DNA from: an uncultured Clostridia bacterium
GTDB taxonomy: Bacteria; Bacillota; Clostridia; Christensenellales; UBA1242
Direction: 5' to 3'
DNA length: 64,000 nt
Assembly (NCBI GenBank): GCA_946496065.1
Contig: CAMMFF010000006.1
Coordinates: forward strand, 3,216-67,215
Made by a program: the position numbers and the translations under genes. Under the pieces are notes generated by a model. The model did not search any database. It was not told the DNA's origin and was given only the letters and a program-made list of their open reading frames with translations. This document shows positions 1 through 64,000 of this stretch, in pieces. Positions within the stretch are counted from its first letter, which is position 1. Each line of letters starts with the position of its first letter.

Positions 1-286
1 CAACGACATCAACCGCATCTTCTTTCCAAGGAATGAGAGTAGGTTCTTTTTCAGCATAGAAAGAAATTTTTGATCTGCCAACACAAAGCTTTCCGTCCTT
101 AACTTTCACAGGCACATCAAATTGTCCATGAATGGAATCATGTTCCAAAAGATATTTTGCATAGTCAACTGTGAGGAATGGGTCATTTATTGCCACAACC
201 TCAACATCGTCTCTCTTTGATGCAATTCTAAGAGCAAGTCTTCCGATTCTTCCAAATCCATTGATTCCCAGTTTTACTTTTTTCAT
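1..286 (-). CDS. gap: Type I glyceraldehyde-3-phosphate dehydrogenase, N-terminal part (runs off window)
   Basis: Manual translation MKKVKLGINGFGRIGRLALRI...VAINDP...YDSIHG; AAGGAG RBS upstream of ATG at 286. Confidence 0.95.
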   Translation of the reverse strand, partial: MKKVKLGINGFGRIGRLALRIASKRDDVEVVAINDPFLTVDYAKYLLEHDSIHGQFDVPVKVKDGKLCVGRSKISFYAEKEPTLIPWKEDAVDVV

Positions 287-327
287 AATTTCACACTCTC
301 CTTTTTTGTTTGGTTTTAAACCAATTT

Positions 328-1092
328 TTATATCTCTTCCGCACGACCATAACGCAGTTTCCCAACTGCCACAGTTCGTGTGAAGTTGATAATCGAAATA
401 AACATCAAAACCAGTGCAATAATGAGCCAAGCAATAACCAAAATCACAATCAGCACTTTCAATGGTCCAAAAATACAAACACAAATTCCCCCAGCAAGAC
501 TTCCAAGGAAAAACAAAATTCCCAAAAGCAGATTAAAGATGTTTTTTGGTCTGCTGTAATCTCTTCTGACCGGCTTTTCCAAAGTTGTCACTTCTTCAAA
601 TTCCACGCCCACATATTTGTTGATACGAGATGCCATGGAAAGATTTGAACAAACACTCAAAAGGTCAAACATGGTCTCGCCATAACAAATTGCAGAGATG
701 TCTTCAAAGTAACTAAATCCAAAGAACTTCATGACAACCTTGCTCATAAAGTTCTTGATTGCACTTGAAAACTTGTTTTTGTTGGCTTTTAATGTCACAA
801 TTTCCTTTGTTGACTTTGTTAAAGACAAAAATTCTTCATCTTTCAAAGGTCGTCTAACAATCAAAATTTTCCCTTTCTCCATATTGCATGAGTGGAGAGA
901 ATTGATGATTTCTTCTTTGTTAGATTTGGAGTTGTAAACATGCACTTCAACGTTCTTTGACTTAACATTAAACTTGGCAGCCAAATTTTCTCTTATTCCA
1001 ACAAAAACTTTTGCATCTTTTGAATTAACTTTTTTTACAAATTCCTCAAATTTGTCGACATTCTCAACAATGGGAACAATAATATTTATCAT
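328..1092 (-). CDS. Membrane protein resembling a degenerate GT2/GtrB-like glycosyltransferase, with two C-terminal TM helices
   Basis: N-terminal INIIVP strand as in GT2 enzymes; two hydrophobic C-terminal helices; no DxD motif seen. Confidence 0.5.
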   Translation of the reverse strand: MINIIVPIVENVDKFEEFVKKVNSKDAKVFVGIRENLAAKFNVKSKNVEVHVYNSKSNKEEIINSLHSCNMEKGKILIVRRPLKDEEFLSLTKSTKEIVTLKANKNKFSSAIKNFMSKVVMKFFGFSYFEDISAICYGETMFDLLSVCSNLSMASRINKYVGVEFEEVTTLEKPVRRDYSRPKNIFNLLLGILFFLGSLAGGICVCIFGPLKVLIVILVIAWLIIALVLMFISIINFTRTVAVGKLRYGRAEEI

Positions 1093-1532
1093 TTGTCCTC
1101 CTTGATTTCTCCTGAGATTTTCTTCAATCTTCTGGCATGACGACCACCTTCAAAACTTGTTGTCAAAAAGACTTTAACGATGCTGATTGCCTTTCTTTTT
1201 TTTAAAAAGTTTCCAGGCAAACACAAAACATTTGCATCGTTATCTTTTCTTGCAAGTGATGCCATGGTTGTATTCAAACAAAGTGCAGCACGAATTTTTG
1301 GATTTCGGTTTGCGGCAATGCTCATGCCAATTCCTGAGCCACAAATAAAGATGCCGACATTATTCTTATTTTCCAAGATCTTTTCAATTCCAAGTTTGGC
1401 AAAATCAGGATAATCAACAGGTTCTTTGCTGTATGTTCCGACATCAATTGTGATGATGTTTTCTTGATTAAAAAAAGTCTTAAGTTCTTCTTTAAGCAAA
1501 TAGCCTCTGTGGTCGCTTGCCATAATAATCAT
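1089..1532 (-). CDS. rpiB: Ribose-5-phosphate isomerase B
   Basis: ASDHRG, DYPD, ICGSGIGMSIAAN and FEGGRH motifs. Confidence 0.95.
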   Translation of the reverse strand: MIIMASDHRGYLLKEELKTFFNQENIITIDVGTYSKEPVDYPDFAKLGIEKILENKNNVGIFICGSGIGMSIAANRNPKIRAALCLNTTMASLARKDNDANVLCLPGNFLKKRKAISIVKVFLTTSFEGGRHARRLKKISGEIKEDK

Positions 1533-1957
1533 AGTGCACCTCTTAAATTTTCAATTTTTTCAAGCAGGACATTAATGTTGTTTTCAATTTGTTTTGCTGT
1601 TTGAAGATAAACTTCATTGCTTTGCCCATAAGGGTCATTCACTACCCCCGCCAAATCTTCAAAACTCAGACATTTCTTGGAGTGTATGAAGTCTTTGTGA
1701 GCATCTGTAACAGCTACATAAATGGTGTTTGGTTTGATTTTTGAAAGTTTGACACTCTTTCTTTTGCGTCCGTCATAGCCAAGCTTTTTCAAAGCAAAGA
1801 CAGCACCATCTGTGATGTTTTCTCCTTTCGCATAGATGCCTGCCGAAGAGAATTTGACATCTTTGATTTTTCTGTCCTTACAAAGTTTTTTTGCAATTCT
1901 TTCAGCCATAACCGACCGACATGTGTTTCCTGTGCAAACAAAGCAAATATCAATCAT
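1529..1957 (-). CDS. Low-molecular-weight protein arginine/tyrosine phosphatase (YwlE-like)
   Basis: FVCTGNTCRS P-loop and DPYG motif; coupled to rpiB as in the Firmicute ywlE-ywlF pair. Confidence 0.9.
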   Translation of the reverse strand: MIDICFVCTGNTCRSVMAERIAKKLCKDRKIKDVKFSSAGIYAKGENITDGAVFALKKLGYDGRKRKSVKLSKIKPNTIYVAVTDAHKDFIHSKKCLSFEDLAGVVNDPYGQSNEVYLQTAKQIENNINVLLEKIENLRGAL

Positions 1958-2052
1958 AAGTTCACCTAGAGTGATTATAACCTAAAAAACAAAAAAAACA
2001 AAGCAAAATACTTTGTTTTTAAAAATTTCGATATTTTTTTAGTTTAATCGCA

Positions 2053-2364
2053 TCAAATAGAAATCTTCTTTGGTTTATAAAGTTTGTCCAAATTATACTT
2101 TTCTCTGACCTTTTGCAGAAAGATATGAAGTGTCACATGCGGAAAGTCAAAAACAATCCACTCACCTTTGAAATATCCTTCAATTTTTTCCGTGTAGTCA
2201 TATTTCTCAGCAAGAATGTCTGCAACCTTTTTGCTGTCAGCAATTTTGTTGGACGTAGAAAGAATTACAAACTTTTCTTCTTCAGAAGTTGAAAGATTGT
2301 AAACCGAAACATTTTTGATTTTGTTGTCTTGCAAAATGGATACAAGTTCCTTAATGTTTATCAT
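2053..2364 (-). CDS. rsfS: Ribosome silencing factor RsfS (Iojap)
   Basis: IEG...WIVFDF..V.LHIF...REKYNLDKLY pattern. Confidence 0.85.
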   Translation of the reverse strand: MINIKELVSILQDNKIKNVSVYNLSTSEEEKFVILSTSNKIADSKKVADILAEKYDYTEKIEGYFKGEWIVFDFPHVTLHIFLQKVREKYNLDKLYKPKKISI

Positions 2365-2370
2365 ATTTAA

Positions 2371-2399
2371 ATTTTAACAGCACAAACATTTTTTGTCAA
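2371..2399 (-). promoter_or_regulatory. SigmaA promoter of rsfS, apparently leaderless
   Basis: TTGACA-17bp-TAAAAT, then 6 nt to ATG; no SD. Confidence 0.7.
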
Positions 2400-2455
2400 A
2401 CAATTTTTTAATCTGTGCTTGATTAAAAAAGATAAAATTGTCAAAAATTTCTGCC

Positions 2456-3268
2456 ATGAGAAAGATTAATCTTATATTTCAAGAAATTCTGAAGTTTACA
2501 CTTATCTATCTTTTTTGCTTTGTTTGGATAAGATATTTCATAAAAAAATTGTGGCTGTCCGTTCTTCTCACATTCATACTGACAAGTCTAATCTATCTCA
2601 TCATTTTCTGCGTGCAGAGAAATAAGCAAAACAAAACCGGTTTGAAAATGAAAGAAAAAGAAGATGCTGAAAATATGTTCTTGTCCTTAGCCTGCCAAAC
2701 TGATCCAATGGAATTTTTCGTCAAACTTGCTTCAAAAAAGCACAAAAACATAACAAAACACAAGAAATACATTGTGATTAACCATGTCGAAGAAAAAGTG
2801 AAAACTCTGCTTTATGTTGATGTTTCTTTTGAAGGAATGTCAATCCCAAGATTTATGAATATCTACAACAGTGTCAAAAAAGAAAAAGCAACAAAAATTG
2901 TCATTTGTTGCAAGGAAATAACGGACAAAGGGCTCAGTGCATTTTGCCAAAATTTTAATGAAAAATTTTTGATTTTGGACATCTATGCCACCTATGAAAA
3001 ACTTTACAAATTCTATGATTGTTTCCCTGAAATAACCCATCAATATAAAAAAGAAAAGAAACTTGCATTCAAAGACTTTGTCGCCTATTCGTTCAATAAA
3101 AAAAGGACAAAGGGCTATCTGTTCTCCGCCATCATCCTTATCTTAAGCAGTTTGTTTATCAGAATGACAATCTATTATTGTGTCGTTGCATCGATATTGG
3201 TGATTTTTGCTCTTATTTCACAATTCAATCCATATTTCAATGTCAAGACCGAAAGCGAAATTCTATAA
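2456..3268 (+). CDS. Hypothetical membrane protein (2 N-terminal and 2 C-terminal TM helices, soluble middle domain)
   Basis: Long ORF with hydrophobic termini; ATG at 2456 chosen over TTG at 2438. Confidence 0.7.
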   Translation: MRKINLIFQEILKFTLIYLFCFVWIRYFIKKLWLSVLLTFILTSLIYLIIFCVQRNKQNKTGLKMKEKEDAENMFLSLACQTDPMEFFVKLASKKHKNITKHKKYIVINHVEEKVKTLLYVDVSFEGMSIPRFMNIYNSVKKEKATKIVICCKEITDKGLSAFCQNFNEKFLILDIYATYEKLYKFYDCFPEITHQYKKEKKLAFKDFVAYSFNKKRTKGYLFSAIILILSSLFIRMTIYYCVVASILVIFALISQFNPYFNVKTESEIL

Positions 3269-3362
3269 AAACAATTGCATAGCATAAAATCACATAGTAA
3301 AAAAAATAAACAATGAATAAACAGTTGCATCTGTTTCATGTTGTCGATGTCAACACGACAAA

Positions 3363-3659
3363 TTAAGGCAACTGAATGTGTTTGAAATCTTTTCGAGTTG
3401 ATTTTTTGTATAAAATGAAAATATTGCCAATCACTTGCACCACTTCAGCACTCGTTTTTTGTGCAATTTCATTTGCCAAATCTTTAATTTCATAGTCACA
3501 ATTTTTGAGCATTTTGATTTTGACAAGTTCTCTTGCTTCCAAAAGCAAGTTGACTCCATTAAGGACATTTTCAGAAATGCCATCTTTTCCAATCTGCATA
3601 ACTGGGTCAAGTGCATTTCCAAGACCTCTCAAATACGCTCTTTGTTTTGTTGTTATCAT
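3363..3659 (-). CDS. yhbY: Ribosome assembly RNA-binding protein YhbY (CRM domain)
   Basis: KQRAYLRGLG, QIGKDG, ELVKIK and QVIGN motifs; AAAGGA RBS before ATG 3659. Confidence 0.93.
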   Translation of the reverse strand: MITTKQRAYLRGLGNALDPVMQIGKDGISENVLNGVNLLLEARELVKIKMLKNCDYEIKDLANEIAQKTSAEVVQVIGNIFILYKKSTRKDFKHIQLP

Positions 3660-3679
3660 ATCAAATCCTTTTAATTTAA

Positions 3680-3736
3680 TCACAATATATTGTGTATTAT
3701 GTTGCATAACACAACAATCTAAAGTGTAATACGCAA
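3680..3736. repeat. Tandem palindromic element, NrdR-box-like (copy 1)
   Basis: Perfect palindrome CACAATATATTGTG followed by TTGCATAACACAA...GTGTAATACGCAA; related to 9127-9160 and 20026-20081. Confidence 0.55.
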
Positions 3737-5008
3737 TTATTCAATGTATTCAAATGAAATATCCTTAATCACAACAGTGTCGCCCTCTTTCAGTCCTTTT
3801 TCCTTAAGCATATCAATGACACCCATTTCTTTGAGTTTGTTTTGGAAATAAGCAAAAGACATTTGATCAGAAATCACAACACCTCTTGCCAAGTTCTCAA
3901 TTCTTCCCCCAGAAACTTCAAAACTGCCATCATCATGTCTGGTGATTTCAATAGAAGAAAAGTCCTTTTTGTCAAAGTCAAACTCTTCAATTGCAAGAGC
4001 CTGTTTCTTTGGAATTTTCTTCAGGTTTTCCAAAATCTTCTTTTTTAAGGTTTCAACACCCTCTCTAGTGTATGAAGAAATGCAAATATAATCAGAAACA
4101 TTCAAAGTCTTTGTGAAATTGTCTATTTTTTGTTTTAGTTCTTCTTTATCAAGCAAATCACACTTAGAAAAGACCACAATTTGTTTTGTTTTGAGAAGTT
4201 CTTTGTTATATTTTCCAAGTTCATCATTGATGATTTTGTAATCTTCAACAGCACTTCTTCCTTCACTTTCTGATATGTCAATCAAGTGAACGATAAGTCT
4301 GACACGCTCAACGTGCTTCAAGAAATAATGTCCAAGACCAGTCCCTTCACTTGCTCCTTCAATAAGTCCAGGAATGTCTGCAACAACAAAGGTTTCTCCC
4401 AAGACTTCACATACGCCCAAATTTGGATATATTGTTGTGAAAGGATAGTTCGCAATCTTTGGATTTGCGTTTGAAATGACTGACAAAAGTGTAGATTTTC
4501 CAACATTTGGAAAGCCCACCAATCCAACATCAGCAATGGTTTTAAGTTCCAAAATCACTTCTTTTGGTGAAGTTGTTTCTCCAAGTTGAGAAAATGTTGG
4601 TGCTTGTTTGATTGAAGACTTATAGTAAGCATTTCCATGTCCACCAACACCACCTTTCAGAGCTACAAAGACAGCCCCATCTTCATTCAAATCAGCAATG
4701 ATTTTGTCCGTTTTGGGATTGATTAAAACTGTTCCAGTTGGAACAAGAATGATTTCATCTTTTCCACTCTTTCCGGTCTGATTCTTTTGATGTCCATCTT
4801 CGCCATTTTCAGCGACAAATTTCTTTTTGAATCTAAAACTATACAACGTGTTCAAGTCATTAGTGGCCTTGAAAATCACATCTCCACCCTTTCCACCATC
4901 ACCACCATCTGGACCACCATTGGCAGTTTGAGCGGTACGCAAAAAAGAGGTGGAACCTTTGCCACCGTTTCCTGCTTTTATTGAGATTTTAACTCTGTCA
5001 AGAAACAT
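3737..5008 (-). CDS. obgE: GTPase ObgE/CgtA
   Basis: GNGGKG/GPDGGDGG Obg fold, GFPNVGKS, YPFTT, DIPGL; AGGAG RBS before ATG 5008. Confidence 0.97.
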   Translation of the reverse strand: MFLDRVKISIKAGNGGKGSTSFLRTAQTANGGPDGGDGGKGGDVIFKATNDLNTLYSFRFKKKFVAENGEDGHQKNQTGKSGKDEIILVPTGTVLINPKTDKIIADLNEDGAVFVALKGGVGGHGNAYYKSSIKQAPTFSQLGETTSPKEVILELKTIADVGLVGFPNVGKSTLLSVISNANPKIANYPFTTIYPNLGVCEVLGETFVVADIPGLIEGASEGTGLGHYFLKHVERVRLIVHLIDISESEGRSAVEDYKIINDELGKYNKELLKTKQIVVFSKCDLLDKEELKQKIDNFTKTLNVSDYICISSYTREGVETLKKKILENLKKIPKKQALAIEEFDFDKKDFSSIEITRHDDGSFEVSGGRIENLARGVVISDQMSFAYFQNKLKEMGVIDMLKEKGLKEGDTVVIKDISFEYIE

Positions 5009-5016
5009 AAACTCTC

Positions 5017-5688
5017 CTATTTTTTTGTTTTTGCATCTTTCTTTGTTTTTAAGTCTTCCGGCGGAACGCCTATGCGTGAACTTGGACAATTTGCATTAAA
5101 GACACAGTTTTCACAATCTGGCTTCATTGCCTTGCATACATATCTTCCAAACAAAACCATTTGATAATGCAATTTTGACCATTCACTTTTTGGAAAAATC
5201 TTGCATAATTTTTCTTCGCATTTGTTTGGATCTTTGGTGTCTACAAGTCCCAAACGATTGGAAACTCTAAGCACATGAGTGTCCACTGCAAAATTATCTC
5301 CACCAAAAGCCACAGCCATAACAACATTTGCTGTTTTTCTTCCAACACCCGCAAGTATCAAAAGGTCGTCAAAATTGTCAGGAACCTTCCCGCCAAATCT
5401 GCTTATGATGTCTTGGCTTGCAGACTTGATTGATTTTGCTTTGTTGTGATAGAACCCACAAGAATGAATCTTCTCTTCCAATTCTTCTTGTGAAATATCC
5501 ACAAAATCTTGTGGTTTGTTGTGAGTTTTGAAAAGTTCATTTGTCACCTGATTGACTCTCTTATCAGTGCATTGAGCAGACAAAATGACTGCAACCAAAA
5601 GTTCAAAAGGAGTTCTATGCTCAAGTTCGCATCTTGGATTTTCAATCATTTTATCAAGCCCGCTTACAACACTTTTGCTATCTATCAT
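5017..5688 (-). CDS. nth: Endonuclease III
   Basis: LSAQCTD, GVGRKTANVV HhH, VDTHV and C-terminal 4Fe-4S cysteines. Confidence 0.95.
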   Translation of the reverse strand: MIDSKSVVSGLDKMIENPRCELEHRTPFELLVAVILSAQCTDKRVNQVTNELFKTHNKPQDFVDISQEELEEKIHSCGFYHNKAKSIKSASQDIISRFGGKVPDNFDDLLILAGVGRKTANVVMAVAFGGDNFAVDTHVLRVSNRLGLVDTKDPNKCEEKLCKIFPKSEWSKLHYQMVLFGRYVCKAMKPDCENCVFNANCPSSRIGVPPEDLKTKKDAKTKK

Positions 5689-5704
5689 CGCACAACCTCT
5701 TTTG

Positions 5705-7162
5705 TTATTTCATCAATGGGAAAAGCACAACATCTCTGATGTTTGGACAATCGAAAATGAATTGCAAGAATCTGTCAATTCCAAAACCTAGACCTGAAAT
5801 TGGTGGCATACCATGTTCCATTGCAAGCAAGAAATCTTCATCAACGTCCATAGTCTCCTCATCGCCAGCCTTCTTTTCTTCAAGTTGAAGTTCCAATGTT
5901 CTTCTTTGAGTGATTGGATCAACAAGCTCAGAATATGCCTTAACAAGTTCAGCTCCACCTGCTACCACTTGGAAAACATCAATAATTCTTTCATCTTTAT
6001 CATTTCTTCTGGCAAGAGGAATGAGAGATGCTGGATAGTTGTAAAGAATTGTTGGATTGACAATGTCAGCACGAATTTTACGCTTATAAACATAATCAAT
6101 AAGGGTTCTGACAGTCTTGCACTCTTCAAGTTCTGTATAACCAAAAAGTCCTCTGTCAACAACAATCTTTTTCAACTCGTCAACATTATCAATTGAAAGA
6201 AAATCACAACCCAAAAGTTCTCTCATTCTTGCAACATAATCAATTCTTGGCCATTGCCCACCAAAGTCAATCTCCTGCCCCTGATAGTTGATTTTTGTTG
6301 TTCCCAAACATTCTTGCATAAGACTCGTCAGCATTGTTTGGAAGAATTTGATGTTGTCTTCAAAGTTCCAATAAGAAGCATACCACTCAACCTGAGTGAA
6401 TTCTTGAAGGTGAGATGGGTCCATTCCTTCGTTTCTGAAGTCTTTTCCAAGTTCAAAAACTCTGTCAATTCCTGCACCGATACATTGCTTCAAATGACAC
6501 TCTGTTGCAATTCTCAAGTTACATTCAATGTCCAAAGCATTATGATGTGTGAAGAAAGGTTTTGCACTCGCACCAGAAACACTTGTCTGCAAGATTGGAG
6601 TTTCAACTTCAATGAAACCATTGTCTTCCAAATATCTTCTGATAAATGAAACAACCTTGCTTCTTGTTAAGAAAATCTTTCTGCTGTCTTCATTTGTGAT
6701 AAGGTCAAGATAACGCTGACGATATTTAATCTCAGTGTCTGCAATTCCGTGGAATTTTTCTGGAAGCGGACGAAGTGTTTTTGAAAGCAAAACAACTTTT
6801 TCTGCCTTAACTGTGATTTCGCCAGTTTGTGTTTGATAGACTTCCCCTTCAACTCCAATAAAGTCACCAATATCAATCATCTTTTTGTAGAAATTATAGT
6901 CTTCTTCTGAAAACTCATTTCTTCCAACTGAGATTTGAATTTTGTCATAGATATCTCTGATTTGGCAGAAACCAAACTTTCCCATTATACGACGAAAAAT
7001 GATACGGCCAGCAATTTTGACATGTTCGCCCAATTTTTCTCTTGCTTCTTTGATTGTGCAAGTTCTTTCAAACTTCTCTTTGTATGGAATTTCTCCCATT
7101 TTCTTGAGTTCTTCGATTTTTTGTCTTCTTATATCAATTTCGTTTGATAAGTTTTCTTCCAT
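5705..7162 (-). CDS. lysS: Lysine--tRNA ligase (class II)
   Basis: PLPEKFHG, YRQRYLDLI, FRNEG and MPP..GLGFGIDR motifs. Confidence 0.96.
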   Translation of the reverse strand: MEENLSNEIDIRRQKIEELKKMGEIPYKEKFERTCTIKEAREKLGEHVKIAGRIIFRRIMGKFGFCQIRDIYDKIQISVGRNEFSEEDYNFYKKMIDIGDFIGVEGEVYQTQTGEITVKAEKVVLLSKTLRPLPEKFHGIADTEIKYRQRYLDLITNEDSRKIFLTRSKVVSFIRRYLEDNGFIEVETPILQTSVSGASAKPFFTHHNALDIECNLRIATECHLKQCIGAGIDRVFELGKDFRNEGMDPSHLQEFTQVEWYASYWNFEDNIKFFQTMLTSLMQECLGTTKINYQGQEIDFGGQWPRIDYVARMRELLGCDFLSIDNVDELKKIVVDRGLFGYTELEECKTVRTLIDYVYKRKIRADIVNPTILYNYPASLIPLARRNDKDERIIDVFQVVAGGAELVKAYSELVDPITQRRTLELQLEEKKAGDEETMDVDEDFLLAMEHGMPPISGLGFGIDRFLQFIFDCPNIRDVVLFPLMK

Positions 7163-7356
7163 TTAATGCCTCCGCTTTTTGAATATTATGTTTAAATATA
7201 ACATATAAAACAAAGTAAGTCAACAAATTGAGGGTTTTGTCATTCGTCAAAATTCGCGCATACACAAAGTGATGAAACATGTAAAAATCATTTGGAAAAG
7301 AAAATTTTGTATGCTAAAATAAGAAAAGTCCAAAATGGACCATTAAGGAGAAAATT

Positions 7357-8199
7357 ATGATTAAAATCATCGTTGATAGTACGGCATATACTCCAAAAGA
7401 ATATGCTGAAGCAAATGATATAACTGTTATTCCACTTAGAGTTTTATACAAAGACCAAGAGTTTGATGAAGGGTATCCTGGAACATATGATGCCTTTTTT
7501 GAAGATTTCACAAAGACAAAAGTTTTTCCAAAAACAAGCCAACCTTCTTTGGAAACTTTCATTGAAGAATATGAAAAAGCCATTGATAAGGGAGATGAAG
7601 TCATTGTTTTCACAATCAGCAGCACCCTTTCTGGCACTTATAGTGTTGCTTGCCTTGCAAAAGACCAATGCAAAGATCCAAGCAAAGTTTATGTGATTGA
7701 TTCACAAGGAAACACCCAAACAGTTTTGGGATATGTAATGGAAGCGGTTAACATGAGAAATGCCGGTGCCACTTGTGAAGAAATCATCAAACGTATTGAA
7801 AGCCTTATTCCAAACAGTGCAGTTTCTTTCATTCCTGACACTTTGGAATATCTCGCAAAAGGTGGAAGAATTGGAAAAGTCACCGCCACAATAGGTTCAA
7901 TTTTGAAAATTAAACCAATAATCACCTTTAAACAAGGGATATTATCCGACAAGAAAAGCATTGGTCTTCAAAAAGCAATGAAAGACCTTATTGCTTCTAT
8001 CCCTGAAAAAATAAAAAGATTGTTCATTATTCATATTGCCAACACAAAATTTTTTGAAATGCTAAAGAAATTTGTTTATGAATATCTCGCAAAACGCCCA
8101 GACAAAAATAAAATTGAAGTTTATGAAGGTGAAGTGGGTCCAGTTAATGCTGCACACGTTGGCCCAGCAATCGGTCTTGCATGGATTGCTGAATCATAA
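7357..8199 (+). CDS. DegV/FakB family fatty-acid binding protein
   Basis: IVDST, PKTSQPS, ISSTLSGTY, YLAKGGRI and HVGP motifs. Confidence 0.93.
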   Translation: MIKIIVDSTAYTPKEYAEANDITVIPLRVLYKDQEFDEGYPGTYDAFFEDFTKTKVFPKTSQPSLETFIEEYEKAIDKGDEVIVFTISSTLSGTYSVACLAKDQCKDPSKVYVIDSQGNTQTVLGYVMEAVNMRNAGATCEEIIKRIESLIPNSAVSFIPDTLEYLAKGGRIGKVTATIGSILKIKPIITFKQGILSDKKSIGLQKAMKDLIASIPEKIKRLFIIHIANTKFFEMLKKFVYEYLAKRPDKNKIEVYEGEVGPVNAAHVGPAIGLAWIAES

Positions 8200-8388
8200 T
8201 CTGTCAGCTTTTCCGCTTTGTTTTTTTGAAGATTAATAAAAACAAGAGTTTCTCTTTTTAGACATTGTTTTGTTAATAAACAACCTTCAGAAAGTTGTCA
8301 TCAATTTTAGGTTCTTGAAAAAAGAACTATTTTCCTAATGCAATCTATGTTATAATGTCAATAACAAAATAAAAATTGGAGGATTAAA

Positions 8389-9126
8389 ATGATAAAGAAA
8401 ACAGCAATAATCATTGGTGCTTCAAGTGATATCGGACTTGAAACTGCAAAACATATGGCTCAAGAAGGATTTAATTTGGCACTTACATACAACTCAAATC
8501 AAGTTGATTTTGAAAAAGAAATTGAAAACAAGAAAAACGTTGAAATCAAAAGTTATAAACTTGATTTATGTCAACCTGCACAAATTAAGAAGGTGTTTGA
8601 AGAAATGGAACATGACTTCAAATATTGGGATACTTTGGTTTTTTGTTCAGGAGTCGCCCAAAAAAGGCAACTGATTTTTGATGTGTCCGATGAAGAAATC
8701 GACAATCTGTTTGAAGTAAACATCAAATCTGCAATCAGATGCATAAGAGAATTCACAAAGCGCACAATAAACAAGAACCCTGCAGACATAGTTTTGATTG
8801 GTTCTTTCGTCAACAAAAACGGCTGTTCCTGTGAAAGTGTTTACACAGCAACAAAAAGTGGACTTTCCGGCTTGTGCAAATCATTGGCAAGCGAACTTGG
8901 AAATCTTGATGTGAGAATAAATGTTGTTGCACCTGGCTTCATCGACACAAAAATGAACAACAATCTTTCACAAGAAGAAAAAGATGAATTTTGTGAAATT
9001 ACCCCTCTCAAAAGACTTGGAACAACAGATGACGTTGCAAACGCAGTTGCGTTTTTGTCAAGTGATAAAGCATCTTTCATCACCGGTCAAACCTTGTATA
9101 TAGATGGTGGTTTAGTGCTTGAATAA
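8389..9126 (+). CDS. SDR family oxidoreductase (FabG-like)
   Basis: IGASSDIG, YTATK catalytic motif, VAPGFIDT, ITGQ...DGG. Confidence 0.9.
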   Translation: MIKKTAIIIGASSDIGLETAKHMAQEGFNLALTYNSNQVDFEKEIENKKNVEIKSYKLDLCQPAQIKKVFEEMEHDFKYWDTLVFCSGVAQKRQLIFDVSDEEIDNLFEVNIKSAIRCIREFTKRTINKNPADIVLIGSFVNKNGCSCESVYTATKSGLSGLCKSLASELGNLDVRINVVAPGFIDTKMNNNLSQEEKDEFCEITPLKRLGTTDDVANAVAFLSSDKASFITGQTLYIDGGLVLE

Positions 9127-9160
9127 TTGCATAATACACAACATCTTGTGTGATATGCAA
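9127..9160. repeat. 34-bp palindrome with NrdR-box-like core (copy 2)
   Basis: TTGCATAATACACAA-CATC-TTGTGTGATATGCAA. Confidence 0.6.
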
Positions 9161-9307
9161 TCTAATTTTGAAACTTTTGATAATTTTTGTTATTTTGAAT
9201 TTTTTTTGCTTTTGTTGGGTTTTATTTGTATTTCGTGTCGAAATGTGATATAATAACAACGTATTTTGAAGATTTTTTAATTTTACGAAACGAGAAAGGA
9301 GCAATTT

Positions 9308-10504
9308 ATGGCAAAACAAAATGCTTACGAATTTAACAATCTGACAAAGGCTCAACAAGATTGTTTATCACTTATTGAGTCTTTGGGAATTTATGAACTC
9401 AGAGCTCTTGCAAGAGTTTTTGGCGACAATTCCCCTACCACATTAAAGAGAAATGACCATATCTCTATTGTCATGAACAAAATCATTTCTGGAGAAGATT
9501 TGAAACCAATTCCTCTCAGACAAGGCCGACCATATAAAGAACTCAGCAACATTGAAGGCATTTTGGCAGAGCTTTCTCAAATCACGGGAAAGGACTATTC
9601 CTTGAAGTCTAACCAACAAAGAGGAACAAATCGTTTGCAAAAAGTTGTCACCTTCAGACAAATGGAAGATGATGTGATTAAAAAGAAACTCTTTCCAATC
9701 AAAGTTAAAGGGATACTTTGCGAAAGAAACGAAAAAGAATTTTTCTTCTACAACCAACATAATTCCGAGAAAAAAGGTTTTGTTTTGGTTAAAAAGAACA
9801 TGGACACAAGACTTAAGCCTTATGACTATGTTGTCGGAACTGCAGTCATTATGAATGAGGAAAAAGATTACATACTTGACAGCATTGAATATCTCAACTT
9901 CCAAAATTATCAAAACTATCAAGACATCACAAACGAATATGAACAGACTGTTCCAACCCAAAAACTTGTTTTTGAGAATAACGAAATTGTTTTGGGAAGC
10001 AGATATATGTTGAAACAAGGCAAGTTCATTGATAACATTGACAAATTCAAAAATTTGCTTAAGAAACTCAATGAAAACAAGATAATCACTTTGGGAATCA
10101 TTCCAAATGTGATGTTTGAAGACCAGGAAGCAATCAAAAGTTTGGGATTCAACAATATGTTCATTCTCAATTACAAAGATCGTCCACTCTCCGCATATGA
10201 AACAATGCTCATGGTCATTGAGCACATCAAACGTTTGCAACAACAAGGTTTGAGAGTTGCCTTGTTTGTGCAGGATATAACCACCTTGGCAAACGATATT
10301 GATTTCGCATTCAAAACAAACACAAAAGTTCTCATGGGACACACAGAAAATGCTGTTGACATAATTAAACAACTTATGCTTTTGGCCAAGGCCGGTGGAG
10401 AACACAAACACACAACAATTTTCACAACCCTAGACGAATCAGATATGTTTGACCAAATGTATGTTTCAGCTGTATACAAAGTTTCAAAAAAGATTGAGTT
10501 ATAA
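9308..10504 (+). CDS. Rho termination factor homologue with degenerate ATPase domain
   Basis: Rho-N-like IYELRALARVFG..SPTTLKR; C-terminal VIEHIKRLQQQG.RVALFVQDITTLA...TIFTT aligns by eye with Rho VIEKAKRLVEH..DVIILLDSITRLA...TIIAT; no GKT Walker A; strong RBS. Confidence 0.75.
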   Translation: MAKQNAYEFNNLTKAQQDCLSLIESLGIYELRALARVFGDNSPTTLKRNDHISIVMNKIISGEDLKPIPLRQGRPYKELSNIEGILAELSQITGKDYSLKSNQQRGTNRLQKVVTFRQMEDDVIKKKLFPIKVKGILCERNEKEFFFYNQHNSEKKGFVLVKKNMDTRLKPYDYVVGTAVIMNEEKDYILDSIEYLNFQNYQNYQDITNEYEQTVPTQKLVFENNEIVLGSRYMLKQGKFIDNIDKFKNLLKKLNENKIITLGIIPNVMFEDQEAIKSLGFNNMFILNYKDRPLSAYETMLMVIEHIKRLQQQGLRVALFVQDITTLANDIDFAFKTNTKVLMGHTENAVDIIKQLMLLAKAGGEHKHTTIFTTLDESDMFDQMYVSAVYKVSKKIEL

Positions 10505-10538
10505 GATTCATCGCACAAACAATTGTCATTGCAAATAG

Positions 10539-10574
10539 GCGTTTTTATGAATTCATAAGAACGCTTTGTTTTTT
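10539..10574 (+). terminator. Intrinsic terminator after the rho-like gene
   Basis: GCGTTTTTATGAA/TTCATAAGAACGC inverted repeat followed by a T-rich tract. Confidence 0.6.
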
Positions 10575-10651
10575 GTTTGACTTTATATGTCTAAATTTTT
10601 ATACTTAATAATGATTTTAAGAGCAACCTCGCCCATTCAACTGGAGGTATA

Positions 10652-11503
10652 ATGAGCAACATAATTCTTTCAATACCAAGTGGTTTTGACCTGTTTGGTT
10701 GGAGAGTGAATTTCTACGGAATCACCAGTGCCCTCTCTTATCTTTTAGGCATTGTCATCACTTGTCTAGTCGCAAAAAAGAGAGGTTTCAAAATTGAAGA
10801 TATAGTGACGCTTGCTTGCTATGTCATTCCTTTTGCCATTATTGGTGCAAGACTTTACTATGTTTTGTTTAGATTGGAATATTACACAAACTTTTGGGAT
10901 ATCTTCAAAATTTGGGAAGGCGGACTTGGATTCTACGGCGGTTTAATTGGTGGAGCATTGGCAGTTCTGCTTTATTGCCTTATCCACAAGAAAAACTTCT
11001 TTGCCTTGATTGACATCATCGCCCCTGCCCTTATTTGCGCTCAAGCACTTGGACGTTGGGGAAACTTCTTCAATCAAGAAGCCTATGGTTACCCAATTGA
11101 AAATCCAAGTTGGCAATGGTTCCCATTTGGAGTTTACATTGACCACTGCACACAACCTGACTGCACCTGTGGTGGAAGTGGCTGGCACTTGGCAACATTT
11201 TTCTATGAAAGTTTGTGGAATTTTATTTCTTTTGCAATTTTAATGCTTTTACTCTACAAAGTCAAATTCAAAAGAAATGGAATGATTGCTTCATATTATC
11301 TCATTCTCTATGGCATCGGAAGAATGTTCATTGAAGGGTTAAGAACTGATAGTTTGTATTTAGGTTCAATCAGAATTTCACAATTGTTAAGCGTTATTTT
11401 CATAATTCTTGGACTTGCAATAATCTTATACAACACCATAACCAAAAAGAAAAGTGAAGACAGTTTTGACAAAATTATGGAAATAGTGAAGTCAGACTTT
11501 TAA
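10652..11503 (+). CDS. lgt: Prolipoprotein diacylglyceryl transferase
   Basis: GARLYYV, IWEGGL..YGG, GRWGNFFNQEAYG, YES and RTD motifs. Confidence 0.96.
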   Translation: MSNIILSIPSGFDLFGWRVNFYGITSALSYLLGIVITCLVAKKRGFKIEDIVTLACYVIPFAIIGARLYYVLFRLEYYTNFWDIFKIWEGGLGFYGGLIGGALAVLLYCLIHKKNFFALIDIIAPALICAQALGRWGNFFNQEAYGYPIENPSWQWFPFGVYIDHCTQPDCTCGGSGWHLATFFYESLWNFISFAILMLLLYKVKFKRNGMIASYYLILYGIGRMFIEGLRTDSLYLGSIRISQLLSVIFIILGLAIILYNTITKKKSEDSFDKIMEIVKSDF

Positions 11504-11565
11504 ATCAGATTTGCAAAACAATTGATTACAAGTTTAAAACATAAAATTATAAACATAATAATTCC

Positions 11566-12066
11566 ATGAAAGGAAGAATGTTTGGAATTAAGAAAAGTCT
11601 GCTGTTGAAAATAACGGCGATTTTTCTTTTTTTATGCTTTGCTGTCGCAACCTTTTTCGCATTTTACTCCCTAAAAATTCCAGACCTTTGGTTCTATAAC
11701 TTTTGCATCTCTCTTGGGCTGTTTCAAATTGTCAAAGGCTTTTTCTTTAAACTTGACAGTGTCCTTTATATAGGTTTTTTGCTTCTGTTTATTGGACTTG
11801 CCGGATATCTTTTTTTGTTTACAGAAACTTACAATTACTCCCCATTTTTCATCTCATTGGCATTCATTTTGGCATCTATTTTCACCTTCATTTTCACCGA
11901 ACAAAACTTTCATCTCATATTTGCTTATTCGCTAATTTTCGTGACTATTCTTGCTCTTTTGCTGATAAAAAATTTTATAACATTGTCTATTTTTATTGCT
12001 TTTATATCTCTGTTTTTGGTATTATTAGTTGTAGAAATATTTTATGACAAAAAATGGAGAAAGTAG
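11566..12066 (+). CDS. Hypothetical multi-pass membrane protein
   Basis: About six hydrophobic segments; overlaps the next gene. Confidence 0.65.
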   Translation: MKGRMFGIKKSLLLKITAIFLFLCFAVATFFAFYSLKIPDLWFYNFCISLGLFQIVKGFFFKLDSVLYIGFLLLFIGLAGYLFLFTETYNYSPFFISLAFILASIFTFIFTEQNFHLIFAYSLIFVTILALLLIKNFITLSIFIAFISLFLVLLVVEIFYDKKWRK

Positions 12067-12704
12067 GTATGTTTTCACAGGAAACCGATGGCTATAAAAA
12101 ATCAGAAGTAGACAGTTATATTCAAAGAATGAAAGCAAATTATGAAGCAAAACTCATGGAAGAAAAACTTAAAGCTTTGGATTCTGAGAAGAAAGTTTTG
12201 GATATGAAAAATGAACGCTTTGAAATTGAAAACAAAGAAAAAAACATCATGACTGCTCTTAATGCCATTGAAAAAGCAAAAAAATTCCAAGAAGAAGGCT
12301 CAAAAACATACTATAAACTGATTATGGACAAATTGGAATTGTTGCTCAAAGAACTGTCATTAAAGTTTCCAGAACTGAAAAGAAATCAGGACTTTATGAA
12401 CTTGCTTTATGAATTTTCAAACATCATTCATGATTATAAAGACAAACTTGAGAAAGCTTCTGTCATCACTCAACCTATCTACTCAGAAAACGACAGCATG
12501 CGCCTGCTTCTTAACAAAATGCAGGACTATAAAAAAGGGCACGAACCTCCAAAAGAAGTCCATATTTCTACCATCAAAAAAGAACCAAAAACTTTGAAAG
12601 ATTTGCCTGTAAGTGAAAGTGGTTTCGATTTTGAAGAGGCTTTAAATCCAACAGAAGACTTGGAAGAAATCATGAAAGCGTTTGATTTTTACAATCAAAA
12701 CTAA
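12054..12704 (+). CDS. Coiled-coil protein with DivIVA-like N-terminus
   Basis: F.....GYKKSEVDSYI resembles the DivIVA GY...EVD.FL motif; coiled-coil follows. Confidence 0.6.
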   Translation: MEKVGMFSQETDGYKKSEVDSYIQRMKANYEAKLMEEKLKALDSEKKVLDMKNERFEIENKEKNIMTALNAIEKAKKFQEEGSKTYYKLIMDKLELLLKELSLKFPELKRNQDFMNLLYEFSNIIHDYKDKLEKASVITQPIYSENDSMRLLLNKMQDYKKGHEPPKEVHISTIKKEPKTLKDLPVSESGFDFEEALNPTEDLEEIMKAFDFYNQN

Positions 12705-12726
12705 AAACAAAGGAAGGGAAGAAAAA

Positions 12727-12978
12727 ATGATTGAATACAAATTTGACACACAACTTTTGATTGAAGGAAAAAATTTGTCTGATGAAAAAATCAGACAATA
12801 CATCACAGACAACATTGAAGGAGATTGTTTGCTTGTTGTTGGAGATGATGAACTTATCAAAATTCATTTTCACACAAACACACCATGGAAAGTTTTGGAA
12901 TATTGTGACTCACTTGGTGACATTCAAGACATTGTTGTCGAAAACATGGAAAGACAAGCAAACGGCTTGCATGGTTAA
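12727..12978 (+). CDS. Small protein matching the FakA/DAK2-associated middle domain
   Basis: GDCLLVVGDDELIKIHFHT..PWKV....GDI.DI.VENMERQ; GGAAG RBS. Confidence 0.75.
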   Translation: MIEYKFDTQLLIEGKNLSDEKIRQYITDNIEGDCLLVVGDDELIKIHFHTNTPWKVLEYCDSLGDIQDIVVENMERQANGLHG

Positions 12979-13036
12979 TGTCAAAAACAGTCTAAACCTG
13001 CTTGTATTTTTCAACCACAAAGCAGCTTATGCAACA

Positions 13037-13068
13037 AAAAAACACCTTCGATTTTGATGGTGTTTTTT
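13037..13068. terminator. Bidirectional intrinsic terminator
   Basis: AAAAAACACC...GGTGTTTTTT between convergent genes. Confidence 0.7.
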
Positions 13069-13083
13069 AATTTCAATTCATTT

Positions 13084-14100
13084 TCAAAAAAAGATTGTTA
13101 AAAACATTCCTGAAATGACACCAATCGCGTATTGTAATGCAAGAATGCCAAAGTTTTCAAGCATATGCTTTTTGTTTCTTGTGAACAAAATGACAAGTCC
13201 TACCCCTGCACCTGCAGTAAGTCCTGCAACTAAGGCTGGAAAAGAAAGTGTTCCATAAATAAACAATTCAACAAGCAAAACAGAGGAAGCACAATTTGGA
13301 ATCAAACCAATCAAACTTGCAATCAAAACTTGGAAATACATATTTGTTGTAAGCAAATTTTGAAGGACTGTTATATCATTGTATTTGATAATCATATTGA
13401 TTATAAAAGTTGCAACAAAAATGTATATTATGATGTTGAAAGTGTGCATGAAGGCATCAAGAAAGATGTTGTTTGCACAACAACCATGTTCATGTCCACA
13501 ATCTGACGCACATCTATTTGAATGAATATGTCCACATTCATGAATATGTCCATAAGAATGTTCGTGCTCGTGATGTTCTTCATGTGAGTGCTCATGATCT
13601 GCGTCAGCATCTATTGCAATTTCATGAGTCCCCATTTCAGTCACTGGAACACCAGCAACATTTGGCACAACCTCTTTCTTTTTAGATTTTCTGATTGCTC
13701 CAATCGTCAAATCAATCAAATAGCCCCAAAAAATTGCGAGTGCGATTTTTACACCAATGAGAAGCAACATTGAAAGAATTTGATCCACATTAGAAATCAT
13801 GATTGGAATTGCTTCATCAGAGGTCGCAACAAACACTGCTACAAGAGTTCCCAAAGAAACCGTTCTTCCAGAATATAAATCTGCTATAACTGATGAAAAT
13901 CCACACTGCGGAACACAACCCAGAAATGAAGCATATAGAACACTTGTCTTTTTATTTTTCGAAAGAAACCTGCTGAATTTGTGACTGTGGTCATGTGAAA
14001 GATAAGAAACGAGAAGATAAGCAAGAAAAAGAACTGGAACAACCTTAAGGCAGTCCAGGACAGCATCATATAGGCTATCAACAAAAATTTCCATTGCCAC
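13084..14100 (-). CDS. Putative metal (Mn-type) transporter with His/Cys-rich loop
   Basis: PQCGFS, ATSDEA and IPNCASS repeats; HEHSHEEHHEHEH loop. Confidence 0.8.
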   Translation of the reverse strand: MAMEIFVDSLYDAVLDCLKVVPVLFLAYLLVSYLSHDHSHKFSRFLSKNKKTSVLYASFLGCVPQCGFSSVIADLYSGRTVSLGTLVAVFVATSDEAIPIMISNVDQILSMLLLIGVKIALAIFWGYLIDLTIGAIRKSKKKEVVPNVAGVPVTEMGTHEIAIDADADHEHSHEEHHEHEHSYGHIHECGHIHSNRCASDCGHEHGCCANNIFLDAFMHTFNIIIYIFVATFIINMIIKYNDITVLQNLLTTNMYFQVLIASLIGLIPNCASSVLLVELFIYGTLSFPALVAGLTAGAGVGLVILFTRNKKHMLENFGILALQYAIGVISGMFLTIFF

Positions 14101-14298
14101 TTATCTCCCAAAAATTTTTGTTATTATAACACATGGTTTATTAAATTACAAAATAAATTATAATTTTTATTTATTTGATTATTTATCTTCACTATGGTAT
14201 TATAAATAAGCAACTAATTATGAAACACCTTTCAGAAAAATGAATAAATTTTATATTAAAAAGCAATTTTTCATTACATAAAACATAAAGGAGCAAAG

Positions 14299-16404
14299 AT
14301 GGATAAAGAATTGAAACTTATTAATGTCAATAAAAAATATAAGTTATCAAACAAGGAAACTTTTCAGGCACTCTATAACATTAATGTTGAATTTGACAAA
14401 GGAGAACTTGTCTCTATTGTCGGTGAAAGTGGAAGTGGAAAATCTACCCTTATGAATCTTATTGGCGGACTTGATTCAGACTATACTGGCTCCATCATTG
14501 CTGGTGGAGAAGATTTGAGTAAATTATCAGAAAAGGAACTCGACAAATATCGCAAAAACAAAGTCGGTTTTGTTTTTCAATCATTTAATTTGATTTCTCA
14601 TTTGTCAATTTTGGATAATGTCACCCTTGCCCTCACACTTTCAAATGTTGGAGAAAAAGAGAAAGTTGCAAAAGCAACAGAAATTCTAAAAAGAGTAGGT
14701 CTTGAAAACCAACTGAAAAAGAAACCAACTCAACTTTCTGGAGGGCAAAAACAAAGAGTGGCAATTGCCAGAGCTTTGATTAATGACCCTGAAATCATAA
14801 TTGCAGATGAGCCAACTGGCGCTTTGGACAGCGGAACTTCAATGCAAATTTTGGAAATCTTGAAAGAAATTGCAGACAGCGGAAAATTGGTTATCATGGT
14901 AACCCACTCCGAGAAAGTCGCTTCAATCTCTTCTCGTGTTGTTGAGATTTCCGATGGCAGAATTGTTGATGACAAAATTAACAAAAATTACAAGAGAAAC
15001 AAAAACGCAGAATTCAAATTACAAGAAGAAACTCCTGAGACAACGACAGAAAGTGTATCTAAGAAAAACAAAAAATCAAAAAATTCAAAAGATAAACAAA
15101 ACCTTTCTATGTGGTCCGCAATAAGACTTTCTTTTCATAATATGTGGGCAAGTCGTGTAAAAAATTTTTTAATGGCATTTGGAGTTGCAATTGGAATTGG
15201 AAGCTTGATTTTGATGATGAGTTTCAGTTCTGGAATCACAGACTATATCAACAACACCATGAAATCATATTCCGACCCTACAATTGTGACAATTTCAAAA
15301 AAAGGTAGCGGTGACATTTCAAGCATGATGATGCCAAATTTCTTTGATGATGGAGAAAAAGAAACCTTAATCGAAAATATCAATGCATACTTATCAGAAA
15401 ACAATTATGACTTTCAAGTCACTGAAGATAATGTAACTGAAGGTTTCAGCATGATGACCGTTGCGACAGGTGCAAAAGTTTATTACAGTCCAAGTGGAGA
15501 TTATTTTCAAAGCAAAGATGACCCTGAAGCAGACTATGTCTCACTTTCAATCATATATCTCTACTCCACACCACCATATTACAGTGACAGCAATGTGATT
15601 GAAGGTGAGATGGGAACTTCAACTGGTGGATTTATGTTTTCAAAAGGCATCAGCAGTTTGTTTGAGGACGGCTCAGCAGTTGGAAAAGAAGTTGAAATAT
15701 CCTTCACCTTCAAAACATCTCAATCAGATCCTGGCACTGTCATAGAAAAACAAGACACAATTTGCGGAATTATGGACACATCAGTAATGTCAAATTTCCT
15801 TGTTATGTATGTTGATTATGACTATATCCGTTCCATTTTTGAAGAAAAAGGAGTCGGTGATTATTTCGCACCAACCTCCCTCTACATTCAAACCCCTTCT
15901 GAAACTGTGACAAACGCAATCAATGACTATCTCGCAACAACAGAAGGATACACAGGCTCTATCGAAGATCAACTTGCTGGAATGTTCAACAGTATGTCAA
16001 GCATAATTGGGACTTCACTTGTTGTGATCTCCTGCATTTCACTCTTTGTTTCTGCAATGATGATTTTGGTTGTTCTCTACATGAGCGTAACTGAAAGAAC
16101 AAAAGAAATCGGAGTTCTCAAGTCAATCGGTGCAAGAAGAAAGGATATCAAACGAATTTTCACTTCGGAAAGTTTCTTGGTCGGCGTGCTAAGCGGAATT
16201 TTTGGAATCATCTTCAACTTGATATTAACTTTGGTTGTTTGGTTAGTTCTCACCTACACAATAGGTCTTGCCCCAATAAGTTACCGTTGGTGGTATTTTG
16301 CAATTGCACTCGGAGTTTCAATTGTAATCAGTATGTTGGCAGGACTTTATCCAGCAAGCAAAGCAGCAAAACTCGACCCTGTTGAAAGTTTACGAAGAGA
16401 ATAA
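14299..16404 (+). CDS. MacB-type ABC transporter, fused ATPase and FtsX-like permease
   Basis: GESGSGKS, LSGGQKQR, ADEPTGALD; ERTKEIG and KAAKLDPVESLR permease end. Confidence 0.93.
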   Translation: MDKELKLINVNKKYKLSNKETFQALYNINVEFDKGELVSIVGESGSGKSTLMNLIGGLDSDYTGSIIAGGEDLSKLSEKELDKYRKNKVGFVFQSFNLISHLSILDNVTLALTLSNVGEKEKVAKATEILKRVGLENQLKKKPTQLSGGQKQRVAIARALINDPEIIIADEPTGALDSGTSMQILEILKEIADSGKLVIMVTHSEKVASISSRVVEISDGRIVDDKINKNYKRNKNAEFKLQEETPETTTESVSKKNKKSKNSKDKQNLSMWSAIRLSFHNMWASRVKNFLMAFGVAIGIGSLILMMSFSSGITDYINNTMKSYSDPTIVTISKKGSGDISSMMMPNFFDDGEKETLIENINAYLSENNYDFQVTEDNVTEGFSMMTVATGAKVYYSPSGDYFQSKDDPEADYVSLSIIYLYSTPPYYSDSNVIEGEMGTSTGGFMFSKGISSLFEDGSAVGKEVEISFTFKTSQSDPGTVIEKQDTICGIMDTSVMSNFLVMYVDYDYIRSIFEEKGVGDYFAPTSLYIQTPSETVTNAINDYLATTEGYTGSIEDQLAGMFNSMSSIIGTSLVVISCISLFVSAMMILVVLYMSVTERTKEIGVLKSIGARRKDIKRIFTSESFLVGVLSGIFGIIFNLILTLVVWLVLTYTIGLAPISYRWWYFAIALGVSIVISMLAGLYPASKAAKLDPVESLRRE

Positions 16405-16433
16405 TAAAATTCCAAACTTATAAAGGTATTTCT

Positions 16434-17087
16434 ATGATAAACGTAAAAAAGTTTTTAAAAGACAATTCTGATTTAAAATACGCAGAGTTTAATAAAAAAT
16501 TCATACGCACCCGCTATCCAATTATCGGAGTTCGACTTCCAAGACTGCAGAAATTTGCAAAGGAAATTGAACCCGAATATATTGAATTTGATGAAAACTT
16601 AACTCATGAAGAAATCATGTTGTACATCTATTGTGCTGGATGCTTCAAGACAGAAGATGAACAACTTGAATACCTTGAAAACATCTTGCCTTACATCGAC
16701 AATTGGGCAACCTGTGATTGCACTGGAGCATTAAAAAAATTAAAAGGTGAAAAATCGTTTCAATTCTTTTCCAAACTCCTAAAGAGTGACAAAGAATTTG
16801 AAATTAGAGTTGGAATAATTGGTTTCATGAAGAACTTTCTTAAAACAGAAAAATTAATCGAAATCTTGGCACAAATTAGAGAAATAAAGTCAGATGCATA
16901 TTATGTCAAAATGGGAATCTCCTGGTTTTATGCAGAATTGTGTGCCTTTAACAGTAAACTAGCCGTCGAAGAAATCAAAAACACGAGAGATAAATTCATA
17001 AGAAACAAATCCATCTCAAAAGCAAAAGAAAGTTACAGAGTCTCTGCCACAACCAAAGAAGAATTGGAAAAACTTAGAATGAAATAA
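16434..17087 (+). CDS. DNA alkylation repair protein (AlkD-like)
   Basis: IGVRLP, YIDNWATCD and YYVKMGISW motifs. Confidence 0.85.
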   Translation: MINVKKFLKDNSDLKYAEFNKKFIRTRYPIIGVRLPRLQKFAKEIEPEYIEFDENLTHEEIMLYIYCAGCFKTEDEQLEYLENILPYIDNWATCDCTGALKKLKGEKSFQFFSKLLKSDKEFEIRVGIIGFMKNFLKTEKLIEILAQIREIKSDAYYVKMGISWFYAELCAFNSKLAVEEIKNTRDKFIRNKSISKAKESYRVSATTKEELEKLRMK

Positions 17088-17123
17088 TAAAAATAAATAA
17101 AAGAAAAATCCATGAAGGTTAAA

Positions 17124-17215
17124 GCCTTTTAAAACTAGCAGAAAAAAATAAGAAAAGGAGTTCTACTTTTTATAGTAAAACTCTTTTTTAATTAGTTTCA
17201 AAAACTATAGATTAA
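17124..17215. repeat. Conserved-end hairpin element, copy A
   Basis: GCCTTTTAAAACTAG...hairpin...TTAGTTTCAAAAACTATAGATTAA; ends match 52151-52223 and 53079-53158. Confidence 0.6.
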
Positions 17216-17363
17216 GAAATATCTTTTTTATAAAAAAATAAAGATATAATTTTGCGAAAAGGTATGCAAAGTAGACAAAAATATGTTATTATAATAATGT
17301 ATTTATTGACGACAAAATAATATTAAAAATTTGTGATATCAATAAGATAAAGGAGTTTGTGAA

Positions 17364-18161
17364 ATGAAATTTGAAATGTGGTCATTTTGGCATTTTGTTT
17401 TAATGTTGGCACCAATTGTGGCGATTTTAATTCTGTATTTTTCTCTGAGAAAAACGAGTTATAAAACAAGATACATAGTGGGCATAGTGATAGGCTGTAT
17501 TTCACTTGGAATTCTCATTATGAGAAACATTGACATCTTTGTAAATAGTGGTTTTGATCCAGAAATTATACCTTTGCAAGTTTGCCATTTTGGAAATATA
17601 ATGGTCTTTATAGCACTTGTATTTCGAAGTAAGATTGCAACTTCAATTTCATGGACATTAAATTTGCTTGCTGCATATGCGTCACTTGTTTTTGCAGATA
17701 GTTTGGAAAATTATACAACAATAGCAAGTATTCGTGCACAAGCGTATATTTGGGGACACATTTTTATTGTTTTAGGTGCGTTGTATGCTGTTCTTTTGAA
17801 AATTGTTCGCATAGATTTCAAATCATATCTTAGTGGAATTGGGGTTCTTGTTTTGCTTTTAATTCCTGCCATCATTCTAAATTCTTATTTCAATGATGTT
17901 TTAGGTTATTCAATAAATTATTTCTATATATACAACTCAGATGGCGTTCCGTTTGAATTTTTGTATATTGGCGAACGAGCAAAATATGGTTGGTTTACCA
18001 TAAATTGGATATATACAATATCAGTTGTTTTGATCTTCTTGGTTTTAATGTATCTGATTTATTTAATTCAAAAACTTTTGTATCTTAAAGATAAAGATTA
18101 CAAAACTGAGAGTATCTATCATGAATGGAGACGAAAAAGAAAACTCGCAAAAGCAGATTAA
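17364..18161 (+). CDS. YwaF/TMEM164-family integral membrane protein
   Basis: PLQVCH motif, H in GHIFI, NYFY; multi-TM; AAGGAG RBS. Confidence 0.75.
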   Translation: MKFEMWSFWHFVLMLAPIVAILILYFSLRKTSYKTRYIVGIVIGCISLGILIMRNIDIFVNSGFDPEIIPLQVCHFGNIMVFIALVFRSKIATSISWTLNLLAAYASLVFADSLENYTTIASIRAQAYIWGHIFIVLGALYAVLLKIVRIDFKSYLSGIGVLVLLLIPAIILNSYFNDVLGYSINYFYIYNSDGVPFEFLYIGERAKYGWFTINWIYTISVVLIFLVLMYLIYLIQKLLYLKDKDYKTESIYHEWRRKRKLAKAD

Positions 18162-18266
18162 AAAAGATAATGCGAATTTATGAACTTTTTTTCATATAAC
18201 TACATAATTTTTAATTAACATTTATTTTATATAACAAAAAAGAGAGAAAGATCTCTCTTAATTGAA

Positions 18267-18617
18267 CTATTTGTTTTCTGCAGATTTAACTTTTGCTGCT
18301 TTACCAGTGAGGTCTCTTACATAATAGAGTTTAGCTCTTCTTGGTTTACCTTTTCTTACCACTTCAATAGTAGCAATTTTTGGTGAATGAACTGGGAATG
18401 TCTTTTCAACACCAACACCATAAGAAATTTTTCTTACAGTGAAAGTTTCTCTGATTCCACCATTCTTTCTGGCAATAACAACACCTTCAAAAGCTTGCAA
18501 TCTTTCCTTGTCGCCTTCTTTGATTTTGACAGTAACCTTAACAGTGTCACCGATGGCGAATTCAGGGATAGAATCTTTCATGCTTTCTCTTTCCAATTGG
18601 TCAATAATATTAGCCAT
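18267..18617 (-). CDS. rplS: 50S ribosomal protein L19
   Basis: [24 protein letters not shown] and RRAKLYY motifs. Confidence 0.98.
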
Positions 18618-18634
18618 GACTTATCTCCTTTTTT

Positions 18635-18695
18635 CAGATTTTCGACATGATGCTCATAAAGTAAAAACCCAGCGGAACACCCGAAGTCTTTTTGA
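18635..18695 (-). promoter_or_regulatory. L19 leader-like autoregulatory RNA
   Basis: GGTGTTCCGCTG...TATGAGCATC upstream of rplS, resembling the Firmicute L19 leader. Confidence 0.55.
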
Positions 18696-18779
18696 TTATA
18701 GCACAACCTAACACACAAAAACAAGTGTTTTTACAAATTTTTTTCAATTTTTTAATAATTAAGTAAATATAGTAAAAAA

Positions 18780-19151
18780 CTAGTCAAAAGCATTTTTCAT
18801 GTGATTAATGAAATCGTCACAAATTTCAATAACATCAAATCTGACATCATGATTATACATATTTTTCATCATCAAATAAATTTCTGCAACCCTTTTGATT
18901 TGATTTTGTTTGTGCAAAGTAACTGCTTCAATAGGTCTTCCAAAAGCAAAGGTTGAACGATTTTTAACTTCAACAAAGACAATAACGTTGTCCTTTTCTG
19001 CAATGATGTCAATTTCACCAATCCTGTTTTTATAATTCGTCTGAAGGATTTTATATTTTTCTTTCTTTAAAAATTGAACAGCCCTTATCTCGCCTTTGTT
19101 TCCCTCGATTTTGTTCTTCACCTTTGAAATATCTTTATTCTCTTTTTTCAT
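18780..19151 (-). CDS. YraN family (UPF0102) nuclease-fold protein
   Basis: G..GE..A, GEIDII, FVEVK and RFDVI motifs. Confidence 0.92.
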   Translation of the reverse strand: MKKENKDISKVKNKIEGNKGEIRAVQFLKKEKYKILQTNYKNRIGEIDIIAEKDNVIVFVEVKNRSTFAFGRPIEAVTLHKQNQIKRVAEIYLMMKNMYNHDVRFDVIEICDDFINHMKNAFD

Positions 19152-19208
19152 AATTCCTCAATAAAATTAAAAAATGATTATTTTTATATAACCAATAATC
19201 ATTTAAAA

Positions 19209-20021
19209 TCAATCTATTGTCATTTTCCCTAAACGACCTTTTCTGAAATCATCAACAACACTTTTTGCAGTTCTTTCCATGTCAACTTCTCCACCATTTT
19301 TGACGTATTTCCTTACTTTCGCAACACCTTCAAGTGTTGTCTCTCCATTATATCTGTTTTTAATATTTTCAGGATATAGATTTGTCAAAAGAGAAAGAAG
19401 TTGTTCTGCAAGTTCAACAAAATCCAATATTTCATCTCTGACACTGCCAACATAAGCCAATTTTTTTGCAACTTCTTGGTCAGCAATATTTGGATATAAA
19501 GTCCCTGGAGTGTCATAGACTTCAATGCAATCACCAATAGGAAGCCAAAGACCGTGTTTTGTCACTCCCGCCTTATCACCAGTAATCGTTTTTGCCTTTT
19601 TGCACAAATTGTTGACAAGCGTGCTCTTCCCACAATTTGGAATGCCAACAACCATGGTTCTAATGCTTGGTTTGACACCTTTGCTTTTATATTTCTCAAT
19701 TTTGTTCTTTGCAAGCCCCTTGATTTTGTTGATAATCAAATCAGATTTACCAGATGCTGTACTATTGAACAAAATATAATCGCTTGTCTGAGTTTTGAAT
19801 TGTGGCAATAAGGATTTAATTTTATTTTCGTCTGCCATATCAATCTTGTTGAAAACATACAAGATCGGTTTGTTTTGTGTGAGTTGATTTAAAGATGGGT
19901 TTAATGAAGATAATGGAATGCGTGCATCAAGAATATAAGTCACAACATCAACTTTTTTGAGTTGTTCACTTATATCTTTAAGTGCCTTATTCATGTGTCC
20001 AGGAAACCAATTAATCTTCAT
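19209..20021 (-). CDS. rbgA: Ribosome biogenesis GTPase RbgA/YlqF
   Basis: INWFPGHM, DARIP, NKID, GIPNCGKS, DTPG and FRKGRLG motifs. Confidence 0.95.
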   Translation of the reverse strand: MKINWFPGHMNKALKDISEQLKKVDVVTYILDARIPLSSLNPSLNQLTQNKPILYVFNKIDMADENKIKSLLPQFKTQTSDYILFNSTASGKSDLIINKIKGLAKNKIEKYKSKGVKPSIRTMVVGIPNCGKSTLVNNLCKKAKTITGDKAGVTKHGLWLPIGDCIEVYDTPGTLYPNIADQEVAKKLAYVGSVRDEILDFVELAEQLLSLLTNLYPENIKNRYNGETTLEGVAKVRKYVKNGGEVDMERTAKSVVDDFRKGRLGKMTID

Positions 20022-20025
20022 AATT

Positions 20026-20081
20026 CTCCTATATTTTGTGTATTATGCATTGCATACTACAATACATATGGTATTATTCAA
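20026..20081. repeat. Tandem palindromic element, NrdR-box-like (copy 3)
   Basis: CTATATTTTGTGTATTATGCA-TTGCATACTACAATACATATGGTATTATTCAA; shares TTGTGTATTATG with copies 1 and 2. Confidence 0.5.
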
Positions 20082-20745
20082 CATCATCGAGCAAATCTTT
20101 TCTCAACTGTTTAGTTCGTTTGATACTTTGTTCTTTTCTCCATTTTTCAACTTCCTGATGATTGCCAGAAACCAGCACATCTGGAACCCTTAACCCCATA
20201 AATTCTTGAGGTCTTGTGTATTGAGGATACTCCAACAACCCATTTGAAAAACTTTCACTTTCCAAACTTTCCTTTGAAATGACACCACCAACAAATCTTG
20301 CAAGACTATCAATAATCACCATTGCAGGAAGTTCTCCACCAGTCAGAATGTAATCACCCATTGAAATTTGTTCTATGTCAAACAATTGAAAGATTCTTTC
20401 ATCAACACCCTCATAGTGTCCACAAACAAAAATCAAATGCTGAAATGTTGACAACTCTTTTGCTTTGTTTGTGTTGAAAGTCTTTCCAATTGGTGAAGGG
20501 AAGATTATCTTTGCATCTTTTGTTAAAACAGAATTTATTGCATCAAACAAAGGCTGGACAGACATCAGCATCCCTGCCCCGCCACCAAAAGGATAATCAT
20601 CACATTTTTTGTGCTTATCCTTGGAAAAATCTCTGATATTGACAATGTTTATTTCCAAAATTCCACTTTCCGTCGCTCTTGCCAAAATGCTGGTTTTGAG
20701 TGGAGAAAATGCTTCTGGAAACAATGTTAGAATATCAATTCTCAT
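20074..20745 (-). CDS. trmD: tRNA (guanine37-N1)-methyltransferase
   Basis: ILTLFPE, DDYPFGGGAGM, CGHYEGVDER, GDYILTGGE and YPQYTRP motifs. Confidence 0.98.
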   Translation of the reverse strand: MRIDILTLFPEAFSPLKTSILARATESGILEINIVNIRDFSKDKHKKCDDYPFGGGAGMLMSVQPLFDAINSVLTKDAKIIFPSPIGKTFNTNKAKELSTFQHLIFVCGHYEGVDERIFQLFDIEQISMGDYILTGGELPAMVIIDSLARFVGGVISKESLESESFSNGLLEYPQYTRPQEFMGLRVPDVLVSGNHQEVEKWRKEQSIKRTKQLRKDLLDDVE

Positions 20746-21251
20746 TCTTGACTTACCTTTGCTCCGTTATATTCGCTTCTTATAGCGTAGATTCTCTTTC
20801 CATCTTTTTTGAATATTGCTTTCTTGAAAGGAACTTCATACATATGGTCATTTTCTTTGATTATCAAAATGTCATCAAAGCCATAGTCGGTCACATCCAT
20901 AATTTGACCAATAAGTTCGTTATTTTCGTCAAAAATCAATGTTCCGACCAAATCTTCAATCAAGAAATCGTCGACAGATATTTTGTCAAATTCTTCCCTT
21001 GTGATGTAAACTTTTTTATTACGATATTTTTCTGCTGTGTTTCTGTCTGGTATTTCTTCAAACAAAACATAAGCATATCCAAGTCTGTATGTTGCAGTCT
21101 TGAACGGCGTCTCTTGCTTTTCAATGTAAAGCGCATGTTTACCATTAAAAATCGCAGGAATATCAATCAAAGGAAGTATTTTAACTTCCCCCTTGATACC
21201 CTGCGGTTTAATGATTTTTCCAACACAAACAAATTGCATATCAGTCCTCAA
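20742..21251 (-). CDS. rimM: Ribosome maturation factor RimM (start may be ATG 21239)
   Basis: VGKIIKPQGIKGEVK, DRNTAE, DLVG; synteny. Confidence 0.93.
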   Translation of the reverse strand: MRTDMQFVCVGKIIKPQGIKGEVKILPLIDIPAIFNGKHALYIEKQETPFKTATYRLGYAYVLFEEIPDRNTAEKYRNKKVYITREEFDKISVDDFLIEDLVGTLIFDENNELIGQIMDVTDYGFDDILIIKENDHMYEVPFKKAIFKKDGKRIYAIRSEYNGAKVSQE

Positions 21252-21471
21252 ACTTCACAAAAACTTTTTTGTGAGTTTTTGATGCAACAGATCTCATGAT
21301 TGTTCTTATGCTTGTGGCAGTTTTTCCATTCTTACCTATGATTTTTCCAAGGTCAGAACTTGCAACTTTAACACGATATGTTATTGTCTTCTCATCTTCC
21401 TCTTTTTCAACAGAAACACTGTTTTCATCTTCAACTAATGTTTTAACGAGGAATGTCAATAATTCGTCCAT
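21241..21471 (-). CDS. khpA: KH-domain RNA-binding protein KhpA
   Basis: DLGKIIGKNGKTA.SIR; lies between rpsP and rimM. Confidence 0.92.
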   Translation of the reverse strand: MDELLTFLVKTLVEDENSVSVEKEEDEKTITYRVKVASSDLGKIIGKNGKTATSIRTIMRSVASKTHKKVFVKFED

Positions 21472-21553
21472 AAAGTTCTCCTTAAATTACTGATTTTTCA
21501 TCTTGTCGATGAACTTTTCATTTAAAACAAAAATATTGTTTCTGTTTATCAAA

Positions 21554-21811
21554 TTATTTGTTTTCTTGTTGAATAGCACCGCTCTTAACCAAAATTGATT
21601 TAGCAGTTTCTGTTGGAAGAGCTCCATTTTTGAGCCATTTTTGAGCTTTTTCGTTGTCAATTTTGATTTCTGCTGGATTTGTCAAAGGATTGTATGTTCC
21701 AAGCAAATCGATGTATTTTCCATCTCTTGGGCTTTTGCTATCAGCAACAACAACACGATAGAAAGGTGCTTTCTTATCTCCCAATCTTGTCAATCTAATT
21801 TTAACAGCCAT
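21554..21811 (-). CDS. rpsP: 30S ribosomal protein S16
   Basis: [20 protein letters not shown]. Confidence 0.98.
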
Positions 21812-21954
21812 TTTTCTTCTCCTTATGTTAAATTTGCTTCAACAATTTGTAAAGCATTTTCGCCTTACATTATATCACACAAAATCAAACTTGTAAAGTG
21901 TTTTTGCCATAAAAATTTATTTTTAATAAAAAAGACACTTTAATATCAGTGTCT

Positions 21955-23268
21955 TTAAAACATTCGTCTAAAACCTTTTTTGTTCTTCAGTTGTTTCATC
22001 ATTTCTTTTGATTGCTCAAATTGTTTCAAAAGAGTGTTGACTTGTTGGATTGTTGTTCCACTACCTTCTGCAATGCGTTTTCTTCTGCTTGCCTTGATGA
22101 TTTCTGGATTGAGTCTTTCTTCTTTTGTCATACTTTGAATGATTGCTTTGTTGACTGCAAGTTGTTTTTCGTCAATGTTGACACCTTTCATTTTGGAAGC
22201 CATACCAGGAATCATACCAATCAAATCATTGATGTTTCCCATTTTTTTCAGACTTTCCATTTGTGTCAAATAGTCCTCAAATGTGAAAGAATTTTCTCTA
22301 AACTTCGCTTCTAATTTCTTTGCCTCTTCCTCTGTCACAGCTTCTTGAGCCTTTTCAATCAAAGAAAGAACATCTCCCATGCCCAATATTCTGCTGGCAA
22401 TTCTGTCTGGATAAAAAGGTTCAAGGTCGCCTATCTTCTCCCCAACACCTGAGAACTTGATTGGTTTTCCAGTTATCGCCTTGATTGAAAGCGCAGCGCC
22501 ACCACGAGTGTCTCCATCAAGTTTTGTAAGCACAACACCTGTGATGTCCAAATCATTGTTAAAGCTCTCTGCAATTGTCACGGCATCTTGTCCAGTCATG
22601 GCATCAACAACAAGCAAAATTTCAGTTGGCTTAACTTCTTTCTTGATGTCTTTGAGCTCTTGCATCAACTCTTGATTGATGTGAAGACGTCCAGCTGTGT
22701 CGATGATTACAACATCGTAACCTTGTTTTTTTGCGTGTTCAATTGATTGTTTTGCAGTCTTTACAGGGTTTTGAGTTCCCCTTTCAAAAACTTCAACATT
22801 TGCAGTTTTTCCAACAACTTGCAACTGGTTGATTGCAGCAGGTCTGTAGATGTCGCATGCAACAAGAAGTGGTTTCTTCCCACTCTTTTTCAAGTGATAT
22901 GCAAGTTTTCCACACATGGTTGTCTTTCCAGCACCCTGCAAACCACACATCATGATGACAGTTGGTGGATTTGAAGCGATTTGCAATTTCTGATTGTCAG
23001 AAGAAATGAGTTTTGTAAGTTCGTCTTTGACAATTTTGATGACCATTTGACCTGGAGTCAAACTTTTCATGACATCTTCGCCAATCGCTTTTTCTGTGGT
23101 GTCAGCAACAAATTTTTTGGCAACCATATAGTTGACATCTGCTTCCAAAAGAGCAATTCTGACTTCACGCATTGCTTCCTTAATTTCAAGTTCGGTCAAC
23201 TTTCCACGCTTGGTGAGTTTTGAAAAGATATGATTAAATTTTTCTGATAATGATGAAAATAGTGCCAT
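21955..23268 (-). CDS. ffh: Signal recognition particle protein Ffh
   Basis: ALLEADV, GLQGAGKTT, DTAGR, TKLDGD and SRILGMGD motifs. Confidence 0.98.
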   Translation of the reverse strand: MALFSSLSEKFNHIFSKLTKRGKLTELEIKEAMREVRIALLEADVNYMVAKKFVADTTEKAIGEDVMKSLTPGQMVIKIVKDELTKLISSDNQKLQIASNPPTVIMMCGLQGAGKTTMCGKLAYHLKKSGKKPLLVACDIYRPAAINQLQVVGKTANVEVFERGTQNPVKTAKQSIEHAKKQGYDVVIIDTAGRLHINQELMQELKDIKKEVKPTEILLVVDAMTGQDAVTIAESFNNDLDITGVVLTKLDGDTRGGAALSIKAITGKPIKFSGVGEKIGDLEPFYPDRIASRILGMGDVLSLIEKAQEAVTEEEAKKLEAKFRENSFTFEDYLTQMESLKKMGNINDLIGMIPGMASKMKGVNIDEKQLAVNKAIIQSMTKEERLNPEIIKASRRKRIAEGSGTTIQQVNTLLKQFEQSKEMMKQLKNKKGFRRMF

Positions 23269-23606
23269 TATAATTTCCTTAAAATATTATCGACTTTTTC
23301 TGAAATTTCTTTTTGAGAATTTTTGTCCGCAAGTGTTTTGATTTCCCGCAAATTCAAAACGAGATTTTGTTTTGTTCCATTCATATGCAAAGCATTTTCA
23401 AACTTGTCCAATTTTTCACAAGATTTGTCAATTGCATCAAGCACAGCCTGCCTTGTGACTTTTCGCTCTTCTGCAATTTCCACAAGCGTCATGTTATATT
23501 CAAAATATGATGTCATGATTTTTTGTCTATCTTCGCTTAAAAGAGAGCCATAAATTTCAAACAATCTCCCATATTTCACAAAATCTTGAAGTTGAATTTT
23601 TGACAT
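23268..23606 (-). CDS. ylxM: YlxM family SRP accessory protein
   Basis: YGSLLS..Q, L.EIAE...VTRQAV.D; directly upstream of ffh; AAGGAG RBS before ATG 23606. Confidence 0.88.
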   Translation of the reverse strand: MSKIQLQDFVKYGRLFEIYGSLLSEDRQKIMTSYFEYNMTLVEIAEERKVTRQAVLDAIDKSCEKLDKFENALHMNGTKQNLVLNLREIKTLADKNSQKEISEKVDNILRKL

Positions 23607-23677
23607 TTTTGCTCCTTGCCGACTTAAAACTTTATGTCGCAATTATATCATAATGTTTGATTTATTGCAACTTATTT

Positions 23678-24781
23678 TCATTGAAACAAATTCGCAATGA
23701 TAGTGTTACTGATGTGGTAAAAAATTTGATTAAGAAAAACTTTTTCTCCTTTTTGCGTCAAAATTCCTTTGTCGATATATTCAGCAAAATAAGAATTTTT
23801 TGTCAAATCATAACCCAATTTTTTCACTTCCAACAAATCAACTCCCAAATTGCATCGAAGCCCCAGCATGATGATTTCTTCAATTTGTTCCTGATTTGTC
23901 AAAATTTCTTCTTCAATTTTCCCGAGTTCATAATCTTTCAAACTTTCGGCATTTTTAAACCTTTTTCCGCCAACAAAAGAATGTGCTGAAAGTCCAAAGC
24001 CTAAGTATTCCCTTCTTGCCCAATAATTCAGGTTATGATGACTTTCATAACCTGAAAAAGCAAAGTTGCTTATTTCATATCTCTCCATGCCGTTGTCACA
24101 CAAATAGTTTGACAGTTTGGTGAACGCTTGAATTGTTTGATCGTCGCCAAGTGGTTTATACTTTCTCTCTTTTATCATTTGAAAGATTTTTGTATTTTCA
24201 TACACTTCCACCAGATAACATGAAATGTGCTTAATCCCCAGTGCAAGCAACTGTTTCGCATATCCACACAAATCTTTTCCGCTTTCATTTTCAAGTCCAA
24301 CAATCAGATCAGCAGAAACATTGTCAAAATACTTTCTTGCCAATTTGATTTTTTCAAGTGCCATTTTTTTGTTATGTAACCTTCCAATTTTTTTTAAGGT
24401 TTTGTCATTAAGAGATTGAACACCAATGCTCAATCTGTTTATTCTCAATTTTTTCCATGTTTGAAGAAGTTGTTCTGTGATTGAATTTGGATTTGCTTCA
24501 ATTGTGAATTCTGCGTCTTCATAAACATCAAAGTTTTCAAACACAGTGCCAACAATTTTCTTTATTTGCTCTTCATTTAGAACACTTGGCGTTCCGCCAC
24601 CAATATAGATGGTTCGAACAACCCTGTCGCATTTTCTTCTTCTGATTTCATCACAAAGCAAATTGATGTATTTTTCTTTTATTTCATCACTTGCACAGAA
24701 AGAATTAAAAGCACAATAATTGCACTTTTGTTCACAAAAAGGTATATGAATATAAATTGAAATATCTTTATTTCTCATCAT
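23678..24781 (-). CDS. hemW: Radical SAM heme chaperone HemW
   Basis: YIHIPFC..KC.YCAF, GGGTPS, YEISNFA and HNLNYW motifs; follows lepA. Confidence 0.9.
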
Positions 24782-26573
24782 CTAATTTCAAAATGCTCAT
24801 GAAAGCCTCAGAAGGAATTTCAACTGAGCCAATCTTTCTCATTCTCTTTTTGCCTTCCTTCTGCTTCTCTAGCAATTTTCTCTTTCTTGTAATGTCACCG
24901 CCATAGCACTTTGCAAGAACATCTTTTCTCATGGCAGAGATGGTTTCTCTGGCGATAATCTTGTTTCCAATGCAAGCTTGAATTGGAACTTCAAACAATT
25001 GTCTTGGAATGATTTTCTTCAATCTTTCAGCAAGTTCTCTTCCCCTTGTATATGCCTTATCTTTGTGAACAATAAGTGAAAGAGCATCACACTTTTCCCC
25101 ATTAAGCATCAAATCAACCCTGACCAAATCTGCAGGTTCAAATCCTGCAAGTTCATAGTCAAAACTTGCATAACCTTTTGTTCTTGATTTAAGGCTATCA
25201 AAAAAGTCATAGATTATTTCGCCCAAAGGCAAAGTGTATTTAAGTTCCACTCTCTTCTTGTCCAGATATTGCATATCTTTATAAATTCCACGCTTGTCTT
25301 GACAAAGTTCCATAATTGTCCCAACAAATTCTGGTGGTGTGAAAATGTTGACTTTGACAATTGGTTCTTCAATTCTGTCAATTTCAACTGCTGGTGGAAG
25401 ATTTGAAGGGTTTGAGATTTCAAGCATTTCTCCGTTTGTTTTGTAAACATGATAAGAAACACTTGGAGCGGTGGTAATAATGTCCAAATTGAATTCTCTT
25501 TCCAATCTTTCAGTGATGATTTCAAGATGCAAAAGCCCCAAGAAACCGCATCTGAAACCATAGCCCAAAGCAGACGAAACTTCAGGTGTGAAATGCAAAC
25601 TTGCATCATTCAACTTCAATTTTTCAAGTCCGTCTTTAAGTTCATAATATTTTGCTCCATCAACCGGAAAAATTCCACAATAAACCACAGGTTGAACTTC
25701 TTTGTATCCAGCAAGCGGAGTATCAATAGGATTGTCAGCAAATGTGACAGTGTCGCCCACTTTGACATCAGCAATTGTTTTGATTGAAGCAGCAATATAA
25801 CCAACATCTCCAGCAGAAAGGCTGTCAACTTGTTTTGTGTTTGGAACAAAAATTCCAACTTCAGTGACTTCAAACACTTTTCCTGTTTGCATCATCAAAA
25901 TTTTATCACCCGCCTTGACAGTCCCATCAAAAATTCGAATGAGACAAATTGCACCCTTAAAGTTGTCATAGTGACTGTCAAATATCAATGCCTTAAGAGG
26001 CTTTGTTTCATCTCCAACTGGTGCAGGAATTTTTGTTATGATTGCTTTCAAAACTTGATCAATGTTTGTCCCTTCTTTTGCTGAAATGCACGGGCAATCT
26101 TCGGCATCAAAGCCAATGACATCTTCAATTTCAAGTTTGACTTCTTCAACTCTTGCTGAAGGCAAATCAATTTTGTTTATGACTGGCACTGTTTCAAGAT
26201 TATTATCAAGTGCAAGATATGTGTTTGCCAATGTTTGTGCTTCCACACCTTGAGACGCATCAACCAAAAGTATTGCTCCCTCACAAGCAGCAAGAGAACG
26301 AGAAACTTCGTAGGTGAAATCGACATGACCTGGCGTGTCAATCAAATTCAAAGTATATTCCTTTCCCTCAAAGTCATAGATAAGTCTTGTCGGAGCAAGT
26401 TTGATTGTGATACCCTTTTCTCTTTCAAGGTCCATGCTGTCAAGAATCTGACTTTGCATATCTCTCTTTGAAACTGTCCCTGTCATTTCAATCAATCTGT
26501 CAGCCAGAGTACTTTTCCCATGATCTATGTGTGCAATAATGCAGAAATTTCTTATTAAGCTTAAATCTTTCAA
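24768..26573 (-). CDS. lepA: Elongation factor 4
   Basis: [25 protein letters not shown] and [14 protein letters not shown] motifs; TTG start with AGGAG RBS. Confidence 0.98.
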
Positions 26574-26728
26574 GTAATTTTCTCCTGATAAGATTATACA
26601 CTATCACGCAAAAAGTTTCCAAACAAAATTTCTCAACAATCAAAAAATCAAACAAAAATAAAAAACTTTACAACTTTATTTTGAGAATATAACAAAATTT
26701 GTTATCATATTTGAAAAGGAGTTTGTGA

Positions 26729-27688
26729 ATGGGAAAATTATATTTCAAATATGGTGCAATGGGTTCTTCCAAAACTGCTTCTGCCTTGATGTGCAGATTC
26801 AATTATATGCAAAAGGGCATGAATGTTCTTTTGATGAAGCCTAAAATCGACACAAGATACAAAGAAAATGAAGTGGTTTCAAGAATAGGTTTGAGTGCTC
26901 CATGTTATGCCTTTTCATCTGATGAAAACCTTGAGAAATTTTTTGAAAAAGAAAATGAACTCAGCAAAATTGATGTTGTCATTGTTGACGAATGTCAATT
27001 CTGCACAAAAAAACAAATTGAGCAACTCAGAAATTTAACAACCAAAGTTCCTGTTTTATGTTACGGACTTATGACAAACTTCAAGGGCGAACTTTTTGAA
27101 GGAAGTAAACGTCTTGTCGAAATCTGTGACAGTTTGTCAGAAATTAAGAGCATTTGCGAATGTGGCAGAAAAGCAACAATGAATGCAAGATTTGTCCGTG
27201 GACTCATTTGCACAGAAGGAGATGAAATCAGCATTGGTGCGGATGAAAAATATAAGGGTATGTGCTACCCTTGCTTTGTTAAAGAACAGAGAAAAGCAAA
27301 AATCTATGACAAAATAATCAAGCATCTGAAAATATTGAAAAATAAAGAAGATGCAGGAAATTGGTCAACAGATTTGCCAATGGACAATGTAGTTTTGCAA
27401 AAACCTTATGTCGTTTATGATGAAGATGTAAAAGCATTCGTTGACGATTTCAAAGATTTTGAAATTAAAAACCCAGAAAAGATTTTGCTTGTTGGAGATG
27501 ACATCAATGCACTCCGCAAAATCACAATGAAAGACAAAGATTTTGATTATATGATGGCTCTCATTTCATATGTCCTTAAACTTGAAAAAATCAAACCAGG
27601 ACTTCTCAAGGCACTGATTGAAGACAACACCATGACAAAATGGCTGAAACAAATCAAAAGAAGTGTTGACCACGAGGACTTTGAATAA
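26729..27688 (+). CDS. tdk: Thymidine kinase with C-terminal extra helical domain (DUF6508-like)
   Basis: GAMGSSKT, SRIG, VDECQF, F.GS and C.CG.KA..N.R motifs; about 130 extra C-terminal residues. Confidence 0.9.
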   Translation: MGKLYFKYGAMGSSKTASALMCRFNYMQKGMNVLLMKPKIDTRYKENEVVSRIGLSAPCYAFSSDENLEKFFEKENELSKIDVVIVDECQFCTKKQIEQLRNLTTKVPVLCYGLMTNFKGELFEGSKRLVEICDSLSEIKSICECGRKATMNARFVRGLICTEGDEISIGADEKYKGMCYPCFVKEQRKAKIYDKIIKHLKILKNKEDAGNWSTDLPMDNVVLQKPYVVYDEDVKAFVDDFKDFEIKNPEKILLVGDDINALRKITMKDKDFDYMMALISYVLKLEKIKPGLLKALIEDNTMTKWLKQIKRSVDHEDFE

Positions 27689-27711
27689 GTTTATAAACAA
27701 TAAATCAAACA

Positions 27712-27739
27712 AAAAAGCATATCAAATTGATATGCTTTT
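27712..27739. terminator. Bidirectional intrinsic terminator
   Basis: AAAAGCATATCAA-A-TTGATATGCTTTT. Confidence 0.75.
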
Positions 27740-27741
27740 AA

Positions 27742-28326
27742 TTATTCTTTTTCAGAAACAACCTCTGGATTTTTAACATTTTTACTTTTTATAATTTTAG
27801 AAATAAAATAACCCAAGCCTAAACATCCCATCACAAACATTGGCAAGAATGCTGAAAGCGATTGTGATAAAAGAGATTCATAACATGATTGAATAAGACT
27901 GGTTATAGGATTAGTATAATAAAAACTTAGATCCTCTTTTTTAATGTAATCAAACAAAACAATGAGAAAAGCAAAAGCAATGATTACACAAACTATAACT
28001 ATAGACATAGAAATAATATTCAAAATTTTGATAATTTTTTCTTGTTTTGAATTTTTATATTTTATGCACTGCAAAATCATAGACAAGCTAACTAAAACCA
28101 AACTCAACAACATTAAAGAAATCAAAACAATAAAGCAAGTTCTGAACTTGGATTCTAGTCCAGTTTGTGATAAAAATGGGTCCCCACCACCATTAACGTT
28201 ATAATAATATGATTCGAATCTAAAGTTTAATAAGATTAAACCAACAAACCCAACGAAAGCAGATAACAATGCGACTGCAAAAATAATCGTCAAAATTTGC
28301 TTTACTAATCCTTTGCTGCTATTCAT
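27742..28326 (-). CDS. Hypothetical 4-TM membrane protein
   Basis: Four hydrophobic segments; GGGAG RBS directly after efp. Confidence 0.7.
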   Translation of the reverse strand: MNSSKGLVKQILTIIFAVALLSAFVGFVGLILLNFRFESYYYNVNGGGDPFLSQTGLESKFRTCFIVLISLMLLSLVLVSLSMILQCIKYKNSKQEKIIKILNIISMSIVIVCVIIAFAFLIVLFDYIKKEDLSFYYTNPITSLIQSCYESLLSQSLSAFLPMFVMGCLGLGYFISKIIKSKNVKNPEVVSEKE

Positions 28327-28349
28327 TATCTCTCCCCTAAATTGCTTTA

Positions 28350-28910
28350 TTACTTGACTTTTTCCATGTATGAACCATCTCTTGTGTCAACTCTAATGAT
28401 GTCACCTGTGTTGACAAAAAGTGGAACACGAATTACATAGCCTGTTGAAAGAGTTGCTGGTTTCAAAGAAGCCTTTGATGTGTCCCCTTGAATTCCTGGT
28501 TCTGTGTCCACAACTTCAAGTTCAACAAATGTTGGTGGATAAACTGCAAATGGAACGCCTTTATACATATACATTGTTGTTGGCATATTCTCAGTAACAA
28601 AATTCAAAGCATCTGCAACAGCATCTTTATTCAATGGCATTTGTTCATATGTTTCATTATCCATAAAATAATAAAGGTCGCCATCGTTGTAAAGATAAAG
28701 CATTTCTTTCTTTTCAATGACTGCATCTTGGAACTTGTCAGATGGATTGAAAGTTGTTTCCTGAACTTGTCCTGTCATAACATTTTTAATTTTCGCTCTA
28801 ACAAAAGGAGAACCCTTTCCTGGCTTAACGTGCAAAAAGTCCACCACGTTGTAAACATTTCCGTCCATTTCAAAAGTTGTTCCTTTTCTAAAATCTCCTG
28901 CTGTAACCAT
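28350..28910 (-). CDS. efp: Elongation factor P
   Basis: HVKPGKG loop, YFMD.E.YEQ, PG..GDT, VPLF; AGGAG RBS before ATG 28910. Confidence 0.97.
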
Positions 28911-29012
28911 AATCAATCTCCTATAAATAATTTATTAACAAATTTATTTTAACATACTTTATTTAATTTGACAACTAATTTGATTTAAATAATCCAAAAA
29001 TACAAGTTTAAA

Positions 29013-30062
29013 TTATTTGCTTTTGTCACCCATATCAATATATTTTTTATACTCTCCATTCAATGGACGAACAATATTTTCCAACTCTTCTTTCAATGTG
29101 TTTAAATCAACTTGGACCAATTCCTTTTGTTTATTGTTAAGTATTGATGTTGCCACACTATGACATAATGCACAAGCCAAGCACTTTGAAGCATAATCAC
29201 CTGCCAAAGAAGCATTGGCGTGAGGTTTCCAATCATCACCTCTTTTTATCTCGAGCATTGAGTGGTCATATCTGTCTTTCTTATGTAAGTGAGTGGGAAC
29301 TAAATAAAGACCATTTCCTTTTCTATAAACATAACATCTTTCTTTATTCTCAAAACTTTTGTATGTGTGAAAATTTCCATTTTCATCAGGCACAAGCATT
29401 TTCATTTCTTTTACGTCATCTGGAGAGATATCAACATTATTCATATCCTTTTTCAAATCATTCCATTCTTCTTGACCTATTGCCCACAAAAACATTCCGT
29501 CTGCATTGTCTTCCGGTGATGTTATATCCAAAGTCTTAAAAGGTAGATCCTTATTATCTGTGTAACTTGCATATGAAACAAGAAAAATTTGTTCCAATAT
29601 TTTTTTCCTTTCAGGTTTTGAATATTTCAATTCTATCATTTTCTCTGTTACCAAGTCTCCAATAACTTTTGCAACAAAAGAGCCATAGCAGTGCGAAAAG
29701 ATAGTTATATTTCTCAAGTTCTTTGCCGCTTCTGTTGTTTCTATTTTCTTCCCATCTGCAGAAATCAACGGCATGAAAAGTTTGTCAACAATATTCCTTA
29801 AAAATACTGATGTTTCTCTGACTGAATATTGATTGGAATATTTGATTGAAATGACATCAGCATCTTCATTAAAAGTTCCAAGCAAACTTTTAACAATTTT
29901 ACAATAGCCATTTGCTTGACTGCTTCGAAATGTCCCCAAACCGCCCAAAATCAAAACAATAGGTTTTGTCATTTTGAAGTTTTCCAAGTCCACAATTTCC
30001 CAATTATGATTTTTTTCATTATTAACTCTTCTGCCTAATTCAATTACACTGCTATCCATCAT
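29013..30062 (-). CDS. Hypothetical protein, possible alpha/beta-hydrolase fold
   Basis: LILGG segment and IFSHCYG elbow-like motif; GGAG RBS. Confidence 0.6.
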   Translation of the reverse strand: MMDSSVIELGRRVNNEKNHNWEIVDLENFKMTKPIVLILGGLGTFRSSQANGYCKIVKSLLGTFNEDADVISIKYSNQYSVRETSVFLRNIVDKLFMPLISADGKKIETTEAAKNLRNITIFSHCYGSFVAKVIGDLVTEKMIELKYSKPERKKILEQIFLVSYASYTDNKDLPFKTLDITSPEDNADGMFLWAIGQEEWNDLKKDMNNVDISPDDVKEMKMLVPDENGNFHTYKSFENKERCYVYRKGNGLYLVPTHLHKKDRYDHSMLEIKRGDDWKPHANASLAGDYASKCLACALCHSVATSILNNKQKELVQVDLNTLKEELENIVRPLNGEYKKYIDMGDKSK

Positions 30063-30078
30063 ATCTCCATAATTTAAG

Positions 30079-30966
30079 CTATTTATTATTTTTACACTTA
30101 TTTAAATAAATATTTTTCATTATCACACTATCTTCAGCCATAGTTCCATTTGATTCACAAATAACATGACAATTTAAGTTATTATCAATCAAACAATCAC
30201 AGAAAGGTTCAAATTCAGGCCCATAAACATTATCATCAAAAGTTAAATGCCTAATTTCGCCCTTTGGACCGTATTCAATTTTTGAAAAATGAACATGAGC
30301 GTTTCGCGTTCTGTCTTCTCCCAATTTCTCAAATGAATAATCAAAGATTCTTTGATAATCCACTTTCGCTTTCAATGTCCCTTGAGTCAAAGCATTGATG
30401 TGTCCAAAATCAAAAGTTGGCATAAGTTTTTCAGAAATCGTGCAAAGATCAATAATTTCTTTCCAAGTGCCAATTTGCATTGTTTTTCCCATAGTTTCTG
30501 GACAAATATACATACCCTGTCCGAGTTCTTTCTCAATTTCAGGCATAAATTCTTTAAATCTTTGCGTCATGAGCTTTACGGCATTATCTCTTGTTTCTTT
30601 TCCACAAGAAGCAGGATGGAAAACCATTCTTTTTGCACCAAATGCATGCATAAATTTTATGCCTGTTTTGATATATCCCAGTGATTTTTCGAACATAACA
30701 GGGTCTGGATTTGCAAAGTTGATAAAATATGGAGCATGGAGAGAAATCTCAATCCCATATTTTTTGAACTCTTCTCCAATCTGCTCTGCAAGTTCAGTTT
30801 TCATTCTGTAACCTTGTCCAAAACTATATTCAAACAAGTCAAGACCGTTTTCAAACTTTCCTTTCCCTTGCTCTGTCAACCACTTTGCAGTTTCCATGGT
30901 TGATTTATGTCCCTGTTCATAAAATGACAAACTGTTTCCAGCAGGTCCAAACAGAACTTTCCCCAT
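30079..30966 (-). CDS. Endonuclease IV-like TIM-barrel AP endonuclease
   Basis: FGPAG, SLHAPYFIN, FHP, ETMGK, DFGH, HVHFS, GEIRH and ICES motifs. Confidence 0.88.
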   Translation of the reverse strand: MGKVLFGPAGNSLSFYEQGHKSTMETAKWLTEQGKGKFENGLDLFEYSFGQGYRMKTELAEQIGEEFKKYGIEISLHAPYFINFANPDPVMFEKSLGYIKTGIKFMHAFGAKRMVFHPASCGKETRDNAVKLMTQRFKEFMPEIEKELGQGMYICPETMGKTMQIGTWKEIIDLCTISEKLMPTFDFGHINALTQGTLKAKVDYQRIFDYSFEKLGEDRTRNAHVHFSKIEYGPKGEIRHLTFDDNVYGPEFEPFCDCLIDNNLNCHVICESNGTMAEDSVIMKNIYLNKCKNNK

Positions 30967-30975
30967 ATTGCCTCC

Positions 30976-31842
30976 TTAAAATCTTAATGTCAGTTTCAAT
31001 TGTCCGTTCTGAATTTCGCCAATTCCAACAAATCCAATATCGTCATAAATTTTATATTTTCCGTTTTCTTTTTTGATTTTCAAAATTTGACCATTTAGAA
31101 GTTTTGAAGATTCTTCACTTGAAACAAAGAGATTTTCATAATCAAAGACTTCTTCACATGAAATCATGTCAAATTTGCCATTTTCAATGTCTTCCAAAGA
31201 ATAAGCCTCTTTCAAATTAAACATTCCACATTTTGTGCGTAGTATGCATTGCATACTACCATAGGTTGACAGTTTTCCCGCCAAATCTCGACACAAACTT
31301 CTGATGTAGGTTCCACTTGAACATTCAACCAAAAACTTAAAAACATTCTCATCAACCTGCTCAAGAAGTTTAAAATCAAAAATTTCAACAGTTTTAGGTT
31401 TTAATTCAATGGTCTGTCCCTTTCGAGCTTCTTTATAAGCAACCTTTCCACCAACCTTTTTTGCTGAATATATTGGAGGCATTTGGTCATATCTTCCAAT
31501 CATTTCTTTTATTGCTTTTTCAACATCTCTTCTTTCAATGTGACATTCTTTTTGTTTGATAATTTCCCCTGAAGTGTCAAGAGTATCAGTTTCAAATCCA
31601 AAAACAAACACAGTCTCGTATGTCTTGGTTTTGTTTAAAAAAAAGTCAAAAAGTTTTGTTGCATTATTGACAGTCACTGGCAAAAGCCCAGAACCCTCAA
31701 GGTCCAAAGTCCCCAAATGTCCACATTTTTTTGCTTTTAAAGAATGTTTGACAATGTTGACAACTTTGTTGGATGAAATTCCTGTTGGTTTATTTACAAG
31801 CACAATACCGCTTTTATCTCTCCCAACAAAATTATTTTCCAT
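30976..31842 (-). CDS. truB: tRNA pseudouridine(55) synthase
   Basis: NKP.G.SS, GH.GTLD, QMPP.YSA and CSSGTYIRSL motifs. Confidence 0.95.
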   Translation of the reverse strand: MENNFVGRDKSGIVLVNKPTGISSNKVVNIVKHSLKAKKCGHLGTLDLEGSGLLPVTVNNATKLFDFFLNKTKTYETVFVFGFETDTLDTSGEIIKQKECHIERRDVEKAIKEMIGRYDQMPPIYSAKKVGGKVAYKEARKGQTIELKPKTVEIFDFKLLEQVDENVFKFLVECSSGTYIRSLCRDLAGKLSTYGSMQCILRTKCGMFNLKEAYSLEDIENGKFDMISCEEVFDYENLFVSSEESSKLLNGQILKIKKENGKYKIYDDIGFVGIGEIQNGQLKLTLRF

Positions 31843-32803
31843 TCACAATCCCCTTTATCCATTTTGGCATCAGTTTTTTTAGTTCTTTCAAAGAAATTTC
31901 TGTTTCAAAAGCAGACGCACAAACATGTCCACCACCACCCATCCTAGTTGCAAAATTAACAGTGTTTAAGCCATTTGAACGTAAACTAAATTTGAAATAA
32001 TTTTTTTTGTATTCAATTCCCAAAATAGAAAGTTCAACACCTTTAATTTTGACTAGATCATTGGTATAAACTTTGACATCTTCTTGGTCGGCACCAAGTC
32101 TTTGCAAATCTTTAAGTGTAAAAATTGAGCAGACCGCCTTTTTACCCTCATAATATGTCAAGTTGTCAAGCATATATTTGTATATTTCAAGTTGTTGCTG
32201 AGTCTTATATCTATACAGAAAGTCGTAAACATGTTGAATTTCTGCTTTTTTATCATAAAGCAAAATGGCTGTTTCAAACACATGTCTTGTCAAATTGTTA
32301 TGTAAAAATCTATCTGTATCTCCCATTAGCCCAGTGTATAGATAAGTTGCAATTGTTGGTGTGATTTTCAAATCACATTCAACAGCAAAATCTGTCAATA
32401 TCTCACAAGTTGCAGCATAATCATCCATAATTAGATAATTTTTTGTCGGTAGCACGTCGCCTTCAACAATCTTATGATGGTCGATAACAATGATATTTTT
32501 ACATTTTTCAACCTCAAAGACAAATTCTGATGCAAGACGACCAATTAAATGCAAATCAAGAATGATAACCAAATCAAAGTCCTCACTTTTGAAATCTGTC
32601 CTAACTTCTTCAAGTGGGAAGATGTTATCAAGATAACCCTTTCTATTCTTAATTGCGAAAATTTCAGCTTCTATATTCAAATTTCGACAAAACTCTCTCA
32701 TTGCAAACATTGCACCATATGCATCTGGGTCTGGATTTTTATGTGCAAATATTGCAATTTTTTTTGCTAGTTTGATTTTTGCTAAAATTCTATTCATTGT
32801 CAT
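31832..32803 (-). CDS. nrnA: DHH family oligoribonuclease/PAP phosphatase NrnA
   Basis: H.NPDPDAYG, IDHH, GL..DT, SLRS and GGGH motifs. Confidence 0.9.
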   Translation of the reverse strand: MTMNRILAKIKLAKKIAIFAHKNPDPDAYGAMFAMREFCRNLNIEAEIFAIKNRKGYLDNIFPLEEVRTDFKSEDFDLVIILDLHLIGRLASEFVFEVEKCKNIIVIDHHKIVEGDVLPTKNYLIMDDYAATCEILTDFAVECDLKITPTIATYLYTGLMGDTDRFLHNNLTRHVFETAILLYDKKAEIQHVYDFLYRYKTQQQLEIYKYMLDNLTYYEGKKAVCSIFTLKDLQRLGADQEDVKVYTNDLVKIKGVELSILGIEYKKNYFKFSLRSNGLNTVNFATRMGGGGHVCASAFETEISLKELKKLMPKWIKGIVNGK

Positions 32804-33161
32804 CTGAAATTTCCTCCTCTGCAGGAATATTTAATGTCTTCAAAATTTCTTCAACTCTAATTGAATTTAATGTACTCTTGTCAACAATAAAATTGATTTT
32901 TGGAACTTGTGGCATATCAACCATTTGTGCAAGTTCCCTTTTGATGTAACCTTCACTCTTTTGAAGAACTTTGACAACTTCCCCTGCTTCCTCAGGCTTG
33001 ACAACACTGACTTTTGCTTTGCAATATTTAAAATCAGGTGTGACATTCACTTCTGTGATGCTGACAATCTTATCAAGTCGTGGATCATTCATTTTTGTTT
33101 GTATAATTTCAATCAAACATCTTTGAATTTCGCTATTAGCTCTTTCCATTCTATTACTCAT
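32790..33161 (-). CDS. rbfA: Ribosome-binding factor A
   Basis: DPRL, V.IT.V.V.PD...AKV; follows infB. Confidence 0.95.
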   Translation of the reverse strand: MSNRMERANSEIQRCLIEIIQTKMNDPRLDKIVSITEVNVTPDFKYCKAKVSVVKPEEAGEVVKVLQKSEGYIKRELAQMVDMPQVPKINFIVDKSTLNSIRVEEILKTLNIPAEEEISDDNE

Positions 33162-33201
33162 AACAACTCTCCTTTATAATAAGAAAAGGGCATAAAAACC
33201 C

Positions 33202-35781
33202 TTAATCTCTTTTAACTTCTTGTTTGATATAGCATTCCAAAATGTCACCTTCTTGGAAGTCAATATTATCTTTAAGTTTAATACCACATTCAAAGCCTTT
33301 TGCAACTTCGCTCTTTTCATCTTTGACAATTTTCAAAGAATCAATGATACTTTCACCAATTATATCATTCTTACGTTTAATCTTAGCAATTCCATTTCTT
33401 TGAATTTTTCCATCAAGCACATAACTTCCTGCAACTTTTCCAGCAGAAGACAATTTGAAGATAACTCTAATTTCAGCACTGCCGACATATTTTTCTTCGT
33501 ATTTGATTGCCATCATGCCTTTTGAAAGTCTTGTGATTTGATCAACAACTTCATAGATGATTTTTGACTCAATCACAGGCACTTTTAAGCTGTCTGCCAT
33601 TTGAGAAATTTTGCTTGATGTTTTGATGTTGAAAGCCACAATGGTTGCACCAGTGGTTTGAGCAAGAATAACATCACTTTCTGTGATTGCACCTGCAGCA
33701 CTATGCAAACAAACAACCTTCACTTCATCATTTCTGATTGCTTCAAGTGATGCCTTCAAAGCCTCAACAGAACCTTGAGTGTCTGCTTTGATGATGATAT
33801 TGAGATTCTTAAGATTTCCTTCATGAATTCTTGACATAAAGTCATCAGCACTAACACCAGAGGTGTGTTTTGCTCTCTCTTGTTTGATCTTGTTGATTCT
33901 TTCGTTAATAACTTGTTTTGACAAACTTTCTTCAACTGCATAAACAGCATCGCCTGAGTTTGGAACTTCATTGAAGCCCATAACAGCCACAGGTGTTGAA
34001 GGTCCAGCCTTTTTAACTGCCTTACCATTCTCATCAAACATAGCCTTAACCTTTCCGAATGTGATTCCGGACATGATTGAATCTCCAATTTTCAATGTTC
34101 CATTTTGAACGAGAACTGTTGCAACAGCACCTCTGTTTTTGTCAAGTTCTGCTTCAATAACAGTTCCTGTTGCCATTTTGTTTGGATTGGCTTTCAAATC
34201 TTCCATTTCGGCAACAAGCAAAATCATTTTCTTGAGTTCATCAAGCCCCATTCCAGTCTTTGCAGAAATAGGAACACAAATTGCATCACCACCCCACTCT
34301 TCAGGCAAAACATCATGTTCAGCAAGTTGCTGTTTAACTCTTTCAGGGTTTGCTTCTGGTTTATCCATTTTGTTTATTGCAACAATCATTGGAACTTTTG
34401 CTGCTTTGATGTGATTGATTGCTTCAACAGTTTGAGGCATGATTCCATCATCAGCGGCAACCACAAGAATGGCAATATCAGTAACTTCTGCACCTCTTGC
34501 ACGCATAGCAGTGAACGCAGCGTGTCCTGGTGTGTCAATGAAGGTGATTTTTTCTCCATTGAAAGAGATTTGGTAAGCACCGATTTTTTGTGTGATTCCA
34601 CCCGCTTCTCCAAGCACAACATTTGTCTTTCTGAATGCATCCAAAAGTGAAGTCTTACCATGGTCAACGTGTCCCATAACTGTGACAACTGGAGGTCTTT
34701 TAACCAAATTTTTGTCATCATCTTCTTCTTTTGAAGCGTCCAAAAGTTTTTCTTCGTATGTCTTGTCAAGTTTAAGTTCCAGCGTCACACCAAGTTCACC
34801 AGCAACAAGTTCGCAAGTGTCAAAATCAATGGAACTGTTTATTGTTGCCATAATGCCGAGAAGCATAAGTTTCTTAACAATTTCTGCAACTGGTTTTCCA
34901 ATTTTTTCACTTAATTCTTTGACTGTAACTTCTCTTGAGTTTAAAACTGCATGAGTAATTGTTGGAGCAACAACAGTGGCAACTTCTTTCTTCTTTTTGA
35001 TAAGCTTTCTTGAGCCCATTGTTGTTTCTTCAAAACCTTCATCGTCCATAACCAAAATGTTGTTTTGTTTTGAAAGATTTGCTCTTTGTTTTGCGCTTAT
35101 TCTCTTGCTTTCATCAACATTTCTTCTTTGTTTATTTTTGTTTCCAAAGTTACGCTCTGGTTGAGCCAAAACAGCACTGCTTTCTGTTGGCGTTGGAGCA
35201 AAAGATTTGAAATTATTTGCCCTAGTAGACACAAAAGAATTGTTTTTAGGACGATTTTGTCCACCCTGTCCCTGTGCGTTTCTGCCATAAGGAGCATTGC
35301 CATTTCTGTTAAAGTTGTTTCCTCCGAAATTTCCTTTTTGCTGAAATCTTCCTTGTTGGTTTCCAGCATTATTGAAATTGTTGCCATTTCTTTGGAAACG
35401 ATTATTGTTGTTTTGTCCGTCAAACTTGCGGAAATTATTATTTTGATTATTGCCCTGTGAAAAAATCTTGTTTTCTTCTTTCTTTGTCTCTTTAGGCTTT
35501 AATTCTGCTTTTTGAACAGTTTCAACTTTTTCTTGTTCAGCTTTCAAAGCTTCCGCTTCTTTTGCCTTCTCAGCTTTTTCAAGTTCCGCCTTTCTTGCTT
35601 CTTCCTCTCTTTGCTTTGCTTGTTGCTGAGCCTGAAGTTTTGTTTTGCGTTCTTGAATGGATTTAGAAAAAGCGTCAATATCCACCTTTGCTTGTTTTAT
35701 TGACAATAATAAATTCTGCAAAGAACCATCTCTTTGTATGTTGTTTATAGTTTTAAGTGCGTTTAATTGTTGTGATGCCAA
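33202..35781 (-). CDS. infB: Translation initiation factor IF-2
   Basis: [25 protein letters not shown] and ECGI motifs; TTG start with AAGGAG RBS. Confidence 0.98.
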
Positions 35782-35785
35782 ATTG

Positions 35786-36088
35786 TTATTCTCCTTTTAA
35801 CAAACATTCGATAATATTTTCGCTTATTGCTTTGTTTTTAATTCCCAAAACTTTGCAATTTTCAATTGAAACAAGTTTTCCTAAATCATCAATCTGAAAA
35901 AGTGGAACACCTTTCTTTTTTGAGAGATAATTCATTTCTCTAGAAAGTGAATTTCCTGCATTTTTGTCCATCAAAATCAAGTAAAGTTTTTTTGCATATC
36001 CAGACAAGTCATCTTGTCCTACAATGACATAACCCGCCTTTCTTGCTATGTTGATCAATCCACTAATTTTGTTCAATCTCTTCTCCAA
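35786..36088 (-). CDS. L7Ae/YlxQ-like protein (divergent)
   Basis: GLI.IARKAG...G motif; lies between ylxR and infB. Confidence 0.75.
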   Translation of the reverse strand: MEKRLNKISGLINIARKAGYVIVGQDDLSGYAKKLYLILMDKNAGNSLSREMNYLSKKKGVPLFQIDDLGKLVSIENCKVLGIKNKAISENIIECLLKGE

Positions 36089-36332
36089 TCATTTGATAAA
36101 CACTCTGAGGAACTTCGCATTTGAAAGCTTTGTTCAAAGATTTTTGTCTGTAAAGCTTTTCAAAACATTCTTTTGATTTGCAGATATATGCACCCCTGCC
36201 GTTGGCCTTTCCAGTTTTGTCAACAAAGATTTCTCCTTCTTTATTTTTGACAATTCGAAGAAGTGTTCGTTTGTCGCTTTGCCCACGACAAACAATGCAC
36301 ATTCTGATTTTTTCTTTTGGTTTATTTTGCAT
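36063..36332 (-). CDS. ylxR: YlxR/RnpM family protein
   Basis: RMCIVC, L.RIV, GK..GRGAYIC motifs. Confidence 0.93.
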   Translation of the reverse strand: MQNKPKEKIRMCIVCRGQSDKRTLLRIVKNKEGEIFVDKTGKANGRGAYICKSKECFEKLYRQKSLNKAFKCEVPQSVYQMIGEEIEQN

Positions 36333-36347
36333 AAACAAACCCTCTCT

Positions 36348-37535
36348 TTATTCTTTATCGTTCAAATCTTGAATTTCGTCAAATTCGTTTTCAATCGGTT
36401 CAAGTTCTTCCAAATCGCTCATGTCAAAAGAACTGTCATCAGAAAGTTCTGTAAGTTCATAGTCAACATCTGTGTTGTCAACATCAGTCTTTGGCTTGAT
36501 GTAACTTTCAGGTTTAACATCAATTTTCCAGCCAGTAAGTTTTGCAGCAAGTCTGACATTTTGTCCTTGTTTTCCAATTGCAAGTGACAACTTGTCATCT
36601 GGAACAATAACTTGTGACATATTCAAACTGTCATTGGTTTCAACAGAAAGAACTTTTGCTGGTGAAAGTGCTCTTGCAATATATTCAAGTGGATCATCAG
36701 AATATTCCACAAGGTCAATCTTTTCGCCATTAAGTTCGTTCACAATAGTGTTGATTCTGTTTCCTCTGTTTCCAACACAAGCACCAATAGCATCAACATT
36801 TGGTCTGTCGGAATAAACAGCAACCTTTGCTCTATTTCCTGGGTCACGAGCAATGTTCTTGATCTTAACTTCACCACTGGCAATTTCAGGAACTTCCAAT
36901 TCAAACAATTTTCTAACAAATCCAATGTTGCTTCTTGAAACTTGAATTTGTGGTCCTTTGAAAGAGTCTTTAATTTTCTTTACATAAACCTTAACTCTGT
37001 CACCAACATTAAATTTGTCGCCAGGAATTTGGTCGTTTTTCATCATAACGCCTTCAGTGTTTGTTCCAGCAATTTGAACATAAACATTTTCATCATCAAC
37101 TCTTTTAACAATTGTTGTCAAAAGTTCGTCTTCTTTCTCTGACAATTCACTTATGGCATTTTGTCTTTCCATTTCTCTGAGTTTCTGCATAACAACCTGT
37201 TTTGCAGTTTGAGCAGCAATTCTTCCAAAATCTTTTGTTGATTCTTCAACTGCAACAATGTCACCAACTTTGTATGACTTCTTTTGTTGTCTTGCTTCTT
37301 CCAAAGAAATTTCTTTGTCAGGATCTTCAACTTCTGCAACAACAGTTTTGTATGAGAAAATTCTGATAGTATTTCTTTCTGGATAAAGTTTAACCATTGC
37401 TGATTTTGCTTCGCCATACATCTTCTTATAAGCGGAAGTCAACGCCGTTTCCAAAGTTTGAATGAAAACTTCTTTGTCAATTTTCTTTTCTGCCTCAAGT
37501 TCATCAAGAGCCTTGAAAAAATCTTTATTTACCAT
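36348..37535 (-). CDS. nusA: Transcription termination/antitermination factor NusA
   Basis: FGRIAAQTAKQV, LFELEVPEI and SLAIGK.GQNVRLA motifs. Confidence 0.98.
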   Translation of the reverse strand: MVNKDFFKALDELEAEKKIDKEVFIQTLETALTSAYKKMYGEAKSAMVKLYPERNTIRIFSYKTVVAEVEDPDKEISLEEARQQKKSYKVGDIVAVEESTKDFGRIAAQTAKQVVMQKLREMERQNAISELSEKEDELLTTIVKRVDDENVYVQIAGTNTEGVMMKNDQIPGDKFNVGDRVKVYVKKIKDSFKGPQIQVSRSNIGFVRKLFELEVPEIASGEVKIKNIARDPGNRAKVAVYSDRPNVDAIGACVGNRGNRINTIVNELNGEKIDLVEYSDDPLEYIARALSPAKVLSVETNDSLNMSQVIVPDDKLSLAIGKQGQNVRLAAKLTGWKIDVKPESYIKPKTDVDNTDVDYELTELSDDSSFDMSDLEELEPIENEFDEIQDLNDKE

Positions 37536-37550
37536 TTTTTATGTTTCTCC

Positions 37551-38009
37551 TTAAAATTTAATAACAAGTTTGATTGATGCAATTTTATCTCGGTCTAAAT
37601 TAATGCTTTCCTTATCAGTTTTGATAGTGACAGATTTTTCATCAAAACTTTCCAAAACTCCGGTAAACAATTTCTTCCCGTCCAGTTTTGCAAACAAAGT
37701 CACATCAACTTCATTTCCAATGTTTCTAGATAAATCTCTGTCAGTTTTGAGTGGTCTGTCAAGACCTGGTGAACTCACAACCAAAGTGTAAGGTTTGTCA
37801 TCTGTTGGATTGATTTCGTCAAGAATTGGGTCGATTTTTTTGTTTACAATTTCACAATCATCAACAGTAACGCCACCGTCTTTGTCAATTGTGAAAATCA
37901 AAGACATTCCCCCATTTTCTTTTTCGTAACTCACTTCAACAAGTTCATAACCCATTTCTTCAATAACAGGTCTGAGTTTCTCTTCGCAAATTTGTTTAAC
38001 TTTTGCCAT
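37551..38009 (-). CDS. rimP: Ribosome maturation factor RimP
   Basis: IDK.GGV..DDC and Y.L.VSSPGLDRPL motifs. Confidence 0.96.
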   Translation of the reverse strand: MAKVKQICEEKLRPVIEEMGYELVEVSYEKENGGMSLIFTIDKDGGVTVDDCEIVNKKIDPILDEINPTDDKPYTLVVSSPGLDRPLKTDRDLSRNIGNEVDVTLFAKLDGKKLFTGVLESFDEKSVTIKTDKESINLDRDKIASIKLVIKF

Positions 38010-38037
38010 TTAAACCTCCAAAATTGTCTACTTAACA

Positions 38038-38068
38038 CAAAGAGTGAGCAAAAATTTGCCCACTCCTT
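38038..38068 (-). promoter_or_regulatory. rimP-nusA leader hairpin (putative NusA-dependent attenuator)
   Basis: GGAGTGGGCAAATTTTTGCTCACTCTTT, matching the conserved Firmicute GAGTGGG..CCCACTCTTT leader; sigmaA-like TTGCAT..TATAAT upstream. Confidence 0.65.
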
Positions 38069-38179
38069 GTCAAGATATAAATATTATAACCTAAAAAAAC
38101 ATAAAATGCAAGACAATTTTACATAAATTTAAGAATTTTTAAGTCGATTAAATCAAAAAAACGGAAAAACAAATCAAGT

Positions 38180-39712
38180 TTAAACTTCATTAAGTTTCAA
38201 AAGAACTTGTGCAGTTGCAAAAGCATCATTCCAAGCCCTGTGTGCTCCTTCCAATGTAAGTCCCAAAGCCTTAACAACTGTTCCAAGATTAAACCTTGAA
38301 ATTTTAAGTCTTGAAACTCTTGCTTCATTCATTGTGTCGATGATTTCATTGTCAAAAACAAGTCCAACATTTTCGCCTTCTCTGCGAATGAATTTAATGT
38401 CAAAGCCAATTATGTTGTGTCCGCAAAGCACACAACCCTTTGAAAACTCATAGAAGTCTTTGATAACCAAATCAATCGGTGGAGCATCATCCAACATTTC
38501 GTCAGTTATCCCCGTCAAATTGATAACCTCATATGAAAGTTTTTTTGTCGGCTTGACGAAAGTAGAGAATTTCTCAATGATGTTTCCATTCTCAATCTTA
38601 ACCGCACCAAGTTCAATGATTTGGTCAGTTGCTGGGTCAAGTCCTGTGGTTTCAATGTCAAAAACAACAATCGTTCTGCCAATAATCTTTTTGTTATATT
38701 TGTCCACATGTTCAAACATCGTATCTTGTTCCATTGCAGTAAGTTTTTCAATTTGAACAACTGGTCCTTCATGCTTATATTCTTCTTTTGTTATTTCTTC
38801 ATTCCTTTGAACCTCAGTTGCCAGTGCAATCTTGTCAACATAAAGACAAAGTTTGTTCATTTGGTTGAATTTGACATCCCCATGAACCAAGACATACATA
38901 TACTCTTCAAGTGCGTCCATGTCTTTTTCATTTTTCTTTGAGCAGAAATAGATGCAATCCATTCTTCCCTTACCGTCAGCAATTTGGAAATTGTAATACG
39001 CCTTTGGTTCGCCAGCATGTTTGCCAGTCTTTCTGATAAATTCTTTCCTTTCAATTTTTTTGATGTAGCCAGCAACAATCACAGAGTTTTTTGGTGAGGT
39101 GATAAATGAAAGATATTCCGGTTTTGGAGTGATTCCACTTCCAATCACATCTTTGATGATTTCAACATTATATCTCTGTGCCACTTTGTATCTTGTCTTC
39201 ATTTCGACATTTTCAATGTCAACTTCGTCAATAAGATTTGGATTTTCAATCAGATTGATAACAAACTCAACCAAGAAATTATCCTTCAAGAATTTTGCAA
39301 GTTCGGAAGCTATCTTGTGTTCCCCAAAAAATTCAACCATTCTTGAACTCAATTCAATGTCAACGAGAACGTCAATTTCTGTGATTTTGATTGACACATT
39401 TTCATCATTGACATAAGTTGTGACAAGTTTATATTTGCTTTCAAAATAGTTCTGAATTGCCTTTCTAATCAACCTTTCTTCAAGAAAGACTCTCATAAAC
39501 TTGACTTTGAGTTGCATCTTTTCAAAATTCAAATTTTGTTTAAGCCAATTTGTGATTTCCTTCTTGTCCGAATCTGTAAGTTCTTTTGCTGTTGAAGGAT
39601 ATAAAAAAGTTATCGTGCAAATTCCCTCACGCTTCTTCACAACAACATCTTTCAGTTGAAGGTTTTCATATTTATCGCCAAATTCAGCGTTAAACTCTTG
39701 TTGAAAATTCAT
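38180..39712 (-). CDS. PolC-derived protein: N-terminal domain, OB fold and DEDDh 3'-5' exonuclease, without PHP or polymerase
   Basis: polC position between rseP and rimP; OB-like VIVAGYI...FQIADG...VLVHG; Exo motifs VFDIETTG, HN..GFD..FI, HRAWNDA; stop directly after Exo III. Confidence 0.85.
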   Translation of the reverse strand: MNFQQEFNAEFGDKYENLQLKDVVVKKREGICTITFLYPSTAKELTDSDKKEITNWLKQNLNFEKMQLKVKFMRVFLEERLIRKAIQNYFESKYKLVTTYVNDENVSIKITEIDVLVDIELSSRMVEFFGEHKIASELAKFLKDNFLVEFVINLIENPNLIDEVDIENVEMKTRYKVAQRYNVEIIKDVIGSGITPKPEYLSFITSPKNSVIVAGYIKKIERKEFIRKTGKHAGEPKAYYNFQIADGKGRMDCIYFCSKKNEKDMDALEEYMYVLVHGDVKFNQMNKLCLYVDKIALATEVQRNEEITKEEYKHEGPVVQIEKLTAMEQDTMFEHVDKYNKKIIGRTIVVFDIETTGLDPATDQIIELGAVKIENGNIIEKFSTFVKPTKKLSYEVINLTGITDEMLDDAPPIDLVIKDFYEFSKGCVLCGHNIIGFDIKFIRREGENVGLVFDNEIIDTMNEARVSRLKISRFNLGTVVKALGLTLEGAHRAWNDAFATAQVLLKLNEV

Positions 39713-39721
39713 AACATAATC

Positions 39722-39750
39722 ATTCTAGAATATAAACAAATTTTTGTCAA
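39722..39750 (-). promoter_or_regulatory. SigmaA promoter of the mini-PolC gene
   Basis: TTGACA-17bp-TAGAAT, 9 nt before ATG, no SD; rseP terminator at 39775-39797 lies upstream. Confidence 0.65.
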
Positions 39751-39796
39751 GCACAAAAAACTTCCATGCATGAAAAAAGCCTGACAGAGTCAGACT

Positions 39797-40903
39797 TTAA
39801 AGAACAAAGTGTAGAATGTCGACAATTATGACAAATGCGAAAAGAATACATATGCCGACAAAGTGTATCATGTTTTCCACTTTGCGGTTGATTGGTTTTC
39901 CTCTTATCCATTCAATTAATGTGAACAGAACATGAGAACCATCAAGCGCTGGGAACGGCAGCAAGTTGAAGACAGCCAAGTTTGCCGCAATAAGCGGAAT
40001 GAAAATCAAAAGATATGACAAACTTTGAGAAGCAAAAGTCGCAATCGTCGAGATTGTCGCAATTGTTCCGCCCATTTCAGTGATTGGAATTTGGAAAGTA
40101 ATAAGCATCCACAAACTCTTCAAAACAACCCAAGCAAAACCAAATGCCATTTCAAAAGAACGACAAAATCCCGACCAAGCATCATACACATAAGCAACCG
40201 TGCAAGGCTCTTCATCTTCAGAAGACTCAAGTCCAATCAAGCAATTGATGTAATCATTACCTGCTGAATCCTGAGCCATAACAGGATAAACCACAATTGT
40301 CAAATCAACCCAATCACCATCACGAGTTACTGACATTGTGAAAGTATATTTTTCAGCGTCAAGACCATTTTCTTCATAATAATCTTGTGCCAAAGACTTC
40401 TGTTCATTGACAAGAGTGACAAAATTTTCTCCAAAAGCAAAGTCAATTTTTTTGCTATTAATTTTTCTTATGACATCACCCTCTTCATATGGATTGACAT
40501 AAGTTGTTTGATCATACCTTGCAATCTGTGGAACGTCATAACCTATTGTGCACAGCAAAACCCAAGAAAAAATGATTGCAGTGATAAAGTTTGCAGTCAC
40601 ACCTGCAAGAAAAACCAGAATTCTTTTCCAAGGTTTTTGATTGTTGAATGCAGTTGGAGATTCAGACTCTTTCTCATCATCTTCTCCCTCAAAAGCACAG
40701 TATCCCCCAAGTGGGAAAATACGCAAAGAAAACTTTTCGCCAGTCTTTTTGCTTGTATGAGTAAAAATTGGAAAACCAAATCCAATAGAAAATTCTGTTA
40801 TCTTGAACTTGAGAATTTTGCCAACCACATAGTGACCAAATTCATGGATAAGCACCATAAACAGCAAAATCACAATAGCAAGTATAATGTACCAAAAAAT
40901 CAT
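39797..40903 (-). CDS. rseP: RseP/RasP M50 intramembrane metalloprotease
   Basis: HEFGH, FSIGFG, PLGGY and NLLPFPALDG motifs. Confidence 0.93.
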   Translation of the reverse strand: MIFWYIILAIVILLFMVLIHEFGHYVVGKILKFKITEFSIGFGFPIFTHTSKKTGEKFSLRIFPLGGYCAFEGEDDEKESESPTAFNNQKPWKRILVFLAGVTANFITAIIFSWVLLCTIGYDVPQIARYDQTTYVNPYEEGDVIRKINSKKIDFAFGENFVTLVNEQKSLAQDYYEENGLDAEKYTFTMSVTRDGDWVDLTIVVYPVMAQDSAGNDYINCLIGLESSEDEEPCTVAYVYDAWSGFCRSFEMAFGFAWVVLKSLWMLITFQIPITEMGGTIATISTIATFASQSLSYLLIFIPLIAANLAVFNLLPFPALDGSHVLFTLIEWIRGKPINRKVENMIHFVGICILFAFVIIVDILHFVL

Positions 40904-40942
40904 CTTAAAATCCTTAAATTAAAGTCGATGTAGGTCTTTTGT

Positions 40943-41905
40943 TTAGATAGCAAAAATCCAGAAAGCAATCAAGATATATGGTGCCATAAAGATGTAAGAG
41001 TCAATTCTGTCCAAGATTCCACCTTGTCCAGGCAAAATTTTTCCACTGTCCTTAACTCCCGCTCTTCTTTTGATTACAGACTCAAACAAATCTCCACATT
41101 GTGCAACAACAGAGCCAACAAGCACAATGATTAAATATGCCCATATTGGGAAGATTTCCATAAATGGAGCAAATGATTCAACGCAACCGAAAATAAGATA
41201 AACACAAGCGCCAAAAAGAACTGTCCACAAAACACCGCCCACTGCGCCAGAAACTGTCTTTCCTGGGCTTACTTTTGGACACAATTTCTTTCCACCAATG
41301 ACAGAACCTGTGAGCATTGCAAAAGTGTCTGTAAACATTGGAATTGTTATTGCAGTAATCAAAACAAACAATGAAACATTTGAAGTGATGTCTTCAAGTC
41401 TAGACAAAGGCATGTCCATAAAGTGGTTTAGGAAAATGAAAAGCAAGAACAAAAATGCAGGATAAACAAAAGTGATGAGTGTGTTAAGAGCTTTCTTGAA
41501 TGCAAATTTTCTAACTGACATATTTGTGATATTTCTTATGGACATTTCATTCAAAAGTGCCTTCTTTCTGCAAAGTCCAACCAAAAATGCAAGAAGTGAC
41601 ACAACAAGCATAAGACCAACATCAATCAAAAGTGTGTAAAGAACCCAGAAAAAGTTTTCTGTTGCACCCGCATAGAAAACACCAACCAAATTTGCTGCAA
41701 GCAAAAGCGATGGGAAAAATATCGCCAAAACTTGATAGTTATAAAGACCAGTTTTGCTCAACAGTTTTGACATCTCATAACTTGCTATGCAGGCTATAAT
41801 TGCAAAAAAGGCATCAAAGAAATAATCGCTAACATAAATTTTTAACACAAACAAAAGCACTAAAACCAGCACAATTGCAATCGATGTATAAATTCGTTTT
41901 TTCAT
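40943..41905 (-). CDS. cdsA: Phosphatidate cytidylyltransferase
   Basis: DTFA, SPGKT.SG, GDLFES..KR...VKDSG...PG.GG.LDR.DS. Confidence 0.93.
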   Translation of the reverse strand: MKKRIYTSIAIVLVLVLLFVLKIYVSDYFFDAFFAIIACIASYEMSKLLSKTGLYNYQVLAIFFPSLLLAANLVGVFYAGATENFFWVLYTLLIDVGLMLVVSLLAFLVGLCRKKALLNEMSIRNITNMSVRKFAFKKALNTLITFVYPAFLFLLFIFLNHFMDMPLSRLEDITSNVSLFVLITAITIPMFTDTFAMLTGSVIGGKKLCPKVSPGKTVSGAVGGVLWTVLFGACVYLIFGCVESFAPFMEIFPIWAYLIIVLVGSVVAQCGDLFESVIKRRAGVKDSGKILPGQGGILDRIDSYIFMAPYILIAFWIFAI

Positions 41906-42618
41906 TACTTTCCTCCAAATCTTCTGTTTCTCTTTGAAAATTCTTCAAGTGCTTTATATAATTCTTTCTTACCAAAATCAGGCCAACAAGTTTTTGTGAA
42001 ATAAAGTTCGCTGTATGCCATTTGAAACAGCATAAAATTTGAAACTCTCATTTCACCGCTTGTTCTGACAAGAAGATCAATGTCTGGAGAAGGTGCAGAA
42101 TATAGATTTTCTTTCAAATTTTCAACAGTAATTTTCTTCTCGCCCTTTTCAATAAGACTGTTCACTGCATGAACAATGTCATCTCTGCCACCATAATTCA
42201 TGGCAAGATTAACAACAAGTCCGGTGTTGTTTTTGGTTTTTTCCATAGCCTCAGTCAAGATATTTCTCAATTTTTCAGGAAACCTTGACAGCTCGCCCAT
42301 TGCGACAAACTTGATGTTTTTATCTTCAAAATTGTCTTGATTTTTCTCAACAAGGTTGTATGCAACTTCAAAAATGTAATCAATTTCCTTTTTCTCTCTG
42401 TTCCAATTTTCAGTTGAAAAACCAAAAAAAGAAGCATATTTGATTTCTTTGATTTCAACAATTGAATTGATAATGTTTTTGAGTGCAACACCGCCCTGTT
42501 TATGTCCCATCATTTTGTTCAGTCCGCGTCTAACAGCCCAACGCCTGTTCCCGTCCATGATGAAAGCAATATGTGTCGGAATATTCTGAGACAATTTCTT
42601 TTTCTTAAACATAACCAC
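41905..42618 (-). CDS. uppS: Undecaprenyl diphosphate synthase
   Basis: HIAFIMDGNRRWA, FSTENW.R, NYGGR and RTSGE.R.SNF motifs. Confidence 0.97.
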   Translation of the reverse strand: MVMFKKKKLSQNIPTHIAFIMDGNRRWAVRRGLNKMMGHKQGGVALKNIINSIVEIKEIKYASFFGFSTENWNREKKEIDYIFEVAYNLVEKNQDNFEDKNIKFVAMGELSRFPEKLRNILTEAMEKTKNNTGLVVNLAMNYGGRDDIVHAVNSLIEKGEKKITVENLKENLYSAPSPDIDLLVRTSGEMRVSNFMLFQMAYSELYFTKTCWPDFGKKELYKALEEFSKRNRRFGGK

Positions 42619-42645
42619 CCTTAGAATTCAGTATTGTTCTTTTGC

Positions 42646-43212
42646 TTAAACTTTCATAACCTCTTCTTCTTTGTCTTCGGCAAGTTTGTCCGCCAAATCG
42701 GTATATTTGTCAATAAGTTTTTGAACTTCTTTTTCACTTGATGCATATTCGTCTTCTGAAAGTTCTCCGTCTTTCTTCATGCTTTTCAACATATCAAGAG
42801 CATCACGACGAACATTTCTCATGGCCACTTTGGTCTCTTCACAAATTTTCTTGACGTTCTTAACAATTTCTTTACGTCTTTCCTCAGTAAGCATAGGGAA
42901 AACAAGACGAATTGTCTTTCCATCATCAGTTGGAGTGATGCCAATATCTGACTGAGAAATTGCCTTTTCAACATTTTTAATTTGAGAAGCGTCCCAAACA
43001 TTGATATTCAAAATTCTTGCTTCAGAAACAGTAACCGTTCCCATTTGAACAATTGGAGTTGGCACCCCATAATATTCTACCATAATCTTATCCAAAATAT
43101 GTGGATTGGCTCTGCCCGCTCTAATAACAAGATATTCATTTTGTTGGTGTAAATATGCTTTTTCCAAATCTTCCTTGCAATTTGAAAAAATTTCATCAAC
43201 CATTTCGTTCAT
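42646..43212 (-). CDS. frr: Ribosome recycling factor
   Basis: IRAGRANP, V.YYG.PTP, LTEERR and RNVRRDA motifs; AAGGAG RBS before ATG 43212. Confidence 0.96.
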   Translation of the reverse strand: MNEMVDEIFSNCKEDLEKAYLHQQNEYLVIRAGRANPHILDKIMVEYYGVPTPIVQMGTVTVSEARILNINVWDASQIKNVEKAISQSDIGITPTDDGKTIRLVFPMLTEERRKEIVKNVKKICEETKVAMRNVRRDALDMLKSMKKDGELSEDEYASSEKEVQKLIDKYTDLADKLAEDKEEEVMKV

Positions 43213-43284
43213 AAATTCTCCTTTAATTTGTTTCCATTTTTTTGCAAAACGCAAACATTTGCACAACAAATAACAATTTTTCTG

Positions 43285-43522
43285 TTATAACTAGAATCCC
43301 AAACTTGCTTGCAAGAGTGAGTGCGACGTCGTTTCAATGCTTGTGTGAAGCGCGAACATCAGTGAGCATTGCGTAGCAAACAAAATGTGAAACATTTTCT
43401 TCCATTATAACTAGAAGCACGAACTTGCTCGCAAGAGTGAGTGCGACGTCGTTTCAATGCTTGTGTGAAATGCGAACTTCAGTGAGCATTGCGTAGCAAA
43501 TAAAATGTGAAACATTTTCTTC
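43285..43522. repeat. Two direct repeats, 120-bp period, GC-richer and hairpin-rich, in the frr leader
   Basis: 43285-43402 and 43405-43522 differ at about 8 positions by eye. Confidence 0.9.
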
Positions 43523-43530
43523 ACATAAGC

Positions 43531-43559
43531 ATTATAACTTAAACAAAAAGATTTTGCAA
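43531..43559 (-). promoter_or_regulatory. SigmaA promoter for frr-uppS-cdsA-rseP
   Basis: TTGCAA-17bp-TATAAT on the minus strand. Confidence 0.65.
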
Positions 43560-43622
43560 ATTATTTTATCTAATTACAAAAGAATATAAATATAAAAACA
43601 AAAAACGACTATAAAGCCGTTT

Positions 43623-45578
43623 TTATCTTTCAAAAGTAAACAAAGTTGTATTTTCACCAAAATCTAATTTGTTGACCTCTTCATCAAGCTTTCTTAATGG
43701 AGAAATCAAGTCGCCAACATTTTCAACAACTACACTATCCCCAAATAACTGTTGTTGTATGCTTGGTCTGGTATCAAAAGTTGTCCTGATTGTTTCATCA
43801 TAAGGTTTGACAATTTCCGATCTAAACAAATCAGTGATAGCTTCTTTGTCGTCAAAGCAAGAACTCAAATAGTCCATTGTTTTTTCAAAAAGTTGGTCAA
43901 CATTTGCATATTTCTTTCCAAGTTTAAATCTTTTTTGTTCATAAGTGTTTCTCAGAAGATTTAACATATCTTCAATTTTTTTGCTCGTTTCTTTTTCTGT
44001 ACTTGTAACATTAAAATGACACACATCTCTTCCTGCAATCAAGAATCTCTTATCATGCAATTCTTGAATATCGTTAGCAAGCGACAAAACATATTCCTTT
44101 TTTTCTTTTTTTGAAATATAATCATCTTTCAAAATCTTTGGCAAATATCTAATCGTCTGTCCTGTTTTTCTAATGGCTTGTCTCAAAGATTTTTCTCCAT
44201 TGCTTATTCTTGTTTCTCTTGCTTTTATCAAATCTTCAATTTCAAACTCAGCTTCAAATTTTCCATCAAAGAAAATTTCTATAAATTTATGCAAACATTC
44301 TTTGTCGGACATATCTTCAACATCAATATCATGCATAACAATGTTGTTTTTCAACTTGTCAACAATAGCCTTAATATTGAAGTCGATGTTGCTTGCAAAC
44401 AAAGTTTTTCCAAACTCAAAAAATTTATCAAAATATTTTTCTTCTGGGGTCTCTGCATCCAATCTTTCAATTTCGCTTAAAAGAAGTGTAAAATGAGAAG
44501 ATTCCATTCCAATCATATAAGGATTCGAAGCCAAATATTTCATGATATCCGCCTGAGATTTTTTGCTCTTTACTTCCAAGGTTTTAATGTTTTTTATGGC
44601 ATTTCTTTCTATTTTGCTGTAAGGAATCTGATTCAAAATGGAAAGATTGATTGGTTCCTGAAAATAATTACTAAATTGTTCACTGTATGTTGGTGAAGTG
44701 AATTGGGCAACAACATTAATCAAATATTTTTCTTTCTTATACATATTTTGAGAATTAATAACAAGCAATGTTGAATTGTTTTTTAACCATTTTCTCAACA
44801 TGATTGTTCTATATTCCAAAAATGTTAAATTTGGATTTTCTTTTGAAACTTCTTTATATGCACTATCTAATTTGCGAGCCATTTTTCTTTGAATATAGTC
44901 AAAAGCATCTTGAATTCTGTCCGTTGACGTAACAAACAAAGAAGGATTAATTTTCAAAATATCAACAATTTCTTGTCTTTTAAATACACGATAACCTGAA
45001 TAATTATCATAGACTGTCAATTCTTGCATTTTATTGAAAATGTGTGGAAATTTGTATGCATACCCCTTTGCAATCAAAGATGAACACTTTTCAAAAATTT
45101 CTTTTGCTTCTTGAGTTGTCAAATCCAATGTTGTAACCAAACTGTCATAAATATTATCAAAATCACGAGTTGTATCGTAGTATTTTACAAAAGTTTCACT
45201 GTCTCTTTTCAAATTCCCATCTGTCAAAACTGTGTTATATAGAATTTTATATGTATTAATTCCTTTTGAAGAAGTTTGGTAGAAAAGCACATTGAGTCTG
45301 TCTCTCATATCCTCCAAACTCTCTTTATCAGAGAATTGTGAATAATCCAGTTTCGAGAAAAACACCTTTCCAACCTTTCTTTTCAATTTTTCATCTGCTT
45401 CATCAAGGAACTTGTCTAAATATGGATAAATTGTCTCCAACATGATAAACAACCTTCTCTTATCTTCTGTTTTCTTGAATTTATCATGTATCATCTTCTC
45501 TGTTTCAACTTCCGATAAAGCAAAATATTTTTTTACATCATCGAAGAATTTTTCTCTTTTTTCTTCTATAACCATCAT
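43623..45578 (-). CDS. 651-aa helical orphan protein with mTERF-like repeats
   Basis: Long ORF; own TTGACA-17-TATAAT promoter (45595-45623), GGGGG RBS and terminator (43601-43623); repeats such as EIVDILKINPSLFVTSTDRI. Confidence 0.6.
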   Translation of the reverse strand: MMVIEEKREKFFDDVKKYFALSEVETEKMIHDKFKKTEDKRRLFIMLETIYPYLDKFLDEADEKLKRKVGKVFFSKLDYSQFSDKESLEDMRDRLNVLFYQTSSKGINTYKILYNTVLTDGNLKRDSETFVKYYDTTRDFDNIYDSLVTTLDLTTQEAKEIFEKCSSLIAKGYAYKFPHIFNKMQELTVYDNYSGYRVFKRQEIVDILKINPSLFVTSTDRIQDAFDYIQRKMARKLDSAYKEVSKENPNLTFLEYRTIMLRKWLKNNSTLLVINSQNMYKKEKYLINVVAQFTSPTYSEQFSNYFQEPINLSILNQIPYSKIERNAIKNIKTLEVKSKKSQADIMKYLASNPYMIGMESSHFTLLLSEIERLDAETPEEKYFDKFFEFGKTLFASNIDFNIKAIVDKLKNNIVMHDIDVEDMSDKECLHKFIEIFFDGKFEAEFEIEDLIKARETRISNGEKSLRQAIRKTGQTIRYLPKILKDDYISKKEKKEYVLSLANDIQELHDKRFLIAGRDVCHFNVTSTEKETSKKIEDMLNLLRNTYEQKRFKLGKKYANVDQLFEKTMDYLSSCFDDKEAITDLFRSEIVKPYDETIRTTFDTRPSIQQQLFGDSVVVENVGDLISPLRKLDEEVNKLDFGENTTLFTFER

Positions 45579-45700
45579 ATCCCCCTACGATTTCATTATA
45601 ACTTGGAAGCACGGTTTTGTCAATATGTAAAATTTTTAAAATTCGACATAAATAATCAAATTCATAAAACAAACACAAGACATTCCTTCAAAGGTAAATA

Positions 45701-45727
45701 AAAAAGACGCCAATTTTTGACGCCTTT
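45701..45727 (-). terminator. Intrinsic terminator after tsf
   Basis: GGCGTCAA-AAA-TTGGCGTC-TTTTT on the minus strand. Confidence 0.7.
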
Positions 45728-45731
45728 AAAA

Positions 45732-46391
45732 TTATTTTCCTGCCATTTGTTTTGCAACTTCTTCAGCCAAGTTGTCATTTCTTTTTTCCATTCCTTCACC
45801 AAGTTCATAACGAACAAATCTACGGATAGAAATTTTTTCTCCAATCTTAAGAGTTGCCTCAGTCAAAAGGTCCTTGATTGTAAGGTCAGGATTTTTTACG
45901 AAATGTTGGTTCATAAGACAAACGTCTTCATAAAATTTCTTAACTCTTCCTTCAACCATTTTTTCAATGATTGCTTCAGGTTTCCCTTCGTTCTTTGCTT
46001 GCGCTCTCAAAATTTCTTTTTCTTTTTCAAGTTCGGTTGGATCAACATCAGCTTCTGCAACATACTTAGGATTTGCAGCTGCAATATGCATTGCAATGTC
46101 TTTAACCAATGTTTGGAAATCGTCACTCTTTGCAACGAAGTCTGTTTCACAGTTAACTTCAACCAAAACACCAATTCTTCCGCCCATGTGAATGTAAGAA
46201 GCAACCAAACCTTCAGAAGCAATTCTTCCTTGTTTTTTGTCAACAGCCTTAAGTCCTCTTTCTCTCAAAAGAACAATAGCTTTTTCAAAATCTCCATTTG
46301 CATCTGTAAGTGCTTTTTTGCATTCCATCATGCCAACGCCTGTTTGTGCTCTAAGACGAGCAACATCTTGTGCAGTAAAACTCATAATCAT
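45732..46391 (-). CDS. tsf: Elongation factor Ts, short form (start may be ATG 46385)
   Basis: [23 protein letters not shown] and RFVR.ELGEG motifs. Confidence 0.97.
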
Positions 46392-46414
46392 AATCTCCTT
46401 TCAAAAAATAAATT

Positions 46415-47320
46415 TTATTCAGAAACTGTTTCTTCTTTTTTTGCTTCTGTTTCAGTTTTTTCTGATTTTTCTTCTGTCTTTTCTTTCTTTACAGGAGCTT
46501 TTTTCTTTGGTTTTCTTGCAGGTTTCTTAACTTCTTCTCCTGCTTCTGCATCAGCAACACTTGGTTTTGCTTGTTCAAGCAAACTTTCAAGGTCAACTTC
46601 TTCTTCAGCATTTTCTTCGTCGTCTTTCTTCATTGAAACGCCTTCTCTTGCTTCAATGACAGCATCAGCGATTGCGCCAGCAATGAGTTTAACTGAACGA
46701 ATTGCATCGTCGTTTCCTGGGATTACAACATCAACGCCTGATGGATCACAGTTTGTGTCAACCAAACTTACAACAGGAATGTTCAAGATGTTTGCTTCAT
46801 GAACACAGATTTTTTCATTTGTTGGGTCAACAACAAACAAAACTCCAGGAAGTTCTCTCATATCCTTGATTCCGCCAAGGTTCTTTTCAAGTTTGTCTCT
46901 TTCTTGTTTAAGAAGAGTAACTTCTTTCTTTGGAAGAAGTTCAAATTCTCCAACTTTTTCCATTTGATTGAGTTTGTTGAGTCTCTCAATTCTGTTTCTG
47001 ATTGTCTTGAAGTTTGTTAAAGTTCCTCCAAGCCAACGAGTGTTGATGTAGAACATTCCACATCTTTCGGCTTCTTCTTTGATTGCTTCTTGAGCTTGTT
47101 TCTTTGTTCCAACAAAAAGAACGCTTTTTCCGCTTGCAACAACATCACGAACAAAACTGTAAGCCTTGTCAACTTGTTCTGATGTTACTTCCAAATTGAT
47201 GATATGAATGTCATTTCTAGCGGTAAAAATGTATTCTTTCATCTTTGGATTCCACTTTCTAGATTGGTGACCAAAATGAACACCAGCCTCCAAAAGTTGT
47301 TTCATTGAAATAACTGACAT
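46415..47320 (-). CDS. rpsB: 30S ribosomal protein S2 with charged C-terminal tail
   Basis: [26 protein letters not shown] and PGNDDAIR motifs. Confidence 0.98.
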
Positions 47321-47339
47321 AAATTTTTCCCTCCTTGTT

Positions 47340-47495
47340 TTTTGTCTTCCCCAAAGTTTTAACTCTCAAAATCAACCCAAAAATGAAAACATTTTTTTGC
47401 AAGTGAACGAATTCAAAAAAAAATAAAAATTACGATTGTTCACAAGCGTTCAGGCAACGGATTTTGAAATGCCCTTTGAGTGTTAATTTGTCCAA
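47340..47495 (-). promoter_or_regulatory. Putative S2 autoregulatory leader
   Basis: Long UTR after TTGCAA..TGcTATACT promoter; nested stems CAAAG/CTTTG, TTTCAAAATC/GATTTTGAGA and GTGAAC/GTTCAC. Confidence 0.5.
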
Positions 47496-47598
47496 TGACT
47501 TTGGCAGTATAGCACAAAAAAAAATAAATTGCAAGCATTTTGACTTTATTTAGCAAAATATTTTTAAATCAAACAACAATTCTCCATTTTATTATGTA

Positions 47599-48057
47599 TT
47601 ACTTATGGTAACTTTTCCCACTTTCAATCATAAAACCACGGTAGATTTGTTCCAAAAGCATAATTCTGAACAAATTGTGAGGAAATGTCATTAAAGAAAA
47701 GGAAATTCTTTCATCACACCTGCTTCTGACACTCTGACTAACACCATAAGAACCGCCAATCACAAAACTGAGTGTGGATGTTTTCAAAGAAAGGTCCTTC
47801 AACTTCTTTGCAAACTTTTCACTGCCAATTTCAGTGCTGTTTATGTCACACAGAATGGAATAGCCTTTGAGTTTCTTCAAAATCTCTTCTCCTTCTTTTT
47901 CCAATATCATCTCAGGATTTGAAAGTTGATTCTGTTCTTTGACTTCAATGATGTTCAACTTGCAGAAAGCGGAAAGTCTTTTGCAATATTCTTCTTGATA
48001 TTCTTTGGAAAATTTTTCTTTCATGTTTCCCACACAAACAATGTTAATCGTCATCAT
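47599..48057 (-). CDS. rlmH: 23S rRNA pseudouridine1915 N3-methyltransferase
   Basis: I.CVG..KE, FVIGGS.G, SFS.MTFPH..R..LLEQIYR and YHK motifs. Confidence 0.95.
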   Translation of the reverse strand: MMTINIVCVGNMKEKFSKEYQEEYCKRLSAFCKLNIIEVKEQNQLSNPEMILEKEGEEILKKLKGYSILCDINSTEIGSEKFAKKLKDLSLKTSTLSFVIGGSYGVSQSVRSRCDERISFSLMTFPHNLFRIMLLEQIYRGFMIESGKSYHK

Positions 48058-49226
48058 AACAACCCCCAAATGAATGTCATGATTGTGACAATGGCAGACA
48101 GAGCAATCGCACCATAGAGAAAGATTTTGCTTTTGACTGCTGTTTTGTCTTGTGACACTTGTTCTTTCGTTTCAATTTTATCGACTTCTTTGAAAATGTT
48201 TTTCATGTTCTTATCGACAAAATCCATAAAATCTTTCAAATCAATATAGATGACATGCTTATTCTCACAGTCAACCTCATTCAAATTTGTTGACTGTTGA
48301 TTTTTTATGTTCTCAACATCATTGAAATATGTTTGGCGAATGAACATTGAAGTAAGTTGTTTTTGTTTTGCAACAAAATTGTAATTGAACGAATCCTTAA
48401 TCAAAAATTTTGTTGCCTCAATCGCAAGCATCACAAGCAGGCAGAGAAAAAGGACAAACATAACCAAACCAAGCACAGAATTTTCGGTCAAGAATTCTGA
48501 GATGTATGAGAAAAGATTGCCAATCGCCCACCCCTTTGCTCTGGCAAATGAAAGAAAGACACTTATTGCGTTGTTCATGAAATGGACAATGATGCATGGA
48601 TAGATTGAACTTGTGCACCAACAAATATAGCCCAAAAACAAGCCAATTATTGTTGCATAGAAAAACTGCTCAATGTTCAAATGCAAAAGACCAAACAACA
48701 ACCCAGAAATGAGAATACTCTTTTTCATTCCAAGGTTTGAATTCCCTTTCAAAAGCATTCCACGATGCAAAGTTTCTTCACAGATTGCTGGCAAAATTGC
48801 TGTGCAAAGAAGGTTCAACAGAAAAACCCACCAAGTCGCCGGCAAAGAAGTGGTTGATGTTGATGGTTTATATCCAAAAAGTTGAATCAACGAATTGAAA
48901 AAACTTGACACATACACATTCAAAAAGAAGACAATGACACCTAGTGCAACGGCAACAAGGACGGATTTGAAGGATATATTTTTGTAACTGAAAAATTTGA
49001 AAGTTTCTTTTGTCTTTGCCTTGTTAAGCCATTTAAACAACAAAAATGGTAACAAAAAAAGCAAGCCAACTTGTGTTACGATGCTGATGATGTAAGAACC
49101 ATAAACACCAATTTGAGAAGCAAAAACAGAACACAAAATTCTGATGACAATAAACCCTACAACGACAATAAAATAAATTAGATTAGTATAAAAATTTACC
49201 TTATAAATTTTCCTGTTCTCGACCAT
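48054..49226 (-). CDS. CPBP (Abi/CAAX) intramembrane metalloprotease
   Basis: PAICEE..HRG, FGLLH and HFMNN motifs. Confidence 0.88.
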   Translation of the reverse strand: MVENRKIYKVNFYTNLIYFIVVVGFIVIRILCSVFASQIGVYGSYIISIVTQVGLLFLLPFLLFKWLNKAKTKETFKFFSYKNISFKSVLVAVALGVIVFFLNVYVSSFFNSLIQLFGYKPSTSTTSLPATWWVFLLNLLCTAILPAICEETLHRGMLLKGNSNLGMKKSILISGLLFGLLHLNIEQFFYATIIGLFLGYICWCTSSIYPCIIVHFMNNAISVFLSFARAKGWAIGNLFSYISEFLTENSVLGLVMFVLFLCLLVMLAIEATKFLIKDSFNYNFVAKQKQLTSMFIRQTYFNDVENIKNQQSTNLNEVDCENKHVIYIDLKDFMDFVDKNMKNIFKEVDKIETKEQVSQDKTAVKSKIFLYGAIALSAIVTIMTFIWGLL

Positions 49227-49310
49227 AGTTTCTCCAAAATTAATATACTCTCTAAACCTTATATTTATAACATTGAAATAACTTCAAAATTTTTCAATGA
49301 CTGACAAAAG

Positions 49311-50321
49311 TCACACTAAATTTAAGACAATGACAATGACTGCAAAAACAATTCCACACAAAATTGTCACAGGAAGTTTTCCAACACTGAGTGCTGGTGT
49401 TTGAGTCACTTCTCCTGTTTTTCCCACTTCAATAACCTTGTGCTTTCTCAAATAATATTTGTCCAAAAGCCAGAAAACAACACAAGTAAGTCCAGCCAAG
49501 AAAATTGCAAGCAAAACAAACCACCAAGTTATGTTGAAAGACAAATCAATTGCATTGATGTTTACCAAAAAACTTATCGTGATTGTTGTGAAATTGTTAA
49601 AGAAGTGAATAATCATCGGATAGAGCAAATTGTTTGTTCTGTCCATAACAACAGCAAGCACACAGCCCAAAATGAATGGATAGATGAGTTGCACAATGTT
49701 TTGATGCATTAAAGCAAAGAGCAATGCACTCAAAAGCACACTCCCAACCTTTGAAAATCTTTCTTTGAGTCCCTGGAAGATCATGCCCCTGAAAATCAAC
49801 TCTTCACAAATTGCAGGAACAACTGCCAAAATCAAAAGATTGAGAAAATACCAACCAACGTTGTCAAGTGGAAGAGAAACCGAACTTGTTTCAATACCCA
49901 TGGCCGTAAACATCGCAACAAAACAGCCTTCAATCAACCAAATAAAACCGATGACACTGACTATTCCGGCAACGGCTGAAAGCAAACAAGTCCAAACATT
50001 TGTTTTCTTAAATGAAATGTTGCAAGCACTGTTTTTGATTCGATTTGTCTTGTTATAGCAGAAAAATAAACATATGAAAACTATTTCAGTCAGAAGCATG
50101 GACAAAATGAGGAACCAAAGTTGTCCATACATAACTTCACTCATATCTTGCCCTTCGAATGAAACCCCTGTCCCCACCATGATTGCATAACTTACATAGG
50201 TGAAGACAAAGGCAATTGCAAATGGCAAAAGAAGTGCATAAAGGAACACCTTCCCAGAGTCTTTGGTGGTGTAGAAATTTCTTTTTTCAAATTGTTTTCT
50301 AAGTTCTTTCGTGTTTTCCAT
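49311..50321 (-). CDS. CPBP (Abi/CAAX) intramembrane metalloprotease
   Basis: PAICEELIFRG, FALMH and HFFNN motifs. Confidence 0.9.
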   Translation of the reverse strand: MENTKELRKQFEKRNFYTTKDSGKVFLYALLLPFAIAFVFTYVSYAIMVGTGVSFEGQDMSEVMYGQLWFLILSMLLTEIVFICLFFCYNKTNRIKNSACNISFKKTNVWTCLLSAVAGIVSVIGFIWLIEGCFVAMFTAMGIETSSVSLPLDNVGWYFLNLLILAVVPAICEELIFRGMIFQGLKERFSKVGSVLLSALLFALMHQNIVQLIYPFILGCVLAVVMDRTNNLLYPMIIHFFNNFTTITISFLVNINAIDLSFNITWWFVLLAIFLAGLTCVVFWLLDKYYLRKHKVIEVGKTGEVTQTPALSVGKLPVTILCGIVFAVIVIVLNLV

Positions 50322-50402
50322 ATCACAAATGATAACACACTAAAAACAAAAAAACAAATAAATCTGCTAGACAAACCACAAATTTATTGATAAAATCAAA
50401 TT

Positions 50403-50852
50403 ATGGAAAATTACATGGAAACAGCAATCAAAGAAGCAAAGATTGCCTTGAAAAAAGAAGAAGTCCCAATTGGAGCAGTGATAGTCAAAGACGGAAAAAT
50501 CATTGCAAAAGGACATAACCAAAGAGAAAAAAAGAAAAATTCTCTAATGCATGCAGAGATGATTGCCATTTCAAAGGCTTGCAAAAAGTTGCATGATTGG
50601 CGTCTTGAAAACTGCACAATGTATGTCACACTTGAGCCCTGCCCAATGTGTGCCGGTGCGATTACTAACTCTCGCATAGAAAAAGTTGTCTATGGTGCAA
50701 AAGACAAAACATCAGAAGATGGTTTGTTTGAAAAAATTTTGACCAGCAACCGCCTTAACCACAAAACTGAATTTTTGCAAGACACTGAAAACGAACAAGA
50801 ATGTTCAAAACTGTTGACAGAATTTTTTAAAAATAGAAGAAACAAAAAATAG
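50403..50852 (+). CDS. tadA: tRNA adenosine deaminase
   Basis: EVPIGAV, HAE, TLEPCPMCAGA, C-terminal FF..RR. Confidence 0.93.
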   Translation: MENYMETAIKEAKIALKKEEVPIGAVIVKDGKIIAKGHNQREKKKNSLMHAEMIAISKACKKLHDWRLENCTMYVTLEPCPMCAGAITNSRIEKVVYGAKDKTSEDGLFEKILTSNRLNHKTEFLQDTENEQECSKLLTEFFKNRRNKK

Positions 50853-50913
50853 CTATAAATCTTGATTTTTAAATTTCAGTGTGATATATTTTAAGCAAAA
50901 AAAGGAGAAGGAT

Positions 50914-52107
50914 ATGGAAATCAAAGTTAACGTAATTGCATCAACAAAAATCGGCTATCAAGCACCAAAGGAAGAGCTTGACAGACTTGGCGGATTGACT
51001 GCGGGAATCTGCTATTTGCCTGACACAACAGAAAAACTCTTCAGCGAACCAAAAGAAAAGACCGAAAGAAGAATTGGGCTGACAAAAGGAAGTGGACATC
51101 ACAGTCCTTATGACCATGGAGAATTCACTTTGGAATTGATTGGAATTCCAAAAATTATTGCCATGACGATAAACAATGAAAAGATGTACACAACAAGCGA
51201 AAAATCTGCACGTTACAAGGTTATGAAAGATGTTTCAGAAGATGAAAAAGTGCTTTACGACAAATGGTTAGAAATTTTCAAACAAGAAATTACGAAGAAA
51301 TATCAGTCCACTTATCCAACCTTTTTCACAGACCAAAAAATAACAAAATTAGCTCAAGAAAATGCAAGATACTTAACTTCAGTTTTCACCCCAACAACAA
51401 TGGCATACACGACTTCATACAGACAATTCAACATTTTGTATTCATTGATTAAAAAAGAAATCAAAAGAATTGAAAATGAAGAAACTCATCCTTTCTACAA
51501 AAAATATGCAGAAGAACTTCAAAACCTTGCAAATGCTTTTAAAACACTTCCATATCTCGACAAAGACCTTTTTGATGCCAAAGGCAGAAGTTTGTCTCTC
51601 ATTGACCATAGAACTGACCGCCCAATCATCAAACAATATGGAGATGTTTACCAAGTCTCATACAAAGGCTCATTTGCTCAACTTGCTCAAGCACATAGAC
51701 ACAGAACTTTGTCATATAACTTCAGATTGCTCCCACAAGCAGAATATTTCATTCCACCAATCATAAAGGAAAACAAAACACTTGTTCTTTCTTGGTGTAA
51801 AGATTGCGAATCTCTTGCAGACAGTTTCCCACAAGGGCTCCTTGTTGAAATTGTTGAACAAGGAAATCTTGAAAACTTGATTCTCAAGGCAAAAGAAAGA
51901 AAATGTACATACGCCCAACTTGAAATCGACATACAAACAACTGACACAATTATGGAAGTTTATAACGAACTTGAAAAAACAGGACATCCTGGTGCAGAAG
52001 ACCTGAAACCATATGCAAAAAAATCATCACGTTGCACATTTGGAGATTATGTTTGCACCTCACCTTGTGGTTTCAAAGAAGGTGTAACTGGCGAAAGAAC
52101 AATCTAA
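50914..52107 (+). CDS. thyX: FAD-dependent thymidylate synthase, tandem two-domain ThyX
   Basis: GH.S..H, SEKSARY and ENARY in the first half; AQAHRHR and AQLEI in the second half; AAGGAG RBS before ATG 50914. Confidence 0.8.
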   Translation: MEIKVNVIASTKIGYQAPKEELDRLGGLTAGICYLPDTTEKLFSEPKEKTERRIGLTKGSGHHSPYDHGEFTLELIGIPKIIAMTINNEKMYTTSEKSARYKVMKDVSEDEKVLYDKWLEIFKQEITKKYQSTYPTFFTDQKITKLAQENARYLTSVFTPTTMAYTTSYRQFNILYSLIKKEIKRIENEETHPFYKKYAEELQNLANAFKTLPYLDKDLFDAKGRSLSLIDHRTDRPIIKQYGDVYQVSYKGSFAQLAQAHRHRTLSYNFRLLPQAEYFIPPIIKENKTLVLSWCKDCESLADSFPQGLLVEIVEQGNLENLILKAKERKCTYAQLEIDIQTTDTIMEVYNELEKTGHPGAEDLKPYAKKSSRCTFGDYVCTSPCGFKEGVTGERTI

Positions 52108-52150
52108 TCATACCTATTTTGATTGAATAAAAAAATAGACCATGTTTATA

Positions 52151-52223
52151 GCCTTTGAAACTAGCAAAAAATAGTGCGAAATTAATTTCAATTTTTGTAT
52201 TAGTTTGAAAAATGCTTGACTAA
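52151..52223. repeat. Conserved-end hairpin element, copy B
   Basis: GCCTTTGAAACTAG...GTATTAGTTTGAAAAATGCTTGACTAA, running into the rhomboid RBS. Confidence 0.7.
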
Positions 52224-52231
52224 GGAGAATT

Positions 52232-53047
52232 ATGAAAGTTTCCACATTATTTTCAAATTTTCTTGATGATACGAAGAAAAAGAAAAGTGCATTAAATAGA
52301 AATTATTTTTACATCACCACAATATTTTTCATTGCTTTAAATTTGTGTATTTGGGCTTTGGCAGGGACAAAACTTCATTATGGTTGTCTACCCAAAAATG
52401 AATTGGATTGGGACAATTTTCTGGATTTTCAAGCACTGTTTTCTGCAATAATAAACAACATTTCTCATTGGAGTTGGGAACATGTTTTATTAAATATGTT
52501 GGTTTCTTTCCTTGTGGTAAGTCTTTATCTCGAAAGAAAATTTGGAAGTCTTAAGTATTTTTTGATTGTGACTGTATTGATTGTGGTCTCTGCAGCATTT
52601 GTCGCTGGAAACAACCAATCTCTAAACTATGCAGGGTTCTCTTGTGTTAATTTTGCATTGTATGCGTTTTTTATAGTCACATTTTTCTTTTCTTTGTCAA
52701 AGAGAGAAAGAAGCAAAGGCAATGTGATTTTTGGTGTTGTAATACTCATGGGCGTTTTGGTTTTTATGATTTGGGAAATTTGGGACGCAGTCGAGATATA
52801 CGGAGCGACTGCTTCGGCCTCAGATCTCTTTTACAACAAAGGTCATTATTCTGGTTTTATTGCAGGACTTATTGTTGTGCTGGTTTTGCAAATCACAAAA
52901 GTTTTTACGATTAAGGAATATAGTTTGAACGAACAAACTTCACAAATCGAAGAAAACACAAAAAATTTGAAAATTTTGTATATAATTTTTGCGTGTTTGG
53001 CGAGTGCACTCATTCTTTCGACATTGATAATTTGTTTGGTTTCTTAA
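52232..53047 (+). CDS. Rhomboid family intramembrane serine protease
   Basis: H...H...NM, LERKFG, GFS catalytic Ser and H.SG...G catalytic His. Confidence 0.85.
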   Translation: MKVSTLFSNFLDDTKKKKSALNRNYFYITTIFFIALNLCIWALAGTKLHYGCLPKNELDWDNFLDFQALFSAIINNISHWSWEHVLLNMLVSFLVVSLYLERKFGSLKYFLIVTVLIVVSAAFVAGNNQSLNYAGFSCVNFALYAFFIVTFFFSLSKRERSKGNVIFGVVILMGVLVFMIWEIWDAVEIYGATASASDLFYNKGHYSGFIAGLIVVLVLQITKVFTIKEYSLNEQTSQIEENTKNLKILYIIFACLASALILSTLIICLVS

Positions 53048-53078
53048 AATTACAAAATTATAATAAAAAACGGAAGAT

Positions 53079-53158
53079 GGCTTTGAAACTAAAAAAAGAT
53101 AGTGAGAATATAATTTCATCACTATTTTTTTGTATTAGTTTGAAAAATGATAGACCAA
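53079..53158. repeat. Conserved-end hairpin element, copy C
   Basis: GGCTTTGAAACTA...ATAGTGA..TCACTAT...GTATTAGTTTGAAAAATGATAGACCAA. Confidence 0.7.
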
Positions 53159-53223
53159 AACCTATGTTTTTTTGTTGCGATTTTCAGACTTATTTCAAAA
53201 GCGAAGTCCCCAGAAGCCCATGA

Positions 53224-53757
53224 TTACAACAAGTCAAACAACTTTTGTTTGTATTCTTCTTCTGTGATCGCCCCACTGTCTCTGAGTTGTTTAAGTTCTT
53301 CAATTTTGCGTTTCTTTTCTTCGTATTCTTGCTCTTGTGCTTTGGTTTGTTGGTCTTCCATTTTTTGTTCTTGTCTGATTTCACTCCTTGTGTTCATTAT
53401 GATGACATCCGGAATGAACATTGAAATGAAGAGCAACAACCATGAAAGCCAACCACCAAAGAAGATAATCAAAACAAAACCTGTCGCATAAAGTCCTTGA
53501 GAGGTTCTGAAATATTTTCCTTTTTTACGAACGGCATAAAGAAGAAAAATGCTTCCAGCAATTCCCACTGCAAAAGAAATCACAGTGTAATAGATGTTTG
53601 TTGAATAACTCAAAAGATAATAAAGTTCGACATAATCCTGCAAAAGACCGGGATTTGTCATCAAAATGATTGAAAGAATCAAACTGATTGTGACACCTAT
53701 CAAGTTGATGATGGCAGAAGAAATAATCAAATTTCTTTTTGTTTTGTTCATATACAT
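53224..53757 (-). CDS. Membrane protein with C-terminal SHOCT domain
   Basis: TM helices followed by ELKQLRDSGAITEEEY.QK. Confidence 0.85.
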   Translation of the reverse strand: MYMNKTKRNLIISSAIINLIGVTISLILSIILMTNPGLLQDYVELYYLLSYSTNIYYTVISFAVGIAGSIFLLYAVRKKGKYFRTSQGLYATGFVLIIFFGGWLSWLLLFISMFIPDVIIMNTRSEIRQEQKMEDQQTKAQEQEYEEKKRKIEELKQLRDSGAITEEEYKQKLFDLL

Positions 53758-53910
53758 AATTTATGCCCTCTTTAATTAAATTTTATGTCCAATCATAATA
53801 ATTTCATGTTGTCTAAAATAATAAATATGTTAGCATTATGTAAAAATATTGTCAAATTATTTTGAAAAAAAACATATTTGTTATAAAATGTTATTTAGGA
53901 GTTCAGAAAA

Positions 53911-54708
53911 ATGAGGATAGAAAAAAGAACAATCGTAATCACTGGTGCATCAAGTGGAATTGGGCAAGGTTTGAAAGAAATCTTTGAAAAGAAAGGAGAT
54001 GTCGTCATTGATGTTTCAATTAATGGCAAAGACTACCAATGTGATGTTGGTGACCATAAAAAACTCAAAAAAGTTTTTGATGACATATATCTCAATCACG
54101 GCGAAATCGATATGTTAATCACCTGTGCTGGCTATGGAATCAGTGGTGCAATTGAGCTTTTGAAAGAAGAAGATACAAAGAAACAGTTTGATGTCAACTT
54201 TTTTGGAACTGCAAATGCCTGCAAATATGCCATACCAATGATGAAAAAGAGAGGAAAAATCATAATCATTGCATCTGCAACCGCTCTTTTCCCTTTGCCT
54301 TTCAAAGCATATTATTGTGCAAGCAAATCAGCAGTTGACAGTTTTGCACAAAGTCTGAGAATGGAACTTTCTCAAACAAAAATTCAAGTCACATCAGTTT
54401 GTCCTGGTGACATAAGAACCAATTTCTCAAACAATCGTGTAAAAATTTATGAAACAAACGAAAGATACGGAAATTCCATTGAACTTTCAACAAAACCAAC
54501 AGAAAAGACTGAAAAAAGACGAATGTCACCTGAATATGCCATCAAAAAGATATACAAAATTTGTGAAAAAAGTCATTTGAAACCTAGATATATAATTGGA
54601 AAACAATACAAATTTTTCAACATCTGCAAGCATCTTTTTTCAACAAATTTAATTGATAAATGTTTGATTAAAATATTTTATAAAAAAGATAATAAAAAGA
54701 AAAAATAA
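53911..54708 (+). CDS. SDR family oxidoreductase
   Basis: TGASSGIG, YCASK and CPGD motifs. Confidence 0.9.
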   Translation: MRIEKRTIVITGASSGIGQGLKEIFEKKGDVVIDVSINGKDYQCDVGDHKKLKKVFDDIYLNHGEIDMLITCAGYGISGAIELLKEEDTKKQFDVNFFGTANACKYAIPMMKKRGKIIIIASATALFPLPFKAYYCASKSAVDSFAQSLRMELSQTKIQVTSVCPGDIRTNFSNNRVKIYETNERYGNSIELSTKPTEKTEKRRMSPEYAIKKIYKICEKSHLKPRYIIGKQYKFFNICKHLFSTNLIDKCLIKIFYKKDNKKKK

Positions 54709-54867
54709 TTATTTTTTATATTTTAATAAAAAATCAAAATAAATCAAAAATATTAATTATTAAAACATTTATTCCCCTTTAAAATACGAACAAAGGGGAT
54801 TTTTTACTATATTTATTTTATTTTTTCAAATATTTATTAAATTAATTTATCAAATAAAAAAATTTAA

Positions 54868-55593
54868 TTATTTATTTTTTGACAAATAAATTAAAAATTC
54901 AACATTTCCGTCTCCGCCTTTAATTGGAGAAGGAATCAAGCCATTTTTCACAAATCCAAATTTCTCAAAACAATCTGAAATGTTTTTTATGATTTTCTCA
55001 TGCATTTTGGAGTCTTTGACAATGCCTTTGTGTTTTCTTGCGTATTCCAAACCACACTCAAATTGCGGTTTAATCAAAGCAATCACTTCAATCATATCAA
55101 AGTCATTTGCAAGTTTTGGAATAAGTTTTGTCAAACTCACAAAAGAAACATCAATGACAACCACCTGTGTATCAGAAATTTTTTCTTTTGGCAGTTGAAG
55201 ATAGTTGGTCTTTTCAAGATTGACAACTTTTGCATCATTTTTTATTTTTTCATCAAGTTGTCCTTCCCCTGTGTCCACTGCATAGATTTTTTTTGCACCA
55301 GCCTGCAAACAAACATCAGAAAAACCACCCGTTGATGCCCCAATGTCCAACACGACCTTATCTTTCAAATCAATCGCAAAATTTTCAATTGCACTTTGAA
55401 GTTTAAACCCGCCACGAGAGACAAATTCAAAAGGAAGAGCAGAAATTTCACTTTCTTCTTCACATTCAAAAGACGGTTTCAAAACAATTTTTCCATTCAC
55501 AGTCACCCTGCCCATTTCAACCGCCTGTTTGCTTTTCTCCCTTGAAGAGTAAAAACCCTTTTCAAACAAAATCACATCAATTCTTTTTTTCAT
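54868..55593 (-). CDS. tlyA: TlyA family rRNA 2'-O-methyltransferase
   Basis: S4 domain, FVSRGG.KL, DIGASTGGF, DVSF.SL, LIKPQFE and GN.EF motifs. Confidence 0.95.
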   Translation of the reverse strand: MKKRIDVILFEKGFYSSREKSKQAVEMGRVTVNGKIVLKPSFECEEESEISALPFEFVSRGGFKLQSAIENFAIDLKDKVVLDIGASTGGFSDVCLQAGAKKIYAVDTGEGQLDEKIKNDAKVVNLEKTNYLQLPKEKISDTQVVVIDVSFVSLTKLIPKLANDFDMIEVIALIKPQFECGLEYARKHKGIVKDSKMHEKIIKNISDCFEKFGFVKNGLIPSPIKGGDGNVEFLIYLSKNK

Positions 55594-55652
55594 AAAAACA
55601 TTCTATCACAAAAAGAAACAATCGCAAAGAAATTTTCGTTTCAAAATCAAGA

Positions 55653-55678
55653 ACATAGTTGCAATTTTGACATAGAAT
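55653..55678 (+). promoter_or_regulatory. SigmaK-like sporulation promoter
   Basis: AC-16bp-CATAGAAT upstream of the Cys-rich small gene. Confidence 0.45.
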
Positions 55679-55696
55679 GATAATGGAGGCAAACAC

Positions 55697-55903
55697 ATGA
55701 AGTACTCAACAAAATATATGACAGGTTGCTGTCAAGATTTGCGTCCATTCAGTTGTGGTTGCTGTCCACAACAGCCACCACCTCCATCACCTTGCTGTTG
55801 TCATCCACCATGTCCCCCTCAATGTGGTCAAAGCAACTGCAATTGTGAAAACAATTTACTATATTTCATGGTTGGTTATCTCATAGCAAAAAACAATCAA
55901 TAA
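55697..55903 (+). CDS. Small Cys/Pro-rich protein, possibly spore coat or exosporium
   Basis: GGAGG RBS, CC/PP clusters, hydrophobic C-terminus, downstream terminator. Confidence 0.65.
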   Translation: MKYSTKYMTGCCQDLRPFSCGCCPQQPPPPSPCCCHPPCPPQCGQSNCNCENNLLYFMVGYLIAKNNQ

Positions 55904-55945
55904 ACACAAAAGAGAAAATCATAAATAATCCAAGAGATAATCACA

Positions 55946-55977
55946 AAAAGAGAGCAAGATTTCCTTGTTCTCTTTTT
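55946..55977. terminator. Bidirectional intrinsic terminator
   Basis: AAAAGAGAGCAAG...CTTGTTCTCTTTT. Confidence 0.7.
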
Positions 55978-56048
55978 GTATAAATTATTAAAATTTTGTA
56001 TATTTATACATTAATATAAATTTTTATTCACAAAAAAAAAGAAGATGA

Positions 56049-57824
56049 TTAAAGTTCATCTTCCCATTTTTGAATGTATTCTTCACAAGTGGAAAATGCC
56101 TGATCAAATGTTTCTGACTTTGTCAAATCACAATCGGCAATTTTCAACAATGAAATAGGGTCTGCACTGCAACCAGAAGACAAAAATTTGAGATATTTCT
56201 TTGCGAAGTTCTTCTCGCTTAAAAGGTCATGTGAGATTTTGATTGCACAAATAAGTCCAGTTGCATATTTATACACATAGAAACTTCTGAAGAAATGTGG
56301 TATTCTTGCCCATTCATATTTCATTTCTGAAATTTGTTTAACTTTGCTTCCATGATAGAAATTGTTCAATTCTTCATATTTTTCACACAACAATTCTGGT
56401 GAAAGAGGATTTTCTTTTTCATATTCTGCATGGGCAAACTCTTCAAATTCAGAAAACATTGTTTGTCTGAAGATTGAAGAACGCATTTGCTTGAGAAAAT
56501 GGTCATAATAATAAATTCTCTCTTTCTTTGTTTTTGCACGACTTAAAAGCAATCTCAAAAGCAACATTTCATTGACATTGCTTGCAACCTCTGCAACAAA
56601 AATCACATAATTTGATGTCTGAATTGGTTGATGTTTTTCAGAATAATATGTGTGCATAGCATGACCCAATTCATGAGCCAAAGTGAACACACTTTCAAGA
56701 TTTCCTTCAAAGTTTGTCAAAACGACAGGGTTGGCACCATAAGTTCCCGTTGAAAATGCTCCACTTGATTTGTTTTTGTTTGGGAAAACATCAATCCAAC
56801 GCTCATTTTTTGCCCTGTCAATCAAAGAAACATACTCATCACCCAAAACAGCTACCGCCTCTTTGATTAACTCAATTGCCTCGTCATAGGTGTAAGTTTT
56901 GTCAATTTCTTCAACAACTGGTGCAAAAGTGTCATAGATTGCAAATTGATCAAGTTTCAACATCCTGCGTTTAACTTCAAAATATCTTTGCAAAAGTCCA
57001 ACATTTTCTCTGACTTTTTCAACCAGCAACCTATAAACCTTCTCATCTGCTTCTTCGTTGTAAATTGATGCTGAAAGAGCAGATTTATATTTTCTTATTT
57101 TTGCAAAAATGCAGTCTTCTTTAACATCATTGATATAGTTATTTGCAAGGAAATTAATAAATTCCCCATGCTTCCCATTGATTTGTCTGAAAGCATTTTT
57201 TCTCAAAACTCTATCCTTACTTTCAGCATAAACAGAATATTTTGATTGGTTAAATTCATATTCTTTTCCCTTGCTATCTTTGATGTTGTCAAACTTCAAA
57301 TCAACATCGGTGAATTTATCAAAATTGTTTGAAAATCCGCCCAAAAATTCTCCAAGTTGTGAAATCAAAAGTTCTTCTTTCTTGCTTAGTGTGTGCTTTT
57401 TCTCTCTCAAAACAGATTCAAAATATCTCACATAATTTTTAAATTTCTTATTTGCCTGCAAACCTTTCAATTTCTCATCTTTAAACTTGCTGATTTCCAC
57501 ATCAACAAAAGAAGTTGCGGTTGAAAATTTGGAGATAACAAGCCCCATTTTTTCGTTCATTTCGTTTGCAACCCTGTCTGAATTATCTTCGCTTAATTTC
57601 AAACTTGCATAAACAGCCAAAAGTGAAAGTTCTTTGTCTATCTTTGTTTCAAGTTCCAAACATTCAAACAACATATCATCGTCGGCAAGTTTGCCTTCAA
57701 ATTTCTTAAAATCTCCAACCTTGCCAGCAATTTTGTCCAGTCTCTTATAGAAATCGTCAACATTTTTGCAATAGTTTGACAAATCCCATTTATATTTCTC
57801 TTCAATTTCACTTCTTGATTTCAT
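56049..57824 (-). CDS. pepF: Oligoendopeptidase F
   Basis: WDL, RWID, SGAF, HELGH, FVAEVAS, WARIPHF and FYVYKYA motifs. Confidence 0.95.
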   Translation of the reverse strand: MKSRSEIEEKYKWDLSNYCKNVDDFYKRLDKIAGKVGDFKKFEGKLADDDMLFECLELETKIDKELSLLAVYASLKLSEDNSDRVANEMNEKMGLVISKFSTATSFVDVEISKFKDEKLKGLQANKKFKNYVRYFESVLREKKHTLSKKEELLISQLGEFLGGFSNNFDKFTDVDLKFDNIKDSKGKEYEFNQSKYSVYAESKDRVLRKNAFRQINGKHGEFINFLANNYINDVKEDCIFAKIRKYKSALSASIYNEEADEKVYRLLVEKVRENVGLLQRYFEVKRRMLKLDQFAIYDTFAPVVEEIDKTYTYDEAIELIKEAVAVLGDEYVSLIDRAKNERWIDVFPNKNKSSGAFSTGTYGANPVVLTNFEGNLESVFTLAHELGHAMHTYYSEKHQPIQTSNYVIFVAEVASNVNEMLLLRLLLSRAKTKKERIYYYDHFLKQMRSSIFRQTMFSEFEEFAHAEYEKENPLSPELLCEKYEELNNFYHGSKVKQISEMKYEWARIPHFFRSFYVYKYATGLICAIKISHDLLSEKNFAKKYLKFLSSGCSADPISLLKIADCDLTKSETFDQAFSTCEEYIQKWEDEL

Positions 57825-57834
57825 GTCGTCCCCC

Positions 57835-58530
57835 CTATCTTACAAAATATTTTTCCATTCTAAAGTTCTTCCATGGCTGTTTTCCCATATCTGGGCAAGC
57901 CATGAAAACCATTCTTTCTTTTGTAGTTGGGTGATTGAAAGCAAGTTTCCCTGCCCAAAGACCTAATTTTGAAGTCACTCCCTTTTCTTTGCCATATTTA
58001 ACATCTCCAACAAGTGGAAAACCGATGTTTGCAAGTTGCAATCTGATTTGGTGACTTCTTCCGGTCAAAATTTTGACTTCCAAAAGACTTTCCTTACCAT
58101 TGTCCTCCAAAACATTATAGACAAGTTCTGCTTTTTTAGCCCCTTTTTCTGACATAGGAACAACTTTCACAATGTTTTCTTTTTCGTCTTTCTTCAAATA
58201 ATTGACAAGCTTTTGTGTCTTAATCTTCACAACGCCTTTTGTGACTGCATAATAGACCTTTTCCACTTCATGAGTTGAAAATTGTTCTGAAAGTCTTTTT
58301 GCTGATTTGGAATTGCGTGCAAAGACCATGATTCCGCCTGTTGGACGATCAAGTCTATGCACAAGACCAATGAAAGCTTCTCCTTCTTTGTTATATTTTT
58401 CTTTGACATAGGCTTTGACCATTGAAAGCATATCTTCATCTTTGCTTTCGTCAGGCATAGTTGGAACATTTTGTGGTTTGATCACAACCACAATTTGATT
58501 ATCTTCATATAAAACTGTCAGTTTTTCCAT
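57835..58530 (-). CDS. RluA family pseudouridine synthase
   Basis: VHRLDRP, TGRSHQIR.QL and GDVKYG motifs; GGTGA RBS before ATG 58530. Confidence 0.92.
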   Translation of the reverse strand: MEKLTVLYEDNQIVVVIKPQNVPTMPDESKDEDMLSMVKAYVKEKYNKEGEAFIGLVHRLDRPTGGIMVFARNSKSAKRLSEQFSTHEVEKVYYAVTKGVVKIKTQKLVNYLKKDEKENIVKVVPMSEKGAKKAELVYNVLEDNGKESLLEVKILTGRSHQIRLQLANIGFPLVGDVKYGKEKGVTSKLGLWAGKLAFNHPTTKERMVFMACPDMGKQPWKNFRMEKYFVR

Positions 58531-59360
58531 ATCTTCACCCCACTTGCACCACAAGGCAAAATCAAATCTTCTTCAGTTGGCAGTCCAATTTCATCGGCTT
58601 CAACATTTTCATGACCAAAAACACATTTCAGAATGTTTGCAATCACAGTTGGTTGAAGTCCAGTTGTGTATGAATTGATAAGCACGAACAATGGTTTGTC
58701 AGAAAGGACTTTTTTTGTAAGTTCCACAAAGTCTGCCAAGTTATCTTCCAATTTCCACATCTCACCACTTGGCCCACGTCCATAACTTGGTGGATCCATT
58801 ATGATTGCGTCATAAGTGTTTCCTCTGCGAATTTCTCTTTCAATAAATTTTCCGCAATCATCAACAATGAATCTGATGTTGGAAATTCCATTCAATTTTG
58901 CATTTTCTTTTGCTCTTTCGACCATACCTTTGCTGGCATCAATGTGTGTCACACTCGCTCCTGCTTTGGAACAAGCAACAGACGCACCACCGGTGTAAGC
59001 AAAAAGATTCAAAATTTTGACCGGCCTTTTTGCCTGCTGAATGAGATTCATCATCATTTCCCAGTTTACAGCCTGTTCTGGAAAAATTCCCGTATGTTTG
59101 AAACCCATAGGTTTGACAATAAATTTCAGATCTTTCCATTCAATTTTCCATTGCTCAGGAATTGTTTTGTTATAGTGCCAAAGTCCACCGCCGTCCTTAC
59201 GCTGATAATAGGCATCAACATTCTTTTTCAAATCTCTTTTTGCGTGCCAAATCACTTGTGGGTCAGGTCGAAGAAGTGTAATTCCCGCCCAACTTTCAAG
59301 TTTTTCGCCATCGCCAGTCGCCAAAACCTTGTAATCTTTCCAACTATTTGCAACTCTCAT
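58518..59360 (-). CDS. Class I SAM-dependent methyltransferase (RlmI/RlmK-like)
   Basis: RPDPQ, KHTG.FPEQ, LNLFAYTGG and DPPSYG motifs. Confidence 0.9.
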   Translation of the reverse strand: MRVANSWKDYKVLATGDGEKLESWAGITLLRPDPQVIWHAKRDLKKNVDAYYQRKDGGGLWHYNKTIPEQWKIEWKDLKFIVKPMGFKHTGIFPEQAVNWEMMMNLIQQAKRPVKILNLFAYTGGASVACSKAGASVTHIDASKGMVERAKENAKLNGISNIRFIVDDCGKFIEREIRRGNTYDAIIMDPPSYGRGPSGEMWKLEDNLADFVELTKKVLSDKPLFVLINSYTTGLQPTVIANILKCVFGHENVEADEIGLPTEEDLILPCGASGVKIWKN

Positions 59361-59387
59361 TCTTTCTCCTAAACTAAACTATAAATC

Positions 59388-62300
59388 TTAAATTTTCTTT
59401 GCAAACTTAACAATGATGAAACTGTCTCCAACCTCGACATTCTTTTCAATGTCAGGTTTTTCAATCTTTTCAACTGCACGAATAATCAAAACTTCTTGTT
59501 TGATTTTGTCCATATAATTGTAAAGCATCGTTGCAAGACTTTCGTCAGCAGTTTCAAAATATGCATAAATTCTGTCATCGATAGAAAAATCTGCTTCTTT
59601 TCTGAGCACTTGAAGCCCTCTGACAAATTCGCGATACAAACCTTCCAAAATCAAGTTTTCGTCAAGAGTGATGTCAAGCACAACAGTGTTGCCATTTTCA
59701 TGGGCAATCACAAAGTCGGTCTTAGGTTTTTTCTCCAAATTGAAAAGTTCACTGTCCAAATCTTTAAACTCTCCAACTGAAACTTTTCCATTTTTATAGT
59801 CCTGCATAACCTTCTTGTTTTCTTCATCAGAGAGTGACGCCAAAACGGTCTTCAATTTCTGAACTTCTCCTTTCAAAACTGCTCCTGCTTTTTTGAAGTT
59901 AACAGACAAATATTCATCATTAAACTTGCTGTCATCAACAACACATTCAAGTTCTTTGACATTCAATTCTTCTTTGATTATGTCTTCAAAATCAGAAAGC
60001 ACCGAAACAGTCTTGTCCCCACCTGCAACATACATAATGCGAAGAGGTTGTTTAACTTTGATTTGATTTTCATTTCTAAGTCTTTGAGCAGTTGACATGA
60101 TGTCTCTTGCAATGTTTGTTCTTTCCAAAATGTCGCCAAAATCTTCGTCATAAATCTTTGTTGGGAAACCACTGAGCATAATGCACTCAACTTCTTTCTT
60201 CTCAATTTCTCTGACCATATTTTGCCAAATATATTCTGTCACAAATGGAATGATTGGAGCCATCACCCTAATCATTGCATTGATTGCACTATACAAGCAC
60301 CAATACGCAGTCAACTGGTCATCTTTGTTTTCGCTTTTCCAGAATCTCTTACGATTGCTTCTGATATAGAAATTGGAAATGTCATCAACCAATTTTTCAA
60401 AATCACGAACAACAACAAACTGCTTGTCGTCGGCATAATTTTTGTCGCTGTTCTCAACAAATTTATTTATGCTCTGAATGAGCCATTTATCTGACACCAG
60501 CAAATTCTCTGACTTTGGTTTGAATCCTTCAAGAGCAGGATTGTCAATGCAAGCATAGGTATTGAAAAATGTGTAAATGTTCCAGAAAGCCAAAATCTTT
60601 CTTCTTGCTTCGTCAGTCAAAGTGAAACCAAATCTCATGTCATTGCTTGGACTTGAAGAAGAATAAAGATATCTCACAACATCCGCTCCAACCTTGTCAG
60701 CAACAATATCTGCTTCCAAAGAATTTCCACCACTCTTATGGAACTCTCCGCCGTGTTCGTCTTTGACATATTGATATGTTACAAGTTTTTTGTATGGAGC
60801 CTTTCCAGTGAGCACAACACTCATGATGAGAAGTGAATAGAACCAAAGTTTGATTTGTTCAATCATTTCGCAAACATAATCACTTGGGAAGTTTGCTTCA
60901 AAAAACTTTTTGTCAGTGAAATATTTTTTTGTTGAAAATGGAGTAATTCCCGCATCAAGCCAAACGTCTCCAACATCTGGAACACGAGAAACTTCTTCTC
61001 CACAATCACACTTGATTTTGATGTCATCAATCCATGGTCTGTGAATGTTTGGAAGTTTATCCACAAGCTCAGGACTGGTCGCTCTCTTTTTCAGTTCTTC
61101 AAGTGAACCAATAACGTGTACTTTGCCACATTTTTCACAAACATAGAAAGGAAGAGGAAGTCCATAGAAACGACTTCTTGAAATGTTCCAATCTCCCATG
61201 TTTTGGAGCCAGTCAATCATTCTCTTTTTGGCATATTCAGGTTTAAATTCAACATCTTCAATTGCCTTGAGAGCCATTGGTCTGATTTCATCAATTTTGA
61301 TAAACCAACCAGAAACCAATTTATACACCAAATCTGTCTTACATCTCCAGCAGAAAGGATATGAGTGTTTGTATTTGTGTGCATAGAGAAGTTTTCCATC
61401 TTCTTTCAAACGATTAACCACCAAATCAACAACATCAGTTGTCTTTTTGCCAGCAAGGAAACCTGTGTTTGAAAGCATAACTCCCTGCTCGTTGATTGGA
61501 CAAATCTCAGGAAGTCCCAATGCTTGTCCCAAATCAAAGTCCTCTGCACCACAACCTGGAGCAATGTGAACAACACAACTTCCTTCCACATTGTCAACTT
61601 CGTCCCAAGCAACAATTTTATGTGCAAAATTTTCTTCTGAAAGTTCTGGGAAACAAGTTTCATATTCAAGACCGACAAGTTCCGAACCCTTAAACTCTTT
61701 CAAAATTTTGACATCTTCTTTCAAAATTTTCAAGCGGTCTTTTCCAAGAACAAGTTTTTCTCCGTGAAAATCAACTTCAACATAGTCAAACTCTGGATTG
61801 ACAGCAAGAGCGACATTCGCAGCAAGAGTCCATGGAGTTGTTGTCCATGTAACCATTTTGAAATCTTTGTTTTTGACCGGAAGTCTAATGAAAACTGCAG
61901 TATGTTCCACTTCGTGATAAGAAGACGACATTTCGTGTTCTGACAAACTTGTTCCACAACGAGGACACCAAGCCATTGGTCTATTTTTCCTAATTATCCA
62001 ACCATGCTTGTCACATTCTTTCAAGAAATGCCAAATTGAAGTGATGTTTTCGTCAGTGTTGGTGTAATAACTGTTATCCCAATCCATCCACTGTCCCATA
62101 CGAATTGATTGGTTTGTGATTTCGTTACCAAAATATTTCACTCTTTCCATACACTTGTTTGTGAATTTATCAATTCCATATTGCACAATCTCAGGTTTTC
62201 CATTGAGTCCAAGTTCTTTTTCAACATTAACTTCCACCCAAAGGCCTTGTCCATCAAAGCCGTTTTGATATTGACAATCTTTGCCCTTGAGAGCATTGTA

Positions 62301-62507
62301 ACGAATTGTCAAATCTTTGAGTGTTCTTCCCCAAAAATGGTGAATCCCAAGACGGTTGTTTGCAGTTGCAGGACCATCAAGAAACTTAAATCTGTCATGT
62401 CCAGCATTTTTCTTTACCAACTTATGGAAACTGTCGTTTTCCTTCCAAAACTTCAAAATTCCTTTTTCTAATTCCACAAAATTTGGAACTGTAACTTCTT
62501 TTTTCAC
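59388..62507 (-). CDS. ileS: Isoleucine--tRNA ligase, type 2 (eukaryote-like)
   Basis: DGP..AN, WTTTPWTL, DWNISR, C-terminal EG..REFVR..Q.LRK; GTG start with GGAGG; upstream Ile T-box. Confidence 0.95.
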   Translation of the reverse strand: MKKEVTVPNFVELEKGILKFWKENDSFHKLVKKNAGHDRFKFLDGPATANNRLGIHHFWGRTLKDLTIRYNALKGKDCQYQNGFDGQGLWVEVNVEKELGLNGKPEIVQYGIDKFTNKCMERVKYFGNEITNQSIRMGQWMDWDNSYYTNTDENITSIWHFLKECDKHGWIIRKNRPMAWCPRCGTSLSEHEMSSSYHEVEHTAVFIRLPVKNKDFKMVTWTTTPWTLAANVALAVNPEFDYVEVDFHGEKLVLGKDRLKILKEDVKILKEFKGSELVGLEYETCFPELSEENFAHKIVAWDEVDNVEGSCVVHIAPGCGAEDFDLGQALGLPEICPINEQGVMLSNTGFLAGKKTTDVVDLVVNRLKEDGKLLYAHKYKHSYPFCWRCKTDLVYKLVSGWFIKIDEIRPMALKAIEDVEFKPEYAKKRMIDWLQNMGDWNISRSRFYGLPLPFYVCEKCGKVHVIGSLEELKKRATSPELVDKLPNIHRPWIDDIKIKCDCGEEVSRVPDVGDVWLDAGITPFSTKKYFTDKKFFEANFPSDYVCEMIEQIKLWFYSLLIMSVVLTGKAPYKKLVTYQYVKDEHGGEFHKSGGNSLEADIVADKVGADVVRYLYSSSSPSNDMRFGFTLTDEARRKILAFWNIYTFFNTYACIDNPALEGFKPKSENLLVSDKWLIQSINKFVENSDKNYADDKQFVVVRDFEKLVDDISNFYIRSNRKRFWKSENKDDQLTAYWCLYSAINAMIRVMAPIIPFVTEYIWQNMVREIEKKEVECIMLSGFPTKIYDEDFGDILERTNIARDIMSTAQRLRNENQIKVKQPLRIMYVAGGDKTVSVLSDFEDIIKEELNVKELECVVDDSKFNDEYLSVNFKKAGAVLKGEVQKLKTVLASLSDEENKKVMQDYKNGKVSVGEFKDLDSELFNLEKKPKTDFVIAHENGNTVVLDITLDENLILEGLYREFVRGLQVLRKEADFSIDDRIYAYFETADESLATMLYNYMDKIKQEVLIIRAVEKIEKPDIEKNVEVGDSFIIVKFAKKI

Positions 62508-62529
62508 GAGATTCCTCCTAGATTTATAA

Positions 62530-62828
62530 TAAAAAGCCTTGAAAGTTACAAGAACCTCAAGGCATTTTTAAACCACTTGTAAACTTTCAGTGTGCCAACA
62601 CACACCTGCTTAAACTCACGGGAAGCCAACCGTCTTCGCCTATCACCAATGAAGCGGAGGATTTTCTGTTCATTTTTAAACAAACAATTTCTCACACATC
62701 CACTCACATCACTGATGCTTCGGAAAGCAACTCGAAAAGTGATAATTTCAACAACTTCATATCGCCTTACACCAAACGGCAACTCTCTGAAAATCCATAC
62801 ATCAAAATCTTGTCTTTTCTCAAACGTC
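62530..62828 (-). promoter_or_regulatory. T-box riboswitch, Ile specifier (AUC)
   Basis: Stem I GAAAAG/CTTTTC with GA motif, AGAGAG bulge, GGTGTAA loop and ATC specifier; terminator GCCTTGA..TCAAGGC-TTTTT; TTGACA-17-TATAAT promoter at 62887-62915. Confidence 0.8.
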
Positions 62829-62923
62829 TTTAACTTGTTTTTAACTATTCAGTTTTAAATTCTCAAAATATTCAAGAATTATTGTCATTATACACAAACC
62901 AGAAATCAATGTCAAATATTGTA

Positions 62924-63682
62924 TTAATAATTCTCCAATATCTTATTCATTTTCAAGGTATCAGCACCTGTCATAATGCCAAGTGGTTTCTCTTTTGCTC
63001 CACCATTTTTTGTGACCAGAATGGCCAAAAGTTTGGAATTTTGATGAAACAAAGAAAGAGCCTGTTCAATTGTTATATCTTGATTGGCAAACGCATAATA
63101 GTTGCTGTTTTCAATTTTTGAAAGCATATCTTCGATTTTAACTGCATCAAGAAAAGTATCGCACTTGCCACCTGCAAGCAAATATTGTCCCAAAGAATCC
63201 AAAATTTTTTGTCCATTTGCAATTCCAATAATTTCGTTATTTTCATTAAAAACAGGCAAATTGGAATAATGTGATTCAGCCATAATTTTGATAACTTCTC
63301 TCATTGATTTTGATGCATGAACTGACAAAACATCTCTCCTTGCAACTGTGTCAAGAGCACGAGGTGGGGTTGTTAAAAGTTTTGCAATTTTTTCAATTTT
63401 TTCAACGACATCTGTATGAGGTTCAGCAATGATAAAATCATCGTTTCCATGAACAATTGCGTTTCTCAGCCTTCCATAACTGATCAAATCATCTTCATAT
63501 TTTCTTATTGTATAATTAAAGGCAACCGCTTTTCTCACAGCCTCAGAAAATCCCATACTGCGGTTCATGTTATAGCGTGTTTTGATGGTGTAATCAATGT
63601 CATTGAATGCTGCCAAAAACTTCATAGCATTAGACTTCTCGACAGTATCTTTGACATATGTGTCATTTTGATTCTCGTCCAT
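62924..63682 (-). CDS. Protein with N-terminal HEPN-like (RNAIVH) region and tandem CBS domains
   Basis: RLRNAIVH; MAESHYSNLPV...IIGI and LGIMT..D CBS patterns; AGGGG RBS before ATG 63682. Confidence 0.75.
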   Translation of the reverse strand: MDENQNDTYVKDTVEKSNAMKFLAAFNDIDYTIKTRYNMNRSMGFSEAVRKAVAFNYTIRKYEDDLISYGRLRNAIVHGNDDFIIAEPHTDVVEKIEKIAKLLTTPPRALDTVARRDVLSVHASKSMREVIKIMAESHYSNLPVFNENNEIIGIANGQKILDSLGQYLLAGGKCDTFLDAVKIEDMLSKIENSNYYAFANQDITIEQALSLFHQNSKLLAILVTKNGGAKEKPLGIMTGADTLKMNKILENY

Positions 63683-63834
63683 AGTTTCCCCTTTTACATT
63701 AGAATATAACATAAAAAGACAGGAAAATAAAAACAAATTAAATCATTTAACAAAATAAATTACAAAATATTTAAAAAATTTTTCAATTTCAACGAATTTT
63801 GAATTAACAAAACAAAAATTATAATATTTCAAAC

Positions 63835-64000
63835 TCAACTTGGAGTGAAATTCAAAGAAGAGTTTGATCCAAAGTATATCTCTGGAATCTCTCCAACAAT
63901 GACACTTTCTGCCACCAAAACCTCTGTCACACTGTCGATAGTTGCAGTATAAGCTGGCAAAATCATGCTGACGCTTGCATAAAGTTTGATATACACAGTG
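63835..64000 (-). CDS. yunB: Sporulation protein YunB, C-terminal part
   Basis: Manual translation ...VYIKLYASVSMILP...EVLVAESVIVGEIPEIYF...stop, matching the YunB C-terminus. Confidence 0.75.
   Translation of the reverse strand, partial: TVYIKLYASVSMILPAYTATIDSVTEVLVAESVIVGEIPEIYFGSNSSLNFTPS

Follow-up and report, generated by a model that had tools for sequence, protein, structure and literature searches.

A strongly diverged Rho homologue without ATPase motifs as the only Rho-like gene in a genus of gut Clostridia with tiny genomes

An open reading frame of 398 amino acids (positions 9308..10504, + strand, stop codon included) was analysed in a 64,000-nucleotide stretch of DNA from an uncultured Clostridia bacterium, called here the window. 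Its product is a true, strongly diverged Rho homologue. The host genus consists of gut bacteria with tiny genomes, in which this degenerate gene is the only Rho-like gene. From the sequences, the best reading is that the gene represents the transformed rho of the lineage, a replacement and not an extra copy. With a probability of roughly 0.6, the lineage's own rho was passed on by vertical descent and became a pseudo-enzyme, that is, a motor-less protein with a presumed nucleic-acid-binding activity. It forms one extreme in a long graded series of degenerate proteins.

The gene, its flanking signals and its homology to Rho

The gene is located between an SDR gene and lgt, and it is annotated as hypothetical. 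The following features were defined:

9226..9254, + strand: putative sigma-A-type promoter (sequence reading)
9236-9242, + strand: 0A-box-like TGTCGAA inside the promoter spacer
9295..9301, + strand: ribosome-binding site AAAGGAG, 6 nt 5' of the ATG (sequence reading)
9308..10504, + strand: coding sequence of the motor-less Rho homologue (ORF list, homologues, fold)
9365..9493, + strand: N-terminal helix-hairpin-helix (HeH, Rho_N-type) module, aa 20-62 (conservation, Pfam, alignment)
9518..9538, + strand: AT-hook-like R-Q-G-R-P-Y-K, aa 71-77 (conservation, predicted loop)
9695..9907, + strand: OB-fold of the Rho RNA-binding-domain type, aa 130-200 (hhalign, VIA-align, Pfam)
9986..10501, + strand: RecA-like domain, aa 227-398, descended from the ATPase domain of Rho (alignments, VIA-align)
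10537..10576, + strand: intrinsic-terminator-like hairpin with T-run

The preliminary description of this DNA had assigned to the gene a sigmaA promoter with a Spo0A-type box in its spacer, a strong ribosome-binding site and a terminator. The last two were recovered as described, the terminator-like hairpin (10537-10566) consisting of 13 pairs with a T-run behind it, 33 nt past the stop codon. The promoter stood in part. The extended -10 element TGaTATAAT is present at 9246-9254, but the -35-like hexamer TTGTAT (9226-9231) is weak, and the promoter is missing from the consensus scan because this hexamer matches the consensus at just 3/6 positions. The box TGTCGAA is present as well, and at four of the ten loci compared within the genus (L001, L002, L003 and L007) the arrangement TGTCGAA, 3 nt, TGnTATAaT precedes the orthologue with identical spacing. 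However, TGTCGAA shows no enrichment in the window (10 copies vs 7.3 +/- 2.7 expected; 22/100 shuffles reach 10). Its conserved position in these four promoters is the sole hint for a Spo0A box, and a suggestive one.

The whole ORF was found with 0 differences in contigs from four metatranscriptome runs. These RNA-library contigs, all from one study and possibly including DNA, give a hint of expression. Contig X1 spans 7283-10523 and contig X2 spans 9200-10539; the stops at 10523 and 10539 come from two libraries, and contigs cannot prove a 3' end. Over a region of 7 kb, some parts are without contig cover, e.g. 11616-11849 in all four runs, which is not evidence of silence.

Homology to Rho is visible solely by profiles and folds. 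Single-sequence searches with the window protein (Pfam, NCBIfam, and phmmer against the PDB) gave nothing significant, and the curated TIGR00767 / NF006886 cut-off was not reached. The sole Rho-named NCBIfam match at E<=10 was paralog_Rho2 (NF041509; E 0.066, aa 302-372), with 12.5 bits for a cut-off of 628 bits. ESM Atlas scores of at most 0.83 were taken as leads only; the clusters concerned are named 'hypothetical protein', with Rho_N or Rho_RNA_bind shares of 16-18%. At E<=1e-3, 159 full-length homologues were obtained, with 41-99% identity among the 120 listed. Using a family profile of 42 members, the 11 best matches in the PDB were all Rho (best E 1.2e-3), profile positions 253-372 being aligned to E. 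coli Rho 199-319. Comparison with six clostridial Rho by hhalign gave a probability of 93% (E 2.9e-7, 240 columns). A profile of 110 degenerate forms finds bona fide rho genes at E of about 1e-35 to 1e-43, and in one case (G026:C4) its match coincides with a Rho-model match at 7e-185.

An AlphaFold model of the 398-aa protein was obtained with a pLDDT of 84. Foldseek against Rho structures, a check proposed in the preliminary description, returned Rho at the top (E 1e-15, probability 1.00), and the best 49 ranks were all Rho. When model residues 120-398 were aligned with VIA-align, a Z of 20.3 was reached for Rho vs at most 15.8 for F1/V-ATPases, the next fold class, and the rmsd to Rho chains was 3.9-4.4 A across 258-273 residues. 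Such values lie well beyond chance, and they agree with the earlier statement that the C-terminal region is colinear with Rho. According to both methods, the overall fold runs from helix-hairpin-helix to OB to RecA-like domain, as in Rho.

Loss of the ATPase site and retention of the N-terminal module

Rho motifs were placed with three independent alignments: one of an HMMER profile to E. coli Rho, one by hhalign to six clostridial Rho, and one of 22 sequences made with MAFFT. E. coli Rho residue numbers (E211 etc.) were counted from the HMMER profile alignment. All motif strings quoted in the preliminary description were located in the translation: IYELRALARVFG at aa 28-39, SPTTLKR at 42-48, GRP at 73-75, IVLGSRYMLKQGKFID at 227-242, PNVMFED at 266-272 and FVQDITTLA at 320-328. 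Walker A (PPKxGKT) is absent; its place reads KQGKFIDNI, and all three alignments put N243 at the position of the Lys and I244 at that of the Thr. The catalytic Glu (E211) is replaced by V268 and the Arg valve (R212) by M269 in the HMMER, hhalign and MAFFT alignments alike. The same three place Q322 at the Walker B Asp (D265), with an Asp, D323, one position further on. The last residue, 398, corresponds to E. coli Rho 345 (24 Rho entries, VIA-align). Since the chain stops there, the region of the Arg finger, which we take to be R366 in E. coli Rho, is missing, and no counterpart of the canonical ...KRIFPA...SGTRREELL segment was found in the window protein by MAFFT of the 22 sequences. The alignments show that a Rho-type ATP site is impossible in the window protein. 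The replaced Walker A, DERPEE and Walker B places and the early end had all been called correctly and, together with the profile and fold homology, they confirm the initial claim of a Rho homologue without any ATPase motif.

In Rho, the Q- and R-loops form the secondary RNA-binding site. The Q-loop has kept its length, and its K340 aligns to E. coli Rho K283 in HMMER and to an Arg of clostridial Rho in hhalign, with a shift of one in MAFFT. In the MAFFT alignment the segment of the R-loop falls short by two residues and contains no Lys. In the close family, the polar residues R232, N267, E271, D323, D332, K340, H345, D379 and D382 near the former active site are conserved, as would be expected of a protein that is still an NTP-driven motor with a non-canonical nucleotide site. 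Such a motor is nevertheless very improbable in view of the replaced Walker A Lys and Thr, catalytic Glu, Arg valve and Walker B Asp, and of the lost Arg-finger segment. Moreover, the P-loop segment is variable even inside the degenerate family, and Pfam ATP-synt_ab still recognises just 3 of 110 superfamily members. In the 19 rows inspected (every sixth row of alignment A4), the position aligned to the P-loop contained no GK[ST]. One short relic was noted in P0224, and a relaxed scan found GK[ST] somewhere in 65 of 262 proteins. A two-copy complex prediction scored 0.02 for a mark of 0.42, was run without controls and has no bearing on oligomerisation.

Relative to canonical Rho, conservation is inverted, the N-terminus being above the ATPase domain. 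The mean pairwise column identity is 0.79 in the HeH module vs 0.44 in the OB and RecA-like parts, and 0.77-0.79 over aa 20-100; the HeH module and the GRP block form the best-conserved part of the protein. As judged from these columns, the centre of selection has moved to the N-terminal HeH and GRP motif, away from the OB and RecA-like parts. Pfam Rho_N was matched by 79 of the 110 superfamily members; the window protein alone has no Pfam match. The motif I[YF]ELR..AR..G..SPT..K was aligned by MAFFT to the N-terminus of canonical Rho, in support of the Rho N-terminal signature that had been read from the sequence.

Conservation across the clade, another of the proposed checks, was also seen in the AT-hook-like motif. 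In the 110 superfamily members, G73 and R74 never vary, and conservation reaches 90% or more at P75 and K77. The pLDDT falls below 50 at aa 69-75, so that the motif lies in a predicted flexible loop. Residues 71-77 thus combine the G-R-P core, the basic flanks and the unstructured stretch by which an AT-hook is recognised in sequence. The canonical Rho of sister families displays RGRPPK or KGRPPK at the equivalent place, and a signature of HeH followed by G(R/A)PxK is common to these proteins and the degenerate family.

The OB-type segment that had been called plausible was found as a fold by hhalign, in which aa 133-200 pair with the corresponding domain of clostridial Rho, and by VIA-align, whose alignments begin near model residue 120, equivalent to E. 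coli Rho residue 36. Pfam Rho_RNA_bind was matched by 43 of the 110 superfamily members. Invariant residues of the OB-fold are G135, D173, G177 and N197. At the residues that we take to be RNA-contacting in Rho, hhalign and MAFFT set GYGFLR against EKEFFFY, with one aromatic kept and the Arg replaced, and the Tyr of DVYVS has become Leu. About half of the aromatic RNA-contacting positions seem to be kept.

Modules composed of HeH (SAP-like) and AT-hook are usually DNA binders. A shift from RNA to AT-rich DNA, by which the protein would have an architectural or regulatory role comparable to that of nucleoid-associated proteins or transcription factors, is in line with the invariant GRP core, its basic flanks and its low-confidence loop, with the HeH and AT-hook module as the site of strongest conservation, and with the low G+C content (0.342 in the window, 34% in the genome). 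The AT-hook is also defined as a motif binding the DNA minor groove (PMC4615771, PMC11354804). However, some of these motifs, described as a GRP core with basic flanks, bind RNA (PMC4615771), and RGRPPK is also found in the ATPase-intact canonical Rho of sister families, whose substrate is RNA. On balance, a DNA-binding protein of this type is considered unlikely.

In the favoured reading of a vertically inherited, motor-less Rho, binding to nascent RNA or to AT-rich nucleic acid would fall to the HeH module, the AT-hook-like loop and the OB fold, and the RecA-like body would act as a scaffold, possibly for oligomers. The protein would modulate transcription or RNA fate, and would not translocate on RNA to dislodge RNA polymerase. 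Its binding to RNA or DNA, its oligomeric state and its link to RNA polymerase are all properties that we infer. A more far-reaching proposal, to be taken as tentative, is that Rho was exapted in the whole clade of reduced-genome gut Clostridia into an ATP-independent factor. Attached through its conserved HeH and AT-hook to nascent RNA, to AT-rich DNA or to RNA polymerase, this factor would take over a motor-independent share of the tasks of Rho, for example pausing, the allosteric inactivation of elongation complexes or the silencing of AT-rich transcription.

Distribution, constraint and origin of the gene

The host genome has a size of 1.11 Mb and is 93% complete. The preliminary description had advised looking for a second, canonical rho in this genome. 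Profile searches did not find one (no Rho_RNA_bind match; no TIGR00767 match at E<=0.001), and the family profile gave a single match, which makes the present gene the only Rho-like gene there. The search for canonical rho was likewise negative in 31 further members of the genus. In a first set, 0/25 genomes contained a Rho above the cut-off and 22/25 contained the degenerate family; the same pattern was seen in 7/7 further genomes. In other families of the order, canonical Rho was detected in 12/16 genomes and the degenerate subfamily in 0/16. The two forms never occurred together in one genome among those of the genus (25) and of the other families (16). Weak matches of the family profile in G012 and G014 proved to be NusA, through an S1/OB cross-match, and these genomes were scored as gene-less.

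This distribution bears on the suggestion, made earlier, that the protein is a dominant-negative or regulatory subunit in hexamers of canonical Rho. A ring protein could in principle play such a role, and PMC11347177 discusses hetero-hexamers built from two Rho copies. It had to be abandoned as practically excluded, because no canonical rho was found in the genomes of the genus, the host included, and the two forms keep apart wherever they were scored. The other two roles suggested earlier, RNA-binding regulator and ATP-independent termination factor, are putative.

Regarding its origin, the gene belongs to a radiation of degenerate forms with at least 145 clusters at 50% identity, which grades from full-length degenerate to truncated forms. 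Full-length degenerate forms of about 470 aa persist in two sister genera, and a natural series runs from proteins with the P-loop kept and the Glu lost, through loss of the P-loop, to truncation. The ATPase residues would have been lost first, in the family to which the host genome belongs, and the C-terminal ~75 residues with the Arg-finger segment would then have been removed in the genus. A tree of 69 rows places 16 canonical Rho on one side of a branch with a support of 94. Because it was obtained with a 'quick' search and is unrooted with long branches, the order of events is not derivable from this tree alone. In sister families canonical rho adjoins pyrG, so the synteny differs from that of the SDR-lgt locus, and orthology with canonical rho rests on distribution and shared motifs.

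The gene had been described as maintained, and the coding sequences agree with this. All matches examined in the genus are uninterrupted ORFs of about 370-410 aa, even at 41-70% identity; at this base composition the chance of 398 stop-free codons is 1e-12. In G009 and G307, flags for an internal TAA fell outside the real ORFs, which are intact. As dS was saturated or undefined for most pairs, pN/pS was used and not a proper dN/dS, on a set without P0001-P0005 (homologues 81-99% identical). It ranged from 0.27 to 0.55, at a pS of 0.62-0.79 that is already saturated. With a dN of 0.23-0.55, compared with 0.17-0.30 (SDR gene) and 0.13-0.31 (lgt), the Rho homologue changes at about twice the rate of the neighbouring genes. 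The mean tree path was 2.02 among ten copies of the one genus vs 1.11 among 16 canonical Rho from more than 10 families.

The gene is missing from 3/25 genomes of the genus, and it is dispensable in some lineages since two of these genomes are 94% and 97% complete. Absence, fast evolution, the very large divergence inside one genus and the stepwise gradient from intact Rho over motif loss to truncation could all be taken as signs of a decaying relic: Rho-dependent termination would have become dispensable in shrinking genomes and the gene would be eroding toward loss, the remaining constraint being weak or incidental. Loss of Rho is indeed recorded for small AT-rich genomes (PMC11347177). Nevertheless, the ORF is uninterrupted in all 22 gene-bearing genomes, pN is well under pS, and the N-terminal 80 residues maintain 77-79% pairwise identity with two residues invariant across 110 clusters. 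The promoter-like site, ribosome-binding site and terminator were retained, and the gene was found in RNA-library contigs. A relic is thus rather improbable.

Significance and comparison with known systems

In this clade the motor was removed and the rest of the protein was kept. If the protein is active, it isolates the motor-independent functions of Rho, namely nucleic-acid binding and perhaps contacts with the transcription machinery. Should the exaptation proposal be true, it would be a natural separation-of-function variant, showing the abilities of Rho without translocation. If it is merely a slowly dying relic, it offers a stepwise record of the dismantling of an important helicase in the course of genome reduction. 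The clade also provides the series of natural intermediates described above. As for annotation, genomes of the genus would be scored as 'Rho-less', with the gene labelled as hypothetical.

Rho is an ATP-driven ring helicase with the ATPase domain as its most conserved part, and the catalytic Glu and the Arg valve are among its key features (PMC11347177). The window protein shares with canonical Rho (E. coli; PDB 1PV4/3ICE/5JJI; TIGR00767, NF006886) the architecture of N-terminal helix bundle, OB and RecA-like domain, with clostridial Rho the N-terminal sequence signature, and in two of three alignments it has K340 at the place of the Q-loop Lys/Arg. It differs by the lack of the P-loop, catalytic Glu, Arg valve, Walker B Asp and the C-terminal ~75 residues with the Arg finger, by the lack of a significant score to Rho models, and by far faster evolution.

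Compared with AT-hooks, R-Q-G-R-P-Y-K has the invariant G-R, the flexible loop and a position adjoining HeH, and relatives contain the exact RGRP core. Here, however, a bacterial protein of Rho descent carries the motif once, the ancestral context is an RNA-binding factor, and binding to either nucleic acid is putative.

Another short Rho-family protein is NF041509 'paralog_Rho2' (Rho short form, 360 aa). It probably corresponds to the 'Group B/Type 4' Rho of PMC11347177, a second copy without N-terminal domain in which the catalytic residues are kept (PMC11347177). The window protein represents the reverse case, keeping the N-terminus and losing the catalytic residues.

Degenerate Rho-like proteins were known before, and the truncated form in Bacillota is a new variant. 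In the supplement of PMC11347177, such proteins were already noted in two actinobacterial classes and were judged by the authors not to be functional Rho; beyond this note, no description of a Walker-less Rho family was found in the literature consulted. The kind of change is shared with the present family, not common descent, the origin being independent since the phyla differ (Actinomycetota vs Bacillota). The actinobacterial proteins have 449-472 aa with no truncation reported in that source, compared with 398 aa and a truncated end here. The supplement, as far as consulted, mentions for them no loss of the P-loop, no conservation of a GRP motif and no large radiation that includes intermediates. 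They are described there as being without Q- and R-loops, whereas in the window protein the length of the Q-loop and a Lys may persist.

Homology to Rho and loss of the ATPase motifs

The Rho-like gene was delimited as follows:
9308..10504, + strand, ORF encoding 398 aa

All peptide strings quoted in the preliminary description were present in its translation. Searched singly, the sequence had no significant match in Pfam, NCBIfam or the PDB sequences, and paralog_Rho2, at E 0.066, was the only Rho-named match. Therefore, the claimed homology to Rho was tested by profiles and folds. In a collection of 5.8 billion proteins, 159 homologues were detected at E<=1e-3. Among the 120 listed, length was 386-460 aa, query cover 97-100% and identity 41-99%; the three names shown read 'hypothetical protein', with Candidatus Caccovivens or Clostridia MAGs as source. 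A profile from an alignment of 42 homologues (A1) was searched against all PDB sequences and its 11 best matches were Rho (best E 1.2e-3, with residues 199-319 of E. coli Rho aligned to profile positions 253-372). Comparison by hhalign with six canonical Rho (A2) of sister families within the same order aligned 240 columns, residues 133-375 with Rho residues 77-344 (probability 93%, E 2.9e-7). With an AlphaFold2 model built on A1 (mean pLDDT 84), the first 49 ranks in Foldseek were all Rho chains (probability 1.00, ~410 aligned columns, E down to 1e-15). VIA-align against 24 Rho entries gave Z 20.3 and an rmsd of 3.9-4.4 A over 258-273 residues, followed by F1/V-type ATPases at Z 15.8 or lower. 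Rho stands clear of generic RecA-like ATPases because the OB fold was also matched. Profile and structural comparisons thus bear out the assignment as a Rho homologue.

Three alignments made in different ways agreed on the placement of the motifs and confirmed that every ATPase motif has been lost (E211/R212 numbering counted from the E. coli Rho chain in the profile alignment). Walker A (PPKxGKT) corresponds to KQGKFIDNI, with N243 and I244 for Lys and Thr. DERPEE corresponds to NVMFED, with V268 for the catalytic Glu E211 and M269 for the Arg valve R212, and Walker B (LLDSITRLA) to FVQDITTLA, with Q322 for D265. In VIA-align the chain ends at the equivalent of E. coli Rho residue 345, before the Arg-finger region as originally described; the conserved ...KRIFPA...SGTRREELL segment, with the Arg finger (R366), is absent. 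The passages of PMC11347177 on the ATPase domain name Walker A/B, the Q- and R-loops, the catalytic Glu, the Arg valve and also the Arg finger as key regions, and the domain as highly conserved among functional Rho. With four tested features missing, the protein is therefore not a member of functional Rho, despite being clearly derived from Rho. The Q-loop length is kept, and two of three alignments place K340 at the Q-loop Lys/Arg; an unconventional NTPase is nonetheless very improbable in a protein with these losses.

Replacement of rho and maintenance of the gene

The genome holding the window (1.109 Mb, 14 contigs, 93% complete) was searched as a whole for a second, canonical rho, and neither Pfam Rho_RNA_bind nor TIGR00767 had a match; the family profile matched once. 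Rho over the model cut-off was found in none of 24 other genomes sampled from the genus, 21 of which harbour the A1 family. Elsewhere in the order, 16 genomes, one from each of 16 other families, were examined: 12 had canonical Rho above the cut-off and none had the A1 family. In a second sample of 300 genomes of the order, Rho was over the cut-off in 211, and the Rho model matched at E<=1e-100 in 244. The 13 genomes from the window's family, its own among them, all lacked such a match and matched a profile of 110 degenerate forms (A4) at E 1e-69 to 1e-106; A4 also matches bona fide rho genes, at Rho-model coordinates, at E ~1e-35 to 1e-43. A match to A4 at E<=1e-5 without a strong Rho-model match was seen in 43 of the 300 genomes, of which G031 and G101 were inspected outside the window's family. 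The Rho-like gene replaces rho and does not accompany it. In the absence of canonical rho from its own and the sampled genus genomes, the earlier proposal of a dominant-negative subunit of Rho hexamers is thus excluded.

At E<=0.001, TIGR00767 gave no match whatever in the genome holding the window. Rho-less control genomes still give a TIGR00767 signal, presumably via F1/V-type ATPase subunits, and the genus relatives show merely tiny, P-loop-sized Rho-model matches. F-type ATP synthase may be missing from the genome holding the window.

Every genus match of the Rho-like gene is an uninterrupted ORF, and 398 stop-free codons would arise by chance with a probability of ~1e-12 at the window's base composition. 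Among eight orthologues pN/pS was 0.27-0.55; pS is saturated (0.64-0.79), so the true ratio is lower. Intact ORFs across the genus and pN well below pS support the proposed maintenance of the gene, with some constraint relaxed. Evidence that constraint appears relaxed comes from a higher dN (0.23-0.55 vs, within the same genomes, 0.17-0.30 for SDR and 0.13-0.31 for lgt), from longer tree paths (mean distance of 2.02 changes per site for ten copies of the window's genus, 1.11 for 16 canonical Rho that span more than ten families) and from absence in 3 of 25 genus genomes (completeness 73, 94 and 97%). These observations would fit a slowly dying relic, which is rather unlikely in view of the intact ORFs and the low pN/pS.

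Two apparent internal stops in genus matches were found to fall outside the ORFs. Weak family-profile matches in the three genomes missing the gene proved to be NusA. In one of them (G014, 97% complete), a 134-aa ORF (L036 1264-1668, - strand) adjoining an XRE-type regulator-like ORF has a Rho_N-like helix-hairpin-helix (HeH) and, after it, the basic run NKGRRNR (family profile E 1.4e-9, positions 7-61). This may be a remnant standing alone or a Rho_N protein of the phage type.

Conserved N-terminus and degeneration of Rho in the order

Mean pairwise column identity in A1 was 0.79 for the HeH (aa 20-62) and 0.77 for aa 63-100; in the OB fold and in the RecA-like domain alike it was 0.44. In the 110-sequence superfamily only L31, R32, G73 and R74 are invariant; A35, R36, G39, S42, P43, T44, I55, P75 and K77, and further G135, G172, D173 and G230, are nearly so. 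This pattern is the reverse of that of canonical Rho (A2), where most invariant columns lie within the ATPase domain. Residues 71-77 (R-Q-G-R-P-Y-K), located in a loop with pLDDT below 50, agree with the AT-hook definition in having a G-R-P core and basic flanks. DERPEE-bearing canonical Rho of at least five sister families has RGRPPK, KGRPPK or AGRPPK in the corresponding position, likewise preceded by the HeH signature. The GRP motif is no invention of the degenerate forms. Since canonical Rho carries both GRPPK and the HeH, the conserved front end is an inherited, putative nucleic-acid-binding module of the order's Rho. The N-terminal helix bundle of Rho is described in PMC11347177 as positively charged and as an aid to the primary RNA-binding site. 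AT-hooks, according to PMC4615771, are binders of the DNA minor groove, RNA being a ligand of some; a shift to DNA binding is conceivable on the strength of this loop, if unlikely for a module shared with canonical Rho.

Searched exhaustively, 1.84 billion cluster representatives yielded 145 clusters at E<=1e-3, of which 62 were at E<=1e-10. When 95 clusters were compared with NCBIfam, many weak Rho-model matches appeared and none reached the cut-off; the best, P0233 (464 aa), scored 297.6 bits vs a cut-off of 315. Among the 110 degenerate forms, Pfam Rho_N was matched by 79, Rho_RNA_bind by 43 and ATP-synt_ab by 3.

Table. Motif states from canonical Rho to the truncated forms
Step 1: canonical Rho
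Step 2: G031, G101 (another family); GKT kept, catalytic Glu to Ala, Q-loop deleted
Step 3: P0233; P-loop gone, GEFPEE for DERPEE, Walker B Asp to Asn
Step 4: L027, L028 (two sister genera of the window's family); full-length, ~470 aa, no P-loop
Step 5: truncated forms of 360-400 aa, including the window's Rho-like protein

A maximum-likelihood tree of 69 rows has a branch (support 94) with the 16 canonical Rho making up one of its sides; the ten window-genus sequences all fall in a single starred group, which also includes other truncated forms. The tree is unrooted, long-branched and from a quick search; it is therefore compatible with a single vertical origin of these sequences but no proof of one. 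In 8 of 10 genus loci the Rho-like gene has an SDR gene on one side and lgt on the other, and canonical rho in sister families adjoins pyrG; gene order is thus uninformative.

The loci of G031 and G101 (L029 and L030) encode a different kind of degenerate Rho: GKT of the P-loop is retained, Ala replaces the catalytic Glu (DARPEE / NARPEE), and besides a deleted Q-loop there is an altered Arg-finger segment. G031 matches the Rho model at only E 1e-44. These forms suggest that Rho decay happened more than once in this order.

Transcription signals, proposed working and described relatives

The following signals surround the gene:
9236-9242, TGTCGAA
9246-9254, + strand, extended -10 TGaTATAAT with weak -35, upstream of the gene
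10537-10566, + strand, terminator-like hairpin, 3' of the gene

Of the promoter, strong RBS and terminator initially described, the RBS stands, as do an extended -10 and the hairpin; the -35 is weak. TGTCGAA, taken earlier for a Spo0A-type box, precedes the extended -10 by 10 nt in 4 of 10 orthologous promoters and is not enriched within the window. Spo0A is encoded in the genome; as context only, the portion of 10.1101/2023.12.01.569620 on B. subtilis ties rho expression to sporulation control. The region is present, with 0 differences, in contigs of four metatranscriptome libraries from one study; two of these contigs span 9200-10539 and 7283-10523. This is a hint of transcription and not proof, because the libraries may contain DNA and the contigs reveal neither ends nor strand.

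In run X4 (contig depth 6.8) one base is missing from an A-rich run near the ORF start (9318); the gap is absent from the other three runs and is probably an assembly or sequencing error. The Spo0A_C domain lies within a 282-aa open frame, and two short frames (134 and 128 aa) match only the Spo0A C-terminal DNA-binding domain. The Spo0A-type sites outside the window (L017-L019) are:
G000:C1:3357-3665
G000:C1:112093-112395
G000:C1:86581-86883

An inverted pair of the 14-mer TGCATAATACACAA (9128-9159) lies just after the SDR stop, upstream of the Rho-like promoter; similar pairs occur at two more intergenic sites (20036-20064 and 3690-3716). With up to 3 mismatches, 30 matches were counted vs 14.0 +/- 3.8 expected (30 was reached in 0 of 100 shuffles). 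Related copies lie at the same place in relatives (upstream regions of L002-L008), inverted, or direct in L008. The pair may act as a terminator or an operator, or belong to a small repeat family. An antisense ORF of 322 aa (9443-10411, - strand) over the Rho-like gene is unusually long for 34% G+C; the loci of nine relatives have none (150-aa minimum), so it is probably a chance shadow ORF.

The Rho fold persists without its nucleotide site. The gene is the sole copy in its genome, its ORF is intact, pN falls well short of pS, and constraint is concentrated at the N-terminus. The best reading, at a probability of about 0.6, is a motor-less nucleic-acid-binding protein derived from Rho. HeH, AT-hook-like loop and OB fold would bind nucleic acid, with the RecA-like body as a scaffold. 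Translocation should not be possible, so any effect on transcription would be exerted only via binding or contacts with the transcription machinery.

Full-text literature searches found no description of this degenerate family. As far as the supplement of PMC11347177 details them, the closest described case is that of the Rho-like proteins of Baekduia, Conexibacter and related Actinomycetota, which have Val or Ala for the catalytic Glu, are without Q- and R-loops and were judged probably not functional. Compared with that account, the window's family, which belongs to Bacillota, is a separate instance and goes further: its P-loop is gone and its C-terminus truncated, and it forms a large radiation with living intermediates and a conserved HeH and GRP motif.

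What the first reader, a model, noticed from the sequence alone, without database searches (positions are those of the whole stretch)
38180..39712. Polymerase-less mini-PolC: candidate stand-alone, clamp-tethered proofreading subunit at the polC locus
Seen: a 510-aa intact ORF in the polC slot (rseP-X-rimP) with its own sigmaA promoter. It has a PolC-like N-terminal region, an OB-like domain and a complete DEDDh exonuclease (DIETTG / HN..GFD / HRAWND), then stops. No polymerase remnant lies in the short gap before rimP. Known: PolC is NTD-OB-PHP(with Exo inserted)-palm-thumb-fingers, and its NTD resembles tau domain V. Here both halves of PHP appear removed. The OB-Exo linker instead carries QDTMF (38714-38728), resembling the QL[S/D]LF beta-clamp-binding motif. 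Inference: this is not simple decay. PolC may have been remodelled into an epsilon-like proofreader or adaptor serving a DnaE-type replicase, which would be an unusual replisome for a Firmicute.
Basis: partly seen in the sequence, partly recalled or inferred. Interest (0 to 1): 0.85.

Follow-up and report, generated by a model that had tools for sequence, protein, structure and literature searches.

The report
Polymerase-less PolC kept as exonuclease subunit
In a large group of uncultured gut Clostridia the main replicative polymerase gene polC has been cut down to a conserved 510-residue protein that keeps only the N-terminal, DNA-binding and proofreading-exonuclease parts plus a new sliding-clamp-binding motif, so these bacteria seem to copy their DNA with DnaE alone.

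Summary
The ORF lies on the minus strand. Window 38180-39712 encodes an intact 510-aa protein between rseP and rimP, with four parts:
- a PolC-like N-terminal domain
- an OB fold
- a disordered linker carrying QDTMF
- a complete DEDDh exonuclease

It has no PHP or polymerase part.

It is not decay, an artefact or a split gene. Twenty-three of 24 genus relatives have 511-536-aa frames; the 24th is cut by a contig end. At least 143 clusters at 50% identity also carry this architecture. dN/dS is about 0.07. Two metatranscriptome runs hold the gene.

In a 300-genome sample of the order, 153 genomes lack the PolC polymerase part, and the lack follows whole families. In the relatives that keep it, full-length polC sits in the same slot. 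The genome has one C-family polymerase, a DnaE1 with an intact PHP site.

The Qxx[LMI]F motif is conserved at a fixed distance before the exonuclease. Full-length relatives carry their clamp motif at the C-terminus instead. A DnaN complex prediction gave weak support only.

Best reading: a clamp-tethered exonuclease acting in trans for a DnaE1 replicase. One family keeps the protein with a dead exonuclease and no motif, so the N-terminal and OB module probably has a role of its own.

DnaE1-only Clostridia were already known. I found no description of this protein.

The parts
38180..39712 (-). Whole gene for the polymerase-less PolC derivative ('mini-PolC'): 510 aa plus stop.
   Evidence: The ORF is intact. 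Orthologs of 511-536 aa occur in 23 of 24 genus genomes; the 24th is cut by a contig end. dN/dS is 0.076 and 0.068 against two close orthologs.
39233..39712 (-). N-terminal domain, residues 1-160: two alpha/beta subdomains homologous to the PolC N-terminal region.
   Evidence: hhalign against the N-termini of 10 full-length PolCs of the same order gives probability 93%, E 3.3e-7. The AF2 model of residues 1-170 has pLDDT 89 and pTM 0.75. The nearest Atlas clusters carry PF14480/PF11490, which is a lead only.
38813..39166 (-). OB-fold domain, residues 183-300.
   Evidence: Pfam PF01336 matches 211-295 at 27.9 bits, cut-off 27. The AF2 model shows beta strands over 183-300 with pLDDT 86-94. The region aligns with the OB of full-length PolC.
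38675..38812 (-). Low-confidence, probably disordered linker, residues 301-346. It replaces the N-terminal half of the PolC PHP domain.
   Evidence: pLDDT averages 46-67 per 10-residue block over residues 301-340, with segments under 50 at 303-313 and 327-330. In the alignment with full-length PolC about 90 aa of PHP-N are missing here.
38714..38728 (-). QDTMF, residues 329-333: candidate beta-clamp-binding motif.
   Evidence: A strict Qxx[LMI]F is present in 27 of 29 relatives. Among 143 representatives, Q is found in 136, a hydrophobic residue at position 332 in 141, and F at position 333 in 114. The motif lies 20-24 residues before DxETTG in 80 of the 97 strict matches. The DnaN2 complex prediction scored 0.48 against a best control of 0.01, weak support.
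38183..38674 (-). DEDDh 3'-5' exonuclease domain, residues 347-510. The protein ends right after it.
   Evidence: Pfam RNase_T matches at E 8.3e-35. The best PDB sequence match is the PolC exonuclease domain 2p1j at 1.2e-54. D352, E354, D438, H491 and D496 are invariant in 29 of 29 relatives and 143 of 143 representatives.
39722..39750 (-). Promoter-like site TTGACA-17-TAGAAT. It ends 10 nt before the ATG and no Shine-Dalgarno sequence follows, so the mRNA looks leaderless.
   Evidence: Consensus scan: 11 of 12 matches; sequence. Equivalent -35/-10 pairs end 6-10 nt before the ATG in 17 of 17 genus loci printed, judged by eye. Four loci from other families show a Shine-Dalgarno sequence instead.
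39797..40903 (-). rseP (M50 peptidase), the upstream neighbour that marks the polC slot.
   Evidence: Pfam Peptidase_M50 matches at 4.5e-58. rseP lies upstream in 28 of 29 mini loci and 9 of 10 full-length PolC loci.
37551..38009 (-). rimP, the downstream neighbour, followed by nusA at 36348-37535.
   Evidence: Pfam RimP_N and DUF150_C match. rimP lies downstream in 28 of 29 mini loci and in 6 of 10 full-length PolC loci within the stretch fetched.

Best explanation
The gene is a functional, polymerase-less descendant of polC.

How it arose. In the ancestor of a large clade of gut Clostridia, polC lost both PHP halves and the whole polymerase in situ. What remained is the N-terminal domain, the OB fold and the DEDDh exonuclease, joined by a short disordered linker. 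That linker gained a beta-clamp-binding motif, Qxx[L/M/I]F.

How it most likely works. DnaE1 is the only C-family polymerase in these genomes and replicates both strands. The mini-PolC docks by its linker motif into one cleft of the DnaN dimer. Its exonuclease removes mismatched 3' ends made by DnaE1 in trans, as an extra proofreader beside DnaE1's own PHP site. The N-terminal and OB module supplies ssDNA or replisome contacts.

Shown here: the architecture, its origin from PolC at the same locus, conservation and purifying selection, the absence of a PolC polymerase, the intact catalytic residues, and the motif's conservation and position.

Inferred: clamp binding, action on DnaE1 products, and the role of the N-terminal and OB module.

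The confidence of 0.55 is for the mechanism. The descriptive part is near certain.
For: Architecture:
- Pfam, NCBIfam, PDB sequence search and the AF2 model agree on the four parts. The whole model has pLDDT 85.2, and the best fold match is PolC 9qpc_A with 389 columns, E 8.6e-20.

Origin in situ:
- The order rseP-X-rimP-nusA holds for the mini form and for full-length PolC.
- The N-terminal regions are homologous: hhalign 93%, E 3.3e-7.
- In a 43-row tree of exonuclease domains, the 29 mini rows form one group (SH-aLRT 92) among clostridial PolC exonuclease domains.
- In a NusA+RseP tree of 23 rows, the 17 mini-bearing genomes form one side of a branch with support 100.

No polymerase half:
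- The own genome (1.11 Mb, 93% complete) has one PF07733 match.
- Five of 5 mini genomes from other families have one match. Five of 5 PolC-bearing relatives have DnaE plus PolC.
- The polymerase part of a relative's PolC, at E<=1e-60, was found in 147 of 300 order genomes.
- In 12 families it was found in 0 of n: f1, f8, f11, f13, f16, f17, f19, f21, f23, f24, f26 and f29, 97 genomes in all. The own protein matched 89 of those 97 at E<=1e-8.

Selection and spread:
- dN/dS is 0.076 and 0.068 overall. By domain it is 0.04-0.05 for the exonuclease, 0.08-0.13 for the N-terminal domain and 0.10-0.24 for the linker.
- All 150 best representatives at 50% identity score E<=1e-105, and 143 of them are 480-589 aa long.
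- The five DEDDh residues are invariant in 143 of 143. This set is biased, because the rows were picked by score against a profile that includes the exonuclease.

Clamp motif:
- See the parts list for the counts.
- Full-length PolCs of the order carry QLSLF-like motifs within about 10 residues of the C-terminus in 6 of 10, and none between OB and Exo.
- Complex prediction of DnaN x2 with residues 296-510 gave ipSAE 0.47, 0.48 and 0.49, with a best control of 0.01 among 3, so the verdict is weak support.
- In calibration the mark was reached by 58 of 80 solved complexes and 2 of 110 mismatched pairs. A score of 0.60 or under was seen in only 7 of the 80 solved complexes and in both mismatches that passed.
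- Partner pLDDT was at least 80 and the runs agreed in at least 91% of contacts. Clamp-peptide complexes are solved, so the pass may be from memory.

Precedents in print:
- A mycobacterial DnaQ works beside an active PHP proofreader without stably binding DnaE1 (PMC12926913, passages).

Expression:
- Two metatranscriptome runs of one study hold 79% and 59% of the 147 sampled words of the gene. I did not lay them on this gene, and RNA libraries can carry DNA.
Against: - DnaE1 in 6 of 6 mini genomes and 5 of 5 PolC-bearing relatives keeps all nine PHP active-site residues, judged by eye in an alignment. A second proofreader is therefore not obviously needed.
- In family f26 the PolC polymerase was found in 0 of 14 genomes, and 6 of 6 genomes examined keep a 495-541-aa ortholog. 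Five of 5 aligned copies sit at the same locus but have lost all five DEDDh residues and the clamp motif. Exonuclease activity is therefore not what keeps the protein in every lineage.
- Two of 29 relatives lack the strict motif. Among 143 representatives, 11 have no motif even under a relaxed pattern and 6 more could not be scored.
- The clamp prediction is only a weak pass. No test of binding to DnaE was run.
- The genome has a second DEDDh exonuclease of 430 aa on contig C5, which could equally be a proofreader.
- MutS, MutL and Pol I are present, so other fidelity routes exist.
Confidence: 0.55

Rival explanations
1. The conserved job is structural. The N-terminal and OB module is a replisome adaptor or ssDNA-binding subunit, for example docking to DnaE1, the clamp loader or the template strand. 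The exonuclease is an accessory that can be lost.
For: - Family f26 keeps ~500-aa orthologs at the same rseP-X-rimP locus. All five catalytic residues and the clamp motif are gone in 5 of 5 aligned copies. Six of 6 genomes carry the frame.
- The N-terminal domain and OB fold are under purifying selection in the window's lineage, with dN/dS 0.06-0.13.
- The exonuclease residues and the clamp motif are lost together in f26. That suggests the two form one module, separable from the N-terminal and OB part.
Against: - Outside f26 the five catalytic residues are invariant in 29 of 29 relatives and 143 of 143 representatives. The exonuclease has the lowest dN/dS, 0.04-0.05.
- No partner of the N-terminal domain is known.
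- The fold search gave only weak generic hits, best E 2.9e-4 and TM no higher than 0.45.
- Comparison with the DnaX C-terminal piece gave a probability of 0.4%.
Confidence: 0.25
2. It is a clamp-bound repair or processing exonuclease rather than a replicative proofreader. Possible roles are strand excision in mismatch repair, trimming of 3' flaps, or Okazaki-fragment and repair intermediates.
For: - DnaE1 has an intact PHP proofreading site.
- MutS and MutL are present.
- Many clamp-binding proteins are repair factors; this is recalled general knowledge, not from a call.
- A clamp motif alone does not say which transaction is served.
Against: - The protein descends from the replicative polymerase and keeps its locus, N-terminal domain and OB fold.
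- The PolC exonuclease is already known to act on DnaE products in trans (PMC5627055).
- No repair genes are its neighbours.
Confidence: 0.15
3. It is a decaying remnant, an assembly artefact, or one half of a split polC.
For: The window's genome is a 14-contig draft, 93% complete. NCBI names one ortholog 'PolC-type DNA polymerase III'.
Against: - The architecture is the same in 23 of 24 genus genomes, several of them 99-100% complete.
- It is also found in many other families.
- dN/dS is about 0.07.
- No polymerase part is found in 153 of 300 order genomes, family by family.
- The own genome has only one PF07733 match, and its second PHP match is a generic 254-aa phosphoesterase.
Confidence: 0.01

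Closest known systems
[quoted passage not shown] E. faecium PolC 9qpc or the full-length PolCs of the same order
   Same: - Homologous N-terminal domain, OB fold and DEDDh exonuclease.
- Same chromosomal slot, rseP-polC-rimP-nusA.
- Both have a clamp-binding motif.
   Different: - No PHP halves and no palm, thumb or fingers.
- 510 aa against 1397-1455 aa.
- The NCBIfam PolC score is 180.7, cut-off 873.
- The clamp motif sits in the OB-Exo linker instead of at the C-terminus.
E. coli Pol III epsilon (DnaQ)
   Same: - A stand-alone DEDDh exonuclease; PDB 1j53 matches at 2.5e-22.
- It serves a DnaE1-type polymerase.
- Epsilon also has a clamp motif next to its exonuclease domain; this is recalled, not from a call.
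   Different: - Epsilon binds the PHP domain of alpha through a C-terminal tail. This protein ends right after the exonuclease and carries an N-terminal domain and OB fold instead.
- E. coli alpha has an inactive PHP site (PMC12926913 passages). The DnaE1 here keeps its PHP site.
- The ancestry differs: this one derives from PolC.
Non-canonical mycobacterial DnaQ, as described in PMC12926913 (passages)
   Same: An extra DnaQ-type proofreader working beside a DnaE1 whose PHP proofreader is active, without stable binding to DnaE1.
   Different: Unrelated lineage and architecture, with no PolC N-terminal or OB module. Its details were not examined here.
Trans-proofreading of DnaE by the PolC exonuclease in B. 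subtilis (PMC5627055, abstract and passages)
   Same: The same exonuclease domain acts on primer ends made by a DnaE polymerase.
   Different: In B. subtilis the exonuclease is part of a full polymerase that also replicates. Here only the non-polymerase parts remain and DnaE1 is the sole replicase.
PolC variants lacking the Exo insertion in Clostridia and Negativicutes (PMC3919608, passage)
   Same: A lineage-specific remodelling of PolC domain content in Clostridia that pair PolC with DnaE1.
   Different: It is the reciprocal case: those variants keep the polymerase and lose the exonuclease, while this protein keeps the exonuclease and loses the polymerase.

Membership tests
[quoted passage not shown] | C-family polymerase core (Pol III alpha NTPase and finger domains) | tested here: not met
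   No PF07733 or PF17657 match in the protein. The alignment with 10 full-length PolCs ends after the exonuclease.
[quoted passage not shown] | PHP domain interrupted by the exonuclease | tested here: not met
   No PF02811 match. About 90 aa of PHP-N are replaced by a ~45-aa linker, and PHP-C is absent.
[quoted passage not shown] | Score above the curated equivalog cut-off | tested here: not met
   NF001688 scores 180.7 bits against 873. TIGR01405 scores 163.1 against 1043.
[quoted passage not shown] | N-terminal NI/NII region plus OB fold, and the rseP-polC-rimP locus | tested here: met
   hhalign 93%, E 3.3e-7. PF01336 at 27.9 bits, cut-off 27. Synteny. Pfam NI/NII models themselves gave no hit at E<=0.01.
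DnaQ/epsilon-type DEDDh exonucleases | RNase_T fold with the five residues D, E, D, H, D | tested here: met
   PF00929 at 121.2 bits, cut-off 24. TIGR00573 at 110.5 bits, cut-off 71.5. The residues are invariant in 29 of 29 relatives and 143 of 143 representatives. Fold matches to DnaQ 8h2f and epsilon 2ido have target-normalised TM 0.85-0.88.
DnaQ/epsilon-type DEDDh exonucleases | Epsilon-like C-terminal tail that binds the PHP domain of alpha | tested here: not met
   The protein ends 3-4 residues after the last exonuclease helix.
DnaQ/epsilon-type DEDDh exonucleases | 3'-5' exonuclease activity that raises the fidelity of the replicase | not testable with these tools
   This needs biochemistry.
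Beta-clamp-binding proteins (QL[S/D]LF-type motif) | Qxx[L/M/I]F pentapeptide in an exposed, flexible segment | tested here: met
   QDTMF lies at 329-333 in a linker whose 10-residue blocks over 301-340 average pLDDT 46-67, with segments under 50 at 303-313 and 327-330. The strict motif is present in 27 of 29 relatives and 97 of 143 representatives, with 29 more under a relaxed pattern. Q is found in 136 of 143.
Beta-clamp-binding proteins (QL[S/D]LF-type motif) | Binding to the hydrophobic cleft of DnaN | tested here: inconclusive
   The predicted complex scores 0.48 against a best control of 0.01, so support is weak. No interface was reported, and the pass may come from memory of solved clamp-peptide complexes.
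Tau domain V-like fold, claimed for PolC NI/NII in a figure legend of PMC12926913 | Detectable fold or profile similarity to the tau C-terminal domain | tested here: not met
   Foldseek with the N-terminal-domain model gave no tau entry among the 43 rows shown (ranks to 50). The best hits were generic alpha/beta tandems at E 2.9e-4 and TM no higher than 0.45. hhalign against the DnaX C-terminal pieces gave probability 0.4%.

The most novel reading that the evidence does not exclude
About half of an order of gut Clostridia has turned its main replicase, PolC, into a polymerase-less replisome subunit. Two modules survive.
- The exonuclease, with a newly placed clamp motif, works as an epsilon-like trans-proofreader for a DnaE1-only replicase.
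- The N-terminal and OB part carries an indispensable non-catalytic replisome role. It is kept even where the exonuclease has died, as in family f26.

This would be a natural replay of how a separate proofreading subunit can arise. It would also be the first handle on the unknown function of the PolC N-terminal domain.
Probability: 0.4. Interest if true: 0.8.

Novelty: new variant of a known kind. Interest (0 to 1): 0.66.

Why it matters
- It shows by natural experiment that DnaE1 alone can replace the PolC+DnaE1 pair in Clostridia. The two surveys I read call that system experimentally uncharacterised (PMC3919608).
- It shows which parts of PolC selection keeps once polymerisation is no longer needed: the N-terminal domain, the OB fold and the exonuclease. 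The PolC N-terminal domain has no known function and is unresolved in the new cryo-EM structures (PMC12592400, passage). A ~500-aa protein that isolates this domain is an easier object to study.
- It gives a second, independent route to a stand-alone DEDDh proofreader on the sliding clamp.
- These commensals lack the polymerase that PolC-directed antibiotics such as ibezapolstat aim at (PMC12592400 and PMC11963600, search listing and abstract starts). They should not be hit through that target. This is an inference and was not tested.
- Current annotation calls the protein either 'PolC-type DNA polymerase III' or 'ribonuclease H-like domain-containing protein'. Both names mislead.

Tried and rejected
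- Tau-domain-V likeness of the N-terminal domain was looked for twice and not found. I do not rely on it.
- The Atlas feature search of residues 1-300 only points back to PolC N-terminal Pfam families on 10-53% of cluster members. It is a lead, not evidence.
- Rfam found no family at gathering score in the whole window. The rimP leader region gave only a chance-level hit, E 0.087.
- Split gene or stand-alone PHP partner: the second PHP match in the genome is a generic 254-aa PHP phosphoesterase upstream of whiA and dnaE, not a PolC piece.
- DnaX shortening as a correlate of the mini-PolC is rejected. Four of 5 mini genomes from other families have 502-592-aa DnaX frames.
- Literature. Four searches and passages of four papers gave no description of a polymerase-less PolC. 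'Truncated PolC', 'PolC-like exonuclease' and 'PolC N-terminal domain' gave no hits, and the only paper returned (for 'PolC exonuclease domain') was irrelevant.
- Both surveys discarded fragments without a polymerase domain. The 2026 survey used complete genomes only.
The genome tables of PMC3919608 and the DnaQ lists of PMC12926913 might name DnaE1-only Clostridia or such exonucleases, and I could not see them.
- Read laying: runs X18 and X5 gave only pieces of about 35 nt from other organisms' dnaX. Nothing is concluded from their lack of cover.
- Rows dropped. L087 (G027 PolC) left the exonuclease tree because its DEDDh motifs are degenerate. L041 left because my ORF extraction failed. Seven of the 150 representatives were shorter than 480 aa and left the motif counts. 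Six of the 143 did not match my strict D.ETTG pattern, yet all 143 carry D and E in the alignment.
It was repeated with a faster MAFFT setting.
- The count of 16 promoter-like sites in 3.6 kb does not exceed shuffles (10.7, sd 3.7). Only the position and conservation of the one site carry weight.
This is the corrected report.
Full report
**What is there**

Window 38180-39712 holds an intact ORF of 510 codons plus stop on the minus strand. On the same strand it is flanked by uppS, cdsA and rseP upstream and by rimP, nusA and infB downstream.

Pfam finds an OB fold at residues 211-295 (27.9 bits, cut-off 27) and an RNase_T exonuclease at 349-504 (E 8.3e-35). It finds no PHP and no Pol III alpha domain. 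The best NCBIfam model is PolC, NF001688, at 180.7 bits against a cut-off of 873. The exonuclease aligns to PolC positions 412-584 of 1445.

An AlphaFold2 model built on a 47-sequence alignment has mean pLDDT 85.2 and pTM 0.42. It shows four parts:
- an N-terminal domain of two alpha/beta subdomains, residues 1-156
- an OB barrel, residues 183-300
- a low-confidence linker, residues 301-346
- the exonuclease, residues 347-510

Its best fold match in the PDB is the full-length E. faecium PolC 9qpc_A, with 389 columns and E 8.6e-20. The best sequence match among solved structures is the PolC exonuclease domain 2p1j at E 1.2e-54. It ranks ahead of DinG, DnaQ and E. coli epsilon.

**It derives from PolC at the same locus**

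I aligned the protein with ten full-length PolCs (1397-1455 aa) from other families of the same order.
- It covers their N-terminal region, OB fold and exonuclease.
- About 90 residues of the N-terminal PHP half are replaced by a linker of about 45 residues.
- The protein stops right after the exonuclease.

A profile-profile comparison of the N-terminal 190 residues with the PolC N-termini gives probability 93%, E 3.3e-7, over 147 columns at 12% identity.

The gene order rseP-X-rimP-nusA-ylxR is shared. rseP lies upstream in 28 of 29 short-form loci and 9 of 10 full-length loci. rimP lies downstream in 28 of 29 and in 6 of 10 within the stretch fetched.

Two trees agree with this origin.
- In a tree of exonuclease domains (43 rows; two rows dropped, see Tried and rejected) the 29 short-form rows form one group with SH-aLRT 92, among clostridial PolC exonuclease domains.
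- In a NusA+RseP tree (17 short-form and 6 full-length genomes) the short-form genomes are one side of a branch with support 100.

This fits a single truncation, although the sample is small and the trees are unrooted.

**It is not an artefact, a split gene or a recent loss**

The window's genome is 1.11 Mb in 14 contigs, 93% complete, 34% G+C. It has one Pol III alpha match, a 1196-aa DnaE. That DnaE passes the NCBIfam DnaE equivalog NF005298 at 1441.7 bits, cut-off 1260.

Its second PHP match is a generic 254-aa phosphoesterase.

Twenty-three of 24 genomes of the same genus have a 511-536-aa frame at 37-72% identity. The 24th is cut by a contig end.

Five of 5 short-form genomes from other families have one Pol III alpha match. 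Five of 5 PolC-bearing relatives have DnaE plus PolC.

I searched a 300-genome sample of the order with the polymerase part of a relative's PolC, 797 aa, at E<=1e-60.
- It was found in 147 genomes and not in 153.
- The split follows families. It was found in 0 of n in f1, f8, f11, f13, f16, f17, f19, f21, f23, f24, f26 and f29, which is 97 genomes.
- It was found in all or nearly all genomes of the other 18 of the first 30 families.
- Of those 97 genomes, 89 matched the window's protein at E<=1e-8. Every short-form row printed had a frame of roughly 500-610 aa, apart from a few cut or longer ones.

Other evidence of spread and selection:
- A profile search of 1.84 billion representatives returned, as its best 150, only proteins of 243-589 aa. 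Of these, 143 are at least 480 aa, with median 518, and all score E<=1e-105.
- dN/dS against two close orthologs is 0.076 and 0.068. By domain it is 0.04-0.05 for the exonuclease, 0.06 for OB, 0.08-0.13 for the N-terminal domain and 0.10-0.24 for the linker.
- Two metatranscriptome runs of one study hold 79% and 59% of the gene's sampled words. I did not lay them on this gene.

**The exonuclease and the clamp motif**

D352, E354, D438, H491 and D496 are invariant in 29 of 29 relatives and 143 of 143 representatives. That second set was chosen by score against a profile that includes the exonuclease, so it is biased towards intact copies.

A strict Qxx[LMI]F occurs in the linker of 27 of 29 relatives. 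Elsewhere in those proteins it occurs only three times.

Among the 143 representatives:
- the strict motif is present in 97 and a relaxed form in 29 more
- it lies 20-24 residues before DxETTG in 80 of the 97
- Q is found in 136, a hydrophobic residue at position 332 in 141, and F at position 333 in 114
- most other linker columns are below 50% conserved
- a second conserved patch, V-F-P-x-P-Y, has P in 94%; it aligns with the VVQAFPDAY stretch of the PolC PHP domain and may be a relic of it

Full-length PolCs of the order carry QLSLF-like motifs at the extreme C-terminus in 6 of 10, and none between OB and Exo. The short form therefore lost the ancestral clamp motif with the polymerase and carries one at a new site next to the exonuclease. 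That is hard to explain unless clamp binding matters.

A complex prediction of two DnaN copies with residues 296-510 gave ipSAE 0.47, 0.48 and 0.49, with a best control of 0.01 among three. The tool calls this weak support.
- The mark was reached by 58 of 80 solved complexes and 2 of 110 mismatched pairs.
- A score of 0.60 or under was seen in only 7 of the 80 solved complexes and in both passing mismatches.
- Partner pLDDT was at least 80, and the runs agreed in at least 91% of contacts.
- No interface was given.
- Clamp-peptide complexes are solved, so the pass may reflect likeness rather than binding.

**What speaks against a simple epsilon-like reading**

The DnaE of 6 of 6 short-form genomes and 5 of 5 PolC-bearing relatives keeps all nine PHP active-site residues. 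The polymerase therefore probably proofreads by itself. This matches what the 2026 survey reports for clostridial DnaE1 (PMC12926913, passages).

The genome also has a second DEDDh exonuclease of 430 aa on contig C5. It has MutS, MutL and Pol I as well.

Family f26 is the most telling case. The PolC polymerase was found in 0 of its 14 genomes.
- Six of 6 genomes examined have a 495-541-aa frame that matches only the N-terminal two thirds of the profile.
- The five copies I aligned sit between rseP and rimP.
- All five have lost every DEDDh residue and the clamp motif.

The exonuclease and the clamp motif therefore behave as one module that can die together, while the N-terminal and OB module persists. 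This is why I give the adaptor reading 0.25. I do not claim that proofreading is the only function.

I could not confirm that the N-terminal domain resembles tau domain V. That is stated in a figure legend of PMC12926913.
- A fold search with a confident model (pLDDT 89) gave only weak generic hits.
- A profile comparison with the DnaX C-terminal pieces gave probability 0.4%.
- The PolC N-terminal domain is unresolved in the new cryo-EM structures (PMC12592400, passage).

**Mechanism proposed**

DnaE1 replicates both strands. The short PolC binds one cleft of the DnaN dimer through its linker motif. DnaE1 has its own internal QMSFF-like motif near residue 950 (by eye). The exonuclease trims mismatched 3' ends in trans, and the N-terminal and OB module adds ssDNA or replisome contacts.

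There are two precedents.
- A mycobacterial DnaQ acts beside an active PHP site without stable binding to DnaE1 (PMC12926913, passages).

The parallel with E. coli epsilon, which has a clamp motif adjacent to its exonuclease, is recalled from memory.

**Novelty**

DnaE1-only Clostridia were reported in 2014 (PMC3919608, passages). The replisome type is therefore known.

Four full-text searches and the passages read gave no description of a PolC-derived protein with an N-terminal domain, an OB fold and an exonuclease but no polymerase. Both surveys removed fragments that lack a polymerase domain. Supplements could not be opened.

Public annotation names the protein 'PolC-type DNA polymerase III' or 'ribonuclease H-like domain-containing protein'.

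I file it as a new variant of a known kind, a stand-alone DEDDh proofreader or PolC derivative. The organism is an uncultured gut Clostridia bacterium. Record titles say 'uncultured Clostridia bacterium', and one ortholog is labelled Candidatus Caccovivens.

**Verdict**

- The descriptive core is near certain: conserved, selected, polymerase-less PolC in a DnaE1-only clade.
- Clamp tethering is likely.
- Trans-proofreading for DnaE1 is the best but unproven mechanism, at 0.55.
- A separate non-catalytic role of the N-terminal and OB module is a serious rival or complement.

Interest: 0.66.

Noticed in passing
G000 contig C1:251726-253165 (locus L103:727-2165), outside the window: dnaX ends after 367 codons, right behind an A9 run (L103:1818-1826, ...GTA AAA AAA AAC TGA). 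A further ~110-aa C-terminal domain continues in the -1 frame.

In 7 of 7 genus genomes examined the A9 run, the stop just after it and the -1-frame continuation are all conserved, while the flanks diverge to 69% aa identity. Twenty-five of 26 genus genomes have 367-405-aa DnaX frames. Four of 5 other-family genomes have 502-592 aa in one frame.

One metatranscriptome contig (2499 nt, 0 other differences) has three extra A in the run, while an independent DNA contig has none. This looks like conserved transcriptional slippage or -1 frameshifting that produces a tau-like long form. That would be the reverse logic of E. coli dnaX (recalled).

   Followed up: partly
Loci L114-L118 (genomes G085, G204, G239, G113, G163; family f26): Orthologs of the mini-PolC at the same rseP-X-rimP locus. 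They are 495-541 aa long and have lost all five DEDDh residues and the clamp motif: a pseudo-exonuclease form.
   Followed up: partly
window 39713-39790 and the equivalent stretch in 16 other genus loci: The mini-PolC gene has a conserved TTGACA-like -35 and TAnAAT -10 that end 6-10 nt before the ATG, with no Shine-Dalgarno sequence. That suggests a leaderless mRNA in this genus. Four loci from other families have a normal Shine-Dalgarno sequence. A short hairpin plus a T-run follows the rseP stop; I saw this by eye and the terminator scan did not list it.
   Followed up: partly
G000 contig C5:24869-26158 (L111:170-1459, minus strand): A second DEDDh exonuclease of 430 aa with a long C-terminal extension. 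A BRCT-like stretch is visible by eye. It is closest to DnaQ and PolC-exonuclease models and could be another proofreader or repair nuclease.
   Followed up: partly
Locus L087 (G027, family f4): A full-length PolC whose exonuclease motifs look degenerate (SLRTTG in place of DxETTG, no HxAxxD). The exonuclease is possibly inactive. I saw this by eye in the alignment and dropped the row from the exonuclease tree.
   Followed up: no
Family f22 of the same order (coded genomes): The PolC polymerase part was found in 14 of 14 genomes, but the window's exonuclease matched only 8 of 14 at E<=1e-8. These may be the Exo-less PolC variants reported for Clostridia in PMC3919608.
   Followed up: no
window 43623-45578 (minus strand): A 651-aa ORF with no Pfam family at E<=0.01.
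   Followed up: no
window 59388-62507 (minus strand): A 1039-aa isoleucine-tRNA ligase with a DUF5915 C-terminal domain. It scores high against the MupA and MupB models (568-587 bits) but far below their cut-off of 1900. It is therefore an ordinary ileS of that type, not a called resistance gene.
   Followed up: no
window 38010-38179 (minus strand): The 170-nt leader before rimP has a promoter-like TTGCAT...TATAAT and a GC-rich hairpin followed by T-rich sequence, both seen by eye. No Rfam family matches it; the only hit is at chance level, E 0.087.
   Followed up: partly
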